From assembly GCA_023245235.1 (NCBI GenBank), contig JAHFKT010000004.1, positions 1 through 52,307 on the forward strand: 52,307 bases of DNA, read 5' to 3'. The notes beneath the pieces are model-generated. The model saw nothing but the letters and a program-made list of their open reading frames with translations. It was not told the DNA's origin and did not search any database. Position 1 is the stretch's first letter; each line of letters starts with the position of its first letter. Position numbers and translations under genes: made by a program. This stretch comes from Candidatus Yanofskybacteria bacterium (GTDB lineage: Bacteria; Patescibacteriota; Minisyncoccia; 2-02-FULL-40-12; GWA2-44-9). Below are positions 1-52,307 of the stretch, in pieces.

Positions 1-147
1 CCATATCCCGAAGGGTTCTCGCTGTGTTCCCGCTCCGCTTTGTTGCTCCTCGTCGGAGTACCAACCGGTACTCCTCGCTCGTCGCGCCTCGCGGAGCGGG
101 AACACTTCAGAGAACGCGGCTCGGGATTATTATTGAGATAGGGTCTG

Positions 148-175
148 AATAAAAGAAGCCGTGCGAAGCACGGCT
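148..175 (-). terminator. Rho-independent terminator after dut
   Basis: The stem agccgtgc (157-164) pairs with gcacggct (168-175) around a gaa loop. On the minus strand it is followed by a cttcttttatt run, 1 nt after the dut stop codon (177-179). Confidence 0.6.
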
Positions 176-176
176 C

Positions 177-773
177 TCAGCTGACTCCGGTTGACCCGAA
201 CCCCCCGGTGCCCCTTGTCGTCTCGCCGAGCTTTTCCGGATGATCGACGAATTCGATCTGAGGAATAAGCGCCCACTGGAAAATGACCTGGACGATCCGC
301 ATACTCCGCGAAAGGTCGAAAGGATCTTCGCCCCTGTTATGGATCAGCGCACCCGCTTCGCCCCGATAGTCAGGGTCGATGGTGCCGGGAGCATTCGTAA
401 TGGTGATCTTGTGCTTCGAAGCGAAGCCGCTTCGCGGCGCTACCCAATAGAACATCGGGAAGGGCATGGCCGTGAAAAACCCGAGACCGAGCATGACCGA
501 TTGGCCCGGATCGATACGATAGATCAGCTCGTGACCGTTCTGTCTCACCTTACTGACGACATGACCACTGATCGAAGGATCGTCGGGCCAAGCCTCGAAA
601 TCGAACAATGTTTTTCGGAGGATCGGGTTGGCCGTATCCATCTCGCGATCCGAGACTACAGCCCTGATACGGGCATCGTAACCGATCGCACCATCAGTCT
701 TGCGTTCCGGGGCGTGGCCGCCCGGCAGTACATGCACCTTGATGTCGGGATGAAGGAACTCGTTGGTATCCAT
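177..773 (-). CDS. dut: dUTP diphosphatase (trimeric dUTPase) with a ~45-aa insertion between motifs 1 and 2
   Basis: All five dUTPase motifs are readable: AIGYDARI, APRSGFA, GTIDPDYRGE, RIVQV and RGTGGFGSTG. Extra sequence (SDREMDTANPILRKTLFDFEAWPDD...) lies between motifs 1 and 2. Confidence 0.85.
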   Translation of the reverse strand: MDTNEFLHPDIKVHVLPGGHAPERKTDGAIGYDARIRAVVSDREMDTANPILRKTLFDFEAWPDDPSISGHVVSKVRQNGHELIYRIDPGQSVMLGLGFFTAMPFPMFYWVAPRSGFASKHKITITNAPGTIDPDYRGEAGALIHNRGEDPFDLSRSMRIVQVIFQWALIPQIEFVDHPEKLGETTRGTGGFGSTGVS

Positions 774-821
774 TGATAAAAGAGCTCGGGGAGATTTTAT
801 CAGTTCAGACCGAAAAGTCCA

Positions 822-2612
822 TTATCTTTTCAACATTTTCAGAAATACATCCTGGGGCAAGCTGACCCGACCGGTCTCTTTCATCCGTGCCTTGCCTCGC
901 TTTTGTTTTTCGCGAAGTTTCATCTTGCGGGTGATATCACCGCCATACATATGCTGAGTAACATCTTTCTTTCTGGCCCGGATCGATTCTGCGGCGATGA
1001 TTTTGCCGCCGATAGCCGCCTGAATCGAAACCTCGAACATCTGCGGCGGCACGATATCTTTGAGCTTCGAAACCATAGCCCGTCCCTCAAAATATGACTT
1101 CTCCCGGGGCACAATGCGCGAGAACGGCTCAACGAGATCGGTCGCGATCAGAATATCCAAACGGATGAGATCGCCCTTTTGCATGCCTTTCGGCTCATAG
1201 CTCATCGAAGCATAGCCCGAAGAAACGCTTTTCAATTTATCATAAAAATCGGTCACGATCTCCGAAAGCGGCATGTCGTATTTCAGGAGCGCCGTTTCCT
1301 TACCGATATACTCGGTGCCGTGATACACATTACGGAATGTAGAAACAAGCTCCATGACACTGCCGACATAGGTTACCGGCGCGATCAGTTCCAGGGCTAC
1401 GATCGGTTCGGCAATGGATTCGACCGCTGAGGGATCGGGTAATCTGGCCGCTGAACGGATGAGAACTGTTTCTCCCTTCTTCAAAGTAACGGCATATTCA
1501 ACCGACGGAGTGGAGATGATCAAGTTCAAGTTAAATTCCCGGTGCAACCGCTCCGAGATGATCTCGACATGGAGCATGCCCAGGAATCCGACACGAAAAC
1601 CCCGACCCAGCCCCGCTGATGCTTCCGGCTCATAGATCAATGATGCGTCAGTCAGTTTGAGCTTCGATAACGCATCTTTCAGCAGGTCATAATCCTCGCC
1701 CCTCTCGGGGAAAAAACTGGCAAAGACCATCGGGCGCGGCTCTTTATATCCCGCGAGAGGTTTGAAGTTTTTATCTTCGAACATTACGGGATCAGTGATC
1801 GTATCGCCTACTCTGATCTGGCCCGGATCCTTAAGGCCGGTGGCGATATAACCGATCTCACCGGATGAGAGAGATTTCCCCTGAACCAGCCCCGGTGAGA
1901 AATAACCGACCTCAAGAACTTCAGCTTTAGCCCGGGTGGCATATGCACCTATCGGCATGGCTTGCCTTAAAGAGCCGTTAAATACCCTCACATAAGCCAG
2001 AACGCCCTTATAAGCATCGAAGGTTGAGTCGAAGATCAGCGCCCGGCATTCTTTTGAGCCGTCTGCTTTTGGCTCCGGCACCTTCTCAATAACAAGCTCA
2101 AGAACTTTCTGGACATTCATGCCGCTCTTGGCGGATATCTCCAGTATCTCATCCGGTTCAACTCCGAGCAGATACGACAGCTCCTCTTTCACCTGCGCCG
2201 TCCGGGCATTGGGCAGGTCTATCTTATTGATAACGGGCAGGATGACCAGTTTCTGCTGCTGGGCCAAATGCAGATTCGCCAGGGTTTGGGCCTGGACGCC
2301 TTTTGACGCGTCGACGAGCAGGATCGCACCTTCAACAGCCGCCAATGACCGCGAGACTTCGTAAGTAAAATCCACGTGGCCGGGCGTATCTATAAGATTA
2401 AGCATGTACTCCCGGCCGCTGTAGGCGTAACTCATCCGGACGGGCTGCAGCTTGATGGTGATGCCCCGCTCCCGCTCAAGCTCCATGGTATCCAGATACT
2501 GCTCATGCATCTTCCGTTTCTCGACGGTACCGGTCAATTCTAAAAATCGATCCGCGAGGGTCGATTTTCCGTGATCGATATGAGCGATGATAACGAAGTT
2601 CCTGATCTCCAT
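822..2612 (-). CDS. lepA: Elongation factor 4 (LepA)
   Basis: The N-terminus is IRNFVIIAHIDHGKSTLADRFLELTG, with the DTPGHVDF and NKIDL GTPase motifs. The LepA-type C-terminus (...GGDITRKMKLREKQKRGKARMK) and the 596-aa length also fit. Confidence 0.95.
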   Translation of the reverse strand: MEIRNFVIIAHIDHGKSTLADRFLELTGTVEKRKMHEQYLDTMELERERGITIKLQPVRMSYAYSGREYMLNLIDTPGHVDFTYEVSRSLAAVEGAILLVDASKGVQAQTLANLHLAQQQKLVILPVINKIDLPNARTAQVKEELSYLLGVEPDEILEISAKSGMNVQKVLELVIEKVPEPKADGSKECRALIFDSTFDAYKGVLAYVRVFNGSLRQAMPIGAYATRAKAEVLEVGYFSPGLVQGKSLSSGEIGYIATGLKDPGQIRVGDTITDPVMFEDKNFKPLAGYKEPRPMVFASFFPERGEDYDLLKDALSKLKLTDASLIYEPEASAGLGRGFRVGFLGMLHVEIISERLHREFNLNLIISTPSVEYAVTLKKGETVLIRSAARLPDPSAVESIAEPIVALELIAPVTYVGSVMELVSTFRNVYHGTEYIGKETALLKYDMPLSEIVTDFYDKLKSVSSGYASMSYEPKGMQKGDLIRLDILIATDLVEPFSRIVPREKSYFEGRAMVSKLKDIVPPQMFEVSIQAAIGGKIIAAESIRARKKDVTQHMYGGDITRKMKLREKQKRGKARMKETGRVSLPQDVFLKMLKR

Positions 2613-2630
2613 ATGTTCCGATATTTTACA

Positions 2631-3974
2631 TCAAAAATGATGCTTTGTAAATCTCCGGAAGAATATCCAGAGCAGGAAAAAATTCAGATTACCGGCGATC
2701 GAGAAAGCCGCCGCAAGACCGGCCACGCCCCAATGATAGTGGATCGCGAACAGCCAGGCACCCAGCCAATTCACCAGGATCGACACAACGGAAACGGAGA
2801 CCGGGATTGCCGTGTTCTGCAGGGCGTAGAATGCCCGGGACAGGATCGGGATCAGGCTTTGAGCCGGAATTCCGAACATGAAGATCGCGAGAACCGCAGC
2901 CGTCAGATCGACGCTTGTGCCGCGATATGATCCGATACCGAAGATGAGGTTAATGGCCCAATGCGAGAGGAAGTATCCGACGACCGAGAGCGGTACTACG
3001 ATAAGTGCCGTGCTCTTCATGGCGGCATACAGTTTTTCTTTAAATTCTTTCAACTCCTGCCCGGATGCATGCATTGAAAGGCGCGGAAAAACAGCGGTGG
3101 CGACCGATACGCCGACCACCGCGATCGGCACGAACTGGAGATTATTGGCCACGTTCAAGACTGAAATACTGCCGATGGCCATGGTTGACGCGATTGCATT
3201 CACCACGGCGGAATCGATACTGTACGCACCGAGTCCCAGTGTCCGGGGAACCATTAACTTCAAGATCTTCCTGAAATTCTGGTCCGCCAGATCAAAGACA
3301 GGCCTCCATCTGAATCCCGCGATCATGGCGGCGGTTCCCTGGATACAAAAATGCAGTAGCGCGCCGAATACTACACCCCAGCCCAGACCCAGCACTTCCG
3401 GATAGCCATGAATACGCATCAATGGAACAAAATATACGGCTCCGATGATAATACCGAAATTATACAGCACTGGCGCGATGGCATAGGCCCAAAAGCGTTC
3501 AAGCGACTGGAGAACCGAACCGAATATCGTACTCAATGAGAACAGCACCGGCGAAAGAAGCATCAAGCGCGTCAGTGAAATCGCGACCTCACGATCGGTA
3601 CCCGAAAATCCCGGCGCGATGAGCGAAACAACGCTCCCGGCAAAGAACCAGAGAACACCCGCAGAGGTGAGCACCATAAGAAATATAATGGTGGTAAAAT
3701 TCTGGGCCAGCCGCCACGCATTCGCCTCGTTGTTCTTATATTCTCCGATGAAGACCGGAATGAAAGCCGACGATACCGCCCCCAATACCAAAAGGTTGAA
3801 TACCAGATCCGGCAGCTTGAACGCACTGTAGTAGACGTCGAGCATGCGCGAAGCGCCGAAATGCGATGTCAGGATGCGATCGCGGAACAATGCCACTACA
3901 TCGGCGATAAAGCTGAAAAAGGCCAGCGCGATGCTTGCCTTCGCCACCGTTTTCAGTTTGAGATCAAAAACCAT
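2631..3974 (-). CDS. murJ: Lipid II flippase, MurJ/MviN family (short form, 447 aa)
   Basis: The protein is polytopic. Its N-terminus (FFSFIADVVALFRDRILTSHFGASRMLDVYYSAFKLPDLVFNLL) is typical of MurJ. It is followed by lepA. Confidence 0.8.
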   Translation of the reverse strand: MVFDLKLKTVAKASIALAFFSFIADVVALFRDRILTSHFGASRMLDVYYSAFKLPDLVFNLLVLGAVSSAFIPVFIGEYKNNEANAWRLAQNFTTIIFLMVLTSAGVLWFFAGSVVSLIAPGFSGTDREVAISLTRLMLLSPVLFSLSTIFGSVLQSLERFWAYAIAPVLYNFGIIIGAVYFVPLMRIHGYPEVLGLGWGVVFGALLHFCIQGTAAMIAGFRWRPVFDLADQNFRKILKLMVPRTLGLGAYSIDSAVVNAIASTMAIGSISVLNVANNLQFVPIAVVGVSVATAVFPRLSMHASGQELKEFKEKLYAAMKSTALIVVPLSVVGYFLSHWAINLIFGIGSYRGTSVDLTAAVLAIFMFGIPAQSLIPILSRAFYALQNTAIPVSVSVVSILVNWLGAWLFAIHYHWGVAGLAAAFSIAGNLNFFLLWIFFRRFTKHHF

Positions 3975-6655
3975 TATTTGAAGTTGACCTTGACCTGAAG
4001 GTCATTATCGAGCGGGCCGGTCCAGTCGTATTTAACTCCGCCCTGATTCAGGAGCGGATATGATTCGGTTGGTATCAGACCGCTCGGTTTCGACATCGAG
4101 AGCGCGAATTTCTGAACCTCCAGCCCCGGCTGTTTCTGAATATACAGCTGCCACGAGTTGTCGGCAAGCGCGCCGGAAACTTTATATCGGACGGTTACTG
4201 TCTTAGTTTGGCCGGGATCAGTGATCATCCAGAACCCGAACTCGGTCTTACCGGCCTCACTATATGTCGTAACGCCGGTAGAGCGGTCGGCCTCACCGCT
4301 CTTCTCTAAGTTGGCCAGATCGGCATCTTTCTGAAATCCGGAGTTCTGATAGTCAATGAGCGGACTGAAATTCGGTTTGTCATTGCCGCTGACCGAGATG
4401 AGCTCGGCACCGTCGGGTACCAGGATGCGCATATAAGCCGGGTTCTGTTTATTATAGAAACCGAACTTCTCGTGCCCGCCGTTATGCTGGCGGACGATAG
4501 TGAGCGTATGGATGGCCGCATCGTCATCAAATACGGTATCAAGCGCGAATGATGTATCGGTGACGGCATCGGTCTTCGAACCCTTTATGTTCGTGATTGT
4601 CGCCATCAGATAATCACCGGGCGGGCGCTGGACCTGTCCCCCGAATCCTTTATCGGACACGAAGCTCTCCAGGCTCAAATTATTGAAATACATAAGGATC
4701 TGGCGCTTATCCATTCCGCTGACCAGGGCGTTGAAGACCGAAAGCCACTGGTCGGATTTGGCCGAGTATATTTTTTTGAGAAGCAGCGGAGCGAAGTCCT
4801 TTACGATCTGCTTGGGCTGATCACGGTTGGCGCCGTACTCAACCTGGTCCTGGATGGTGGTCAGTACATTCTTTGAATCCAGTGTAAGATCGTACTGCGG
4901 CATTGAGACCGGACCGACAATATCCAGCATCGAGGAAATAAGCTCAGGATTGACTGCGATCACGCCATCAACGCTCTGGCCGGACTCTTTCTGATAGAAC
5001 CCCTCGATCTTCCTGGCGGAAGTCGGAAAGTCGATGAACCAATTTGCATCGCGCATGCCCCAATTCGGAGTGATATGCTGAAGTTGAAGCGGCGGGATGA
5101 TGTTCTCCTTCAACTGCCCGTCAAGATTGTAAACATCGTCGACGAAGAAATCATCAAGCTTGCCGTCTTTAAAGGACACGATCCCGTATGTTCCGGGAAA
5201 GCCGCCGGCCGGACGAAGTTCGCTAGAGTTTGGGAACAAGATCAAATATCGCTTAGACCCGCTGACATCAATAAGATTCCCGAAAAATTTCGCGTAATCA
5301 GCGCTCTCACTGACGGTCTGGTCGAACAGAGGCAGCTTTGACCTGAAATCGTCGAAACCCGCCCTCTTGTCATCAGGAATGATGCTTTCATCAACATCGG
5401 CCAATAATGAGTTGGCCTGGCCGATATCGGCTTTCGATGCCAGTAGTGCTTCTTTTAACGCACCGATAACGCTCCCGATGGCTACATTGTTATTGGTCGG
5501 ATCAAAAATAATGCCGGTCTTGGCGACCGCATCCATCGCCTGGGTCATTGCCGAACCGGCGTCGGCCAGCAGCTGGCCGACCTTCACGAGGTTCTTGGCG
5601 GATTTAACGGATCCGGCGCCTGGCAGTTGAGCGAACAGATCGGTGATCGTCGCACCCATAAAATTCAAACTATCGCCGGCTTTTGAAAAGTTCTGATATG
5701 CCTGTATGAAATCATGCGATGCATCCTGAAAATTAAGGCTCTTCAGGTCATCGTGGGCACTCTGCAGATCTTCGACCGCCGAAGCGCTCTCCTGGATAAC
5801 CTGATGTTTCAGGTGCGATACATAATAGATAATACCGCCGGCTGACAGCAGTGCCGCAACCGCAATAATGACGCGCCTCGATGATATCCGGAGAGATCTT
5901 AACGATACCGTAACGAGCTTTTGCTTCGTACCTTTCTCTGGCACAAAGACCGGCTGGCGGCGGACCGGTGCGAACTCTTGAATAGTTGGAACCGCAGGCA
6001 ATTGTTCAATGCGGGGAACGGGGGTATTACGCCCGATGATCCGTGCCGAATGTTCGATCTCGGATACGATACGGTCTAATTGCGGATCGGCCGGCTTGGG
6101 AGATTCGGACCCGGAAACAATACCCGGCTTCTTCGGAATGTCCGTCACGATCGTTCCCGAATCATTTTGGGAACGCGGCTGGACCTTCGGAAGTTCCTGG
6201 TCGCGTTCCCCCGGTAGAAGCAGCGGTGAGATCGGAGGGGCCGGCTTGCGGTGGATGATACGGTATCGCGGCTTGGCCGGCACGGAGGTCTCGGATGTCT
6301 GGCCTCCTATCTTCGCAAGTTCGACCTGGAAGTCAACGTCGTCATTGATCAGGGTATCGAAATCATTCTTAACACTGCGCTTCCGGGGAACATCAGTCGC
6401 TGGAGCTGGCACCGGTGCCGGCACTGATTCTGCCTCGGATTCCGGTTGAGGTTCCGGCAGTATCTCTTTTGGCCTCCTGACCGCTAAGCCCTGAGTTGGC
6501 GCATCGGTTCTGATAGAAACTTTTTTAGGCCGGTACGCGCTGAGGTTGACGACCGAGACAACCGATTCTATTTTCCGGACATCAAGAGAGCCGGAGGCAT
6601 CCACCGGCTTAATATCAAAGAGTGCCCCTTGTGCGATTCGTTTAGACTGGGGCAT
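3974..6655 (-). CDS. DUF4012 domain membrane-anchored envelope protein; N-terminal Pro-rich region, one TM helix
   Basis: It carries the DUF4012 signature block RYLILFPNSSELRPAGGFPGTYGIVSFKDGKL. A TM segment (VIIAVAALLSAGGIIYYV) follows a low-complexity P/E/S-rich N-terminus. The tracked ORF opens with TTG at 6679. I prefer the ATG at 6655 (MPQSKRIA...), which lies 7 nt downstream of a TATAAT box, but the start remains uncertain. Confidence 0.75.
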   Translation of the reverse strand: MPQSKRIAQGALFDIKPVDASGSLDVRKIESVVSVVNLSAYRPKKVSIRTDAPTQGLAVRRPKEILPEPQPESEAESVPAPVPAPATDVPRKRSVKNDFDTLINDDVDFQVELAKIGGQTSETSVPAKPRYRIIHRKPAPPISPLLLPGERDQELPKVQPRSQNDSGTIVTDIPKKPGIVSGSESPKPADPQLDRIVSEIEHSARIIGRNTPVPRIEQLPAVPTIQEFAPVRRQPVFVPEKGTKQKLVTVSLRSLRISSRRVIIAVAALLSAGGIIYYVSHLKHQVIQESASAVEDLQSAHDDLKSLNFQDASHDFIQAYQNFSKAGDSLNFMGATITDLFAQLPGAGSVKSAKNLVKVGQLLADAGSAMTQAMDAVAKTGIIFDPTNNNVAIGSVIGALKEALLASKADIGQANSLLADVDESIIPDDKRAGFDDFRSKLPLFDQTVSESADYAKFFGNLIDVSGSKRYLILFPNSSELRPAGGFPGTYGIVSFKDGKLDDFFVDDVYNLDGQLKENIIPPLQLQHITPNWGMRDANWFIDFPTSARKIEGFYQKESGQSVDGVIAVNPELISSMLDIVGPVSMPQYDLTLDSKNVLTTIQDQVEYGANRDQPKQIVKDFAPLLLKKIYSAKSDQWLSVFNALVSGMDKRQILMYFNNLSLESFVSDKGFGGQVQRPPGDYLMATITNIKGSKTDAVTDTSFALDTVFDDDAAIHTLTIVRQHNGGHEKFGFYNKQNPAYMRILVPDGAELISVSGNDKPNFSPLIDYQNSGFQKDADLANLEKSGEADRSTGVTTYSEAGKTEFGFWMITDPGQTKTVTVRYKVSGALADNSWQLYIQKQPGLEVQKFALSMSKPSGLIPTESYPLLNQGGVKYDWTGPLDNDLQVKVNFK

Positions 6656-6662
6656 ACCTTTC

Positions 6663-6668
6663 ATTATA
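6663..6668 (-). promoter_or_regulatory. Candidate -10 box (TATAAT) 7 nt upstream of the ATG at 6655
   Basis: The minus strand reads ctggTATATAATgaaaggtATGccc. Confidence 0.3.
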
Positions 6669-6705
6669 TACCAGAGCAAATGATCGACTCTGTGGAGAAA
6701 TAACG

Positions 6706-7839
6706 CTAGAAATCAGTAAGGACGCGAAGTGTTTCCCGGACGGAACGATCCCATGAAAATTCCTTGGCACGGACAAGACCTTTATCGATGCAGCGGGTCC
6801 GGAATCGCTGATCGGTCAACAACAGTTCAAGGGCCGAGGTAATGTCCGCGACATTATAGGGATCGACCAACACCGCGGCGTCTCCGGCGACTTCCGGCAG
6901 TGAAGAGTTGTGGGAAGTGACGACCGGGGTGCCGCATGCCATCGCTTCCAGAACCGGCAAGCCGAATCCCTCAAAGAAGGACGGGTAGGCGAACACCTCT
7001 GCGGTGGCATAATAGTATGGACGGTCCTCATCAGAGATATATCCGAGATATCTGATATGGGAAACTGCCGGCGAGGACTCCATCTCCCCTATAATATCAT
7101 CCGACAGCCATCCCCGGTCGCCGCCCAGGACCAGCCAGCAATCATCGAACCCGGGCACCTCTTTGAGTCGGACGAATGCCCTTATGATGGCCTTGGTATT
7201 CTTACGCGGCTCAAGAGTACTTAATGAAAATATGAAGCGCTTGGGCAGGTCATGCTTTTGCCTAAAATGTTCCAGATGTTCGAGCGTCGGCCGCTTCATT
7301 GAAACTCCCGAGTAAACGACCGAGATATTGGCCGGGTCGATGTGATACAGCTCGACCAGGTCGGATTTTGTCGACTCGGATACGGCAATGATCCGGTCGG
7401 ATAACCGGGCTTGGCGGATAGGATTCATCTCGATCGTGTGCCACAATCGTTTACCAAGAGTGAAAAATTCAGGGAACCGGAGATATGACAGATCGTGGAA
7501 TGTGGTAAAGCGTCGGCAATCGTTCGACAGCGATGCAATAAAAAAGTGCGGCGAGAAAAACACATCCACGCCGCCAAGCATCCGGTCGATCAATGGCCAA
7601 CTGAAGAACCGGTTGGCAAGGAACAGTATATTATTCGGTACCCGGTATGAATATAGGGTGACATTTTTTGCAGACAGCCAACGATACGCCGGCAGCTTCT
7701 GGCGGAATGATGAGAAAAATAACTTAAAGGTATGCTCCGGGGCCTGTTCGATCATACGGCCAACGAGCTGTTCCGCGTACTCGACAATGCCGCTGCGCCG
7801 GGAATTTCCGAGGATACGAATGTCGATACCGATGATCAT
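6706..7839 (-). CDS. Glycosyltransferase family 4 (GT-B, Glycos_transf_1)
   Basis: The C-terminal GT1 motif [25 protein letters not shown] is present. Its ATG overlaps the upstream stop codon (ATGA-type coupling at 7836-7839). Confidence 0.85.
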
Positions 7840-8912
7840 AGCTGAAGTGCGGTTTTGATGCGTTCTTTGAATTTCAAGACGTCAAAGCGTTCAGCCTGTG
7901 CCCGGCACGCGGCCGGGTCAATGGAAGCGGCATCGAAATGAAGTACGGAGTCGGCGAGAGCTTCCGGAGTCTGGTCATCGAAGAACTGCCCGGTCACTCC
8001 TTCAACCACCGTCTCAAGTGCGCCGCCGCCACGGTATGCCATCACCGGCCGGCCGGATGCCATCGCCTCAAGCGGCACGATGCCAAAATCTTCCTCCTGG
8101 GGAAATATCAGGGCCCGGGCATGTGCATAGAGGTCAGCCAAACGCCGGTCATCGACCTGATCGGCAAAAACTATATTTCTTTTTGCCAGAGCACCGAGCT
8201 TCCGGCGTTCAGGGCCGGTTCCGGCGATAACAAGCGGCAATCCAAGCTGATTGAACGCCTGGATGGCGATATCAAATTTCTTATAGGAAACCAAACGGCC
8301 GACCATCAGATAATAATCATCCGGCCTCGGTACGGAATGGAACTGGGCGACTTGGACCGGCGGATATAACATCGCGGACCGGCGATCATAATACTTCTTG
8401 ACCCGAGCAGCTACAAAATCTGAGATCGTCCAGAACTCATCAACACGGCGGGCGGCATGCTGGTCCCAGATCCGCAGGTACGATATGAACGGCAGGATCG
8501 CTTTCCTGATCATGAGCGGGAACCCGAACTCATCGACGAACTTCTGGCTATTGTCCCAAAGGAACCGCGGCGGCGTCAGGCAGTAGCAAATATGCCTGGT
8601 TTCGGGACCGGTGATCACGCCTTTGGCAAAAGAAGCTGAAACAGAAACCACCAGGTCAAAACCCCTGAAGTCAAACTGCTCGATGGCCAACGGCATCAGC
8701 GCCGGATAAAACTGATGGTGGCGTTTGGCAAACGGAAATTTCTGCAGGAATGAGGTCCTGACAACCCGGTCCTTGAACAGCCCTTTCGTCGCACCCTCGT
8801 CATACAGAAGCGTGTAGATAGGCGCACGCGGAAATAACTCGCATAGACTCGCGAGCATCCGCTCGGCTCCTCCGAACTGATTAAGATATTCGTGGACGAA
8901 GGCGATCTTCAT
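7836..8912 (-). CDS. Glycosyltransferase family 4 (GT-B)
   Basis: It begins MKIAFVHEYLNQFGGAERML and carries FPQEEDFGIVPLEAMASGRPVMA. The 28-codon N-terminal extension in the ORF track (to 8996) runs through a structured intergenic element and a -10 box, so I reject it. Confidence 0.8.
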   Translation of the reverse strand: MKIAFVHEYLNQFGGAERMLASLCELFPRAPIYTLLYDEGATKGLFKDRVVRTSFLQKFPFAKRHHQFYPALMPLAIEQFDFRGFDLVVSVSASFAKGVITGPETRHICYCLTPPRFLWDNSQKFVDEFGFPLMIRKAILPFISYLRIWDQHAARRVDEFWTISDFVAARVKKYYDRRSAMLYPPVQVAQFHSVPRPDDYYLMVGRLVSYKKFDIAIQAFNQLGLPLVIAGTGPERRKLGALAKRNIVFADQVDDRRLADLYAHARALIFPQEEDFGIVPLEAMASGRPVMAYRGGGALETVVEGVTGQFFDDQTPEALADSVLHFDAASIDPAACRAQAERFDVLKFKERIKTALQL

Positions 8913-8918
8913 GCCAGA

Positions 8919-8927
8919 ACGATAGCA
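8919..8927 (-). promoter_or_regulatory. Extended -10 (TGcTATCGT) 6 nt upstream of the GT4 ATG at 8912
   Basis: The minus strand reads ggaTGcTATCGTtctggcATGaag. Confidence 0.35.
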
Positions 8928-8937
8928 TCCGGAATCT

Positions 8938-9027
8938 AAAAGCACAACGACAGAGTTCCCTTCATCGCCAACGCCTGGCGGGCGAGGGGAACCCACTCCG
9001 AGAGCGGAATTCCGCCGTTGTGCTTTT
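8938..9027 (-). other. Structured GC-rich intergenic element, probably a complex terminator or attenuator, between the WbaP-like gene and the GT4 gene
   Basis: A 12-bp outer stem pairs aaaagcacaacg (8938-8949) with cgttgtgctttt (9016-9027). It encloses an inner stem gttccc (8955-8960) / gggaac (8987-8992) and further short helices. Confidence 0.4.
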
Positions 9028-9032
9028 ATATT

Positions 9033-10427
9033 CTATGCCGCCGAGCGGTCATTAAGCATCTTAAATATAGTCTTAAAAATGATCTTTATATCCATGCCCA
9101 GAGACCAGTTTTCGATATAGAAACTGTCTGTCTCGACCTCCTGGTCGAACGGCAGGTCTGAGCTCCCGGATACCTGGGCCAGGCCGGTGGCCCCGGCCTT
9201 AATGGCCAGGACTTTCTTGTGATGCTTCTCGTAGCGGCTGACCTCGTCGGGCTGATGCGGCCGCGGACCGACCAACGACATATCGCCTTTGAGAATATTG
9301 ATAAATTGAGCCAGTTCGTCGATCCGGTATTTTCTGATTACCCGACCGACCTTTGTAATACGCGGATCGTTCTTGATCTTAAACAGCGGCCCGTCGCTGC
9401 GCTCGTTGAATGCCGCCAGTGATGCCTTAAGAGACTCGGCTCCGCCATCAGAGTCGTATGCGATCATGCTCCGGAATTTATACAGTACGAACTCTTTATT
9501 CTTGCTGACCCGTTTTAAACGGGCGAGAACAGGACCGGGCGTATTAAGCTTGATCGCAATGGCCACGATCAGGAACACCGGCGAAAAAATGATCAGCCCG
9601 ATGAGCGCACCGATAATATCTACGACGCGCTTGAATACTTTCCCCCATCCGTCCAGGGGCGTGCGTTTGAGCTCAATGACCGGTACGCTTGAGATCAGGT
9701 CGACGTCAAAATGTTTCGTCAGTGTCTGATACAGGTTCGGCACGAATTTGAATACGATGTGGTTCTCATGACAAAAATCAACGAGTTCGACGATGTGATT
9801 GCCAGAATAGTTCGGACTGACCAACAGCACCTCATCGATCGCATCCTTGAGCCCTGCGAGAGATTCGATATTCGGACGGTCCCAGTGGGCTATGATACGA
9901 TAGCCGGCTCCGGGTGCTGATGAAATATTCTGCTTCATCTGATCAGCCAGCATATCGTCGCCTATCATCAGGACCCGTTGAATCCCGAAATCATACCGGG
10001 AGACCGCAACGTACTGGAGATAACGGACAAGCAATCGGCCCAAAGAAACAAAGATGATCGCTATTACCCACGCACCAAGGACCAGGAACCGGGAGTTGAA
10101 CAGCGTCTGACGCAAGAAAATAAAAATGATGACGGCTAAGATGGCGGCCGATGAAGCGACAAGGATCTTGGAAAATTCGGCCGTGCGCGACATGCGAACC
10201 TTCATGGAGTACAGCCCGGAAATAGCATATGTAGCGATGAATAATAAGGCCACGACTGAAACAAGAGAAAGGTAACTGAAAAGAGGCAGGTTGAATTGGA
10301 ACAGGACCGGCCTGACCCCGGCAAGCAGGGTAGTTCGAAGAAGATATGCGGCAAGTCCGGCCAAGAACAACATTACGAAGTCCACGGGCAACCGGATAAC
10401 ATTGAAGAATAAATCAGCTTTTTTCAT
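9033..10427 (-). CDS. Polyprenyl-phosphate hexose-1-phosphate transferase (WbaP / bacterial sugar transferase family)
   Basis: The C-terminal Bac_transf domain reads VFKRVVDIIGALIGLIIFSPVFLIVAIAIKL...GPVLARLKRVSKNKEFVLYKFRSM...DELAQFINILKGDMSLVGPRP. The N-terminus has TM helices. I prefer the start at MKKADLFF (10427), which is 7 nt downstream of TGaTAAACT. Confidence 0.85.
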   Translation of the reverse strand: MKKADLFFNVIRLPVDFVMLFLAGLAAYLLRTTLLAGVRPVLFQFNLPLFSYLSLVSVVALLFIATYAISGLYSMKVRMSRTAEFSKILVASSAAILAVIIFIFLRQTLFNSRFLVLGAWVIAIIFVSLGRLLVRYLQYVAVSRYDFGIQRVLMIGDDMLADQMKQNISSAPGAGYRIIAHWDRPNIESLAGLKDAIDEVLLVSPNYSGNHIVELVDFCHENHIVFKFVPNLYQTLTKHFDVDLISSVPVIELKRTPLDGWGKVFKRVVDIIGALIGLIIFSPVFLIVAIAIKLNTPGPVLARLKRVSKNKEFVLYKFRSMIAYDSDGGAESLKASLAAFNERSDGPLFKIKNDPRITKVGRVIRKYRIDELAQFINILKGDMSLVGPRPHQPDEVSRYEKHHKKVLAIKAGATGLAQVSGSSDLPFDQEVETDSFYIENWSLGMDIKIIFKTIFKMLNDRSAA

Positions 10428-10434
10428 CCTGTCA

Positions 10435-10443
10435 AGTTTATCA
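10435..10443 (-). promoter_or_regulatory. Extended -10 (TGaTAAACT) 7 nt upstream of the ATG at 10427
   Basis: The minus strand reads gtgTGaTAAACTtgacaggATGaaa. Confidence 0.4.
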
Positions 10444-10485
10444 CACGGGCCCTTAAATTTCAATCTATTTTAGCAATTCCGGTGG

Positions 10486-10514
10486 TTGACCCGGACCGCC
10501 AAAAAGAGTATAAT
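10486..10514 (+). promoter_or_regulatory. Near-consensus sigma70-type promoter of the RNase P RNA gene
   Basis: TTGACC (10486-10491) and TATAAT (10509-10514) are separated by 17 nt. The first base of helix P1 lies about 7 nt downstream. Confidence 0.6.
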
Positions 10515-10520
10515 TGTAGT

Positions 10521-10963
10521 GTGTATCCTAGATGATCGCTCCGCTTCTCGGAGAAGTTTCTAAGCGTGCGCAAGCCGCTTAAGAATCTCTGTCAGCGGAG
10601 AGGAAAGTCCGAACACTATCAATCGAGGAGGTTGAAACGGTAGCGGGTAATCCCCGTCTGCAGCAATGCAAGAGGTGCGAACAGAGACGTCTGATTCCGA
10701 AAGGAACAGAGAGCTAAACCCTAGCCACTCGATATTCGATCGAACGGCACAGCTTAATTCCGACCGAGGGCATCAAGATCGGAAGTGAAACGGCTAAATC
10801 CTTACCGGAGTGCAAGGTCAAACTCCTGCCGATGAGGCAGGAAGACAAGTAGACCGCATTGAGCCCATGCTCATGACCCCGGCGGCAACGTCAGGGCTAG
10901 ATAAATGATCGTCCCGTGCGCCTCATCGGCGCATACGACAGAATTCGGCTTACTGGATACACG
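10521..10963 (+). ncRNA. rnpB: RNase P RNA, bacterial type A
   Basis: Conserved blocks GAGAGGAAAGTCCGAAC (about 10598-10614) and ACAGAATTCGGCTTAC (10938-10953) are present. P1 pairs gtgtatcc (10521-10528) with ggatacac (10955-10962). A promoter lies upstream and a terminator downstream. Confidence 0.85.
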
Positions 10964-10999
10964 AAACCAAAACGCGGGCATCAGCCCGCGTTTTGGTTT
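10964..10999. terminator. Bidirectional terminator hairpin between rnpB and the RNase H gene
   Basis: A 16-bp stem pairs aaaccaaaacgcgggc with gcccgcgttttggttt around an atca loop. A/T runs sit on both sides. Confidence 0.7.
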
Positions 11000-11438
11000 A
11001 CAGATCCAGTTTGCTCGACTCGCGATCCAAGGCCTGGTTCACCAACATATCGGCCTCTGCGTTCTTCTCGCGCTCAATATGATGGAATGACACGTCCGTA
11101 CCCAGGTCGATGAGGAGATTCGATATCTCGACAAAGAATCCCTGAATATCTTTTTCCTTGACCTTATACTGCCGATTCAGCTGTTTCACCATCAGCTCGC
11201 TATCAGCATAACATTCAATGCTCATCCCCCTCAGCTTCTCCGAACCGAGAAGTTGCTTCACTTTTTTGAGTCCAAGAATAAGTGCCCGATATTCGGCTTC
11301 GTTATTGGTCCCCTTGCCAATATATTCCTGATACAGCTTCTTGCCGATATTCGACCCCTCGATCACGACACCGATCGCTGCCGGACCCGGATTCCCGCGT
11401 GCGCCCCCATCAGAATGAATGGTGATCTTATTTTTCAT
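10998..11438 (-). CDS. rnhA: Ribonuclease H (RNase HI / RVT_3-type)
   Basis: Motifs include IHSDGGARGNPGPAAIGVVI, NNEAEYRALILGLKK, ADSELMVKQLNRQYKVK and REKNAEADMLVNQAL. These give a DEDD-type catalytic pattern. Confidence 0.8.
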   Translation of the reverse strand: MKNKITIHSDGGARGNPGPAAIGVVIEGSNIGKKLYQEYIGKGTNNEAEYRALILGLKKVKQLLGSEKLRGMSIECYADSELMVKQLNRQYKVKEKDIQGFFVEISNLLIDLGTDVSFHHIEREKNAEADMLVNQALDRESSKLDL

Positions 11439-12303
11439 CAGATCCGTGAATTATCTTCCATGGAAAACCGCCGCTCATCGGGACGGTAAATCCCGATGAT
11501 GCAACATGTCCGCCGCCGCCATACTTTTTTGCCAATACTGATACGTCAAAAACCTTCTCGGCCTCAAGGTCGGATCGCAATGAAACATGGATATAATCTT
11601 TCTCCTGGGCCCATGATATCCCGAACGGCGGTTTTTCTTTCGCGAGCATACCTGCCGCTTTTGAGGCAAAATAGTGAGGAATGTTCACGGCATATACGGT
11701 ATGCCCGCAAAATTCTACGAGAGACCTGAACTGCAACGCTCCATCAACGAGCCGCTGTTCATATGCGAGCAGCATCGCTCCTTTTTCAGCGTATTTTTTT
11801 CTGCCTTCGGCGGTTTCGATATCCCGGGACATTGTGTCCCATAGTTCAAAATTAAAGTCAGAACTTTTGATAATCGCCGTTATGGCCAGAGAATCCTCCA
11901 TGGCAAACCTCCAGAGGTCCCTGTCCTCAATATAGCGGGAGAGCATCGGCACCGGTGTTTCCGGATGAAAATACGTCCATGCCAAATATGCCGCTGAGTG
12001 ATCATCATCAAAAAGGTAATCTTTGGTCAGCATCGTAATATCTTTTTTAGTCTCATGATGGTCAACGGCGGTAACCCTTTTATTAACTTTGATCAGCTCC
12101 TGGGTGATGGTACCCTCGTATACAAAATCAATGAAGTAAATCTCTTTATTTACTAAGCCCTCCGGAGAGGCCTGCCCGCGAAACGCAGGAATATATACGG
12201 CGGTATCGCCGAACTTTTTCCAAGCCGCCCAGGCACCGCCAAACCCGTCAATACAATCTCCGTGGTACATAACCACGATATCTTCTGTGATGGGTTTATC
12301 CAT
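11428..12303 (-). CDS. DHH/DHHA1-family phosphoesterase (NrnA-like)
   Basis: It carries an N-terminal YHGDCIDGFGGAWAAW motif, a VDHH motif and a C-terminal GGGGH motif (DHHA1). It overlaps the RNase H start by 11 nt. Confidence 0.7.
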   Translation of the reverse strand: MDKPITEDIVVMYHGDCIDGFGGAWAAWKKFGDTAVYIPAFRGQASPEGLVNKEIYFIDFVYEGTITQELIKVNKRVTAVDHHETKKDITMLTKDYLFDDDHSAAYLAWTYFHPETPVPMLSRYIEDRDLWRFAMEDSLAITAIIKSSDFNFELWDTMSRDIETAEGRKKYAEKGAMLLAYEQRLVDGALQFRSLVEFCGHTVYAVNIPHYFASKAAGMLAKEKPPFGISWAQEKDYIHVSLRSDLEAEKVFDVSVLAKKYGGGGHVASSGFTVPMSGGFPWKIIHGSDEK

Positions 12304-12304
12304 A

Positions 12305-13387
12305 TTAATTTAGGGCCTCCAGGCCCGGCAGCTTCTCACCGGCCAGGAAAGCAAGCATGGCGCCGCCGCCCGTCGAAACGAATTTGAATTTTTCGAGAAG
12401 GCCTATCTTGTCGACCGCAGAAATGGTGTCGCCGCCGCCGATGACCGACATGGCGGATGAAGCCACGATGGCACTGGCTACCTCATTCGTTCCTTTCGCA
12501 AAAACAGGATTTTCAAATAATCCCAGGGGGCCGTTCCAAATGACTATCTTTGCACTCGCGATGATATCGATATATTGCCTTATCGTCTGTTCGCCGATAT
12601 CGAGGATCTTATTATCAAAAACGACGAAGTCCTTCGGTGCCACCAACCGCGTGTCCGCAAGGTCCAGACCGGCAAGTAATGCCTGAGTATCAGTATCGAC
12701 GAGAGAGCTGCCCATGTCCTGGTCCTTTTCTTTAAGCACGTCATTGGAAACAACTCCGCCGAGCAAGACCGCTTCGCATTTGTCGATAAGATTCTTAATA
12801 ACAGGCACCTTTGTTGATGCTTTCGCGCCGCCCATGATAATAACTTTTCCTTCCTTGGGAGCGTCAATGACCCTTGAAAGATTGGCGACCTCTTCCTCAA
12901 CGATGAACCCGGCATAGCTTGGAAGTAGTTTTGTTATGGCCGAAACGGATGCATGGTCGCGGTGACAAACCGCAAAGTCATTATTCACATACAGATCGAA
13001 CCCGTCCGCCAATTTTTTTGCGAATTCCGGATCGTTCTTTTTTTCGCCCTCATTCTGTCGTACGTTATCGAGCAATGCCGGTCCGGCATAATGGTCAAGG
13101 TACGGGGCGATCTCCGCTACGGTCTTAATGAAACTGATCTCATGGCCGAGTAATATATGAAGCTGGGGTATAAGAGCGGCGAATGATTCGCCGACCGATT
13201 CATCTGAGATATGGGCGGCCATTACTACTTTTGCGCCATGGCTTACCAAGTAGTCAAGGGTTTCTTTCTGCTTTTTGATGCGGAACGGTTCTTCGATCTG
13301 CCCCTTATCCGAAACCGGCACGTCAAAGTCAACGCGGAGAATGACCTTCTTGTCTTTCAGATCGGTAATGTCCCGGAGCATTTTCAT
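12305..13387 (-). CDS. pgk: Phosphoglycerate kinase (short, 360 aa)
   Basis: Motifs include ILRVDFDVPV, NDFAVCHRDHASV, WNGPLGLFE and GGGDT...STGGGAMLAFLAG. Confidence 0.9.
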   Translation of the reverse strand: MKMLRDITDLKDKKVILRVDFDVPVSDKGQIEEPFRIKKQKETLDYLVSHGAKVVMAAHISDESVGESFAALIPQLHILLGHEISFIKTVAEIAPYLDHYAGPALLDNVRQNEGEKKNDPEFAKKLADGFDLYVNNDFAVCHRDHASVSAITKLLPSYAGFIVEEEVANLSRVIDAPKEGKVIIMGGAKASTKVPVIKNLIDKCEAVLLGGVVSNDVLKEKDQDMGSSLVDTDTQALLAGLDLADTRLVAPKDFVVFDNKILDIGEQTIRQYIDIIASAKIVIWNGPLGLFENPVFAKGTNEVASAIVASSAMSVIGGGDTISAVDKIGLLEKFKFVSTGGGAMLAFLAGEKLPGLEALN

Positions 13388-13395
13388 TTACCACT

Positions 13396-13404
13396 AATAT
13401 AGCA
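13396..13404 (-). promoter_or_regulatory. Extended -10 (TGcTATATT) 8 nt upstream of the pgk ATG
   Basis: The minus strand reads cggTGcTATATTagtggtaaATGaaa. Confidence 0.45.
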
Positions 13405-13454
13405 CCGAATGTGTCCGGAAACAAAAACCCCGCCCGAGGGTGTGTTCGTTCCGG

Positions 13455-14213
13455 TCAAATAGCGGCCGCGATATCTAGGATCTCGACGAACTCTTCTTTG
13501 CGGATGCTCGCCCCGCCGACCAATACACCGGCGATCTCATCGAGCGAAAGAAAATCCTTCGCGTTCTGGGACGTAACCGAACCGCCATAGAGAACCGGCA
13601 CACCCTGACCGAGAATTTCTTTGATAACGGCAACCGCCTGGAGTGCGTCCCCGGGCGTATCGGGCCGGGAGCCGGGATTGGAAGAAATGGCCCACACAGG
13701 TTCATAAGCAATAAGGCAGTTGCCTATTTCGTCGGCCGAGAGACCGGCAAATGTGGCTCCCATCTGCTGTTTCAGAAACTCTTTGAAAGTCTTGTCCCGC
13801 TTCCGCTCCCCGATACAGACGATGGGCATCAGCTCATCCGCCAGTGCGGTCTTCAATTTTTTATTAACGACGTCGTCATTCTCTCCGAGCTTCCAGCGGC
13901 GCTCGGAATGACCAATGATAACGTACTGCACGTTCAAGCGCCTCAACATCGGTCCCGAGACCTCCCCTGTCCACGCACCCGACTCGGCAAGTGCGATATC
14001 CTGCGCGCCCAGCTGGGCATTATGTTCAAGGTGCGATGACTGCAGTAATTTACCGACCTCTTCCAGAAATACGAACGGCGGGCAGATGACCAGAGATGAT
14101 TCCCGTTCCGGCCGGTTTTCAAAGTGATCATTGATGTAATCCAAGATCTGTTCGGCTTCGGCCAGCGTTTGAGGATTCATCTTCCAGTTCGCAATGATGT
14201 ATTTCTTATGCAT
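13455..14213 (-). CDS. tpiA: Triosephosphate isomerase
   Basis: Motifs include IANWKMN, IIGHSERR, AYEPVWAI and YGGSV. Confidence 0.92.
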   Translation of the reverse strand: MHKKYIIANWKMNPQTLAEAEQILDYINDHFENRPERESSLVICPPFVFLEEVGKLLQSSHLEHNAQLGAQDIALAESGAWTGEVSGPMLRRLNVQYVIIGHSERRWKLGENDDVVNKKLKTALADELMPIVCIGERKRDKTFKEFLKQQMGATFAGLSADEIGNCLIAYEPVWAISSNPGSRPDTPGDALQAVAVIKEILGQGVPVLYGGSVTSQNAKDFLSLDEIAGVLVGGASIRKEEFVEILDIAAAI

Positions 14214-14802
14214 GCTTTCTTTTCTTTATAATATACCACGCCGCCAAGACAATGATCATGGCGCCGATCGCGATATCGGCCCGGTGAAAGTACGGACTAA
14301 GAACGTCCCAGTGTTCCCCCGCCTTGTAGCCCATGAAGGCAAGCGCAAAGTTCCAGGGCAGGGCGCCGAAGAATGTATAGGCGCCGAAAATAGCCGCGTT
14401 CATCTCTGAAATGCCGGCCGGCAATGACACGAATGTCCGGACGACCGGAAGCATGCGGCTCCAGAAGACAGTACCGCGTCCGTGTTCCCTGAACCAACGG
14501 TCCCCCGCTTCAAGGTCCTTATGATAAACCAGAATGTACTTACCGTATTTTTCAAGAAACCATCGGCCCCCTGACCGGCCGATGTAAAACAAGATCAGGG
14601 AACCGACAAGATTCGCGACGCTCGCCACGATCACAACGGTAATAAGATTAAACCGGCCGGAAACGGCCAGAAATCCTGAAAATGGCAATACGATCTCTGA
14701 GGGAATGGGAATGGCCGCACTTTCCAAAAGCGAGAGAGCAAAAAGCCCGCCGTATCCGGCGGAGCCGATCAGTGACAATGTAAAGCCGGCAATATTGAAC
14801 AT
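14206..14802 (-). CDS. DedA / SNARE-associated family membrane protein
   Basis: DedA-type motifs are present (ESAAIPIPSEIVLPFSGFL, GRWFLEKYGKY, R.LPVVRTFVSLPAG). It has 4-5 TM segments. Confidence 0.8.
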   Translation of the reverse strand: MFNIAGFTLSLIGSAGYGGLFALSLLESAAIPIPSEIVLPFSGFLAVSGRFNLITVVIVASVANLVGSLILFYIGRSGGRWFLEKYGKYILVYHKDLEAGDRWFREHGRGTVFWSRMLPVVRTFVSLPAGISEMNAAIFGAYTFFGALPWNFALAFMGYKAGEHWDVLSPYFHRADIAIGAMIIVLAAWYIIKKRKHA

Positions 14803-14805
14803 ACT

Positions 14806-15816
14806 TTAGATTACAGCCTCTCGAAGCTCGGCGGCGGCTACGTCCGGATCAACCACGTTAACAAACACGTTTGTTCCGAGCTCAAGACCGGCTGCGATCG
14901 ATGACCGGGGCAGAATTTCGACGTGCCAATGATAAAAATCGAATGACGGCACGTTCAACCGATGGGGTGGAGATGTGTGGATAAAGAAAGCGTAATCAAT
15001 GTTATCGAGAGCCTTGTTGATCTTTTTCAGGGCCATGTTGAGCGCTTGAGCAAGGAACGGAATGTCGGCGTCATCGAGGTCTCCGAAATATGCATTCCGA
15101 ATTTTCGGAAATATCCGCACCTGGTATGGCGCGCGGCTGACATATGGACACAGAACAACGAATTTTTCATTCTCGTAAATGATCCTCTTGCGCTCTTGCA
15201 TCTCCCAGGCGAGGACTACTTCATGGATACGTTCGCCGGTCCTTTCGAAATATTCGACGGAATTTTTGACATTCCTCAGAACGCCGGACGGAATGATCGG
15301 CATGGAAAGGATCTGAGTGTGATTGTGATAAACGGTCGCACCGGCCAGATGTCCGTGATTATGGAAGATCGAAATATAGTCGCCGCAATTATCCGTGGCC
15401 ATGGCGTTATACCGGTCCTTGTATGCCATGATCACCTCGGCGGTTTCCTCATCGGTAAATTGAGCAAAGTGCCGGTCGTGGTCACGGGTGATGACCAGTT
15501 CATGAAAACCGCGGCCGTCGGCGGTCGATATGGGGCCCCGGGTGTGGATCGGGCTGCACATTCCTGATTCGACGGCAGGAAATTTATTGTTTATGACAAG
15601 GGTCGTCCAGTTGTCTGGCACCCCTTCGACTTTTTTGCCGTGCTCCCACACGGCAAGCGGCCTTCCCTGGTCTATGAGACGCTGGCCGTCAAAAGGACAT
15701 TCTTCCTTTGTCTGATAAAACTTGTCTTTCTCGAATGCGCCGGGTTTCCGGGCCCGGTGCGTAGCGTAGAGCACCCAATCACCCGAGACGGGATCCTGTC
15801 GAAATTCATTAAGCAT
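14806..15816 (-). CDS. galT: Galactose-1-phosphate uridylyltransferase-like HIT-superfamily nucleotidyltransferase
   Basis: The GalT fold shows the catalytic HxHxQ motif (VYHNHTQIL) and a second half-domain (HWHVEILPR). The substrate is not determinable from sequence. Confidence 0.7.
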   Translation of the reverse strand: MLNEFRQDPVSGDWVLYATHRARKPGAFEKDKFYQTKEECPFDGQRLIDQGRPLAVWEHGKKVEGVPDNWTTLVINNKFPAVESGMCSPIHTRGPISTADGRGFHELVITRDHDRHFAQFTDEETAEVIMAYKDRYNAMATDNCGDYISIFHNHGHLAGATVYHNHTQILSMPIIPSGVLRNVKNSVEYFERTGERIHEVVLAWEMQERKRIIYENEKFVVLCPYVSRAPYQVRIFPKIRNAYFGDLDDADIPFLAQALNMALKKINKALDNIDYAFFIHTSPPHRLNVPSFDFYHWHVEILPRSSIAAGLELGTNVFVNVVDPDVAAAELREAVI

Positions 15817-16555
15817 GATCTATTTTAGCACGGCCGTACCGGCCCGTCAGCAGCCACCATCTGATCTTAAGCGTATCCCTCAGTACCCCGAAATATGAAT
15901 CGAAGCCGGGATGGGAAGCAGTATTCGGGTCGTTATGCCAATTAACCGGCACTTCCTTAATTCTATATCCGAACTTTCTCGCGAGGGCAAGCATCTCGAT
16001 ATCAAATCCCCAGCGCGTAACCCTGGAACAAGAGAAGATATCCTGAGCCGCTTTAGCCGTCACTATTTTAAAACCTCTTTGGGTATCGTGAATACCGGGC
16101 ACGGCGAGGATCTGAATATAAAGATTGCCCAACTTTCCAAATAGCCGCCGCCACACGGGTTCGCTTCCTTGCACAACAGCAGATCCCTTTACCGCGATCG
16201 ATGCGATCACCACGCCGTAGCCCTGTTGAAAATAAGGCATGAATTTATCTATGTTATCAATCGTGGTTGCATTATCAGCATCCATGAACAGGCGATACTC
16301 GCCTTTGGCGTGGAGCATTCCCTCTTTGACCGCAAAACCCTTGCCTCCGGTTTCGGGATAATCCAGAAGTCTGAGACCCGGAATACCCTGCATCATCTCT
16401 TTCACGATGACGGTCGTCCTGTCGGTCGACCGGTTGGTCACCACAAGTACCTCATATTCGACAGCTTTTTGTTTTAAAAAATGAACAACCGATTCGACGG
16501 TTCTTTTAATATGCTTCTCTTCATTTTTGGCCGGAATGATAACGGAAAGATACAT
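15809..16555 (-). CDS. Glycosyltransferase family 2 (polyprenol-phosphate glycosyltransferase-like)
   Basis: Motifs include LSVIIPAKNEE and FMDADNA (the DxD motif), in a GT-A fold. It is 248 aa with no TM region. Confidence 0.8.
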   Translation of the reverse strand: MYLSVIIPAKNEEKHIKRTVESVVHFLKQKAVEYEVLVVTNRSTDRTTVIVKEMMQGIPGLRLLDYPETGGKGFAVKEGMLHAKGEYRLFMDADNATTIDNIDKFMPYFQQGYGVVIASIAVKGSAVVQGSEPVWRRLFGKLGNLYIQILAVPGIHDTQRGFKIVTAKAAQDIFSCSRVTRWGFDIEMLALARKFGYRIKEVPVNWHNDPNTASHPGFDSYFGVLRDTLKIRWWLLTGRYGRAKIDHA

Positions 16556-16636
16556 AATAATCAGGTTGACCGAGAACTATAAAAACAGAGCAAGTATATC
16601 ATGCCGATTTGCCTTTTTCCAGCAGTATAGAGTACC

Positions 16637-17512
16637 ATGTGCCAATCCGAAGCCATGAACCACCCGGTCATCCAAATACAAAAAGGGTCCCCGCAATACC
16701 CTGAACGGCTGAATCAGATTTCCGATGCACCCGAGTATCTGTATTGCAGGGGCAATATCGCGCTTCTGGACAGCGAGTGTTTTGCGGTGGTGGGAACCAG
16801 AATGCTTACCGGCTACGGCAAAGAAGCGGTACAGAAACTTATTCCGGGTCTGGCCCGGCATTTCACGATCGTGAGCGGACTCGCTTTGGGTATCGATGCC
16901 TGCGTTCATCAGACTACACTTCATTGTATGGGCAAGACCATCGCCGTCCTCGGTTCCGGGATCGAAAACATAACTCCCATGACCAACCACCGGCTGGCTC
17001 TTGAGATATTGGAACGGGACGGCCTTCTCATATCCGAACATAGCGGCAAAAAGCCGGCATATAAAGATTCGTTTCCGGTGCGGAACAGGATCATCAGCGG
17101 TCTTTCGCGGGGCGTTCTGATCATAGAGGCCGATGAAAAAAGCGGCTCGCTCGTTACCGCCAGACACGCCCTCGAACAGAACCGGGATGTTTTCGCGGTC
17201 CCGGGCAATATTTTTTCGCCCAAGTCGGACGGACCGAATAAGCTTATCCAGCGGGGCGCGAAACTGGTGGCCTCTACGGAAGACATCATCGGAGACTACT
17301 CGATGCTCGACCTGAAAACGCCGGTGTCCACAGAAAATCCGACGGAAGCATCCATTCTTGCTATACTGGGAACCAATGGCCCGATGACGACCGATGCGAT
17401 CATCGAACAGGCCCGCAGAGATGCATCGGAGATCACGGCCACACTCTCGATCATGGAAATAAAAGGAATGGTCCGCCAGATGGCCGGCGGGATGTTCAGA
17501 AAAACAGATTAA
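16637..17512 (+). CDS. dprA: DNA processing protein DprA (Smf)
   Basis: Motifs include AVVGTRMLTGYG, SGLALGIDACVHQ and SGSLVTARHALEQNRDVFAVPGNIFS. A C-terminal winged-helix-like tail is present. Confidence 0.88.
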   Translation: MCQSEAMNHPVIQIQKGSPQYPERLNQISDAPEYLYCRGNIALLDSECFAVVGTRMLTGYGKEAVQKLIPGLARHFTIVSGLALGIDACVHQTTLHCMGKTIAVLGSGIENITPMTNHRLALEILERDGLLISEHSGKKPAYKDSFPVRNRIISGLSRGVLIIEADEKSGSLVTARHALEQNRDVFAVPGNIFSPKSDGPNKLIQRGAKLVASTEDIIGDYSMLDLKTPVSTENPTEASILAILGTNGPMTTDAIIEQARRDASEITATLSIMEIKGMVRQMAGGMFRKTD

Positions 17513-17526
17513 CCCAGTTTCATTAC

Positions 17527-19698
17527 ATGAACCTCGTTATTGTAGAAAGTCCGACAAAATCAAAAACTATCTCTAAATTCCTGGGTGGGAATTTTTTGGT
17601 GCGCGCTTCCGTCGGACATGTGCGGGACCTTCCAAAAAGCAATAAAAAGGCCATCGACATCAAGGGCGGGTTCATCCCCCACTATGAAGTCAGCGAGGGC
17701 AAGCAAGAGGTTCTTGAAGATCTGAAACAGATCGCCAAAAAAGCGGACCAAATTTACCTCGCCACTGACCCTGACCGCGAAGGAGAGGCCATTGCATGGC
17801 ACGTGGCGGAAGTGCTCGGTCTGAAGAAACCCAAGCGCATTGTCTTTCACGAGATCACCAAAGATGCCGTAAGGGAGGCCCTGGAACATCCCCGCGAGAT
17901 CGATCCGGAGCTTGTGCGGGCCCAGGAAGCACGCAGGGTCCTTGATCGGCTCGTCGGATATGATCTGTCGGGTCTGATCTGGAAAAAAGTACGCTACGGA
18001 CTTTCCGCCGGGCGCGTCCAGTCACCGGCACTCCGCATCGTCATGGAGAAGGAGCGCGAGATCCGCGCGTTCAAGAGCGAAACATATTATGTCATCGCTG
18101 CCGATATCTCCGGAAAGAACGGGACGGTCTTTCGGGTCACCTGCGAAGAAGAGCCTCGGGACCAAAAGGTCGCCGAAACCATCCTTAAAAAGGGCAGGGC
18201 CGGTTCTTGGTTTATCAAGAACATTACCGAAAGCGAAATAAAGCGGTCGCCCCGCCCGCCGTTCACGACCTCAACGCTCCAGCAAACGGCAAGCTCGCGT
18301 CTTGGCTTTTCACCGGCCCGGGCCATGGTCATCGCCCAAAAGCTGTATGAACAGGGTTTTATAACCTATATGCGCACCGACAGCGTGAACCTTGCTTCTT
18401 CCGCTCAATCACAAATTATCGGTCTCGTCGAAAAAATATATGGCAAAGGATACGCGGAGCCTCGAGTGTACAAGACCACAAGCAAGAACGCCCAAGAAGC
18501 CCATGAAGCTATCCGTCCGACAGATGCGGCGCGGGAAAACGCCGGGCATAATGAAGAGCAGAAAAAACTGTATCGCCTCATCCGGGAGCGGGCTATCGCC
18601 TCGCAGATGGCCGATGCCAAACTGCTGCGCACAAAGATCGTCGCCAATATTACAGAGGATGGCATCCCTGATTTTTCAGCTACCGGTTCGCGTGTAGCCT
18701 TCGACGGCTGGCTGGCCTGCGATATTCGTGCACGGGGAGAAGACGTGGAACTACCCAAAGTCGATAAAAGTGAACCGATGGATCTGAAAGATATGACGAG
18801 CGAAGAAAAACATACTGAACCGCCGGCACGTTATACGGAGGCCGGACTTGTACGGGAATTGGAGAAGCGCGGCATCGGAAGGCCCTCCACATACGCTTCA
18901 ATCATCAAAACTCTCCATGACCGCAAGTACGTGGAGAAGGAGGGCCGGGCGCTTAAACCGACCGATACCGGCGAGGTTGTAAGCTCGTTCCTTGAAGAAA
19001 ACTTCATGAACTACATCGGCGATACGTTCACCGCTGAAATGGAAAACGAGCTTGATGATATTGCTGACGGAAAAAGAGAGTATGTCAAAACTCTCCGGGA
19101 TTTCTACGGACCCTTCCATAAAGACGTCAAAGCGAAAGAGAAGATAGAAAAACTCACCAACCTGGGCGCGGCTCCTGACAAATGGAAGTGTCCGGTCTGC
19201 GGCAGTCCGATGATTATTAAGCTCGGCCGGGGCGGAAAATTCATGAGCTGCGAACGCTATCCCGAATGCAAGGGCGCCCGCCAGCTGGACGGTTCAGTTG
19301 CTGAACCGAATAAACCGCTCGGGACCGATCCGGAAACCGGCCTACCCATCTTTGTTCTTGAGGGCCGTTTCGGGCCATATGTCCAATTGGGTGAAGTGAC
19401 AAAAGAGAAGCCCAAGCCGCGGCGGGCCAGCATACCGAAAGCAAAAGACCTTACGACAGTCACTCTGGATGATGCATTGAAATATTTGCGCCTGCCCCGT
19501 ATACTGGGCACCCATCCCGATACCGGAAAAGATATCGTCGCCAATGTCGGCCGCTTCGGACCGTATATCATGCACGACGGCGACTTTCGTTCATTGAAAA
19601 AAGTTGATGACGTATACACCATTGAACTCCCCCGAGCCCTTGAAATATTGAAGGAGGAAAAGAAGGTCGGCCGGAGAGGTAAGAAAAAGAAGGAATAG
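17527..19698 (+). CDS. topA: DNA topoisomerase I (type IA)
   Basis: The TOPRIM N-terminus reads LVIVESPTKSKTISKFLG and ATDPDREGEAIAWH, with the active-site region GFITYMRTDS. There is one C4 zinc finger (CPVCGSPM...CERYPEC) and two GRFGPY repeats. Confidence 0.95.
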   Translation: MNLVIVESPTKSKTISKFLGGNFLVRASVGHVRDLPKSNKKAIDIKGGFIPHYEVSEGKQEVLEDLKQIAKKADQIYLATDPDREGEAIAWHVAEVLGLKKPKRIVFHEITKDAVREALEHPREIDPELVRAQEARRVLDRLVGYDLSGLIWKKVRYGLSAGRVQSPALRIVMEKEREIRAFKSETYYVIAADISGKNGTVFRVTCEEEPRDQKVAETILKKGRAGSWFIKNITESEIKRSPRPPFTTSTLQQTASSRLGFSPARAMVIAQKLYEQGFITYMRTDSVNLASSAQSQIIGLVEKIYGKGYAEPRVYKTTSKNAQEAHEAIRPTDAARENAGHNEEQKKLYRLIRERAIASQMADAKLLRTKIVANITEDGIPDFSATGSRVAFDGWLACDIRARGEDVELPKVDKSEPMDLKDMTSEEKHTEPPARYTEAGLVRELEKRGIGRPSTYASIIKTLHDRKYVEKEGRALKPTDTGEVVSSFLEENFMNYIGDTFTAEMENELDDIADGKREYVKTLRDFYGPFHKDVKAKEKIEKLTNLGAAPDKWKCPVCGSPMIIKLGRGGKFMSCERYPECKGARQLDGSVAEPNKPLGTDPETGLPIFVLEGRFGPYVQLGEVTKEKPKPRRASIPKAKDLTTVTLDDALKYLRLPRILGTHPDTGKDIVANVGRFGPYIMHDGDFRSLKKVDDVYTIELPRALEILKEEKKVGRRGKKKKE

Positions 19699-19709
19699 AC
19701 ATTACACAT

Positions 19710-20012
19710 ATGCCCGAAATATCAAAAAATAAAGAAGTTGGAGCGATCTGTCCCGAGTGCAAGATCGGCCGTCTCGTCATCAAGACCGGCCGCTACGGTA
19801 ACTTTACCGCCTGCTCGAACTTTCCGAACTGCAAATATATCGTCAAGGAAGAAAGAGCTAAGCCGGTAGATACCGGCGAGATCTGCGATTCGTGCAATGT
19901 CGGCCATATGCTTATCCGGGACGGTAAATTTGGAAAGTTCAAAGCCTGCTCGAATTATCCCAGGTGTAAAAATACGAAGAAGATAACTGCGGATAGAAAA
20001 AGTCCGGCATAG
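19710..20012 (+). CDS. Stand-alone topoisomerase-type C4 zinc-finger protein (two zf-C4_Topoisom repeats)
   Basis: Repeat 1 is CPECKIGRL...GNFTACSNFPNC and repeat 2 is CDSCNVGHM...GKFKACSNYPRC. The gene starts 11 nt after the topA stop codon. Confidence 0.7.
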   Translation: MPEISKNKEVGAICPECKIGRLVIKTGRYGNFTACSNFPNCKYIVKEERAKPVDTGEICDSCNVGHMLIRDGKFGKFKACSNYPRCKNTKKITADRKSPA

Positions 20013-20019
20013 CCGGACT
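20001..20019. terminator. Shared hairpin between convergent genes
   Basis: The stem agtccggc / gccggact has a 3-nt loop and overlaps both stop codons (20010-20012 and 20018-20020). Confidence 0.4.
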
Positions 20020-20923
20020 ACTTGACCTCGACGGGATGCAGATTCTCCCGATACTCTGCCAGGCATTGCCGGATCGCATCGGGCGCATCAGACATATGAA
20101 TTCCGACCTTTTGCAGTTTTTCTGTTGAGAGAACGCAGTTGGACCGCCGGGCAAGTGTTTTGTACTCATGCAATCCGACCATCTGGTACCTCTCACGATG
20201 ATCCGGATCCACAATCTCGCAGTACCAATCCATGATCTGTTCGTGGCGGACCGGAACCGGATTGGTCACATGATAGATACCAACCCCCCGGAGAAGCATC
20301 AGCTGTTCGGTCACCTGGAGCAGTTCGTCTACGACCGTGACCGAATTCAAAACATTGATGATATGTGTGCCCCCGGCAAGCTTGGTGATCAGATTTCGCG
20401 GATGAACTTCTCCGCTGATCGGCATCCGGATCCGAAGAATGAGCGTATTGCCAAGCTGAGACAGGATCTCGTCGGCCTGGACTTTGGTCCAGGCATACCA
20501 GCTGACCGGATTTGGCGTGTCGGTTTCTTTAAAACCTCCCTCGGTGGACCCGTCAAAGATGCAGCCGCTGCCGAGGTGGACCAAGTAGATCCCTCTGGAC
20601 AGACACTGCCTGCCGATGATACCGGCTCCGATCGTATTTACCTGATACGTCCGATCTTTGGCTTCTTGGCTGGCCTGGCAGCCGTCGATATTGGGATAGC
20701 CCCAACCGTGGGTCTTCCCGGCCGTATTGATGACTACATCGGGCCGGACCGCATCGAGAACGGTAGCCACCATAGAACCGTTGGTGACATCTGCCGTCGA
20801 AATGCTCGCCGCAAATCGCTGGGGCTGTCTATTGAAGTAGCGGGCATAGCGTTCGGTCAGCCATCCGATACCGTGGGCACTGGCTCCGAAGATCAGGATC
20901 CTGGTCCGATCATCCATATTCAT
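20018..20923 (-). CDS. NRS/ER-type (RmlD-like) SDR, a nucleotide-4-keto-6-deoxy-sugar reductase
   Basis: It has the Rossmann motif ILIFGASAHGIG and the catalytic YAWTK motif. The block LRIRMPISGEVHPRNLITKL...SVTVVDELL resembles plant NRS/ER rhamnose-synthesis enzymes. I set the start at the ATG at 20923 because the TTG at 20968 is itself the -35 box. Confidence 0.7.
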   Translation of the reverse strand: MNMDDRTRILIFGASAHGIGWLTERYARYFNRQPQRFAASISTADVTNGSMVATVLDAVRPDVVINTAGKTHGWGYPNIDGCQASQEAKDRTYQVNTIGAGIIGRQCLSRGIYLVHLGSGCIFDGSTEGGFKETDTPNPVSWYAWTKVQADEILSQLGNTLILRIRMPISGEVHPRNLITKLAGGTHIINVLNSVTVVDELLQVTEQLMLLRGVGIYHVTNPVPVRHEQIMDWYCEIVDPDHRERYQMVGLHEYKTLARRSNCVLSTEKLQKVGIHMSDAPDAIRQCLAEYRENLHPVEVK

Positions 20924-20939
20924 AAAGAACAGTGGGCAT

Positions 20940-20968
20940 AATGTACGACTATTTGCGACCGTGGTCAA
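20940..20968 (-). promoter_or_regulatory. Sigma70-type promoter (TTGACC-17-TACATT)
   Basis: On the minus strand the -35 is TTGACC (20968-20963), the spacer is 17 nt, and the -10 is TACATT (20945-20940). It lies immediately downstream of the parB terminator. Confidence 0.5.
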
Positions 20969-20970
20969 TC

Positions 20971-21001
20971 AAAAACGGGGCCTGCAGCAGGCCCCGTTTT
21001 T
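20971..21001 (-). terminator. Rho-independent terminator after parB
   Basis: The stem aaaaacggggcc...ggccccgttttt is followed by a T-run on the minus strand. Confidence 0.7.
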
Positions 21002-21004
21002 GCT

Positions 21005-21892
21005 CTAGTCGATGATATTTTTGGCTATCTTATTGAGATCCTCCAGCGAGGCGAATTTGATGACGATCTTTCCTCCGCTCGCCGCAGCGCCATGGATCGC
21101 AACGGTCGTGCCAAGCGTTTCAGCAAGATTTTTTTCCAGCTCCACGAATTTCCCGTCTGCTTTTGGCTTCTTTGAAGGACTTTTATGTGCTGAAGCGGCG
21201 CTCTCGACATCTTTCGATGAAACTCCTCCGCTCAGTATCTGCCGATACATCTCCCTCTGCTTGGCCGCATCGCTGAAGGCGAGCAGCGCCCGGGCATGAG
21301 CCCGGCTTAATTTACCGGAACGAAGTGATACTCTGATATCTTCGGGCAGGTTCATCAGTCGGATGGCATTGGCAACCACTTCCCGTGATTTGGAAACTTT
21401 ATCGGCGATCTCCTGTTGGGTCAGGCCGAACTCTTTTGCCAGCCGCGCATATGCTTCCGCCTCTTCCATCGGATTCAAATTTTCCCGCTGGACGTTTTCG
21501 ATCAATGCAACTTCCAGGCGGTCTTTTTCTTTTTCAAAATCATCACGGATAATAACCGGTACATGCGGCAGTCCGGCCATCTTGGCGGCCCTCAAACGGC
21601 GTTCTCCGGCGATCAGCTGATATGAAACGTCCAAGCCCTTCGGAGATGAATGCTCTATTTTAGAAACAAGGAGCGGCTGCAACACGCCGTACTTACGAAT
21701 CGATTTTGAAAGCTCACCGAGAGCTTCCTTGTCGAAATCCTGACGGGGCTGATCGGGATTGGCATCAATCTTGGAAATTTCGACATAGAAAACATTTTCC
21801 TTGCGCATTGCAGGCTGCATTTCACTGGCCGAGGGAATAAGCGAGCCCAATCCCTTACCCAGTCCGAATAATTTTTTACCGTTAATAGCCAT
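21005..21892 (-). CDS. parB: Chromosome partitioning protein ParB (Spo0J)
   Basis: Motifs include GLGKGLGSLI, ANPDQPRQDFD, LIAGERRLRAAKMAGL and an HTH (LTQQEIADKVSKSREVVANAIRL). Confidence 0.92.
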   Translation of the reverse strand: MAINGKKLFGLGKGLGSLIPSASEMQPAMRKENVFYVEISKIDANPDQPRQDFDKEALGELSKSIRKYGVLQPLLVSKIEHSSPKGLDVSYQLIAGERRLRAAKMAGLPHVPVIIRDDFEKEKDRLEVALIENVQRENLNPMEEAEAYARLAKEFGLTQQEIADKVSKSREVVANAIRLMNLPEDIRVSLRSGKLSRAHARALLAFSDAAKQREMYRQILSGGVSSKDVESAASAHKSPSKKPKADGKFVELEKNLAETLGTTVAIHGAAASGGKIVIKFASLEDLNKIAKNIID

Positions 21893-22656
21893 TAATTCGA
21901 ATACTTTATAACCTCTTCCGCCAGTTGTCGATAGCTCCGGGCGGCTTTTGAATTGGGGTCGAATTGAAGAATCGTCTTGCCGAAGCTCGGCGCCTCCGCC
22001 AGTGACACCGTTCTGGGGATCACGGCATCGAACACTCTGCCCGGAAAGTTCCTGTGGACCTCGTTGACGACCTGGTTCGCCAGCTGATTCCTCTTATCAT
22101 ACATTGTAAGCAATACGCCGAGTACCTGCAAATCAGGATTCAAGCCCTCGCGGACAAGTTCAACGGTCTTTAAAAGCTGGCTCAAACCTTCAAGTGCGAA
22201 GTATTCGCATTGGACCGGAATGAGGACTCTCTCGGAAGCCGCCAAACCATTCACGGTCAGGAGACCAAGGGACGGCGGACAGTCTATCAGTATGAAATCG
22301 TAATTAGAGCGGATACTGTTCAGAACTTTTTTAAGGCGGGTCTCCCGCTCTTCCATAGAGACCAATTCTACGGTCGCCCCGGCCAGACTTTGGGCGGCCG
22401 GCAGGATATCGAATCCGAAAATGCCGGTTTTTTTGAGGAAGCCAGCCGGATTCTGGTCATTGATGAGCGCATGATAAATATTGAAGTCGTTCTCATGCAT
22501 CGGAACTCCGAGACCGACAGTGGCGTTTGCCTGGGAATCAAGGTCAACCAAAAGAATATACTTGCCCATCGCCGCCAGGTAAGCCGCCAGATTCACGGCC
22601 GTGGTGGTCTTGCCGACACCGCCTTTTTGATTACAGATCGAGATTACCCTAGCCAT
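21892..22656 (-). CDS. parA: Chromosome partitioning ATPase ParA (Soj)
   Basis: It carries the deviant Walker A NQKGGVGKTTTAVNLAAYLA and the motif ILIDCPPSLG. Its stop codon overlaps the parB start by 1 nt (TAATG). Confidence 0.93.
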   Translation of the reverse strand: MARVISICNQKGGVGKTTTAVNLAAYLAAMGKYILLVDLDSQANATVGLGVPMHENDFNIYHALINDQNPAGFLKKTGIFGFDILPAAQSLAGATVELVSMEERETRLKKVLNSIRSNYDFILIDCPPSLGLLTVNGLAASERVLIPVQCEYFALEGLSQLLKTVELVREGLNPDLQVLGVLLTMYDKRNQLANQVVNEVHRNFPGRVFDAVIPRTVSLAEAPSFGKTILQFDPNSKAARSYRQLAEEVIKYSN

Positions 22657-22662
22657 GAGCGA

Positions 22663-22671
22663 ATAATATCA
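22663..22671 (-). promoter_or_regulatory. Extended -10 (TGaTATTAT) 6 nt upstream of the parA ATG
   Basis: The minus strand reads tagTGaTATTATtcgctcATGgct. Confidence 0.45.
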
Positions 22672-22690
22672 CTAAACCGGAAATAATCAA

Positions 22691-22719
22691 TTGAAAAATC
22701 AGGTCTGAAATGATAAACT
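22691..22719 (+). promoter_or_regulatory. Promoter of tRNA-Leu/folD (TTGAAA-17-TGaTAAACT)
   Basis: The -35 is TTGAAA (22691-22696), the spacer is 17 nt, and the -10 is TAAACT (22714-22719) preceded by TGa. Confidence 0.45.
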
Positions 22720-22749
22720 ACCCGGGTCATTAAAAACCAAAGTGGTAAT

Positions 22750-22833
22750 GCCCGAGTGGCGGAATTGGCATACGCGCGCGACTCAAAATCGCGTGTCCTT
22801 ACGGACTTGTGGGTTCAACTCCCACCTCGGGCA
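22750..22833 (+). tRNA. tRNA-Leu (anticodon CAA), class II with long variable arm, no encoded CCA
   Basis: The acceptor pairs GCCCGAG with CTCGGGC, followed by A. The anticodon stem CGCGA/TCGCG has the loop CTCAAAA. The variable arm is TGTCCTTACGGACTTG and the T-arm is GTGGG-TTCAACT-CCCAC. Confidence 0.9.
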
Positions 22834-22850
22834 CAAAAACTTACACCCTC

Positions 22851-23678
22851 ATGATCATTGCCGACGGAAGAGCGATAGCGCAGAAAATTCTGAACAAGAT
22901 AAAAGCCGGCCTTGATGGCCGGCGTATTTCTATTGCGGCCATATGGATGGGTAATGACCCTGCGGTCGGCCGCTTCGTTGAACTGAAGAAAAAATATGCC
23001 GAATCGATCGGCATGGAATTCCGAGTACACCACTTTGGGACGGATGTTTCGGAAAAAGAACTCATGGATAAGCTGCGAATATTGAATGCAGACAAAAGCA
23101 TGACCGGAATCATCGTGGAGCTTCCCCTGCCAAAGAACTTGGACCAGATTAAGGTCCTGGATACGATTCCCCCGGAAAAAGATATTGATATTCTTTCTTC
23201 GGCGGCCCAAGAGAACTATTACAAAGACCGGTCGAAAATCCTGCCTCCGGCGGTACGGGCCCTGGAACTTTTGTTTAACGAGCACCGAATAAACCCCCTC
23301 GGTAAAACTGCGGCCGTATTCGGCCAGGGCATGCTTGTGGGCATGCCCGTGTCGCACTGGCTGGAAAAAAGCGGTGCCAAAGTCTTTCGTATCGATGAGC
23401 ATACTTCAAATCCGGGAGAACTATCACGACAGGCCGATATAATAGTTTCGGGAGTGGGTAAACCCGGCCTCATCCATGGAAACATGGTTAAGAAAGGTGC
23501 GGTGGTCGTTGATTTCGGTTACGGGAAAATAGGAAATAAGATGGCCGGAGATGTAGAGTTTGATTCGGTTGCGTCTAGATCATCGCTGATTACTCCGGTG
23601 CCCGGCGGAATGGGACCGTTGGTCATCGCATCTTTTCTTGAGAACGCACTCGAGTTCTCTGAGAGAGCCGCTTTATAA
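22851..23678 (+). CDS. folD: Bifunctional methylenetetrahydrofolate dehydrogenase/cyclohydrolase
   Basis: The sequence starts MIIADGRAIAQKIL and contains GIIVELPLP, VFGQGMLVGMPV and ITPVPGGMGP. The tracked ORF start at 22809 lies inside the tRNA, so I moved the start to the ATG at 22851. Confidence 0.88.
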   Translation: MIIADGRAIAQKILNKIKAGLDGRRISIAAIWMGNDPAVGRFVELKKKYAESIGMEFRVHHFGTDVSEKELMDKLRILNADKSMTGIIVELPLPKNLDQIKVLDTIPPEKDIDILSSAAQENYYKDRSKILPPAVRALELLFNEHRINPLGKTAAVFGQGMLVGMPVSHWLEKSGAKVFRIDEHTSNPGELSRQADIIVSGVGKPGLIHGNMVKKGAVVVDFGYGKIGNKMAGDVEFDSVASRSSLITPVPGGMGPLVIASFLENALEFSERAAL

Positions 23679-24197
23679 TCCCCGCCTGTTTTTGTACTTC
23701 CGATAGAGCCGGTCGCAGACCAAAGCGGTTCCAACACCGATCACCATCCCGCCGATGATGTCATATGGCCAATGGACTCCGGTGAAGACACGAGCGAAGC
23801 CTATTAATGCCGCAAGAAAGAGATAGTACCATCCGGCTTTTTTATTATAGAGATAGACGCCGGTTGCCAGAGCGAATGAGAATACGGTGTGGCCCGACGG
23901 GAATGAGGCCTCGACTTCTTTGGCCACCAACAGATTCACTTGAGACAGGACCTGATACGGTCGCAGTTCAGAATAGAACCAACGGATCACCGGAATGACA
24001 CCGAACCGGGCTATGAGTGCCGAACTGATGGACACGACGGCCATGTTTCTCCACCGTTTGTAATTTCGGAGAAGTTCAAACGCAACGCCGAGGATTAAGG
24101 CATACATCAGATACCGGGCACAGAAGATCATTACGGCATCCAGCCAGCCAAACCGGCCCGCGAGGCCGTTGATCGCCCGAAAGATCGCTTCATTCAT
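23673..24197 (-). CDS. PAP2-family phosphatase (BcrC-type undecaprenyl-diphosphatase candidate)
   Basis: PAP2 motifs are present: the RP residues in YSELRPYQV (the KxxxxxxRP motif, whose conserved Lys I cannot identify), SFPSGHT and GVHWPYDIIGG. It has 5 TM segments. Confidence 0.75.
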   Translation of the reverse strand: MNEAIFRAINGLAGRFGWLDAVMIFCARYLMYALILGVAFELLRNYKRWRNMAVVSISSALIARFGVIPVIRWFYSELRPYQVLSQVNLLVAKEVEASFPSGHTVFSFALATGVYLYNKKAGWYYLFLAALIGFARVFTGVHWPYDIIGGMVIGVGTALVCDRLYRKYKNRRGL

Positions 24198-24209
24198 ATA
24201 CGTAATGCC

Positions 24210-24965
24210 TTATCGTAGAAATAGCAGGAGTAGCAGGCCGATAACGATCCGGTACCAACCGAAGGCGGAGAGGGAATGCGTTTGGAGATATTTAAGCAAC
24301 CACCGGACACTAGCCAGCGCGGAGATAAATGCGGCTAAACAACCGACGGCAAGCAATGCAAGATTTCCATGGATCGAAACGGTGTGAATGTTTTTGTACA
24401 GGTCATAACCGCTGGCGGCGACCATCGTCGGAATCGCAAGCATGAACGAGAACTCGACCGCCGTTGCCCGCGACATACCCGCCGCTTCCCCGCCGATGAT
24501 GGTAGCCGCCGCCCGTGAAATGCCCGGGATCAATGCCAGCGTCTGGGCCAGTCCGGCCCAAAACGCATTGGCATATCCGACGACTCCATGACGTTCCCGG
24601 TGCCAGTGCTCAAAACAGATGATAACCGCGCCGCCGATGACCAGCGACCAAGCCACAATCGTCACGCTCCCCAACAAAAGGCCTTTTACCGCTGGATAGA
24701 CCAGAAATCCGATGATCGCCGTCGGAATAAAGGCGATGATCAGCTCAAAGAACAGTATCAGGTTGGCAAGGATCCGCTTCCAATACAGGATCACGACCGC
24801 CATCACGGCGGCGAGCTGAATGACGATCTCAAATGTTTTCAAAAAGTCGGACTCGGGCAAACCGAACAGCCTAGAGGCAATGATGAGGTGGCCGGTTGAA
24901 GAGATCGGCAGAAACTCCGTAACTCCTTCGACCAAACCGAGAATCAATGAGTGAATAATATCCAC
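24210..24965 (-). CDS. uppP: Undecaprenyl-diphosphate phosphatase (BacA/UppP)
   Basis: The motif GLVEGVTEFLPISSTGHL is present together with PGISRAAATI. The protein is polytopic. Confidence 0.9.
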   Translation of the reverse strand: MDIIHSLILGLVEGVTEFLPISSTGHLIIASRLFGLPESDFLKTFEIVIQLAAVMAVVILYWKRILANLILFFELIIAFIPTAIIGFLVYPAVKGLLLGSVTIVAWSLVIGGAVIICFEHWHRERHGVVGYANAFWAGLAQTLALIPGISRAAATIIGGEAAGMSRATAVEFSFMLAIPTMVAASGYDLYKNIHTVSIHGNLALLAVGCLAAFISALASVRWLLKYLQTHSLSAFGWYRIVIGLLLLLFLR

Positions 24966-24977
24966 GGAATCATTATC

Positions 24978-25613
24978 CTATACTTCCAGCAGCTTTAGCA
25001 AATCTTCCGGCTTGGATGGACCGATACGCAGTACCTTCGGCTTATCGGTCGTGCAGTCAATGATCACCGAAGTATTTGATTTGGGAAGTACGCCGGCATC
25101 GATGATAAGGTCCGGACGCGGAACATGATGACTGAACTCACGGATGATGGTATTGATATCGCCGGTCGGAGCTGCCCCGGATATATTGGCCGATGTGGTC
25201 ACGAGCGGATATCCGAAGCGGGCAAGCAGTTTATCCGTGAACACATGGTCGGCGATCCGGATACCGACACTGGGCAGTCCGGTGGTCGTAATGGCCGGAA
25301 TGATCTCCTTTTTCGGCAATACAAGCGTGAATTTGCCGGGCCAAAATTTCTCGGCCATCTTCCGATGCTGATCGTTCAAATACGCCAGCTCCTCGACCCA
25401 TACCATGTTCCGGGCGAGGATCGGCAACGGCTTTGAGCTCCGTTCCTTAATATCAAAGATGCGCCGCACCGCGAACTCATCGAGTGCGTTACAGCCAAGA
25501 CCGTACACCGTATCCGTCGGATATATGATCGTCCCGCCTGATTTTAAAATGGAAAGGGCCTCGTTGATGATGGGATCGAGGTCCTTATTGAGATCGACTT
25601 GAATGATATTCAT
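24978..25613 (-). CDS. tsaC: L-threonylcarbamoyladenylate synthase (TsaC/YwlC, Sua5/YrdC domain)
   Basis: Motifs include IIYPTDTVYGLGCNA, KERSSKPLPIL and TSANISG. Confidence 0.85.
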   Translation of the reverse strand: MNIIQVDLNKDLDPIINEALSILKSGGTIIYPTDTVYGLGCNALDEFAVRRIFDIKERSSKPLPILARNMVWVEELAYLNDQHRKMAEKFWPGKFTLVLPKKEIIPAITTTGLPSVGIRIADHVFTDKLLARFGYPLVTTSANISGAAPTGDINTIIREFSHHVPRPDLIIDAGVLPKSNTSVIIDCTTDKPKVLRIGPSKPEDLLKLLEV

Positions 25614-25659
25614 TTGATTGACTAATCCTCTCTATATTCAATAATACAAAAAACGGTCA

Positions 25660-26385
25660 TTGACAATGAGTCCCGGTAACATAAAAATGTTGATCGTCGG
25701 AATTTCGACGTTTTTCGCAGGCCTGGCAATGGGTATCGGCATAACACTCGTATATGATGGCGAACCTTTGGAGCCGGCACCATACCAAGTGCCTCAATTC
25801 ATTCAGCCCAAGAGACCGCCATCCAGAGGTCCCGAGGACCCCGGAAATTGGCCGCAGATTCCCAGAAGCCAAAAAATCCTGTGGCAGCAGCCGGCCGGTA
25901 ACCATGATGAAGAAGAGATCGTCTCGGTGCTGCGGTCTATCGCCCATGATGTTGCCGAGCGAAATATCAATTTCCATCTCACTTTTCAGCTTCAGCAATT
26001 TCCTGTTACGTACGTCCTGAGGCTGACCGATCCGGTCAATCCGAAACAGTTGCCCATCAGGTACTACGTTATATTCAGCGTAAGCCGGGTCATCCTTTCG
26101 GTCAAAAATGGTACCGGTACTCTCTATATCCGGGGTCCTCATCAGGGGATATTCTACCAACAGAATGTGTCGGGTCCGTCGACGATCGAGTTTCTGGGAC
26201 TTCAGGACACCATACCGCTCAGATTCCAGGACAATCTCATTGCTGCTCAGATGGAGATCAGCAGTGACGAATTACGAACTCTATTCAATATTGCGCCTCT
26301 GGGAGGTTCCGTGCTCAAGCCGGAATCCCCGTGGGCGCTTTTTTTCATAATAAATACCGCACGATTCGTGCGGTATTTATTATGA
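25660..26385 (+). CDS. Hypothetical membrane-anchored protein (N-terminal TM helix, Pro-rich linker, beta-rich domain)
   Basis: It has a signal-anchor segment MLIVGISTFFAGLAMGIGITLVY. A candidate promoter TTGACT (25618-25623), 16-nt spacer, AATAAT (25640-25645) lies upstream. The ORF ends in the hairpin at 26349-26381. The start is either TTG at 25660 or ATG at 25666. A 167-aa ORF on the opposite strand competes with it (see findings). Confidence 0.45.
   Translation: MTMSPGNIKMLIVGISTFFAGLAMGIGITLVYDGEPLEPAPYQVPQFIQPKRPPSRGPEDPGNWPQIPRSQKILWQQPAGNHDEEEIVSVLRSIAHDVAERNINFHLTFQLQQFPVTYVLRLTDPVNPKQLPIRYYVIFSVSRVILSVKNGTGTLYIRGPHQGIFYQQNVSGPSTIEFLGLQDTIPLRFQDNLIAAQMEISSDELRTLFNIAPLGGSVLKPESPWALFFIINTARFVRYLL
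26349..26381. terminator. Bidirectional hairpin overlapping the rpsP stop and the end of the plus-strand ORF
   Basis: A 15-bp stem pairs aataaataccgcacg with cgtgcggtatttatt around an att loop. Confidence 0.6.
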
Positions 26386-26751
26386 TTGAGGCTCTTCTAC
26401 GGGAGCGGGAGCCGGCTCTGGCGCAGGCGCAGCTTCCGGAGCTTTGGCGGCCGGTGCTGCGGCCACTTCGGTTTTCTTTGCACCCGGCTTCGGTTTCCAG
26501 CTGACCATCTTCGGAGCCGAGATGATCTTGTTGTTTACGAGAAGATTATTGACCGTCGGGGATGGACGGACACCTTGAGCCAGCCAGTGTTCTATCCGCT
26601 CTTTTTTAACTTTGAGGTCTTTTTTGTGCGGATCATACGAGCCTAAAAGCTCAAGGAACTCCCCTTGCGGTTTTTTGGTGTGTTCGGTGACCACGATCCT
26701 GAAATAGGCCTGGCCGCGCTTGCCGATACGTTGTAGACGCATTACTAACAT
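26380..26751 (-). CDS. rpsP: 30S ribosomal protein S16 with Ala/Pro-rich C-terminal extension
   Basis: The sequence starts MLVMRLQRIGKRGQAYFRIVV and contains LGSYDPH. The tail reads PKPGAKKTEVAAAPAAKAPEAAPAPEPAPAPVEEPQS. I set the start at 26751, downstream of its promoter. Confidence 0.88.
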   Translation of the reverse strand: MLVMRLQRIGKRGQAYFRIVVTEHTKKPQGEFLELLGSYDPHKKDLKVKKERIEHWLAQGVRPSPTVNNLLVNNKIISAPKMVSWKPKPGAKKTEVAAAPAAKAPEAAPAPEPAPAPVEEPQS

Positions 26752-26762
26752 AATGTCCCAAT

Positions 26763-26791
26763 ATGATACCAATTTTTATAAAACTTAGCAA
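26763..26791 (-). promoter_or_regulatory. rpsP promoter (TTGCTA-17-TGgTATCAT), 11 nt from the -10 to the ATG
   Basis: On the minus strand the -35 is at 26791-26786 and the -10 at 26768-26763, preceded by TGg. Confidence 0.5.
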
Positions 26792-26797
26792 GTTCCA

Positions 26798-26828
26798 CTA
26801 AAACATCCGCCAATGGCGGATGTTTTAG
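26798..26828 (-). terminator. Terminator hairpin at the end of the 117-aa ORF
   Basis: A 14-bp stem pairs ctaaaacatccgcc with ggcggatgttttag around a 3-nt loop. Confidence 0.6.
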
Positions 26829-27178
26829 TAGGCAGCCTGTTTGAGTTTTGCCGCAGTTTCGGGGTCAACACGCTGAACCATGAATATAATGTAGTCGTCC
26901 AATATCTTCCGGAATAACGGCAGGCTCTTTTGATAGAGCTCCTCCTCTGAATATTGCGCAGTAATGCTTTTTTGCAACATGGCCACCTGGTCATGTGACG
27001 GCTGAGGCTGACGTATCAGCTCCTGTTCCTCGGGTGATAAATTTCCATTGACCGATTGAAGCAAAGCAAAAGCCAGTTTTTTCTTGAAGCTTTCCAGGGC
27101 CGTTACTTTTTCGGCCTCAGAAAAACCGAGAACATCGAATACTCCGTACAATTTTTTCTTGTATTCGCCGTGGATCAT
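26825..27178 (-). CDS. Hypothetical helical protein (117 aa)
   Basis: The ORF has a plausible composition. Its ATG shares one nucleotide with the stop codon of the upstream 48-codon ORF (TGATG). I recognise no motif. Confidence 0.5.
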   Translation of the reverse strand: MIHGEYKKKLYGVFDVLGFSEAEKVTALESFKKKLAFALLQSVNGNLSPEEQELIRQPQPSHDQVAMLQKSITAQYSEEELYQKSLPLFRKILDDYIIFMVQRVDPETAAKLKQAAY

Positions 27179-27324
27179 CAGAATAGGTCGTCAAACAGAA
27201 AAGCGAAAATAAAAAGCGGGAAGAGCGGAAAAGCCAGAACGAGGTCCTTTGCTTCCCACTCCTCCTGTCGTGAATAGTTGGGAGATTTTGATTCCGTTTC
27301 TTTAGCCGGAAATTGTTCTTTCAT
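27178..27324 (-). CDS. Small ORF (48 aa) with C-terminal hydrophobic helix; not in the ORF track
   Basis: My own translation is MKEQFPAKETESKSPNYSRQEEWEAKDLVLAFPLFPLFIFAFLFDDLF. A perfect TATAAT box lies 8 nt upstream of its ATG, and its stop codon overlaps the next ATG. Confidence 0.35.
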   Translation of the reverse strand: MKEQFPAKETESKSPNYSRQEEWEAKDLVLAFPLFPLFIFAFLFDDLF

Positions 27325-27332
27325 GCTTTGCA

Positions 27333-27338
27333 ATTATA
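27333..27338 (-). promoter_or_regulatory. Consensus -10 (TATAAT) 8 nt upstream of the ATG at 27324
   Basis: The minus strand reads TTTACTctctgcatcgagggagTATAATtgcaaagcATG, with a -35-like TTTACT 16 nt upstream. Confidence 0.4.
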
Positions 27339-27361
27339 CTCCCTCGATGCAGAGAGTAAAG

Positions 27362-28048
27362 TTACCACCCCTTTTGTCGGAGCGCCGCCTCGGCGGCCTT
27401 CTGCTGGGCTTCTTGCTTGGACGGACCTTCGCCATCAGCGACAAGGTCTTTGTTCAGGTATACACCGACTTTGAAATGGCGGGCATGGTCCGGACCCCAC
27501 TCGGCCAGCACTTCGTAATTGGGCGTAACTCCGACCTTCTCCTGGGCTTTTTCCTGAAATACGCTCTTGGCATCCCGGTACAGCCGCTGTTCAATGATGC
27601 GCGGAAATTCCTTCAACACGAATGCATGGATAAACTTCGATGCCATATCGTAGCCCTGGTCAAGGTATATCGCCCCGATAAGCGCTTCCATGGCATTGGC
27701 CAGGATATATTGCCGGGCCCGGCCGGTATCTTTCGCCTCTCCCCTGGACAGCAGTATATACTCGTTCAGGTCGAAGTTCTTTGAAATATCAGAGAGCATG
27801 TTGGCATTGACCAGTGCGGCGCGCCAGTTGGTCAATTCGCCCTCGGGATTGGGGTAGTTGGCGTAGAGATACTCGGTCACGACCAGTTCCAGAACCGCAT
27901 CGCCGAGAAATTCCAGACGCTCATTGTGGTCCAGATGCCATTTGGGATTTTCGTTAAGATATGAACGATGGGTCAGCGCCTGCATGAGCAGGTCTTTATT
28001 TTTGAACGGAACCTTGATGCTTCGTTCCAGAGTAGAAATATCCGCCAT
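27362..28048 (-). CDS. rnc: Ribonuclease III
   Basis: It carries the signature ALTHRSY...NERLEFLGDAVLELVV and a C-terminal dsRBD (PDHARHFKVGVYL...GEGPSKQEAQQKAAEAAL). Confidence 0.93.
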   Translation of the reverse strand: MADISTLERSIKVPFKNKDLLMQALTHRSYLNENPKWHLDHNERLEFLGDAVLELVVTEYLYANYPNPEGELTNWRAALVNANMLSDISKNFDLNEYILLSRGEAKDTGRARQYILANAMEALIGAIYLDQGYDMASKFIHAFVLKEFPRIIEQRLYRDAKSVFQEKAQEKVGVTPNYEVLAEWGPDHARHFKVGVYLNKDLVADGEGPSKQEAQQKAAEAALRQKGW

Positions 28049-28090
28049 ACGATAGGCAAGAATGCAATCAACCAGAGATACCGAAGGTCT

Positions 28091-28600
28091 CTATGATTGA
28101 CTGTCTTCTTGCTGGTTGTTGTCTTCCGGCTCTTCGGACGCTTCTTTGTCTTTCCGCTTAGGCGAGTCATCCTTGCCCGGCTCACCGATCTCCCGATAGA
28201 TCGTGCCGAGCACGCCGTTCACGAACTTGCCCGATGAATCACCGCCGAATGACTTGGCCAGCTCAATGGCTTCGTTGATGGCAACCTTGGGCGGAACTTC
28301 CTCACGATTCCCGAATAAGAGTTCGAACAACCCGAGACGCAAAACGTTGCGATCGACGATGGCGATCTGGTCCAACGGCCATTGAGGCGCCGCTTTTTCG
28401 ATGATCTTATCTAATTCGGGAACGTGATCGATAACACCTTTGACCAGCTGAGCGATAAAAGACGGGTCATCAATGCCGGCACCGAATTCCTTGATATTGT
28501 GTTCCAATATCTCGGCGAGCATTTCATCGTGCCTGCCCTTGAAGTCCCATTCGTAAAGGGATTGCATCGCGACCGATCGAGAAAGGTGACGTGAGGCCAT
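28091..28600 (-). CDS. nusB: Transcription antitermination factor NusB with acidic/basic C-terminal tail
   Basis: The NusB fold is indicated by [27 protein letters not shown] and [13 protein letters not shown]. Confidence 0.85.
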
Positions 28601-28619
28601 CTAAAATGAATTTAAAAAC

Positions 28620-28844
28620 CTACCGGCCCTGTGAGGCCATGCGCTTTTCGCGCTTTTTTAATTCCCGAGCGAGAACATTTACCACTTCTTTGCCATTATA
28701 GAACCCGCAGAACTTGCAGACCTGGTGCGGCATGATCATTTTGCCGCAGTGACCGCATTTGACGAGCGACCGGCCCTTTAACGCCAAGTGGCTGCGACGT
28801 CGCAGCTGCTTACCCTTGGCCATATGGTGTCTTGGTACTGCCAT
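28620..28844 (-). CDS. rpmF: 50S ribosomal protein L32 (with C-terminal extension)
   Basis: The sequence starts [19 protein letters not shown] and contains a CxxC...CxxC zinc ribbon ([20 protein letters not shown]). Confidence 0.85.
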
Positions 28845-29106
28845 TTTGAACTCGGAGGGGGCATCGAGCCGATGAGTGGCTCTCGCCACCCTTCCGACCT
28901 CGCTCGCGACGCCGCTATGCGGCTGCTCGCTCCTGCCTCCCCATTACAGATTTCAATCAAACTAGTGATGAATTGTCAGTAATTAGCTGAACTAATGCCT
29001 GACAATTAACGACTAATCGTGAAAAAAGGATACCACAAAATAAATCGTTCCGCAATAGTCCCGAAGGTCGGATTCAGCTATCAACAATTGCGGTAGAAAT
29101 GTCGAG

Positions 29107-29115
29107 TGCTAGAAT
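29107..29115 (+). promoter_or_regulatory. Extended -10 (TGcTAGAAT) 6 nt upstream of the dnaE ATG
   Basis: The sequence reads gagTGcTAGAATgaacgtATGaag. A -35-like TTGCGG (29088-29093) lies 16 nt upstream. Confidence 0.45.
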
Positions 29116-29121
29116 GAACGT

Positions 29122-32100
29122 ATGAAGTTCGTCCATCTCCACACTCATTCCCACTACTCACTCCTTGATGGACTGTCGAAGATCGATGAAATTGTCGCGC
29201 GGGCAAAGAATCTGGGGATGGAAGCGGCCGCGCTGACCGACCATGGCGTCATGTATGGCGCCATAGAGTTTTATAAGAAGGCACAGAAGGCCGGCATCAA
29301 GCCCATCATCGGCTGCGAAGTATACATGTGCGAAGATATGCACGCCCGAAGGAGCGACGATAAGCGCTATCACCTTGTGCTGCTGGCTCAGAATAACATC
29401 GGCTATAAGAATCTCGTGAAACTGGTCAGTGCCGCGCACCTTGAGGGCTATTACTACAAACCACGCATCGATAAAGAACTATTGCGGAAGCATTCGGAGG
29501 GGCTGATCGCTCTTTCGGCATGTCTTGCCGGCGAGGTCTCACGAAATATTTCATCCGGCAACTTTGAGAAAGCAAAGAAGGTCGCTCTCGAATACCAGGA
29601 CATGTTCGGTGTCGGGAATTATTTCATCGAAATACAGGAACACCCCTCAATCGACGACCAGAACCGGGTGACCCCGGAACTTATCCGCCTGGCCCAAGAG
29701 ACAGGCATCCCGATGGTCGCGACTCAAGACTCCCACTATGCTCATTCGGATGACGCGCATGCGCATGATGTATTGCTGGCGGTCCAGACCGGCAACAGCA
29801 TCGATGACAAAGACCGGCTGACGATGAAACATGATAATTTCTCACTCCTTTCTGCTGAGGAGATGTTTGAAAAGTTCAAAAAATACGGCGAGGATATTAT
29901 CACGGAGGCTATGGCCAATACCGAGCGCATCGCCCAACGATGTGATCTGAAGATCGAGCTGGGCAAAGTATTACTCCCTCACTTTCCCCTGCCGGAAGGA
30001 TTTGCGGCGGCGGATGATTATCTAAAATCACTGGTAATGACCGGGGTGGTCAAGCGATATGGAGAAAAAGCCGGTCCGGAAATATTAAAACGTGTTGATT
30101 ATGAATTGGACACTATCAAAAAAACCGGTTTTGCTTCATATTTCTTGATCGTGCAGGATTTCGTTAATTGGGCCAAACAAAACGGCATTGTCGTTGGTCC
30201 TGGCCGCGGCAGTGCCGCCGGGTCAATTGTTTCTTACTGTCTTAATATTACCAACGTCGAGCCGCTTCAATTTAATCTGCTATTTGAAAGATTTCTGAAC
30301 CCCGAGCGCATATCGATGCCTGATATTGACCTGGATTTTTCTGATACGAAGCGTCAGCAAGTACTTGATTACGTAGCTCAAAAATACGGCAAAGACCGGG
30401 TGGCACAGGTTATCACCTTCGGCACCATGGCCGCACGCGGCGGCATTCGTGATGCCGGCCGGGCGCTGGGGTTCTCTTATGATTTTTGCGACCGGGTCGC
30501 AAAAATGATCCCCAACAACCCCAACCAAAGCAAGCACGGAGTACTCAAGCACTGCGTTGAAACGATCCAGGAAGTACGCGACGCATACAACACCAATCCG
30601 GATGTCAAAAAACTTATTGATGCCGCCGCGCGGCTGGAGGGCGTGGTCCGCCACTCCTCAACCCATGCCTGCGCCGTTGTGATCACGCCCGAACCGCTGA
30701 CCGAGTATCTGCCGCTTCAGCAAGGCACTAAGGAGGGCGATATCATCACCCAGTACGAGATGCATTCCGTGGAGGACCTTGGTCTGTTGAAGATGGATTT
30801 CCTTGGACTCTCGAATCTGACTATTATTGAAGACGCTCTCAAAGAGATCAAGCGTAACTACGGCATTGATATCGATATAGACAAGATCCCTCTCGACGAC
30901 AAAAAGACGTTCAGACTTCTGCAGCAAGCCAAAACTACGGGCGTTTTCCAGCTTGAAAGTTCCGGAATGAAAAGATATCTAAAGGAACTCAAACCGACCC
31001 GGGTTGAAGATATCACCGCCATGATCGCATTGTACCGCCCCGGCCCGATAGAACTTATACCTCGATTCATTAACCGCAAGCACGGCCGTGAAAGTATCGA
31101 AAAGATTCATCCGGCTATTGATAAAACTCTTGAAAATACCTATGGCGTAATTGTATACCAGGAACAGGTTATGGATATGGCTACTCAGTTGGCAGGACTG
31201 ACGAAAGGCGAGGGCTATCTATTGGTCAAGGCCGTGGGTAAAAAAATAAAATCGCTTCTCGATGAGCAGAAAGATAAATTCATTAATGGCTGCTTAAAAA
31301 ATAATGTTCAGCCGGCTATTGCTACTCGGGTATGGGAACTCATCGAGCCGTTCGCGCGTTATGGCTTCAATAAAGCACACTCGGCTTGCTACGCGCTCAT
31401 CGGCTATCAGACAGCATATCTGAAAGCTAACTATCCCTATGAGTTCATGGCCGCATTCATGAACTCGGAGACCGGCGATGTTGAGCGCATTGCTTTCCTG
31501 ATTGAAGAATGTAAGCAGATGGGCATTGAAGTATTGGCGCCCGAGATCAACCAGAGCTTCGAAAAATTCACCGTTATTACGAACGAAGAAAAGCCCGGCA
31601 TCCGCTTCGGATTGACCGCCATTAAGAATGTAGGCGAGAATGTCGTAACAAATATCATCGCCGAGCGCCAGACCAATGGTTCCTTTAAAGACGTCGGGGA
31701 CTTTGTCGGCCGTATCCACGGCCGCGATCTGAATCGCAAATCCGTCGAGAGCCTCATCAAATGCGGAGCGCTTGATTCATTCGGCGAGCGCAACATGCTG
31801 TTATTCAATATGGAGAACCTACTCGCGTACGCCCGCGATAAAGAGAGGAACCACTCGAACGGGCAGATCAGCCTCTTCGGCGATGTTGAAACGACACTTG
31901 CGCCGATGCGCCTGGCCGATACGGCCCCGGCCGGCCGGTCAGAGAAACTGATATGGGAGAAGGAGCTGCTCGGACTTTTTGTATCCGAACACCCTCTGAG
32001 CGAGTATCAACAAACCTTGCGCCTTGAAAAGGTCACTGCAATTAAAGACGTGAACCCCAATGAGATGGGTTCGGTCAAGATCGGCGGAGTTATCACTCAG

Positions 32101-32325
32101 ACCAGAAAAATAATTACCAAGACCGGTCGGCCGATGATGTTCTCCTGGATCGAAGATCTGACCTCTAAGATCGAGATGGTAGTTTTCCCTAACGTGTTCG
32201 AAAAAAATCCTGAAGCGTTCCAGGAGAACAGTATCATCATTGCCCGCGGTAAGATCAATGACCGTGACGGCGCCCTCAAACTCCTCTGCGACGAGGTGAA
32301 AACTATCGCCATGTTGGCCGCCTAA
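29122..32325 (+). CDS. dnaE: DNA polymerase III alpha subunit
   Basis: The PHP domain reads FVHLHTHSHYSLLDG. The palm region contains ISMPDIDLDF, and there are fingers and an OB-fold C-terminus. The protein is 1067 aa. Confidence 0.95.
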   Translation: MKFVHLHTHSHYSLLDGLSKIDEIVARAKNLGMEAAALTDHGVMYGAIEFYKKAQKAGIKPIIGCEVYMCEDMHARRSDDKRYHLVLLAQNNIGYKNLVKLVSAAHLEGYYYKPRIDKELLRKHSEGLIALSACLAGEVSRNISSGNFEKAKKVALEYQDMFGVGNYFIEIQEHPSIDDQNRVTPELIRLAQETGIPMVATQDSHYAHSDDAHAHDVLLAVQTGNSIDDKDRLTMKHDNFSLLSAEEMFEKFKKYGEDIITEAMANTERIAQRCDLKIELGKVLLPHFPLPEGFAAADDYLKSLVMTGVVKRYGEKAGPEILKRVDYELDTIKKTGFASYFLIVQDFVNWAKQNGIVVGPGRGSAAGSIVSYCLNITNVEPLQFNLLFERFLNPERISMPDIDLDFSDTKRQQVLDYVAQKYGKDRVAQVITFGTMAARGGIRDAGRALGFSYDFCDRVAKMIPNNPNQSKHGVLKHCVETIQEVRDAYNTNPDVKKLIDAAARLEGVVRHSSTHACAVVITPEPLTEYLPLQQGTKEGDIITQYEMHSVEDLGLLKMDFLGLSNLTIIEDALKEIKRNYGIDIDIDKIPLDDKKTFRLLQQAKTTGVFQLESSGMKRYLKELKPTRVEDITAMIALYRPGPIELIPRFINRKHGRESIEKIHPAIDKTLENTYGVIVYQEQVMDMATQLAGLTKGEGYLLVKAVGKKIKSLLDEQKDKFINGCLKNNVQPAIATRVWELIEPFARYGFNKAHSACYALIGYQTAYLKANYPYEFMAAFMNSETGDVERIAFLIEECKQMGIEVLAPEINQSFEKFTVITNEEKPGIRFGLTAIKNVGENVVTNIIAERQTNGSFKDVGDFVGRIHGRDLNRKSVESLIKCGALDSFGERNMLLFNMENLLAYARDKERNHSNGQISLFGDVETTLAPMRLADTAPAGRSEKLIWEKELLGLFVSEHPLSEYQQTLRLEKVTAIKDVNPNEMGSVKIGGVITQTRKIITKTGRPMMFSWIEDLTSKIEMVVFPNVFEKNPEAFQENSIIIARGKINDRDGALKLLCDEVKTIAMLAA

Positions 32326-32368
32326 GCAGCTTTAAGTTTTAGCCGGTATTTGGTATCCTGAGTAATAC

Positions 32369-34090
32369 ATGGCTAAAAACATAGAACATATCCGGCACTC
32401 GCTCGCCCATCTTCTCGGTGCGGCGGTTTTGGAATTATATCCCGGCTCAAAGCTTGCCATCGGTCCGGCTATTGAAGACGGTTTTTACTACGACATCGAT
32501 ATTAAGGGTACGGTGTCCGATGCAGACCTGAAGGTCATTGAGGAGAAAATGCGGGAGATACTGAAGACGTGGAAGACCTTCGATGGCAAGGAAGTGTCTG
32601 CGAATGAGGCAAGGAAACAGTTTAAGGGGAATCCGTTCAAAGAAGAGATCATTACCGAGCTTGAAAAGAACGGCGAGAAGATAACTCTCTATACATCGGG
32701 TGACTTTACCGATCTCTGCCGCGGGGGTCACGTCGAGAATATTAAGGATATCGAACCGAAAGCATTCAAACTTTCCCGCGTTGCCGGCGCATATTGGCGC
32801 GGCAGCGAGAAGAATCCCCAACTGACCCGCATCTACGGCTTGGCCTTTACGACCAAAGATGAGCTGCAAAAACATCTGGCATTCTTAGAAGAGGTAAAAA
32901 AGCGTGATCATCGTGTTCTCGCTCAGCAGCTTGACCTATTCTCCCAGCATGACGTCTCACCCGGTGCTATTTTCTGGCATCCGAAAGGAATGGTGCTTTG
33001 GAAAGAACTGGAACGATTCATCCGTGCCAAGAACGACTATTACGGCTATGGCGAAGTTTCGACACCGGTGATGGTTAAAAAAGAACTCTATCAGACATCC
33101 GGCCACTGGGACCATTATCACGAAAATGGATTCTGGTTCGATGTCGATGAAGAAACATATGTTTTAAAACCGATGAACTGTCCGGAGGCGACACTTATCT
33201 ATTCGAACGGGCTCCGGTCATATCGCGACCTGCCGATACGATTAGCTGAACCGACGGGACGGTTGCACCGCAATGAGCTCAAGGGAACTCTTGGCGGCTT
33301 ATTCCGTGTCCGGCAGTTTACGCAGGATGACGCCCATGTCTTTTGCCGGCCGGATCAGATCGATGAAGAGGTCTCTTCCCTGCTGCAGTATACGAAAGAA
33401 GTATATGACACTTTCGGACTACCTATCAGCTTCCGTTTCGCCACCAAGCCTGATAAAGCCATGGGTGATCCGGCCTTATGGGAAAAGGCTGAAGCGGCCC
33501 TGGAGGGAGTTCTGAAAAAACTCAATATTGATTATCAGTTGAAAGCTAAGGACGGTGCGTTTTACGGCCCGAAGATCGATATTCATGCAAAGGATGCCAT
33601 CGGCCGTGAACATCAAGTTGCCACCATCCAGTTGGATTTCCAGATGCCGGAGCGGTTCAAGCTTGAGTATCACGATGCCGATGGCGGCATTCGACGTCCG
33701 GTCATGATCCACCGCGCGATCTACGGCTCGTTCGAACGATTCCTGGGAGTACTGATCGAACATTACATGGGCGCGTTCCCGCTGTGGTTGGCCCCCGTCC
33801 AGGTCGCCGTCATCACCATTTCAGAAAAACATCATCCGTGGGCGGAATCGGTCTTCGATAATCTCAAACGGTCAGGCATCCGCACCGAGCTCCATAATCA
33901 AAATGAGACGCTCGGCAAAAAGATCCGCAATGCCGAGATGCAGAAGATCCCCTACCTGTTCGTCATCGGTGATAAAGAAGTCGAGGCCCAAGCGGTTGCG
34001 GTCCGAAAGCGCGGCCGGGGTGATATGGGTTCGATGCAGCTTGAAGCGATACTCGCCGAGCTGAAAGAAGAGGTCGGAAACAAAAAGTAG
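32369..34090 (+). CDS. thrS: Threonyl-tRNA synthetase lacking the N-terminal TGS domain
   Basis: It starts directly in the editing/SAD domain (HIRHSLAHLLGAAV). The class II core (FRVRQFTQDDAHVF, RAIYGSFERF) and the anticodon-binding domain are present. It is 573 aa. Confidence 0.92.
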   Translation: MAKNIEHIRHSLAHLLGAAVLELYPGSKLAIGPAIEDGFYYDIDIKGTVSDADLKVIEEKMREILKTWKTFDGKEVSANEARKQFKGNPFKEEIITELEKNGEKITLYTSGDFTDLCRGGHVENIKDIEPKAFKLSRVAGAYWRGSEKNPQLTRIYGLAFTTKDELQKHLAFLEEVKKRDHRVLAQQLDLFSQHDVSPGAIFWHPKGMVLWKELERFIRAKNDYYGYGEVSTPVMVKKELYQTSGHWDHYHENGFWFDVDEETYVLKPMNCPEATLIYSNGLRSYRDLPIRLAEPTGRLHRNELKGTLGGLFRVRQFTQDDAHVFCRPDQIDEEVSSLLQYTKEVYDTFGLPISFRFATKPDKAMGDPALWEKAEAALEGVLKKLNIDYQLKAKDGAFYGPKIDIHAKDAIGREHQVATIQLDFQMPERFKLEYHDADGGIRRPVMIHRAIYGSFERFLGVLIEHYMGAFPLWLAPVQVAVITISEKHHPWAESVFDNLKRSGIRTELHNQNETLGKKIRNAEMQKIPYLFVIGDKEVEAQAVAVRKRGRGDMGSMQLEAILAELKEEVGNKK

Positions 34091-34092
34091 AA

Positions 34093-34117
34093 AACCGCCC
34101 GAGAGGGCGGTTCTTTG
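34093..34117. terminator. Terminator hairpin after thrS, shared with the convergent membrane gene
   Basis: The stem aaccgccc / gggcggtt has a gaga loop and is followed by ctttg. Confidence 0.6.
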
Positions 34118-34127
34118 ACCAAAACTA

Positions 34128-34688
34128 CTAGTGGTACATGTGCCACCAAAAGTTCGAAACGAATGCGTTCTTTATCGCATCACCCAGCATCATCACCATC
34201 AGCCCCCTGTGCCAATTTGAGGCCCGGCAGAAGATGACGGCCGGAAACCAGGTGAAAGCCGAGAGGTAAGGGATGACATTGAACGGAAGTATGAAGACGG
34301 CGATATAACGGACAACCAGGCCCACTCTTTCCATCCCGTTAATGAAACGCCGGTTTGTGGCATTCTCAGTGCTCATACCGTGAAACCAACTGATGATACT
34401 CCTGATGAGTCCGACATGCTGCAGATATTCATATTTCTTACCGAAGAACAGGGCTGAGCTTTCGATAAGTTTCGAGTGCTCGGCAAATTTCCAAAAATGC
34501 CCTACCAGGTAGTACCAGTAGAGAATGCCGGAGATACCGAGGCAGATGTCGATAGCCGCCAATTGGCGGTACGAATGGACCAGGTGCCAATGCAGAAGGG
34601 CATTGGGAACCGGAACCTCAACATTGAGCAGAAATACAACGGGGATTAAAAAAAACGGCCATATTCGTGGCTTTTCCGCATCGGCCAT
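34128..34688 (-). CDS. Hypothetical polytopic membrane protein
   Basis: It has 5-6 hydrophobic segments rich in W, H and F. I moved the start to MADAEKPRIW (34688) to avoid overlap with miaA. Confidence 0.55.
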   Translation of the reverse strand: MADAEKPRIWPFFLIPVVFLLNVEVPVPNALLHWHLVHSYRQLAAIDICLGISGILYWYYLVGHFWKFAEHSKLIESSALFFGKKYEYLQHVGLIRSIISWFHGMSTENATNRRFINGMERVGLVVRYIAVFILPFNVIPYLSAFTWFPAVIFCRASNWHRGLMVMMLGDAIKNAFVSNFWWHMYH

Positions 34689-34726
34689 CTTGTAAATGAG
34701 CGTTGTTTCATAGTATCGTATTGGCC

Positions 34727-35626
34727 ATGAAAGGCAAGCCAAAAATCATCGTCATCGTCGGCCCGACCGCATCGGGAAAATCCGGCCTGGCAATCCGGTT
34801 GGCGCAAAAATTCAATGGTGAGATCATCTCCGCCGACAGTCGGCAGGTCTACCGGGGCATGAACATCGGCACCGGGAAAGTTTCCACGCGCGAACTCCGG
34901 CTTATCCCCCATCACCTGATCAACGTAATAAGTCCGAAGAAGGAGTTCACCGCCGCTGATTTCAAATCGCGCGCAAATCGCGCGATTGCCGACATCAGTG
35001 TCCGGGGCAAGCTGCCCATCATCGTCGGCGGTACCGGATTTTATATTGATGCTCTCGTATATGATCTGAGTCTTCCGGATGTCCCGCCTGATAAGCGCCT
35101 GCGCGCGAAACTCGAGAAACAAACAGCGGAACAATTGTTCGCACAGTTAAAGAAGCTGGATCTTCGACGGGCGAGAACGATCGACCGGCACAATAAGCAC
35201 CGGCTGATCCGCGCCCTTGAGATCATCAGGACCATCGGCCGGGTCCCGGAGATCTCTAAGAATTCCGACTTCGACGTTCTTTGGATCGGCCTGAACCCAA
35301 AAGACCTCGAGCGGCGTATCAGGATCCGGCTCGATCAACGCCTCCGGCAGGGCATGATCCGAGAAGTTCAAAAGCTCCACAAATCCGGAATTTCATACAA
35401 GCGGTTCCACGACTTCGGGCTTGAATACCGTTGGATCTCTGAGTATCTGAAGGGCAAGCTTTCAAAAACTGAAATGAAAAATGGCCTCGGTACGGCCATT
35501 CGTCAATATTCCAAACGCCAGATGACGTGGTTCAAACGCAATAAAGATATCCGCTGGATCAAAAACCTGACCGAAGCTACGCGGCTTGGTCGCGCTTTTC
35601 TACGGTTCCCTCAACCTCTTCACTAA
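34727..35626 (+). CDS. miaA: tRNA dimethylallyltransferase
   Basis: The P-loop reads IIVIVGPTASGKSGLAI. Other motifs are ISADSRQVYRGMNIGT and YSKRQMTWFK. I set the start at the ATG at 34727 (MKGKPKII). Confidence 0.9.
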   Translation: MKGKPKIIVIVGPTASGKSGLAIRLAQKFNGEIISADSRQVYRGMNIGTGKVSTRELRLIPHHLINVISPKKEFTAADFKSRANRAIADISVRGKLPIIVGGTGFYIDALVYDLSLPDVPPDKRLRAKLEKQTAEQLFAQLKKLDLRRARTIDRHNKHRLIRALEIIRTIGRVPEISKNSDFDVLWIGLNPKDLERRIRIRLDQRLRQGMIREVQKLHKSGISYKRFHDFGLEYRWISEYLKGKLSKTEMKNGLGTAIRQYSKRQMTWFKRNKDIRWIKNLTEATRLGRAFLRFPQPLH

Positions 35627-35810
35627 GCCGCTTCAAGCGCTCCCCCTCGGGAATGTTTCTGAGATTCTGCTGCTGTCGCTCCCGAGCCAGCTCTGATTCC
35701 CGGGCCGCTTCCCGGCGAGACCGCTCGATATTCTCGGCTGTCTTGGCTTTTTCCCAGCCCATCTCACGATTACTGCCCCAATTCGCCAGTTTTGCAAAAA
35801 AATTTTTCAT
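35577..35810 (-). CDS. Hypothetical charged coiled-coil protein (77 aa)
   Basis: It starts 1 nt after the gatB stop codon (TAAcATG). It is E/R/K-rich. It overlaps the convergent miaA 3' end by 50 nt. Confidence 0.4.
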   Translation of the reverse strand: MKNFFAKLANWGSNREMGWEKAKTAENIERSRREAARESELARERQQQNLRNIPEGERLKRLSEEVEGTVEKRDQAA

Positions 35811-35811
35811 G

Positions 35812-37311
35812 TTATTTAAGCTTTAATTTTACCATTTCTTCGACCATTTGGGGATTCGCCCTGCCCTGCGATTCCCGCATAACCATACCGATCAAGAACT
35901 TCAGTGATGCCTCCTTTCCGGCTTTATAATCTTCCACCGCTTTGGTATTTTTTGCAATCACGCTATCAACCACCGAATCAAGAGCGCCTGTATCTGAAAC
36001 TTGGCCGAGATTTTTCTCTTTCATGATGGCTTCGGGATGCAATCCGGTTTCGGCCATTTCTTTCAGCACCGCTTTCGCACCGGTCGATGAAAGTTCTTTG
36101 TGGAATATCAAAACCATCAGCTCCGCAAAGGCCTCGGGTGAGATCTTAAATCCTTCAAGCTCATCGAGCTCTGATCCTTTCGCATTCATCAGGGGCGGAA
36201 ACTCGGTAATGATATAATTGGCAGAAAGCTCATGCAATCGCTCGGCAAGGTGTTGCTCGCTCGGGAACTCGCCCTTTAACTCCTTTTTTTTGTGAAAGTC
36301 TTTTGCCGCCTCGTCGAGCTCGCTCGCAACATGCTCATAGTAATTACCGAGATGCCGGGCAATCGTAAAGATCTCTATCTGATTGCCAGTCAGGCCGTAA
36401 TTCTTAAAGCGTATGCGGCGCTGTGACGGCAGTTCGGGAAGCGTGGTCCGTATCGCCTCGATATCGGCATCTTCAAAATGCAAAGGTGGCAGGTCGGGCT
36501 CCGGGAAATAACGGTAGTCATGAGCCTCCTCCTTGGAGCGCTGGCTGAAAGTCGCCTTTTTGATATCGTCCCAACCTCGGGTCTCCTGCGCGATCTTTCC
36601 GCCACCTTCCAGAACCTCCTGCTGACGCTTTATCTCATAATCAACCGATGCAGCAGCGGCACTGATGGAGTTCAGATTTTTGATCTCGGCCTTGGTGCCA
36701 TAGGAACCATCGGCGTTCATCAATGAGATGTTGACCTCCACCCGCATGAGACCCTTCTCCATATCGGCATCGGAGACGCCCAGATACCGGAGAATGAGCT
36801 GAAGCTCCTGGGCGAACTCGCGCACCTGTTCTCCGCTTTCGAAATCTGGTTCGGTAACCAGTTCCATCAGCGGTACCCCGGCCCGGTTGAAATCAACGAC
36901 CGAAAAATCCTCACCCTGGTCGTGTAAAAGTTTTCCGGCATCTTCTTCCAGGTGTATCCGGGTGATCTGAATTTTCTTTCCGTTTTTCAGCGCAAGCTCG
37001 CCTTTATAGCCCAGCGGTTTTTCGTACTGGGAGATCTGGTAGCCTTTCGGCAGATCCGGGTAGAAGTAATTCTTGCGTTCAAAGAAGGTGTCGTGGGCGA
37101 TCGAGCAATCCATGGCCAGTCCGGCCAGGATAACCTTTCGCACCGCCTCCCTGTTGATGACCGGCAGGGTGCCGGGATGGCCCATACAGATGGGGCAGAC
37201 GTTAATGTTCGGATGCTTCTCATCCGGGTCATTCAGTGAATCACAGAACATCTTGGTCTTGGTTTTGAGTTCGGCGTGTATCTCAAGGCCGATGACCGGC
37301 TGGTATTTCAT
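35812..37311 (-). CDS. gatB: Asp/Glu-tRNA(Asn/Gln) amidotransferase subunit B
   Basis: The sequence starts MKYQPVIGLEIHAELKT and contains NINVCPICMGHPGTLP. A YqeY-like C-terminus is present. The 50-codon N-terminal extension in the track crosses a terminator and a -10 box, so I reject it. Confidence 0.9.
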   Translation of the reverse strand: MKYQPVIGLEIHAELKTKTKMFCDSLNDPDEKHPNINVCPICMGHPGTLPVINREAVRKVILAGLAMDCSIAHDTFFERKNYFYPDLPKGYQISQYEKPLGYKGELALKNGKKIQITRIHLEEDAGKLLHDQGEDFSVVDFNRAGVPLMELVTEPDFESGEQVREFAQELQLILRYLGVSDADMEKGLMRVEVNISLMNADGSYGTKAEIKNLNSISAAAASVDYEIKRQQEVLEGGGKIAQETRGWDDIKKATFSQRSKEEAHDYRYFPEPDLPPLHFEDADIEAIRTTLPELPSQRRIRFKNYGLTGNQIEIFTIARHLGNYYEHVASELDEAAKDFHKKKELKGEFPSEQHLAERLHELSANYIITEFPPLMNAKGSELDELEGFKISPEAFAELMVLIFHKELSSTGAKAVLKEMAETGLHPEAIMKEKNLGQVSDTGALDSVVDSVIAKNTKAVEDYKAGKEASLKFLIGMVMRESQGRANPQMVEEMVKLKLK

Positions 37312-37318
37312 AATCCCC

Positions 37319-37327
37319 ATTCTATCA
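37319..37327 (-). promoter_or_regulatory. Extended -10 (TGaTAGAAT) 7 nt upstream of the gatB ATG at 37311
   Basis: The minus strand reads ccgTGaTAGAATggggattATGaaa. Confidence 0.45.
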
Positions 37328-37339
37328 CGGTTTTTCGGA

Positions 37340-37365
37340 CAAAAAAAGACCGCTTTGTGCGGTCT
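37340..37365 (-). terminator. Rho-independent terminator after the ThyX-like gene
   Basis: The stem agaccgc / gcggtct has a tttgt loop and a 7-T run on the minus strand. Confidence 0.65.
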
Positions 37366-38810
37366 CAACGGTTCAAAAGATCGACTTCCGACAAGGGAGT
37401 AACCCGGGTCATGCCTTCGAGAAATACCTCTTCGTCGCGAATAAGCTGATCGATGCGGCACGCAACATCCCGGTATGAGAAGTGGCCCTTTACGCCCGAA
37501 CGCAGTTCAGCAATGTATAACGCCTCAGAAAGATGCATCTTATAGATCGTGCCGGACATAAAGCCGAACGGAATGAGATAGTCGGCATCCTGGGGTTCCT
37601 CCATGCGCCGGGCCATATTTCCGATCCAGAGCCCGACTTTTTTCATGTCGGCCCGGTACTCATCTCCCAAGCCCATCTCATCGATAAGCGCGGGAGTTTC
37701 AAATCCGTTCAGTAACGACAGCGGCTGATGGACTTGGATGCAGTTCCGGTGGCGATGCAGGTCGCGGCGGCCGCCGATATCCATGAGAATATCGAACTGA
37801 TACGGCATACCGGCCGCAAACGCGCGATGGTGGCCGTCGTGAGGACCCCTGCGCTCCATAATCTCGCGGATGACCCCTTCTTTGATATCCCAGGACCAAT
37901 CCGCTACCTGTTCCAGAAGCCGTGCGTAGGAAATAGGCGTCACTTCGTACAACAGGGTCGCAAGGATCTCGTCGAGCTTTGTTGGCGGCTTAACCAAATC
38001 CACGTAACGATCAGATTCTCTTGGTTTTATCGCAACCCGATCGGTCAGGCCCGTCAAAAACTCCCGAAGCCCTATAAGATACTCGCTTGGGTCCGCGTAT
38101 TTCATGAGCGTCGGCGCGACCGGGAGCTCATCTTTTCCTTCAGGACAGAATGGTCTTTCCTGGCAAGCTTTTTTCATGAGTTGGGCGAGGTCACGCGATG
38201 CCTGATACCGGGAGGCGCCAAGCCGAGCTATCTGCCGCTCAAGCACCCGGGCACTGGTGATCTGCCCGACATTGGTCAGAATACCGTTGAACAGCCAGTA
38301 ACGGGCGACGTCGAATGCCCGGGCTTTCATGGTCCGCTCATAATCGGCATCCTTCATTTCCGGTGACTTGGGATTCTGGCGGATCAGATATTCTTTGCAT
38401 AGCCGTGAGTATCGGTCGTATCTGTCAAATAAAAACTCGGCAACAGCAGAGAAATCGCCAGCCAGCGAAGTCCTCATGATCGATATGGGAGTAAAGCATC
38501 CGATCGGACCGCCTTCAAATATCTGATAACGCGTAGAACGTTCTTGTCCGTCCCACAGCTGTTCGTCCTCGACCTCAAAAGCCGCGATCTCCGGTATCCG
38601 CTCCAATGCGATGGGGATGTGGGCGTTATCCGCGATCGAGGCATGCCCGAACGAGAAATAGTAGCTTTCAAAGAATCGAGCCGATTTCTCGGCCGTAATC
38701 CTCCTGATGCTATCCCGGATTGAAAGTGCCGAACGGGAATACATCGCGTACGCGTAGGCAATCGTTTCCGGAGGCCATCCGGCCAATGCAATGACTTCGG
38801 ACTGTTCCAT
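37365..38810 (-). CDS. Long ThyX-like (FAD-dependent thymidylate synthase family) protein, apparently two fused Thy1-like halves
   Basis: The C-terminal half has the ThyX signature RRDLHRHRNCIQVHQPLS and the block LSEALYIAELRSGVKGHFSYRDVA. The N-terminal half keeps GHASIADNAHIPIALE...GQERSTRYQ but lacks RHR. The protein is 481 aa against about 220-250 aa for a canonical ThyX. Confidence 0.6.
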   Translation of the reverse strand: MEQSEVIALAGWPPETIAYAYAMYSRSALSIRDSIRRITAEKSARFFESYYFSFGHASIADNAHIPIALERIPEIAAFEVEDEQLWDGQERSTRYQIFEGGPIGCFTPISIMRTSLAGDFSAVAEFLFDRYDRYSRLCKEYLIRQNPKSPEMKDADYERTMKARAFDVARYWLFNGILTNVGQITSARVLERQIARLGASRYQASRDLAQLMKKACQERPFCPEGKDELPVAPTLMKYADPSEYLIGLREFLTGLTDRVAIKPRESDRYVDLVKPPTKLDEILATLLYEVTPISYARLLEQVADWSWDIKEGVIREIMERRGPHDGHHRAFAAGMPYQFDILMDIGGRRDLHRHRNCIQVHQPLSLLNGFETPALIDEMGLGDEYRADMKKVGLWIGNMARRMEEPQDADYLIPFGFMSGTIYKMHLSEALYIAELRSGVKGHFSYRDVACRIDQLIRDEEVFLEGMTRVTPLSEVDLLNR

Positions 38811-38831
38811 ACTGTTAACGTGCGTCTGCGT

Positions 38832-38840
38832 ATTCTATCA
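38832..38840 (-). promoter_or_regulatory. Extended -10 (TGaTAGAAT) 21 nt upstream of the ThyX-like ATG
   Basis: The minus strand reads cctGaTAGAATacgcagacgcacgttaacagtATG. The nonamer is identical to the one upstream of gatB. Confidence 0.35.
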
Positions 38841-38852
38841 GGAATTTTCAGA

Positions 38853-38878
38853 CAAAAAAAGAGGCGCTATTGCGCCTC
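38853..38878 (-). terminator. Rho-independent terminator after tmk
   Basis: The stem gaggcgc / gcgcctc has a tatt loop and a 7-T run on the minus strand. Confidence 0.65.
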
Positions 38879-39550
38879 CCGATTTAATCCAAGGGCCTGA
38901 TATACATAGCCCTTTACTTCGACGAAAATATCTTCAGGCTTGCGGTCGCCATCGATGATATGGCAATTCGGATAGTGCTGAGCGAACGCGAGGTAATTAG
39001 CCCGGGCGCGCTCAAGCTTCTCCCCCACCTCGAACTTATCCTTGGCCCGGCTGGCCTGGCTGGCCCTAGCAAGAGCCACATCGACCGGAACGTCGAAGAT
39101 CAGAATGAAATCCGGCCAGATGAAGGGCATTTCGGCAGCGGAGAATATCCGCTCGTGCATACCCATGAAGTCGAAGAAGTCTTTCGGACTGTCGGCGCCA
39201 TACGCAAATGATGAGGCCGCGCCCCGGTCCTGAATGACGTGCCTGCCGCGGAACAATGCCGGCAGGATGTTCGACCGGTAGTTAAGCATGCGGTCCTCGA
39301 TATAGAAGGTCTGGAAGTGAGACGGACTCAAATTTTCCAGACGGTATTCCTGGTGCTTGCCCTCAAGGATCTCGTAGATCGTGGCTCCGGTCGGCCTGGT
39401 CCGGTCAGGTTCTTTGGCATACGTAACCGGCAGCCGTTCATGATATGCGGTCAGAAACGTCTTGGTACGTTCGAATTGCTCGCTCTTGCCCGAGTAATCA
39501 ATGCCTTCGAATACGCCGAAGGCTGTCTTGAACGGATTCGATATCATCAT
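38867..39550 (-). CDS. tmk: Thymidylate (dTMP) kinase, divergent
   Basis: It has a P-loop-like FEGIDYSGKSEQ, the motif QDRGAASSFAYG (DRxxxSxxAY-type) and a lid region. The sequence is divergent, so specificity is not certain. Confidence 0.65.
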   Translation of the reverse strand: MMISNPFKTAFGVFEGIDYSGKSEQFERTKTFLTAYHERLPVTYAKEPDRTRPTGATIYEILEGKHQEYRLENLSPSHFQTFYIEDRMLNYRSNILPALFRGRHVIQDRGAASSFAYGADSPKDFFDFMGMHERIFSAAEMPFIWPDFILIFDVPVDVALARASQASRAKDKFEVGEKLERARANYLAFAQHYPNCHIIDGDRKPEDIFVEVKGYVYQALGLNREAQ

Positions 39551-39612
39551 TGTAAACGTTCCGGGTTATCGTATTCTACTCCAAAATTCCGGTTGGTCAT
39601 TGTGGACAAATC

Positions 39613-39641
39613 AAAAGCCCCGGGGATATCCCGGGGCTTTT
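39613..39641 (-). terminator. Strong terminator immediately after rplK
   Basis: A 12-bp stem pairs aaaagccccggg with cccggggctttt around a gatat loop, followed by a T-run on the minus strand. Confidence 0.7.
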
Positions 39642-39653
39642 GATTTTAGTTCT

Positions 39654-40073
39654 TTATTTAACCTCGATGCCCATCGAACGGGCGGTACCCTCAATGATCT
39701 TCATTGCGGCTTCGATATTATTTGCGTTCAGATCGGCCATCTTCTGTTCGGCGATCGTGCGGACCTGGTCTTTCGTGACCTTGCCGACCTTGTTCTTGTT
39801 CGGCACACCTGAACCTTTTTCAATACCGGCGGCAACGCGCAACAGATATGCGGCCGGGGCGGTCCGGAGCTTGAAATCAAAGGTACGATCTTCGTAGATC
39901 GTGATCTCCACCGGCACTACCTGTCCGGCCTTGTCTTTCGTGGCCTCGTTTACGGCGGCCATGAACTGCTGAAGATTCAGTCCATGCGGACCCAAGGCCT
40001 GACCGATCTTTGACGGTTCAAGCGCTCCGGCGGTCACCTGCAGCTTTACCATTGTCTTTATTTTCTTTGCCAT
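39654..40073 (-). CDS. rplK: 50S ribosomal protein L11
   Basis: The sequence starts [33 protein letters not shown]. Its position after nusG and its 139-aa length also fit. Confidence 0.88.
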
Positions 40074-40115
40074 ACTATTGAATTACCACGGATAGAAGCG
40101 ATCCGCAATATTTGA

Positions 40116-40661
40116 TTACAGTTTCTTTATTTGCAAAAAATCGAGCTCGACCGGCGTCTCCCGGCCGAAAATGGTGACCAACACCTTGACGCGGCCTTTC
40201 TCCGGTTCTATCTCTGAAACCTTGCCGTCGAAATCTTTGAACGGACCATCGGTGATCTTTACCCGGTCGCCCAGCTGAACGTCGATCTTGTACTTGGGTT
40301 CGTCAACGCCCATGCGCTTCATGAGTCCGTCGATCTCCTGGGTCGAAAGCGGGGTCGGAATAGTACCGGCGCCGATGAAACCGGTCACATTCGGCGTATT
40401 GCGGACCACGTACCAGGAACTGTCGTCGACAAGCATTTCAACCAATACATAACCCGGATATATCTTCTCCTCAATGGTTTCCCGTTTGCCGCCCTTTATC
40501 CTGATCTTTTTTTCCTTGGGAACCAAAACGCTGAATATCTTGTCCTCAAAGCCCAGGGACTCGATACGCTGTTTCAGATTACGGGCTACATTATCTTCAT
40601 AACCCGAATAGGTATGAATGGCGTACCAGTGCCGCTCTCCGGTTGAGACTTGCTTTGGCAT
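40116..40661 (-). CDS. nusG: Transcription termination/antitermination factor NusG
   Basis: The NGN domain reads WYAIHTYSGYEDNV and PGYVLVEM. The KOW domain reads GDRVKITDGPFKDFDGKV. Confidence 0.92.
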   Translation of the reverse strand: MPKQVSTGERHWYAIHTYSGYEDNVARNLKQRIESLGFEDKIFSVLVPKEKKIRIKGGKRETIEEKIYPGYVLVEMLVDDSSWYVVRNTPNVTGFIGAGTIPTPLSTQEIDGLMKRMGVDEPKYKIDVQLGDRVKITDGPFKDFDGKVSEIEPEKGRVKVLVTIFGRETPVELDFLQIKKL

Positions 40662-40662
40662 T

Positions 40663-40848
40663 TTATTTTATGAGATATTTAGTGACCACTGCCTGGAAGC
40701 TAAGATCGAGAGCGCCCAGAAAAACCGCCATGAACGCGCTCAGCCCGATCACAACGAGCGTGTACAGGATCAACTGATTGCGGGTCGGCCACACTACTTT
40801 GGCCATTTCTACCTGCACTTCTTTCAAAAATATAGTGAGTCTGTTCAT
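40663..40848 (-). CDS. secE: Preprotein translocase subunit SecE
   Basis: It is 61 aa, reading FLKEVQVEMAKVVWPTRNQL followed by a single TM helix, and lies directly upstream of nusG. Confidence 0.85.
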   Translation of the reverse strand: MNRLTIFLKEVQVEMAKVVWPTRNQLILYTLVVIGLSAFMAVFLGALDLSFQAVVTKYLIK

Positions 40849-40920
40849 GTGTAGAAGTATTTAAAAATCGCCCGAAGGCGTCTTATATCACACTCATCCT
40901 ATCAAAAGAGGGCCCTATTG

Positions 40921-41205
40921 TCAACTGGTCTTACTGTATACATCGGAAGCAAGAAAATACCCCGCCCGAAAAGCGTACCTGAGGTTCTCCAGGAACGTCA
41001 TTCCGTCTTCCGGATATACCTTGCCCGGCCGGGCATATTTATAGTCGAAGACGCCTTCGCGCATTATATTTTGAACGACTTCGTTATTTTCATCCCCATC
41101 GACATGCACATTGATACTGTCTTCCTGATCCAAATAAAACGTGGCGAGCTTCTTCTGTTCTGATGATTTGGCGTCCAATTGAAAGAGGTCGGTGCAGTAG
41201 GTCAT
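40921..41205 (-). CDS. Hypothetical 94-aa protein translationally coupled to the kinase-like gene
   Basis: It starts MTYCTDLFQLD. Its ATG overlaps the upstream TGA (ATGA at 41202-41205). I found no recognisable motif. The track's longer version (to 41304) would overlap the upstream gene by 103 nt. Confidence 0.5.
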   Translation of the reverse strand: MTYCTDLFQLDAKSSEQKKLATFYLDQEDSINVHVDGDENNEVVQNIMREGVFDYKYARPGKVYPEDGMTFLENLRYAFRAGYFLASDVYSKTS

Positions 41206-41876
41206 GCCGGTATTCTTTTTTCGGTTAACAATGTTTGGGCCCTGCTCTTTATGCCGGTCAATATTTCCTGATACATGAATTTCCCCGCCATCCGCTCGGT
41301 CCACGGAACGACATGCTGAATACCGTCAAGGATGTCCTGGGACAGGGAGAGATTCCGTTCCCGGGCTTTCCGGACAATATCGGAGACCGAGAAATTCTTC
41401 AGAAACATGATCTCGTCATGGCCAAAAAGTTTAATGGTCCGGTACTGAGTATCTACGAAGAAGTTCCGCCAGTTGCGGTCTCCGGCATTGATAAGGAAAT
41501 CGAATACGGCTGCTTTAGCCAGCTCCTGGTCATCAACAAAAGAATCCCATTTTGCATCGAGAGGGATGAGCAGGTCATTCTGCCTGAAAACTTCATAGGT
41601 GCTGCCGGCACGTCCGTCTATCTGTCGGCGGGCGGTATGCGGCAACAGATGAAAACGAAGAACCTGATCAAGGTCGAACGCCAGTAACTCAAAATCGGAA
41701 TGGGCCGGACCCGAAGCATCGTCCTCCTTAAAGAACGCGGTCAGCCCGCCCTGAATCACCAGTAGCGTGATCTGATCACCGGAGGCCAGTTCTTTCTCCT
41801 CTTTGATCTGGCCCTTCTCAAGCTGTTCGATCACACCGGCATGGTTGTGTTCTCCAAATTCAGGCTTCAATGTCAT
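41202..41876 (-). CDS. Small atypical kinase-like protein (PI3/PI4-kinase / HipA-like catalytic core)
   Basis: It has a catalytic-loop-like FDFLINAGDRNWRNFFVD, an activation-segment-like KLFGHDEIMF, and an N-lobe-like ITLLVIQGGLTAFFKEDD...HLLPHTARRQIDGRAGSTYEVF. It starts 3 nt after the gyrB stop codon. Confidence 0.55.
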   Translation of the reverse strand: MTLKPEFGEHNHAGVIEQLEKGQIKEEKELASGDQITLLVIQGGLTAFFKEDDASGPAHSDFELLAFDLDQVLRFHLLPHTARRQIDGRAGSTYEVFRQNDLLIPLDAKWDSFVDDQELAKAAVFDFLINAGDRNWRNFFVDTQYRTIKLFGHDEIMFLKNFSVSDIVRKARERNLSLSQDILDGIQHVVPWTERMAGKFMYQEILTGIKSRAQTLLTEKRIPA

Positions 41877-41878
41877 GG

Positions 41879-44034
<2,156 letters not shown>

Positions 44035-44061
44035 CCCCGGATTGCCCACATTCGAGCCGCT

Positions 44062-44088
44062 AAAAACCGGCCTAGAATGCCGGTTTTT
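44062..44088 (-). terminator. Rho-independent terminator after the PheRS gene
   Basis: The stem aaaaaccggc / gccggttttt has a 7-nt loop. It starts 3 nt after the stop codon. Confidence 0.7.
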
Positions 44089-44090
44089 AG

Positions 44091-45230
44091 CTATCTGACT
44101 TCAGCCGAGAACTGACGCTTGGTTTCGTCGTAGATTTTTTGCTGGATAGGGTCAATTTCGGCAGTCGTAAGCGTACGCTCATTGGAACGATAAATGATGC
44201 GGTAGGTGTAGCTGATCTTCCCAGTGCCGAACTTCTCCGAGTTCTCGTATTTGTCTATCAGCCGGACCTCCTCGACCAGGTCGCCGCCGATATCCCGGAT
44301 GAGGTCGAAATAGTTGTTCGGGATAAAATCCATCGCGACTACGAATGATATGTCGCGGGTAATGGGCGGATATTTGGAAACCTCTTTGAACTTGTTGCCG
44401 AGCTTGAGCTGTTTCCTGACCCGTTCGTCATTAGACCATAGAAGCCGGATATCCGGCAGTTCCATGCTGATGATGGCCAGCCGTTCCAGGCCGAAGCCGA
44501 ACGCCCAACCATTGTATTTGGATGAATCGACTCCGAGCTTATCAAGTACGCTTCCCTTCACCACGCCAGCCCCAAGCACTTCGACCCATTTGTCGTCTCC
44601 CTTATCGATCTCCATCTCAAGCGAAGGGTCCGTGTACGGGAATGTATCGCTATTGAATCGGTATTTGACCCTTGGGCCGAATACCGCTTTGGCAATATCA
44701 GAAAGCACTTTCTGAAGGTCATCCGAGGTAATGACCCGCTCGGATTTCGGCGTGAGATACCAACCGTCCATCTGATGGAACACGTTCATATGGTGCCGGT
44801 CTATCTCATCTTTGCGGTAGACTTTTCCGAACGAGAGCGAGCCGACGGACTTTCCCTGAGCGATGCGCTCTTTGATCTTGGCCTGCATCAAATAGTAATA
44901 CCACATCACGGTCGTGTGGGTACGCATGACATTCTTGTCATCAACGTAGTATGTATCGGATTTTGAGCGGGCCGGATGATCTTTCGGAAAATCGAACAGG
45001 TCAAAAGTAATATTAGTAGGCGTTATCTCCGGCACGGCGATGACATCAAAATCTTTGAAATCGGGAAGGTTGACGATGCGTTCCACCATTTCCTTAAGCG
45101 GACTGCCGGCTGTGCGCGACAGGTCGGGCATGTTTAAATAACGCTTCATGCGCTCCGATTCCGGATCGTGCTTTCCGTCTAATTGCTGCCGTATTTTCTT
45201 CTCTTCTTCTGTGTCTATGACGATATTCAT
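44091..45230 (-). CDS. pheS: Single-chain (mitochondrial-type) phenylalanyl-tRNA synthetase: PheS-like catalytic core fused to an FDX-ACB domain
   Basis: Class II motifs are present (HPARSKSDTYY, FGKVYRKDEIDRHHMNVFHQMDG, GWAFGFGLERLAII). They are followed by VSKYPPITRDISFVV...DLIRDIGGDLVEEVRLIDKY...YTYRIIYRSNERTLT, which is the ferredoxin-fold anticodon-binding domain normally found in PheT. Confidence 0.85.
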   Translation of the reverse strand: MNIVIDTEEEKKIRQQLDGKHDPESERMKRYLNMPDLSRTAGSPLKEMVERIVNLPDFKDFDVIAVPEITPTNITFDLFDFPKDHPARSKSDTYYVDDKNVMRTHTTVMWYYYLMQAKIKERIAQGKSVGSLSFGKVYRKDEIDRHHMNVFHQMDGWYLTPKSERVITSDDLQKVLSDIAKAVFGPRVKYRFNSDTFPYTDPSLEMEIDKGDDKWVEVLGAGVVKGSVLDKLGVDSSKYNGWAFGFGLERLAIISMELPDIRLLWSNDERVRKQLKLGNKFKEVSKYPPITRDISFVVAMDFIPNNYFDLIRDIGGDLVEEVRLIDKYENSEKFGTGKISYTYRIIYRSNERTLTTAEIDPIQQKIYDETKRQFSAEVR

Positions 45231-45240
45231 GGTCAGTAAA

Positions 45241-45645
45241 TTACGTGGTCTCGATCGAATCCTTGTGGGGATATTCCTTCAGCAGCAGTGCCTCAATTAT
45301 GATCATGATGAGGACGGCACCGAAGAATGAATACGGATTGAACATATTCAGGCGTCGGATCATTATCAGAATGACACTCAACAGTCCGGCCAATGCGCCT
45401 CTCCGGAACGATACGGCCAATGAACCGTGGTCTATACCGAAAGATACTATTTTACGGTGGCGCATTGTGTCGATAGCATGGAACACGAGCGTTACCAGAC
45501 TCGACACCACAAGAAATATCAGTACTAACACCAGCCCCTTCACCGGATACCCGGCCTGATACGGATCAAACGTACGTCCGATAAACCCGAGGGCCGTTCC
45601 GGCAAGCACGAGGGTACCGACGATGATCAGGATGGGCCAGCGCAT
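45241..45645 (-). CDS. Hypothetical membrane protein (4 TM, 134 aa)
   Basis: It has four hydrophobic helices and lies 10 nt upstream of the PheRS gene. Confidence 0.55.
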   Translation of the reverse strand: MRWPILIIVGTLVLAGTALGFIGRTFDPYQAGYPVKGLVLVLIFLVVSSLVTLVFHAIDTMRHRKIVSFGIDHGSLAVSFRRGALAGLLSVILIMIRRLNMFNPYSFFGAVLIMIIIEALLLKEYPHKDSIETT

Positions 45646-45649
45646 CGGC

Positions 45650-45922
45650 TTACATTATACCCTTATCCATAAACTGCTTGATATCATCGGGCTCTTTGCT
45701 GAAAAATATCGTTTCGCCGAGCGCGTTGCGAACGGTAACCGAAATAATGGTGTCCTTCAGCTGAGCATATTCTGTGATAGCACGGCCCGCAATCACTTCG
45801 ATGATGGCCATGTTCAGAGCATCTTCGGTTTCGACGCCCAACTCTTCCTGTTCATGGGGCGTGCTGAAATGCTGCCTTTCTATCTCATCAACCGACCCTG
45901 GTTCGTATTTCTCTTTTGGCAT
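45650..45922 (-). CDS. Hypothetical acidic protein (90 aa)
   Basis: It starts MPKEKYEPGSVDEIERQ, 6 nt downstream of a TTGAAT-17-CATAAT promoter. It is the first gene of an operon with the membrane protein and PheRS. Confidence 0.5.
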   Translation of the reverse strand: MPKEKYEPGSVDEIERQHFSTPHEQEELGVETEDALNMAIIEVIAGRAITEYAQLKDTIISVTVRNALGETIFFSKEPDDIKQFMDKGIM

Positions 45923-45928
45923 GGCGCA

Positions 45929-45957
45929 ATTATGGCCGATTTCTCTTGAAAATTCAA
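45929..45957 (-). promoter_or_regulatory. Promoter (TTGAAT-17-CATAAT) 6 nt upstream of the ATG at 45922
   Basis: On the minus strand the -35 is at 45957-45952 and the -10 at 45934-45929. Confidence 0.45.
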
Positions 45958-46020
45958 TACGACCCCCGAACTTCCCTCCAGAGTAAAACTGCGCTATCCT
46001 TGGAGCAATCTTTGACAATC

Positions 46021-47583
46021 ATGTTCAGATTTGTCGGACACCGAAGCTCCGAACCTGCCCTGATACTGCTCGACAGCGAACATCGCAAAAGAACCGTCTA
46101 TACCTGGGCCGACTACCAGACAGAAGCCCTAAGAGCCTCAAACTACCTTCATTCGCGCGGTGTGAAAAAAGGAGATTTCGTAGCAATCATCGCGCTGAAT
46201 CTGCCTGAATCATTCTTTACCCTACTGGGGACGATGCTCCTTGGCGCCGTACCAGTTCCCATCAACGTGCCGCTCATCAAAGAACGGGGGCAAGCCGACC
46301 TCCGGGCCATCTTGGACGATTGCCGGCCGAAACTTGTCCTGGCAAACCGCTGTCTTGACCGGTACCTCGCCGACATAGAGCATGTCCACATCGAAGACAC
46401 GCTCAATGGAGACGTCCTTGGCTGTCCCAAACAGAGATGGGAAGGAGGCGAGCTCCTCATCATGCCGTACACGTCCGGCACCACCGGCGGACCCAAGGGG
46501 GTCATGCTGAGCCTCGGCGCTATCAGCGACCGCGTTGGTGCCATCACGGCGGAACTGGAAGTGTCCGGTTCCGAGCGCCTGCTGTCGTATCTGTCCCTGG
46601 GCCATATATCGGAGCTGGTGGCCACATTCTTCGGACAGTTGCACTCCGGCTACACGGTTTATTTCACGGAGCATGCCAAAGAGCTCATTGAGGACCGGGA
46701 AAAATTCAGACTGGCTTTCCCGCATATTCTGCAGGCAGCGCGGCCGACCGTGTTCCTGGCCGTACCCAAAGTCTGGATAAACATACGCAAAGAGATCGAA
46801 AAGAAGACGCGATACGTTCCGGTCGACCTCGGACGGTACGGTGTCATCAGAAACCTCATCGTCCGGAAGATATTGGACCGGCTCGGACTGGACCAGGCCA
46901 AGCGTTTCATCAGCGCCGGTTCCAAGCTATCGCCTGAAGACGAGCTGTTCTTCGCAAAGCTGGGAATCTATATTGACGACGTCTACGGTCAGACCGAAAC
47001 AGGCGGACCGCTGACCATCAACGGCAAAGTTGTCGGGGAAACCCGGCTTATGATCGGTCCTGACGACGAGATATTGGTCAACGGACCGAACGTCATGCAG
47101 GGCTACTACAATAACGTTCAGGCCACGGCCAGAGTTCTGAAAGACGGCACCTACCACACCGGCGATGTCGGCATGTGGCAGACCCATCTGTACGGACTTT
47201 CGTACCCATTGGAACTGGACCCTGAAGGCCGGGTCTATTACGGCGGACGCCTGGGGGACAGCTTCAAGCTTGCTCAGGGCGAGTTCGTTCCGGCTGAAAT
47301 CATTGAGACCCTGGAGAATGAGATCAAAAGAATTCCCGGAGTGGACGAAGCCATTGTCTGCGGCGACGGCAAGCCGTATCTGGTGGCCATCGTCTTCTCC
47401 GCCGGACCATCGGCAGGGCTTGAGCGCGACCTGGTCCTGACCATCCCCCAGCTCGGTCAGGGCATCCATCGCTTGAGAGGATGGCTCGTCGTTGATTCCA
47501 AAGAGCTTGAAATGACGCCGACCCTGAAGGTCCGGCGTAAAGCGATGCTCAAAAAATTCGAAAAAGAGATCAGTAAACTATGA
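46021..47583 (+). CDS. AMP-dependent synthetase/ligase (acyl-CoA synthetase, FadD-like)
   Basis: It carries the AMP-binding motif I MPYTSGTTGGPKGVMLS, then YGQTETGG, and then TGDVG...GRLGDSFKL. I set the start at the ATG at 46021 (MFRFVGH). Confidence 0.8.
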   Translation: MFRFVGHRSSEPALILLDSEHRKRTVYTWADYQTEALRASNYLHSRGVKKGDFVAIIALNLPESFFTLLGTMLLGAVPVPINVPLIKERGQADLRAILDDCRPKLVLANRCLDRYLADIEHVHIEDTLNGDVLGCPKQRWEGGELLIMPYTSGTTGGPKGVMLSLGAISDRVGAITAELEVSGSERLLSYLSLGHISELVATFFGQLHSGYTVYFTEHAKELIEDREKFRLAFPHILQAARPTVFLAVPKVWINIRKEIEKKTRYVPVDLGRYGVIRNLIVRKILDRLGLDQAKRFISAGSKLSPEDELFFAKLGIYIDDVYGQTETGGPLTINGKVVGETRLMIGPDDEILVNGPNVMQGYYNNVQATARVLKDGTYHTGDVGMWQTHLYGLSYPLELDPEGRVYYGGRLGDSFKLAQGEFVPAEIIETLENEIKRIPGVDEAIVCGDGKPYLVAIVFSAGPSAGLERDLVLTIPQLGQGIHRLRGWLVVDSKELEMTPTLKVRRKAMLKKFEKEISKL

Positions 47584-47608
47584 TCAGCCCATTTGGGCTG
47601 ATTTTTTA
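47583..47608 (+). terminator. Rho-independent terminator after the acyl-CoA ligase gene
   Basis: The stem atcagccca / tgggctgat is followed by tttttatt. Confidence 0.7.
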
Positions 47609-47636
47609 TTAGAGCTATCCGGATATTTGAGAATAA

Positions 47637-48230
47637 CTAAGTATTTGCCTCGGTATTCGGCCTCAGAAAATTCTTATTCTTAGACTGAGCCGACCCGACT
47701 ATCTGTCCGACTCTTTTATTACGCGTCTCCGGCAATTTTGCCCGAAGCAGCCATCTGTAGAACGTCTTTTTCGCAGAAGGAGGAAATTTATCAAAGTTTT
47801 CTTTAGCTTTTTTGTTTTTTGATAATGCCCGTATCAGTTCCGGCGGCATATCCGGGTTCTTGGGAATACCATGGTCATGGGTCGGTTTTGCCGCTCCAAG
47901 CGTATAGAATTTCATTCCCTCTTCGGCCATCAGGCCTTTCTTGATAAGTTCTCTTGCGTATCGGAGCGTATTGTCGCTCCACTTGCTGTTGTGATTCCGT
48001 TTTGAAAAATTGCGGAGAAAGGTGTCCTCGTCCAAGCGCTTTATGGTCGTATCAATCCAGCCAAAGCATATCGCCTCTTCGATCAGTTCGTGATGAGTCG
48101 GCGCCGGTTTACCGGTATGTCTTTTGTGGACGATAACGGCAACCTTACTTTCTTTTTTATGGTACTTTTTCAACCATTTCCGAAAATCATTTTTGTTAAA
48201 AACAGTGATTGTTTGAAGTGTAGTAGGCAT
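47637..48230 (-). CDS. YdeI/OmpD-associated family protein (DUF1801-related)
   Basis: The N-terminal block reads FRKWLKKYHKKESKVAVIVHKRHTGKPAPTHHELIEEAICFGWIDTTIKRLDEDTF. The C-terminal block reads F.KFPPSAKKTFYRWLLRAKLPETRNKR. Confidence 0.65.
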   Translation of the reverse strand: MPTTLQTITVFNKNDFRKWLKKYHKKESKVAVIVHKRHTGKPAPTHHELIEEAICFGWIDTTIKRLDEDTFLRNFSKRNHNSKWSDNTLRYARELIKKGLMAEEGMKFYTLGAAKPTHDHGIPKNPDMPPELIRALSKNKKAKENFDKFPPSAKKTFYRWLLRAKLPETRNKRVGQIVGSAQSKNKNFLRPNTEANT

Positions 48231-48279
48231 AGAGCGGTTACGACAGAGCGGCTCGCAAGGAACCGCTCCGTTTCATTAT

Positions 48280-48292
48280 GCGGGGACGACGG
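48280..48292 (-). repeat. 13-nt direct repeat of the tRNA-Asp 3' end (att-like scar)
   Basis: The 13-mer gcggggacgacgg occurs at 48280-48292 and again at 48460-48472. The second copy covers the tRNA 3' acceptor strand plus 1 flanking nt. Confidence 0.5.
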
Positions 48293-48420
48293 CGGTTGAA
48301 GTAAACTGCTTTACTTCAACCACGAATTTTAGCGTGCGTCTATTACTGTTTCAGTATAGCACGCGTTAAAAAATTCGCGAGAACCAAAGGTTCGAGTCTG
48401 CCAGCTCTGCTGGCAATAAT

Positions 48421-48452
48421 AGATAAGACCGCCATCTGCGGCGGTCTTATCT
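48421..48452 (-). terminator. Terminator hairpin downstream of tRNA-Asp
   Basis: A 13-bp stem pairs agataagaccgcc with ggcggtcttatct around a 6-nt loop. Confidence 0.55.
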
Positions 48453-48460
48453 ATTACCGG

Positions 48461-48534
48461 CGGGGACGACGGGACTCGAACCCGCAACCTCTTCCGTGAC
48501 AGGGAAGCGCTCTAACCAATTGAGCTACGTCCCC
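48461..48534 (-). tRNA. tRNA-Asp (anticodon GUC), no encoded CCA
   Basis: The minus strand reads GGGGACG-TA-GCTC-AATTGGTTA-GAGC-G-CTTCC-CTGTCAC-GGAAG-AGGTT-GCGGG-TTCGAGT-CCCGT-CGTCCCC-G, which forms a full cloverleaf. Confidence 0.9.
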
Positions 48535-48590
48535 TTTATTGGGGACTATCAAACCTGAATTGTTTAGGAAATCTATCATATTTCAGCCGA

Positions 48591-48616
48591 AATTAAAAGC
48601 CCCGCGAATGCGGGGC
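48591..48616 (-). terminator. Rho-independent terminator after guaB
   Basis: The stem gccccgc / gcggggc has a gaat loop and is followed by ttttaatt on the minus strand. Confidence 0.6.
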
Positions 48617-48630
48617 GAGACCCCATGGGG

Positions 48631-50100
48631 TCATCTCTCGTATGATTCTTTTCTGGCACCCGGAGCCAGGCGGACAAAGTATTCGAAGGGTTTCTCGCTG
48701 ATCTTCCGATGGGCGGCCAGAAGCGTCTCCTCTCCGGCATAGCTGATAGCTGAACAGAGGTGCTCGTGGATGCGCTTGATGACTTTCCGGACCGGCCCGC
48801 GAAGCGGAACGGCCTCCTGGCGGCCCTCTGATGCCTGACCTTCTTCGAGCATCTCCTGGGCATTGTCGGGATCCGACTGGGCAAGCAACGCTTGGGGCGA
48901 GGTCATGCCCCGGTATTCCTTCATCGGCTGTTTGGTTACGGGATGCGGAATCTCGACTCCCGGCGCTTCATCCGTTCCGGCAAGCATGCCGCCGACCATG
49001 ACTGTCGACGCCCCGGCCATAATGGCAAGGACGATGTGTCCGTCATGCTTTAAGCCGCCATCAGCGATAAGCGGCAAGCGACCCCGCACTGCGGCCTGAG
49101 CTTCAAAGATGGCCTGAAGCTGTGGAACCCCGAAAGAGGTTTCCAGGCGGGTCATACATCCGAATCCGGGTCCGACACCGATCTTGATGGCGTCGACACC
49201 GAGCTCCATCAGAAATTTTGCTCCTTCGTACGTGGCGATATTGCCTCCGACCAAGGGGAAGTCTCCGAACTTCAGACGGAATTCCCTGACCACGCGCTCC
49301 AGCATTGTCGAATGGCCATGGGCGATGTCGACCACAATGAAGTCAACACCGGCGGCCACCAGGGCTTCAGCCCGTTCAAGAGGGTTCTTGCTGGCAGCCC
49401 ATTTGTCTTTAGGGGCCGAACCGATGGCGGCGCCGACCACCAGCCGGCCCTTCGCATCACGGGAAGCGTAGGGATGGCTTTTCACGAATTGGATATCGCC
49501 TTTCGTGATCAATCCGCGGACCTCGCCGTTAACAAGAAGGGGCAGTTTCTCGATCCTTCGTTCATACATGAGCCGTTCGGCATCGGCCATCGAAATATCC
49601 GGTTCGGCCCACACGAGACGATCAAAGGGGGTCATGAATTCTTTGACCGCCACATCATCGGAAGCTTCGGGCATGTCACGCCGCGAAAGAGTGCCGACCA
49701 GAATTTTTTCGTGCTGTACGACCAAAAGGCCGCTCACCTTGTGCCGCGCCATCGTCTGGCGGGCTTCCCGGACCGTTGCAGAACCGTCAATAACGATCGG
49801 GTGTTCAATGATGTGAGAATGCTGACGTTTCACGGCACCGAGCCATTCAACCTGTTTTTCAACGGAACAATGCCGGTGCAGAACCGCTACGCCGCCTTCA
49901 TGCGCCATTGCTATGGCCGTGCGGTCTTCGGTTACGGTATCCATATTCGCCGCGATGATCGGAACCTTGATATTGAGCTGTCTGGTCAACGGCATCTCCG
50001 TCAGAATACGGGCGGGGTCGCGACGACTGGCCAGAGCGCCCTTTTGGGGCCTCAGGATGACATCGTCAAACGTGCACCCTTCAAGTTTTGTGGGCAGCAT
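48631..50100 (-). CDS. guaB: IMP dehydrogenase family protein with CBS pair
   Basis: The sequence starts FDDVILRP and contains IIAANMDTV. A CBS insert is present. The catalytic loop reads IKIGVGPGFGCMTR, followed by IADGGL and GSxxAG-type motifs. I set the start at the ATG at 50100 (MLPTKLEG). Confidence 0.85.
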   Translation of the reverse strand: MLPTKLEGCTFDDVILRPQKGALASRRDPARILTEMPLTRQLNIKVPIIAANMDTVTEDRTAIAMAHEGGVAVLHRHCSVEKQVEWLGAVKRQHSHIIEHPIVIDGSATVREARQTMARHKVSGLLVVQHEKILVGTLSRRDMPEASDDVAVKEFMTPFDRLVWAEPDISMADAERLMYERRIEKLPLLVNGEVRGLITKGDIQFVKSHPYASRDAKGRLVVGAAIGSAPKDKWAASKNPLERAEALVAAGVDFIVVDIAHGHSTMLERVVREFRLKFGDFPLVGGNIATYEGAKFLMELGVDAIKIGVGPGFGCMTRLETSFGVPQLQAIFEAQAAVRGRLPLIADGGLKHDGHIVLAIMAGASTVMVGGMLAGTDEAPGVEIPHPVTKQPMKEYRGMTSPQALLAQSDPDNAQEMLEEGQASEGRQEAVPLRGPVRKVIKRIHEHLCSAISYAGEETLLAAHRKISEKPFEYFVRLAPGARKESYER

Positions 50101-50174
50101 GTTGTGAAGGTACGGGCTATGTATATCAAAATTCAGGGAACAAAAAAAGCCCTTCCGGGCCCGGTGATACACGG

Positions 50175-50708
50175 TCAGTCCTGGTAGACCAATCCCCCGC
50201 GCCAGCCGTTCAGAAATTCTTCCCGGGTGAGGAAATAGTTATGACCGCGGAAGCGCGGGTCGGAATCCTGGATATAGTAGCCGATGGTCTTGTTCCTGAA
50301 TTTTTGAAGGCCGTTGATGACGACCATGTGGCCGGCCTTTGCCGGATTCAGTTCATGGAAGACCGAAACGATGACCGGATGGCGGTTTTCGAGATTTTTG
50401 TTGATGATGGCGAGGCCCGATTCCTTTTCTTCCCGCGTGTAGAAAAATTTTGCAGCATGGTGAAGGGTCAGACCGTATTCGCCGGCCAGGGCAACCAGGG
50501 CCGCATGCTTCCAGCCGATATTCTCGAGATATCCGTCCCGGGCCACCGCTTCATGGACCAGATCCATGACCGACCGGCTGAATTTCGGGTCGTGCAACTT
50601 CAGAAGTATCCATAACGAACAGATGGCGCATATCCGGTGCGCCCATTCTTTTTCATGAGCATCGTCAAACTGATTGCAGACCGGCAGATCTATATGTATC
50701 TCTTGCAT
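50175..50708 (-). CDS. Papain-fold cysteine peptidase-like protein (C39-like), no signal peptide
   Basis: It shows a Gln...Cys...His arrangement: NQFDD...HRICAICSLWILL (candidate nucleophile) and AGHMVVINGL (candidate His). It is 177 aa. Confidence 0.5.
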   Translation of the reverse strand: MQEIHIDLPVCNQFDDAHEKEWAHRICAICSLWILLKLHDPKFSRSVMDLVHEAVARDGYLENIGWKHAALVALAGEYGLTLHHAAKFFYTREEKESGLAIINKNLENRHPVIVSVFHELNPAKAGHMVVINGLQKFRNKTIGYYIQDSDPRFRGHNYFLTREEFLNGWRGGLVYQD

Positions 50709-50722
50709 TACGAAGAAGGGTT

Positions 50723-51196
50723 TTAATCGTTATCGAGCTCCGGGTGCCAGAGGATCTTCTCGACCTTGCGGGTGTTGTTGTATGTTACGTGATGCTTCCA
50801 CGGAAAACCTGTTCCCTGGGAATCGTTGCTGATGGCCTGATCCGCACCTACAAAAAAACCCATGTGCTCATGCTCCTGCTTTTCCCAGATCAATACCGCG
50901 CCGGGCCTCAATTCATTGATCTGGAACCAACCGCTGCTAAGCATGTCTTTTTCGGTGCTCGTAACATTGGCATGAGTGAATGCGATCCAGTGTGCTTTCT
51001 TCAGAAATTCCAGCAGAGAGTTGTGCAGATACAAAATTGAGGATGCGAAAACGGCACACGACAATCCCCCGTCCTCCAGCGCATCTTTCTCTATGCCATC
51101 TTGGATAATATAAAAATTCCTGAACATCCAGTTCTTGTCTTTGGCCGCATTCTCGATCATGGACAGATAATTTTTCTTGAATCGATGCCGGATCAT
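50723..51196 (-). CDS. NlpC/P60- or CHAP-like papain-fold protein, no signal peptide
   Basis: GGLSCAVFASSIL supplies a candidate Cys, GAVLIWEKQEHEHMGFFVG a candidate His, and AISND a third polar residue. It is 157 aa. Confidence 0.45.
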   Translation of the reverse strand: MIRHRFKKNYLSMIENAAKDKNWMFRNFYIIQDGIEKDALEDGGLSCAVFASSILYLHNSLLEFLKKAHWIAFTHANVTSTEKDMLSSGWFQINELRPGAVLIWEKQEHEHMGFFVGADQAISNDSQGTGFPWKHHVTYNNTRKVEKILWHPELDND

Positions 51197-51205
51197 GATG
51201 CAAAA

Positions 51206-51234
51206 ATTGTACGTAAAAATGCCCCTAAGGTCAA
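51206..51234 (-). promoter_or_regulatory. Promoter (TTGACC-17-TACAAT) 9 nt upstream of the ATG at 51196
   Basis: On the minus strand the -35 is at 51234-51229 and the -10 at 51211-51206. Confidence 0.5.
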
Positions 51235-51275
51235 ATGAAAACCCGGGTCATTTTGAGCCGTCGTTTCGGTCAATG

Positions 51276-52307
51276 CTATTGAGGGACCAGGCCCGATGTG
51301 GAGCCGTAGAAGAGTTGCGAGAAAGCCGACCGGAATGAATCAAGTCCGAGCCTGCCGAGACGTGAGACGATAAATGACGCCGAGGACCATAAAGAATGTC
51401 CGAGACTGACCGGCGCCACCTCTTTGATCTGCGGGATGGGCTTCTGGACATTGATACCCGGATCATTATTCTTACTGCACGTCTGACCGGCGGCATCGGT
51501 CGCGGTCAGATCAACTATATAATTCCCCTGGGCCAGGTATGTATGCTGCGGATTCTGCTGGGTCGAACTGCCGCCGTCACCGAAGTCCCAGCTCCATGTA
51601 CGTGCGCCCGGACTGCCGCCGCCGAAGACGGTCTGGTCGGTAAACGGAACCTGGACATTGATTTGGGGAGAATGCGGAGTCCAGGTAAAATCCACCTGCG
51701 GGTACGCATAGGGCGGGGTGGTCCAGGAGTTGGAGTTGGCCCAGCTTGAGACACCGCCATAGACATTCCAGACTCTGACCCGGGCCTGATAGGTCGTATT
51801 GAACTGGAGAATGCCGTTCGGAATGGCGAATGAGGTCGAGTTTGAGTTGATCTGGCCGGAATCGTAAACCGGACTTGCGAAATTGCCGTTGGGGGCGACT
51901 TGGACCTGATAGGAGGCCTGGGGGCTGCCAAGTCCTGCACCGCTATCGAAGGTCCAGGTTATCGTGCCATTGGGACCTGCCGAACAGTAATCCGGATTGG
52001 TGCTCTCCGTCACATTCGAAGCCGTCGGGATGGGCGGACTGACGGTGACGAATGAGGTGGCCTGAGTGGAACCGTTGCCGGAGCAGGTAATGCTGTAGGC
52101 GTATGTCTTGGGAACACTAAGGTTGCCGGTCTGTTGGCTGCCGGGGACGTTCGGGGTCACACTGCCCGACCAGTCACCTGACTTGGTGCATGATGCGGCA
52201 TTACTGGAGGACCAGGTCAGATTGACATTGCTGTTCCAGGGCACGGTGATGGACCCGCCGGAACCGTTGGCCTGGATGGTTACTGACGGGGCTGAGACCG
52301 TGACGGT
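51276..52307 (-). CDS. Secreted/surface repeat protein with PKD domain (partial; N-terminus lies beyond the window)
   Basis: The classic PKD signature reads VDFTWTP...WSWDFGDGGSSTQQNPQHTYLAQGNYIVDLTATDAAGQ. Ig-like S/T/N-rich repeats lie upstream. The reading frame stays open to position 52307. Confidence 0.75.
   Translation of the reverse strand, partial: TVTVSAPSVTIQANGSGGSITVPWNSNVNLTWSSSNAASCTKSGDWSGSVTPNVPGSQQTGNLSVPKTYAYSITCSGNGSTQATSFVTVSPPIPTASNVTESTNPDYCSAGPNGTITWTFDSGAGLGSPQASYQVQVAPNGNFASPVYDSGQINSNSTSFAIPNGILQFNTTYQARVRVWNVYGGVSSWANSNSWTTPPYAYPQVDFTWTPHSPQINVQVPFTDQTVFGGGSPGARTWSWDFGDGGSSTQQNPQHTYLAQGNYIVDLTATDAAGQTCSKNNDPGINVQKPIPQIKEVAPVSLGHSLWSSASFIVSRLGRLGLDSFRSAFSQLFYGSTSGLVPQ

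What the first reader, a model, noticed from the sequence alone, without database searches (positions are those of the whole stretch)
44091..45230. Mitochondrial-type single-chain PheRS in a bacterial context
Bacterial PheRS is normally an (alpha-beta)2 enzyme encoded by adjacent pheS and pheT genes. This 379-aa ORF is built differently.
- It joins a PheS-like class II catalytic core, ending at motif 3 (GWAFGFGLERLAII), directly to a ~95-aa C-terminal module: SKYPPITRDISFVV...FDLIRDIGGDLVEEVRLIDKY...YRIIYRSNERTLT. That module is the ferredoxin-fold anticodon-binding (FDX-ACB/B8) domain, which normally sits at the C-terminus of PheT.
- The junction (PDIRLLWSNDERVRKQL) and the FDX-ACB block read, from my memory of human FARS2, almost position for position like the monomeric mitochondrial enzyme.
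- The N-terminal coiled coil of bacterial PheS is missing.
- No pheT follows. A terminator and then gyrB lie downstream.

A monomeric PheRS would fit an extremely reduced genome. It would also bear on the origin of the organellar enzyme.
Basis: partly seen in the sequence, partly recalled or inferred. Interest (0 to 1): 0.72.

Follow-up and report, generated by a model that had tools for sequence, protein, structure and literature searches.

The report
Single-chain PheRS in CPR bacteria
This gene encodes a one-piece phenylalanyl-tRNA synthetase built like the human mitochondrial enzyme; it is conserved in hundreds of ultra-small (CPR/Patescibacteria) bacterial species and forms the bacterial sister group of the mitochondrial enzyme, which bears on where that enzyme came from.

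Summary
Window 44091-45230 (-) encodes a 379-aa protein with a PheS-type class II core (PF01409, 188 bits) fused to a C-terminal FDX-ACB domain (PF03147, 84 bits). It has no PheS N-terminal domain, and the window has no pheT. A terminator and then gyrB follow.

- **Structure:** the AlphaFold model (pLDDT 96) superposes full length on apo human mitochondrial PheRS (TM 0.8).
- **Not contamination:** the gene lies in a housekeeping block of a Patescibacteria contig. Relatives occur in more than 600 GTDB species genomes, usually next to gyrB.
- **Conservation:** about 70% identity, as high as GyrB and higher than ThrRS (49%).
- **Family:** Phe- and ATP-binding motifs are kept. It is not NCBI's "SrmL mystery ligase", and it scores just under the pheS_mito cutoff (250.7 against 258.35).
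- **Phylogeny:** CPR single-chain enzymes form a clade (89%) sister to the eukaryote plus giant-virus clade (91%).
- **Extra clue:** some lineages encode a PheT-B2-type tRNA-binding domain directly upstream, apparently fused in one case.

I could not test whether pheT is absent genome-wide. One related genome with classical pheS-pheT lacks the single-chain gene. The most likely reading is a functional, editing-free and probably sole PheRS. I found no paper describing it.

The parts
44091..45230 (-). CDS of the single-chain PheRS (379 aa, ATG start, TAG stop at 44093-44091)
   Evidence: ORF list. Pfam PF01409 + PF03147. NCBIfam pheS_mito 250.7 bits. AF2 pLDDT 96.1.
44409..45116 (-). Class II PheS-type catalytic core (aa 39-274). 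Includes RTHTT (aa 103-107), motif 2 KVYRKDEIDRHHMNVFHQMDG (aa 136-156), Phe-pocket FPYTDPS (aa 197-203) and motif 3 GWAFGFGLERLA (aa 241-252).
   Evidence: Pfam tRNA-synt_2d 188.2 bits. Motif alignment with E. coli PheS, mitochondrial forms and SrmL. Invariant residues R103, R139, D144, H147, G245, R250 across 67 single-chain proteins.
44379..44459 (-). Inter-domain hinge/linker LPDIRLLWSNDERVRKQLKLGNKFKEV (aa 258-284), a signature shared with mitochondrial PheRS
   Evidence: Alignment. D260, R262 and Q274 are invariant and W265 and D268 nearly invariant in all single-chain forms.
44094..44378 (-). C-terminal ferredoxin-fold anticodon-binding domain (FDX-ACB, equivalent to PheT B8), aa 285-379
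   Evidence: Pfam PF03147 83.6 bits, model 1-94/94. TIGR00472 pheT_bact positions 690-798. PDB PheT beta-chain C-termini E ~2e-6.
44062..44088 (-). Intrinsic-terminator-like hairpin directly after the stop codon (AAAAACCGGC-attctag-GCCGGTTTTT)
   Evidence: Read directly from the sequence. The consensus scanner did not list it on this strand.
44006..44034 (-). Promoter-like site (TTGATT-17-TACAAT with upstream TG) ahead of gyrB. It marks gyrB as a separate transcription unit that is nevertheless positionally linked.
   Evidence: gyrB lies on the same strand within 2.5 kb downstream in 44 of 65 related loci that have room.
45241..45645 (-). Upstream 134-aa ORF (hydrophobic N-terminus, likely membrane protein; no Pfam hit), 10 nt from the PheRS start and possibly co-transcribed. 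It is not the tRNA_bind partner seen in other lineages.
   Evidence: The same ORF was called on an independent contig of the same organism (L008).

Best explanation
The ORF encodes a functional single-chain phenylalanyl-tRNA synthetase of the same build as mitochondrial PheRS.

Proposed mechanism:
1. The class II core binds Phe and ATP and forms Phe-AMP.
2. The C-terminal FDX-ACB domain reads the GAA anticodon of tRNA-Phe after swinging away from the core on the conserved PDIRLLWS hinge, as in the closed-to-open transition of the human enzyme.
3. Phe is then transferred to the tRNA.

There is no B3/4 editing domain, so accuracy against Tyr must come from the active site alone.

In this organism, and in a large part of the Patescibacteria (Paceibacteria/Minisyncoccia, Doudnabacteria and the code-25 Gracilibacteria/Absconditabacteria lineage), it most likely replaces the classical (alpha-beta)2 enzyme as the housekeeping PheRS.

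- Shown: architecture, motifs, fold, strong purifying conservation, conserved housekeeping position, wide distribution, sister relationship to the mitochondrial clade.
- Inferred: catalytic activity on tRNA-Phe, monomeric state, and being the only PheRS in the genome.
For: - Domains and HMM scores.
- Best sequence and fold match is human mitochondrial PheRS over both domains: TM 0.78-0.80 and rmsd ~3.2 A to the closed apo form, against 0.58 to the open tRNA-bound form. Classical PheS matches only the core.
- Substrate-contacting positions, mapped via E. coli PheS to T. thermophilus numbering (my own knowledge), are kept or conservatively changed: H105, T107, R139, Q153, D155, F197, Y199, A243. 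True SrmL proteins diverge at these positions (IHHMDM, HPYTNEG, WALGMG).
- 7177 homologues at E<=1e-10, and more than 600 GTDB species genomes.
- Median identity to the window protein across 80 genomes is 70%. The same comparison gives GyrB 65, GatB 64, NusG 78, ThrRS 49, MiaA 58, IMPDH 45 and Tmk 36.
- The position is conserved: PheRS, gyrB, secE, nusG, rplK.
- In 12 of 80 genomes a PheT-B2-type tRNA_bind gene lies directly upstream, and in a 13th (L129) it is in one ORF with the PheRS.
- No PheT B3/4-B5-CLM signal in 1.31 Mb around the gene in 88 loci plus the window.
- A Paceibacterales genome with classical adjacent pheS-pheT has only one K01889 gene, so it has no single-chain copy. This fits mutual exclusion.
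Against: - pheT/pheS absence was not tested on any whole genome that carries the gene. The tools return only +/-10 kb around a hit, and no CPR pheT seed could be obtained.
- The mutual-exclusion argument rests on one annotated genome.
- The score is slightly below the curated pheS_mito cutoff (250.7 against 258.35).
- Three pocket positions differ from canonical PheRS (S->T107, E->D155, F->Y199). All three are invariant within the family, so a shifted specificity cannot be excluded.
- NCBI curators call a related bacterial single-chain family (SrmL) a 'mystery ligase', so this architecture does not guarantee PheRS function.
- There are no biochemical data.
Confidence: 0.78

Rival explanations
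1. Accessory paralogue. The genome also has a classical alpha-beta PheRS elsewhere, and this protein is a second, specialised enzyme, for example a back-up or stress PheRS, or one that charges a particular tRNA isoacceptor.
For: Whole-genome absence of pheT was not tested. Classical pheS-pheT does exist within Parcubacteria and in many other CPR (Mukai et al. 2017, PMC5370408). The SrmL family shows that PheS-like single-chain paralogues exist in bacteria.
Against: - Genomes of this size (the one complete example, CP066690.1, is 0.92 Mb) would not be expected to keep redundant aaRS (inference).
- The gene is more conserved than ThrRS and sits in a fixed housekeeping position in hundreds of species.
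- The one annotated classical-type genome lacks it.
- No classical pheS or pheT appears in 1.31 Mb of flanking DNA.
Confidence: 0.15
2. Non-canonical ligase. Like NCBI's 'PheS-related mystery ligase SrmL', it uses the PheRS scaffold for a different substrate or acceptor.
For: It scores 243.5 bits on the SrmL model, nearly as high as on pheS_mito. Family-invariant changes sit in the Phe pocket (T107, D155, Y199).
Against: - The score is below the SrmL cutoff of 300, while a true SrmL scores 402 and only 93 on pheS.
- SrmL forms its own 100%-supported clade and has diverged in motif 2, the pocket and motif 3, where this protein keeps the PheRS consensus.
- The FDX-ACB domain still matches PheT B8, whereas SrmL P0258 does not.
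- Linkage to a PheT-B2-type tRNA-binding module.
Confidence: 0.05
3. Eukaryote-derived gene. The sequence is eukaryotic contamination of the assembly, or a recent transfer of a nuclear FARS2-type gene into one bacterium.
For: The best solved-structure hits are human mitochondrial PheRS. Giant viruses clearly carry eukaryote-type copies.
Against: - The gene is embedded in bacterial housekeeping genes, with uniform GC of 49-54% across the window.
- The same synteny is seen in a complete 923 kb Patescibacteria genome and many MAGs.
- The CPR clade (89%) lies outside the eukaryote + giant-virus clade (91%). In the first, full-length tree, grouping the Paceibacteria family with the eukaryote-type clade got 0/100 bootstraps.
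- An ancient eukaryote-to-CPR transfer at the base of the clade is not excluded. That concerns origin, not what the gene is now.
Confidence: 0.02

Closest known systems
Mitochondrial/organellar monomeric PheRS (human FARS2, yeast MSF1; TIGR00469 pheS_mito; 'PheRS-M' in AARS Online, PMC11580382)
   Same: - One chain with a PheS-type core, the PDIRL(L/F)WS hinge and an FDX-ACB domain.
- No coiled-coil N-domain and no editing, B5 or B2 modules.
- Motifs 2 and 3 are nearly identical.
- The predicted fold superposes on the apo closed form at TM ~0.8.
- A close relative (P0121, 63% identical) passes the TIGR00469 cutoff.
   Different: - Encoded in bacterial (CPR) chromosomes.
- No targeting peptide.
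- Lacks the ~30-40-aa insertion after motif 2 seen in animal enzymes.
- Has a family-specific segment after RTHTT (VMWYYYL...).
- Pocket variants T107, D155 and Y199.
- Forms a separate sister clade.
- Scores 250.7 against the 258.35 cutoff.
Classical bacterial PheRS: PheS (TIGR00468) + PheT (TIGR00472), (alpha-beta)2
   Same: The catalytic core is homologous to PheS (167.7 bits; ~35% identity to E. coli PheS). The C-terminal domain is homologous to PheT B8 (79.9 bits). In some lineages a PheT-B2-type domain is encoded next to it or fused.
   Different: One gene instead of two. The PheS N-terminal coiled coil (PF02912) and PheT B1, B3/4 (editing), B5 and B6/7 (CLM) are all missing. It is below both curated cutoffs. 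All single-chain forms separate from classical PheS with 100% bootstrap.
NCBIfam NF051887 'PheS-related mystery ligase SrmL'
   Same: Bacterial, single-chain, PheS-like core with a C-terminal extension of similar length. It shares the PDIR hinge motif (PDIRYLRS).
   Different: This protein scores 243.5 (cutoff 300), and true members score ~400. SrmL has altered motif 2 (IHHMDM), pocket (HPYTNEG) and motif 3 (WALGMGLDRL). Its C-domain no longer matches PheT B8. It is a separate 100%-supported clade.
Giant-virus PheRS (e.g. Tupanvirus soda lake)
   Same: Single-chain, no presequence, 340-370 aa, same two Pfam domains.
   Different: The viral proteins pass the pheS_mito cutoff (283-308 bits) and group with eukaryotes, not with the CPR clade.

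Membership tests
Mitochondrial-type single-chain PheRS (TIGR00469 / PheRS-M) | PheS-type class II catalytic core with motifs 1-3 | tested here: met
   PF01409 188.2 bits. Motifs aligned.
Mitochondrial-type single-chain PheRS (TIGR00469 / PheRS-M) | FDX-ACB anticodon-binding domain fused C-terminally on the same chain, with no PheS N-terminal coiled coil | tested here: met
   PF03147 83.6 bits at aa 285-379. PF02912 not detected.
Mitochondrial-type single-chain PheRS (TIGR00469 / PheRS-M) | Whole-protein score at or above the curated TIGR00469 cutoff (258.35 bits) | tested here: not met
   250.7 bits. This is borderline: relative P0121 scores 264.3.
Mitochondrial-type single-chain PheRS (TIGR00469 / PheRS-M) | Full-length fold equivalent to human mitochondrial PheRS | tested here: met
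   AF2 pLDDT 96.1. Foldseek TMq 0.78-0.80 and rmsd 3.1-3.6 A over ~389 columns to 5mgv/3cmq.
Mitochondrial-type single-chain PheRS (TIGR00469 / PheRS-M) | Orthology: branches within the eukaryotic organellar clade | tested here: not met
   The CPR clade (89%) is sister to the eukaryote + giant-virus clade (91%). In the first, full-length tree, the Paceibacteria family joining the eukaryote-type clade got 0/100.
Mitochondrial-type single-chain PheRS (TIGR00469 / PheRS-M) | Active as a monomer; charges tRNA-Phe; no editing | not testable with these tools
   Absence of an editing domain is shown by domain content. Activity and oligomeric state need biochemistry.
SrmL, PheS-related mystery ligase (NF051887) | Score at or above the curated cutoff (300 bits) | tested here: not met
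   243.5 bits. True member P0258 scores 402.1.
SrmL, PheS-related mystery ligase (NF051887) | SrmL-type divergent motif 2, pocket and motif 3 | tested here: not met
   This protein keeps FHQMDG, FPYTDPS and GWAFGFGLERLA. SrmL has IHHMDM, HPYTNEG and GWALGMGLDRL. Separate clade.
Classical bacterial PheS alpha subunit (TIGR00468) | Score at or above the cutoff (237.45) and N-terminal coiled-coil domain | tested here: not met
   167.7 bits. No PF02912.
Classical bacterial PheS alpha subunit (TIGR00468) | Partner pheT (B3/4, B5, CLM) adjacent or elsewhere in the genome | tested here: inconclusive
   Absent from the 52 kb window and from 1.31 Mb around the gene in 88 related loci. Whole genomes could not be searched.

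The most novel reading that the evidence does not exclude
The single-chain PheRS design (alpha core + hinge + B8 domain) arose once. The mitochondrial PheRS of all eukaryotes shares that origin with a bacterial lineage now represented by the CPR/Patescibacteria. In this reading the organellar enzyme was acquired from a CPR-like bacterium rather than invented in eukaryotes or inherited from the alphaproteobacterial pheS-pheT. In these bacteria it is the sole, editing-free cytoplasmic PheRS. Lineages with an upstream or fused PheT-B2 module would preserve intermediate stages of the reduction from pheS-pheT.
Probability: 0.3. Interest if true: 0.85.

Novelty: new member of a known kind. Interest (0 to 1): 0.6.

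Why it matters
- **Textbook exception.** Textbooks state that PheRS is (alpha-beta)2 everywhere except in organelles. A one-chain, editing-free PheRS serving as the housekeeping enzyme in hundreds of bacterial species would overturn that.
- **Translation fidelity.** It would give a natural test of how translation tolerates loss of Tyr-tRNA-Phe proofreading.
- **A tractable enzyme.** It would provide a small bacterial model of the disease-linked human FARS2 enzyme.
- **Origin of the mitochondrial enzyme.** The origin of mitochondrial PheRS is not settled, as far as I know. A well-sampled bacterial sister clade, with apparent intermediates carrying a B2-type module, makes the question testable by phylogenetics.
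- **Annotation and marker sets.** NCBI labels most of these proteins 'hypothetical'. KEGG-style annotation calls them 'alpha chain'. One CPR protein-family study clusters alpha and beta together (PMC6744442). Completeness estimates that rely on the pheS/pheT models (TIGR00468 and TIGR00472, which to my knowledge are in the GTDB bac120 marker set) would count these genes as missing in these lineages.

Tried and rejected
**1. Direct test for pheT in genomes that carry the gene. It failed for lack of a CPR pheT/pheS seed and of whole-genome access.**
- A single-protein scan of viral contigs found nothing.
- A synthetic alignment of classical-PheS motifs was first rejected as too degenerate.
- The tightened version, run on metagenome contigs, returned only Proteobacteria-like loci, because the tool keeps the 80 hits closest to the first sequence among the first 600 pattern matches.
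- The same alignment on viral contigs gave 12 loci, none CPR-like.
- I planned to match contig lengths (for example 923,469 bp) between pheT hits and single-chain hits. I dropped this because any obtainable pheT query would fill the 120 listed rows with its own close relatives.

**2. Supplementary tables of CPR genome papers.**
- Useful only for Kuroda et al. 2022 and 2024.
- Negative or not held for PMC5220378, PMC12281837, PMC9297842, PMC11188291, PMC8080830 and PMC8406219.

**3. Literature.** Ten searches found no paper on a bacterial or CPR monomeric PheRS or on SrmL.

**4. Rejected readings.**
- SrmL membership.
- The short 'mitochondrial-type' proteins without presequences being prokaryotic: they are giant-virus proteins.
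- Eukaryotic contamination.

**5. Limits of the phylogeny.** The trees are neighbour-joining on Kimura or BLOSUM distances, because no maximum-likelihood program was available. The position of SrmL and the direction of transfer remain unresolved.
Full report
**The observation.** The ORF is exactly as described: window 44091..45230, minus strand, ATG start, 379 aa.
[quoted passage not shown] The PheS N-terminal coiled-coil domain is not found.
- NCBIfam scores: TIGR00469 pheS_mito 250.7 (cutoff 258.35), NF051887 'PheS-related mystery ligase SrmL' 243.5 (cutoff 300), TIGR00468 pheS 167.7 (cutoff 237.45), and TIGR00472 pheT_bact 79.9 over the last 110 residues only.
- Among solved structures the best sequence matches are human mitochondrial PheRS (E 4e-56). 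Classical PheS follows (E ~1e-35, core only), and PheT matches only through its C-terminal B8 domain (E ~2e-6).
- Directly after the stop codon there is a hairpin with a T-run on the coding strand (44088..44062). A promoter-like site and gyrB follow.
- About 40 of the window's large ORFs were scanned with Pfam: LepA, MurJ, glycosyltransferases, PGK, TIM, TopA, ParAB, FolD, UppP, TsaC, RNase III, NusB, DnaE, ThrRS, MiaA, GatB, ThyX-like, Tmk, NusG, GyrB, an AMP-binding enzyme and IMPDH. None is pheS or pheT, and a six-frame PheT/PheS HMM scan of the window agrees.
- GC is uniform at 49-54%.

**Whose gene it is.**
- A search of 5.8 billion proteins gave 7177 hits at E<=1e-10. The best 120 are 71-78% identical, 377-419 aa long, and carry the same two Pfam domains. 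Where named, they come from Parcubacteria/Patescibacteria MAGs (Liptonbacteria, Sungbacteria, Yanofskybacteria, Paceibacterota).
- NCBI calls them 'hypothetical protein' and JGI 'PheRS alpha chain'. The truncated UniRef strings begin 'phenylalan...'. One submitter used 'Phenylalanine--tRNA ligase'.
The record titles cover Yanofsky-, Giovannoni-, Zambryski-, Nomura-, Brenner- and Doudnabacteria, Spechtbacterales and Minisyncoccia.
- One homologue lies on a complete 923,469-bp genome, CP066690.1.
- The neighbourhood PheRS, gyrB, secE, nusG, rplK recurs. gyrB lies on the same strand within 2.5 kb downstream in 44 of 65 loci that have room.

**How constrained it is.** Median identity to the window's proteins, measured over the same 80 genomes:

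| Protein | Median identity (%) |
|---|---|
| Single-chain PheRS | 70 |
| NusG | 78 |
| GyrB | 65 |
| GatB | 64 |
| MiaA | 58 |
| ThrRS | 49 |
| IMPDH | 45 |
| Tmk | 36 |

 It behaves like a core information-processing gene and is more conserved than another aaRS.

**Is it a PheRS?**
- Aligned with E. coli PheS, eukaryotic mitochondrial forms and SrmL, the protein keeps RTHTT, motif 2 (VYRKDEIDRHHMNVFHQMDG), the aromatic pocket (FPYTDPS) and motif 3 (GWAFGFGLERLA).
- By my knowledge of the T. thermophilus and E. coli structures, these segments hold the residues that contact Phe and ATP.
- Three positions are conservative, family-invariant variants: S->T107, E->D155 and F->Y199.
- True SrmL proteins (P0258 scores 402 bits on the SrmL model, only 93 on pheS, and has no PheT-B8 match) have diverged at the same places: IHHMDM, HPYTNEG, WALGMGLDRL. 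SrmL membership is therefore rejected.
- An AlphaFold2 model built from a 67-sequence alignment is very confident (pLDDT 96.1, pTM 0.91).
- Foldseek places it on apo ('closed') human mitochondrial PheRS over both domains (TMq 0.78-0.80, rmsd 3.1-3.6 A, ~389 columns). It matches the tRNA-bound 'open' form at 0.58, and classical PheS only over the core (~0.55).
- This fits the hinge mechanism described for the human enzyme (the open, tRNA-bound state is the 3TUP entry; the hinge motion itself is from my own knowledge).

**An unexpected supporting clue.**
- I built a PheT HMM from 53 classical pheT genes recovered and scanned 1.31 Mb (88 related loci plus the window).
- There was no hit to the B3/4-B5-CLM part of PheT.
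- In 12 loci, however, a 135-172-aa ORF immediately upstream of the single-chain gene matches PheT's B2 region. In a 13th, L129, one 514-aa stop-to-stop ORF carries tRNA_bind + core + FDX-ACB.
- The small protein's best solved relatives are a YtpR-like tRNA-binding protein and the B2 domains of bacterial PheT (E ~1e-13). The MetRS and TyrRS appended domains score far worse (E ~1e-4).
- So in one subclade three PheRS modules (B2, alpha core, B8) are encoded together without the editing and B5 modules. The window's own lineage lacks this partner.

**Evolutionary placement.**
- A representative-level search (1.84 billion clusters) found only 244 clusters at E<=1e-30.
- The proteins of 340-370 aa without presequences that pass the pheS_mito cutoff are giant-virus proteins. 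Tupanvirus soda lake is named, and other hits sit on contigs of 300-520 kb.
- A third search revealed three further groups:
  - a second Patescibacteria subfamily of ~380 aa (Portnoy-, Staskawiczbacteria);
  - a small group labelled Oligoflexia;
  - P0131, whose 13 in-frame UGA codons align with conserved Gly positions where the alignment is informative. That means genetic code 25, so it comes from Gracilibacteria/Absconditabacteria.
- Neighbour-joining on 247 core columns, with 15 classical PheS as outgroup and 100 bootstraps, gave:

| Grouping | Bootstrap (%) |
|---|---|
| All single-chain forms against classical PheS | 100 |
| Eukaryotes + giant viruses | 91 |
| CPR clade (both Paceibacteria subfamilies, 'Oligoflexia' group, code-25 protein) | 89 |
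| SrmL monophyly (its position is unresolved) | 100 |

- An earlier full-length tree agreed: the Paceibacteria family joining the eukaryote-type clade got 0/100.
- The fusion therefore seems to have arisen once. The CPR and mitochondrial clades are reciprocally monophyletic sisters, and the direction of transfer is open.

**Is it the only PheRS?** I could not test this directly.
- Many CPR have a PheRS-beta lacking B2 (Mukai et al. 2017, PMC5370408).
- A Paceibacterales genome (PMX_810_sub, 'Ca. Yanofskybacteria/UBA5738') has adjacent classical pheT (2046 bp, ~681 aa; B3/4, CLM, B5, FDX-ACB) and pheS (1062 bp, ~353 aa; with the N-domain). It has exactly one K01889 gene, so no single-chain copy (Kuroda et al. 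2022 and 2024 supplements).
- The trait is therefore lineage-specific, and that one data point fits mutual exclusion.
- All attempts to obtain a CPR pheT seed, or an annotation table for a genome that carries the single-chain gene, failed.
- I rate 'sole housekeeping PheRS' at about 0.7. The reasons are the small genome size (inference), the very strong conservation, the fixed housekeeping position and the intact active site.

**Prior knowledge.**
- Ten full-text searches found no description of a bacterial or CPR monomeric PheRS, or of SrmL.
- Reviews list only three PheRS forms: bacterial, archaeal/eukaryotic cytosolic, and mitochondrial (PMC3275996, abstract).
- AARS Online lists PheRS-M with a mitochondrial example (PMC11580382).
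- One CPR protein-family study clustered alpha and beta subunits into a single family, which would hide this form (PMC6744442).
- Databases already hint at the identity through the UniRef, JGI and one submitter's names. It is therefore a new, bacterial member of a known enzyme kind that has gone unnoticed, not a new kind of system.

**Verdict.** The best explanation is a functional, editing-free, single-chain PheRS that is probably the housekeeping enzyme of a large part of the Patescibacteria and is the bacterial sister of mitochondrial PheRS. Interest 0.6.

Noticed in passing
L125, L130, L136, L148, L151, L153, L155, L156, L158, L162, L164, L167 (ORF ending ~40-100 nt before the PheRS start, e.g. 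L164:9483-9911); L129:9587-11128: In 12 of 80 related genomes a 135-172-aa PheT-B2-type tRNA_bind (PF01588) gene lies directly upstream of the single-chain PheRS. In a 13th, L129, one continuous 514-aa ORF carries tRNA_bind + core + FDX-ACB. The window itself lacks this gene.
   Followed up: partly
L182:9463-10833 (protein P0131), GC 32.5%: A 456-aa single-chain PheRS homologue has 13 in-frame TGA codons. Where the alignment is informative, they fall at positions that are conserved Gly in the family. This implies genetic code 25 (Gracilibacteria/Absconditabacteria). The gene caller had translated them as Trp.
   Followed up: yes
Proteins P0136, P0146, P0156, P0289-P0407: The 'mitochondrial-type' PheRS of 340-370 aa without presequences are giant-virus proteins. 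Tupanvirus soda lake is named, and other hits sit on contigs of 300-520 kb. They pass the pheS_mito cutoff and group with eukaryotes.
   Followed up: partly
L184:10001-11245 (P0125, MAG GCA_019694465.1 labelled Oligoflexia): A small group of 394-447-aa single-chain PheRS labelled Oligoflexia nests inside the CPR clade next to the Portnoy/Staskawicz subfamily. This is either transfer out of CPR or a mis-binned contig. The neighbouring genes (peptidase M20, enolase-superfamily proteins, FrhB-like protein) do not look CPR-like.
   Followed up: partly
L001:12174-15515 (CP066690.1): The gyrB downstream of the PheRS in the complete Sungbacteria-labelled genome encodes 1113 aa and contains an intein (PF14890). 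The window's gyrB (692 aa) has none.
   Followed up: no
window 37365-38810 (-): A 481-aa ORF has only a weak, two-stretch Thy1 (ThyX) match (57 bits). It is just 24% identical to the 535-aa ThyX at the same position in L005, although the flanking Tmk and GatB are conserved. Its 5' end overlaps the gatB ORF as listed.
   Followed up: no
window 32369-34090 (+) and L102-L181: ThrRS is much less conserved across these genomes (median 49% identity) than the single-chain PheRS (70%). That is an unusually slow rate for the PheRS in a fast-evolving lineage.
   Followed up: partly
window 3974-10463 (-): A 901-aa DUF4012 protein is followed by two GT4 glycosyltransferases and a Bac_transf sugar transferase, with MurJ just downstream. 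This looks like a cell-envelope polysaccharide cluster.
   Followed up: no
NCBIfam NF051887 (SrmL); proteins P0258, P0264, P0224: NCBI's 'PheS-related mystery ligase SrmL' is a distinct single-chain clade with an altered active site. Its position relative to the CPR and eukaryote clades is unresolved (57% against 41%). Its host organisms and gene context were not examined.
   Followed up: no
L136 (DASPNG010000107.1) and many L1xx record titles: Record labels are unreliable. One locus is titled 'Candidatus Binatia', and dozens are titled 'uncultured Candidatus Saccharibacteria', yet they carry proteins 66-76% identical to the window's. These are probably mis-binned contigs or generic labels.
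   Followed up: no
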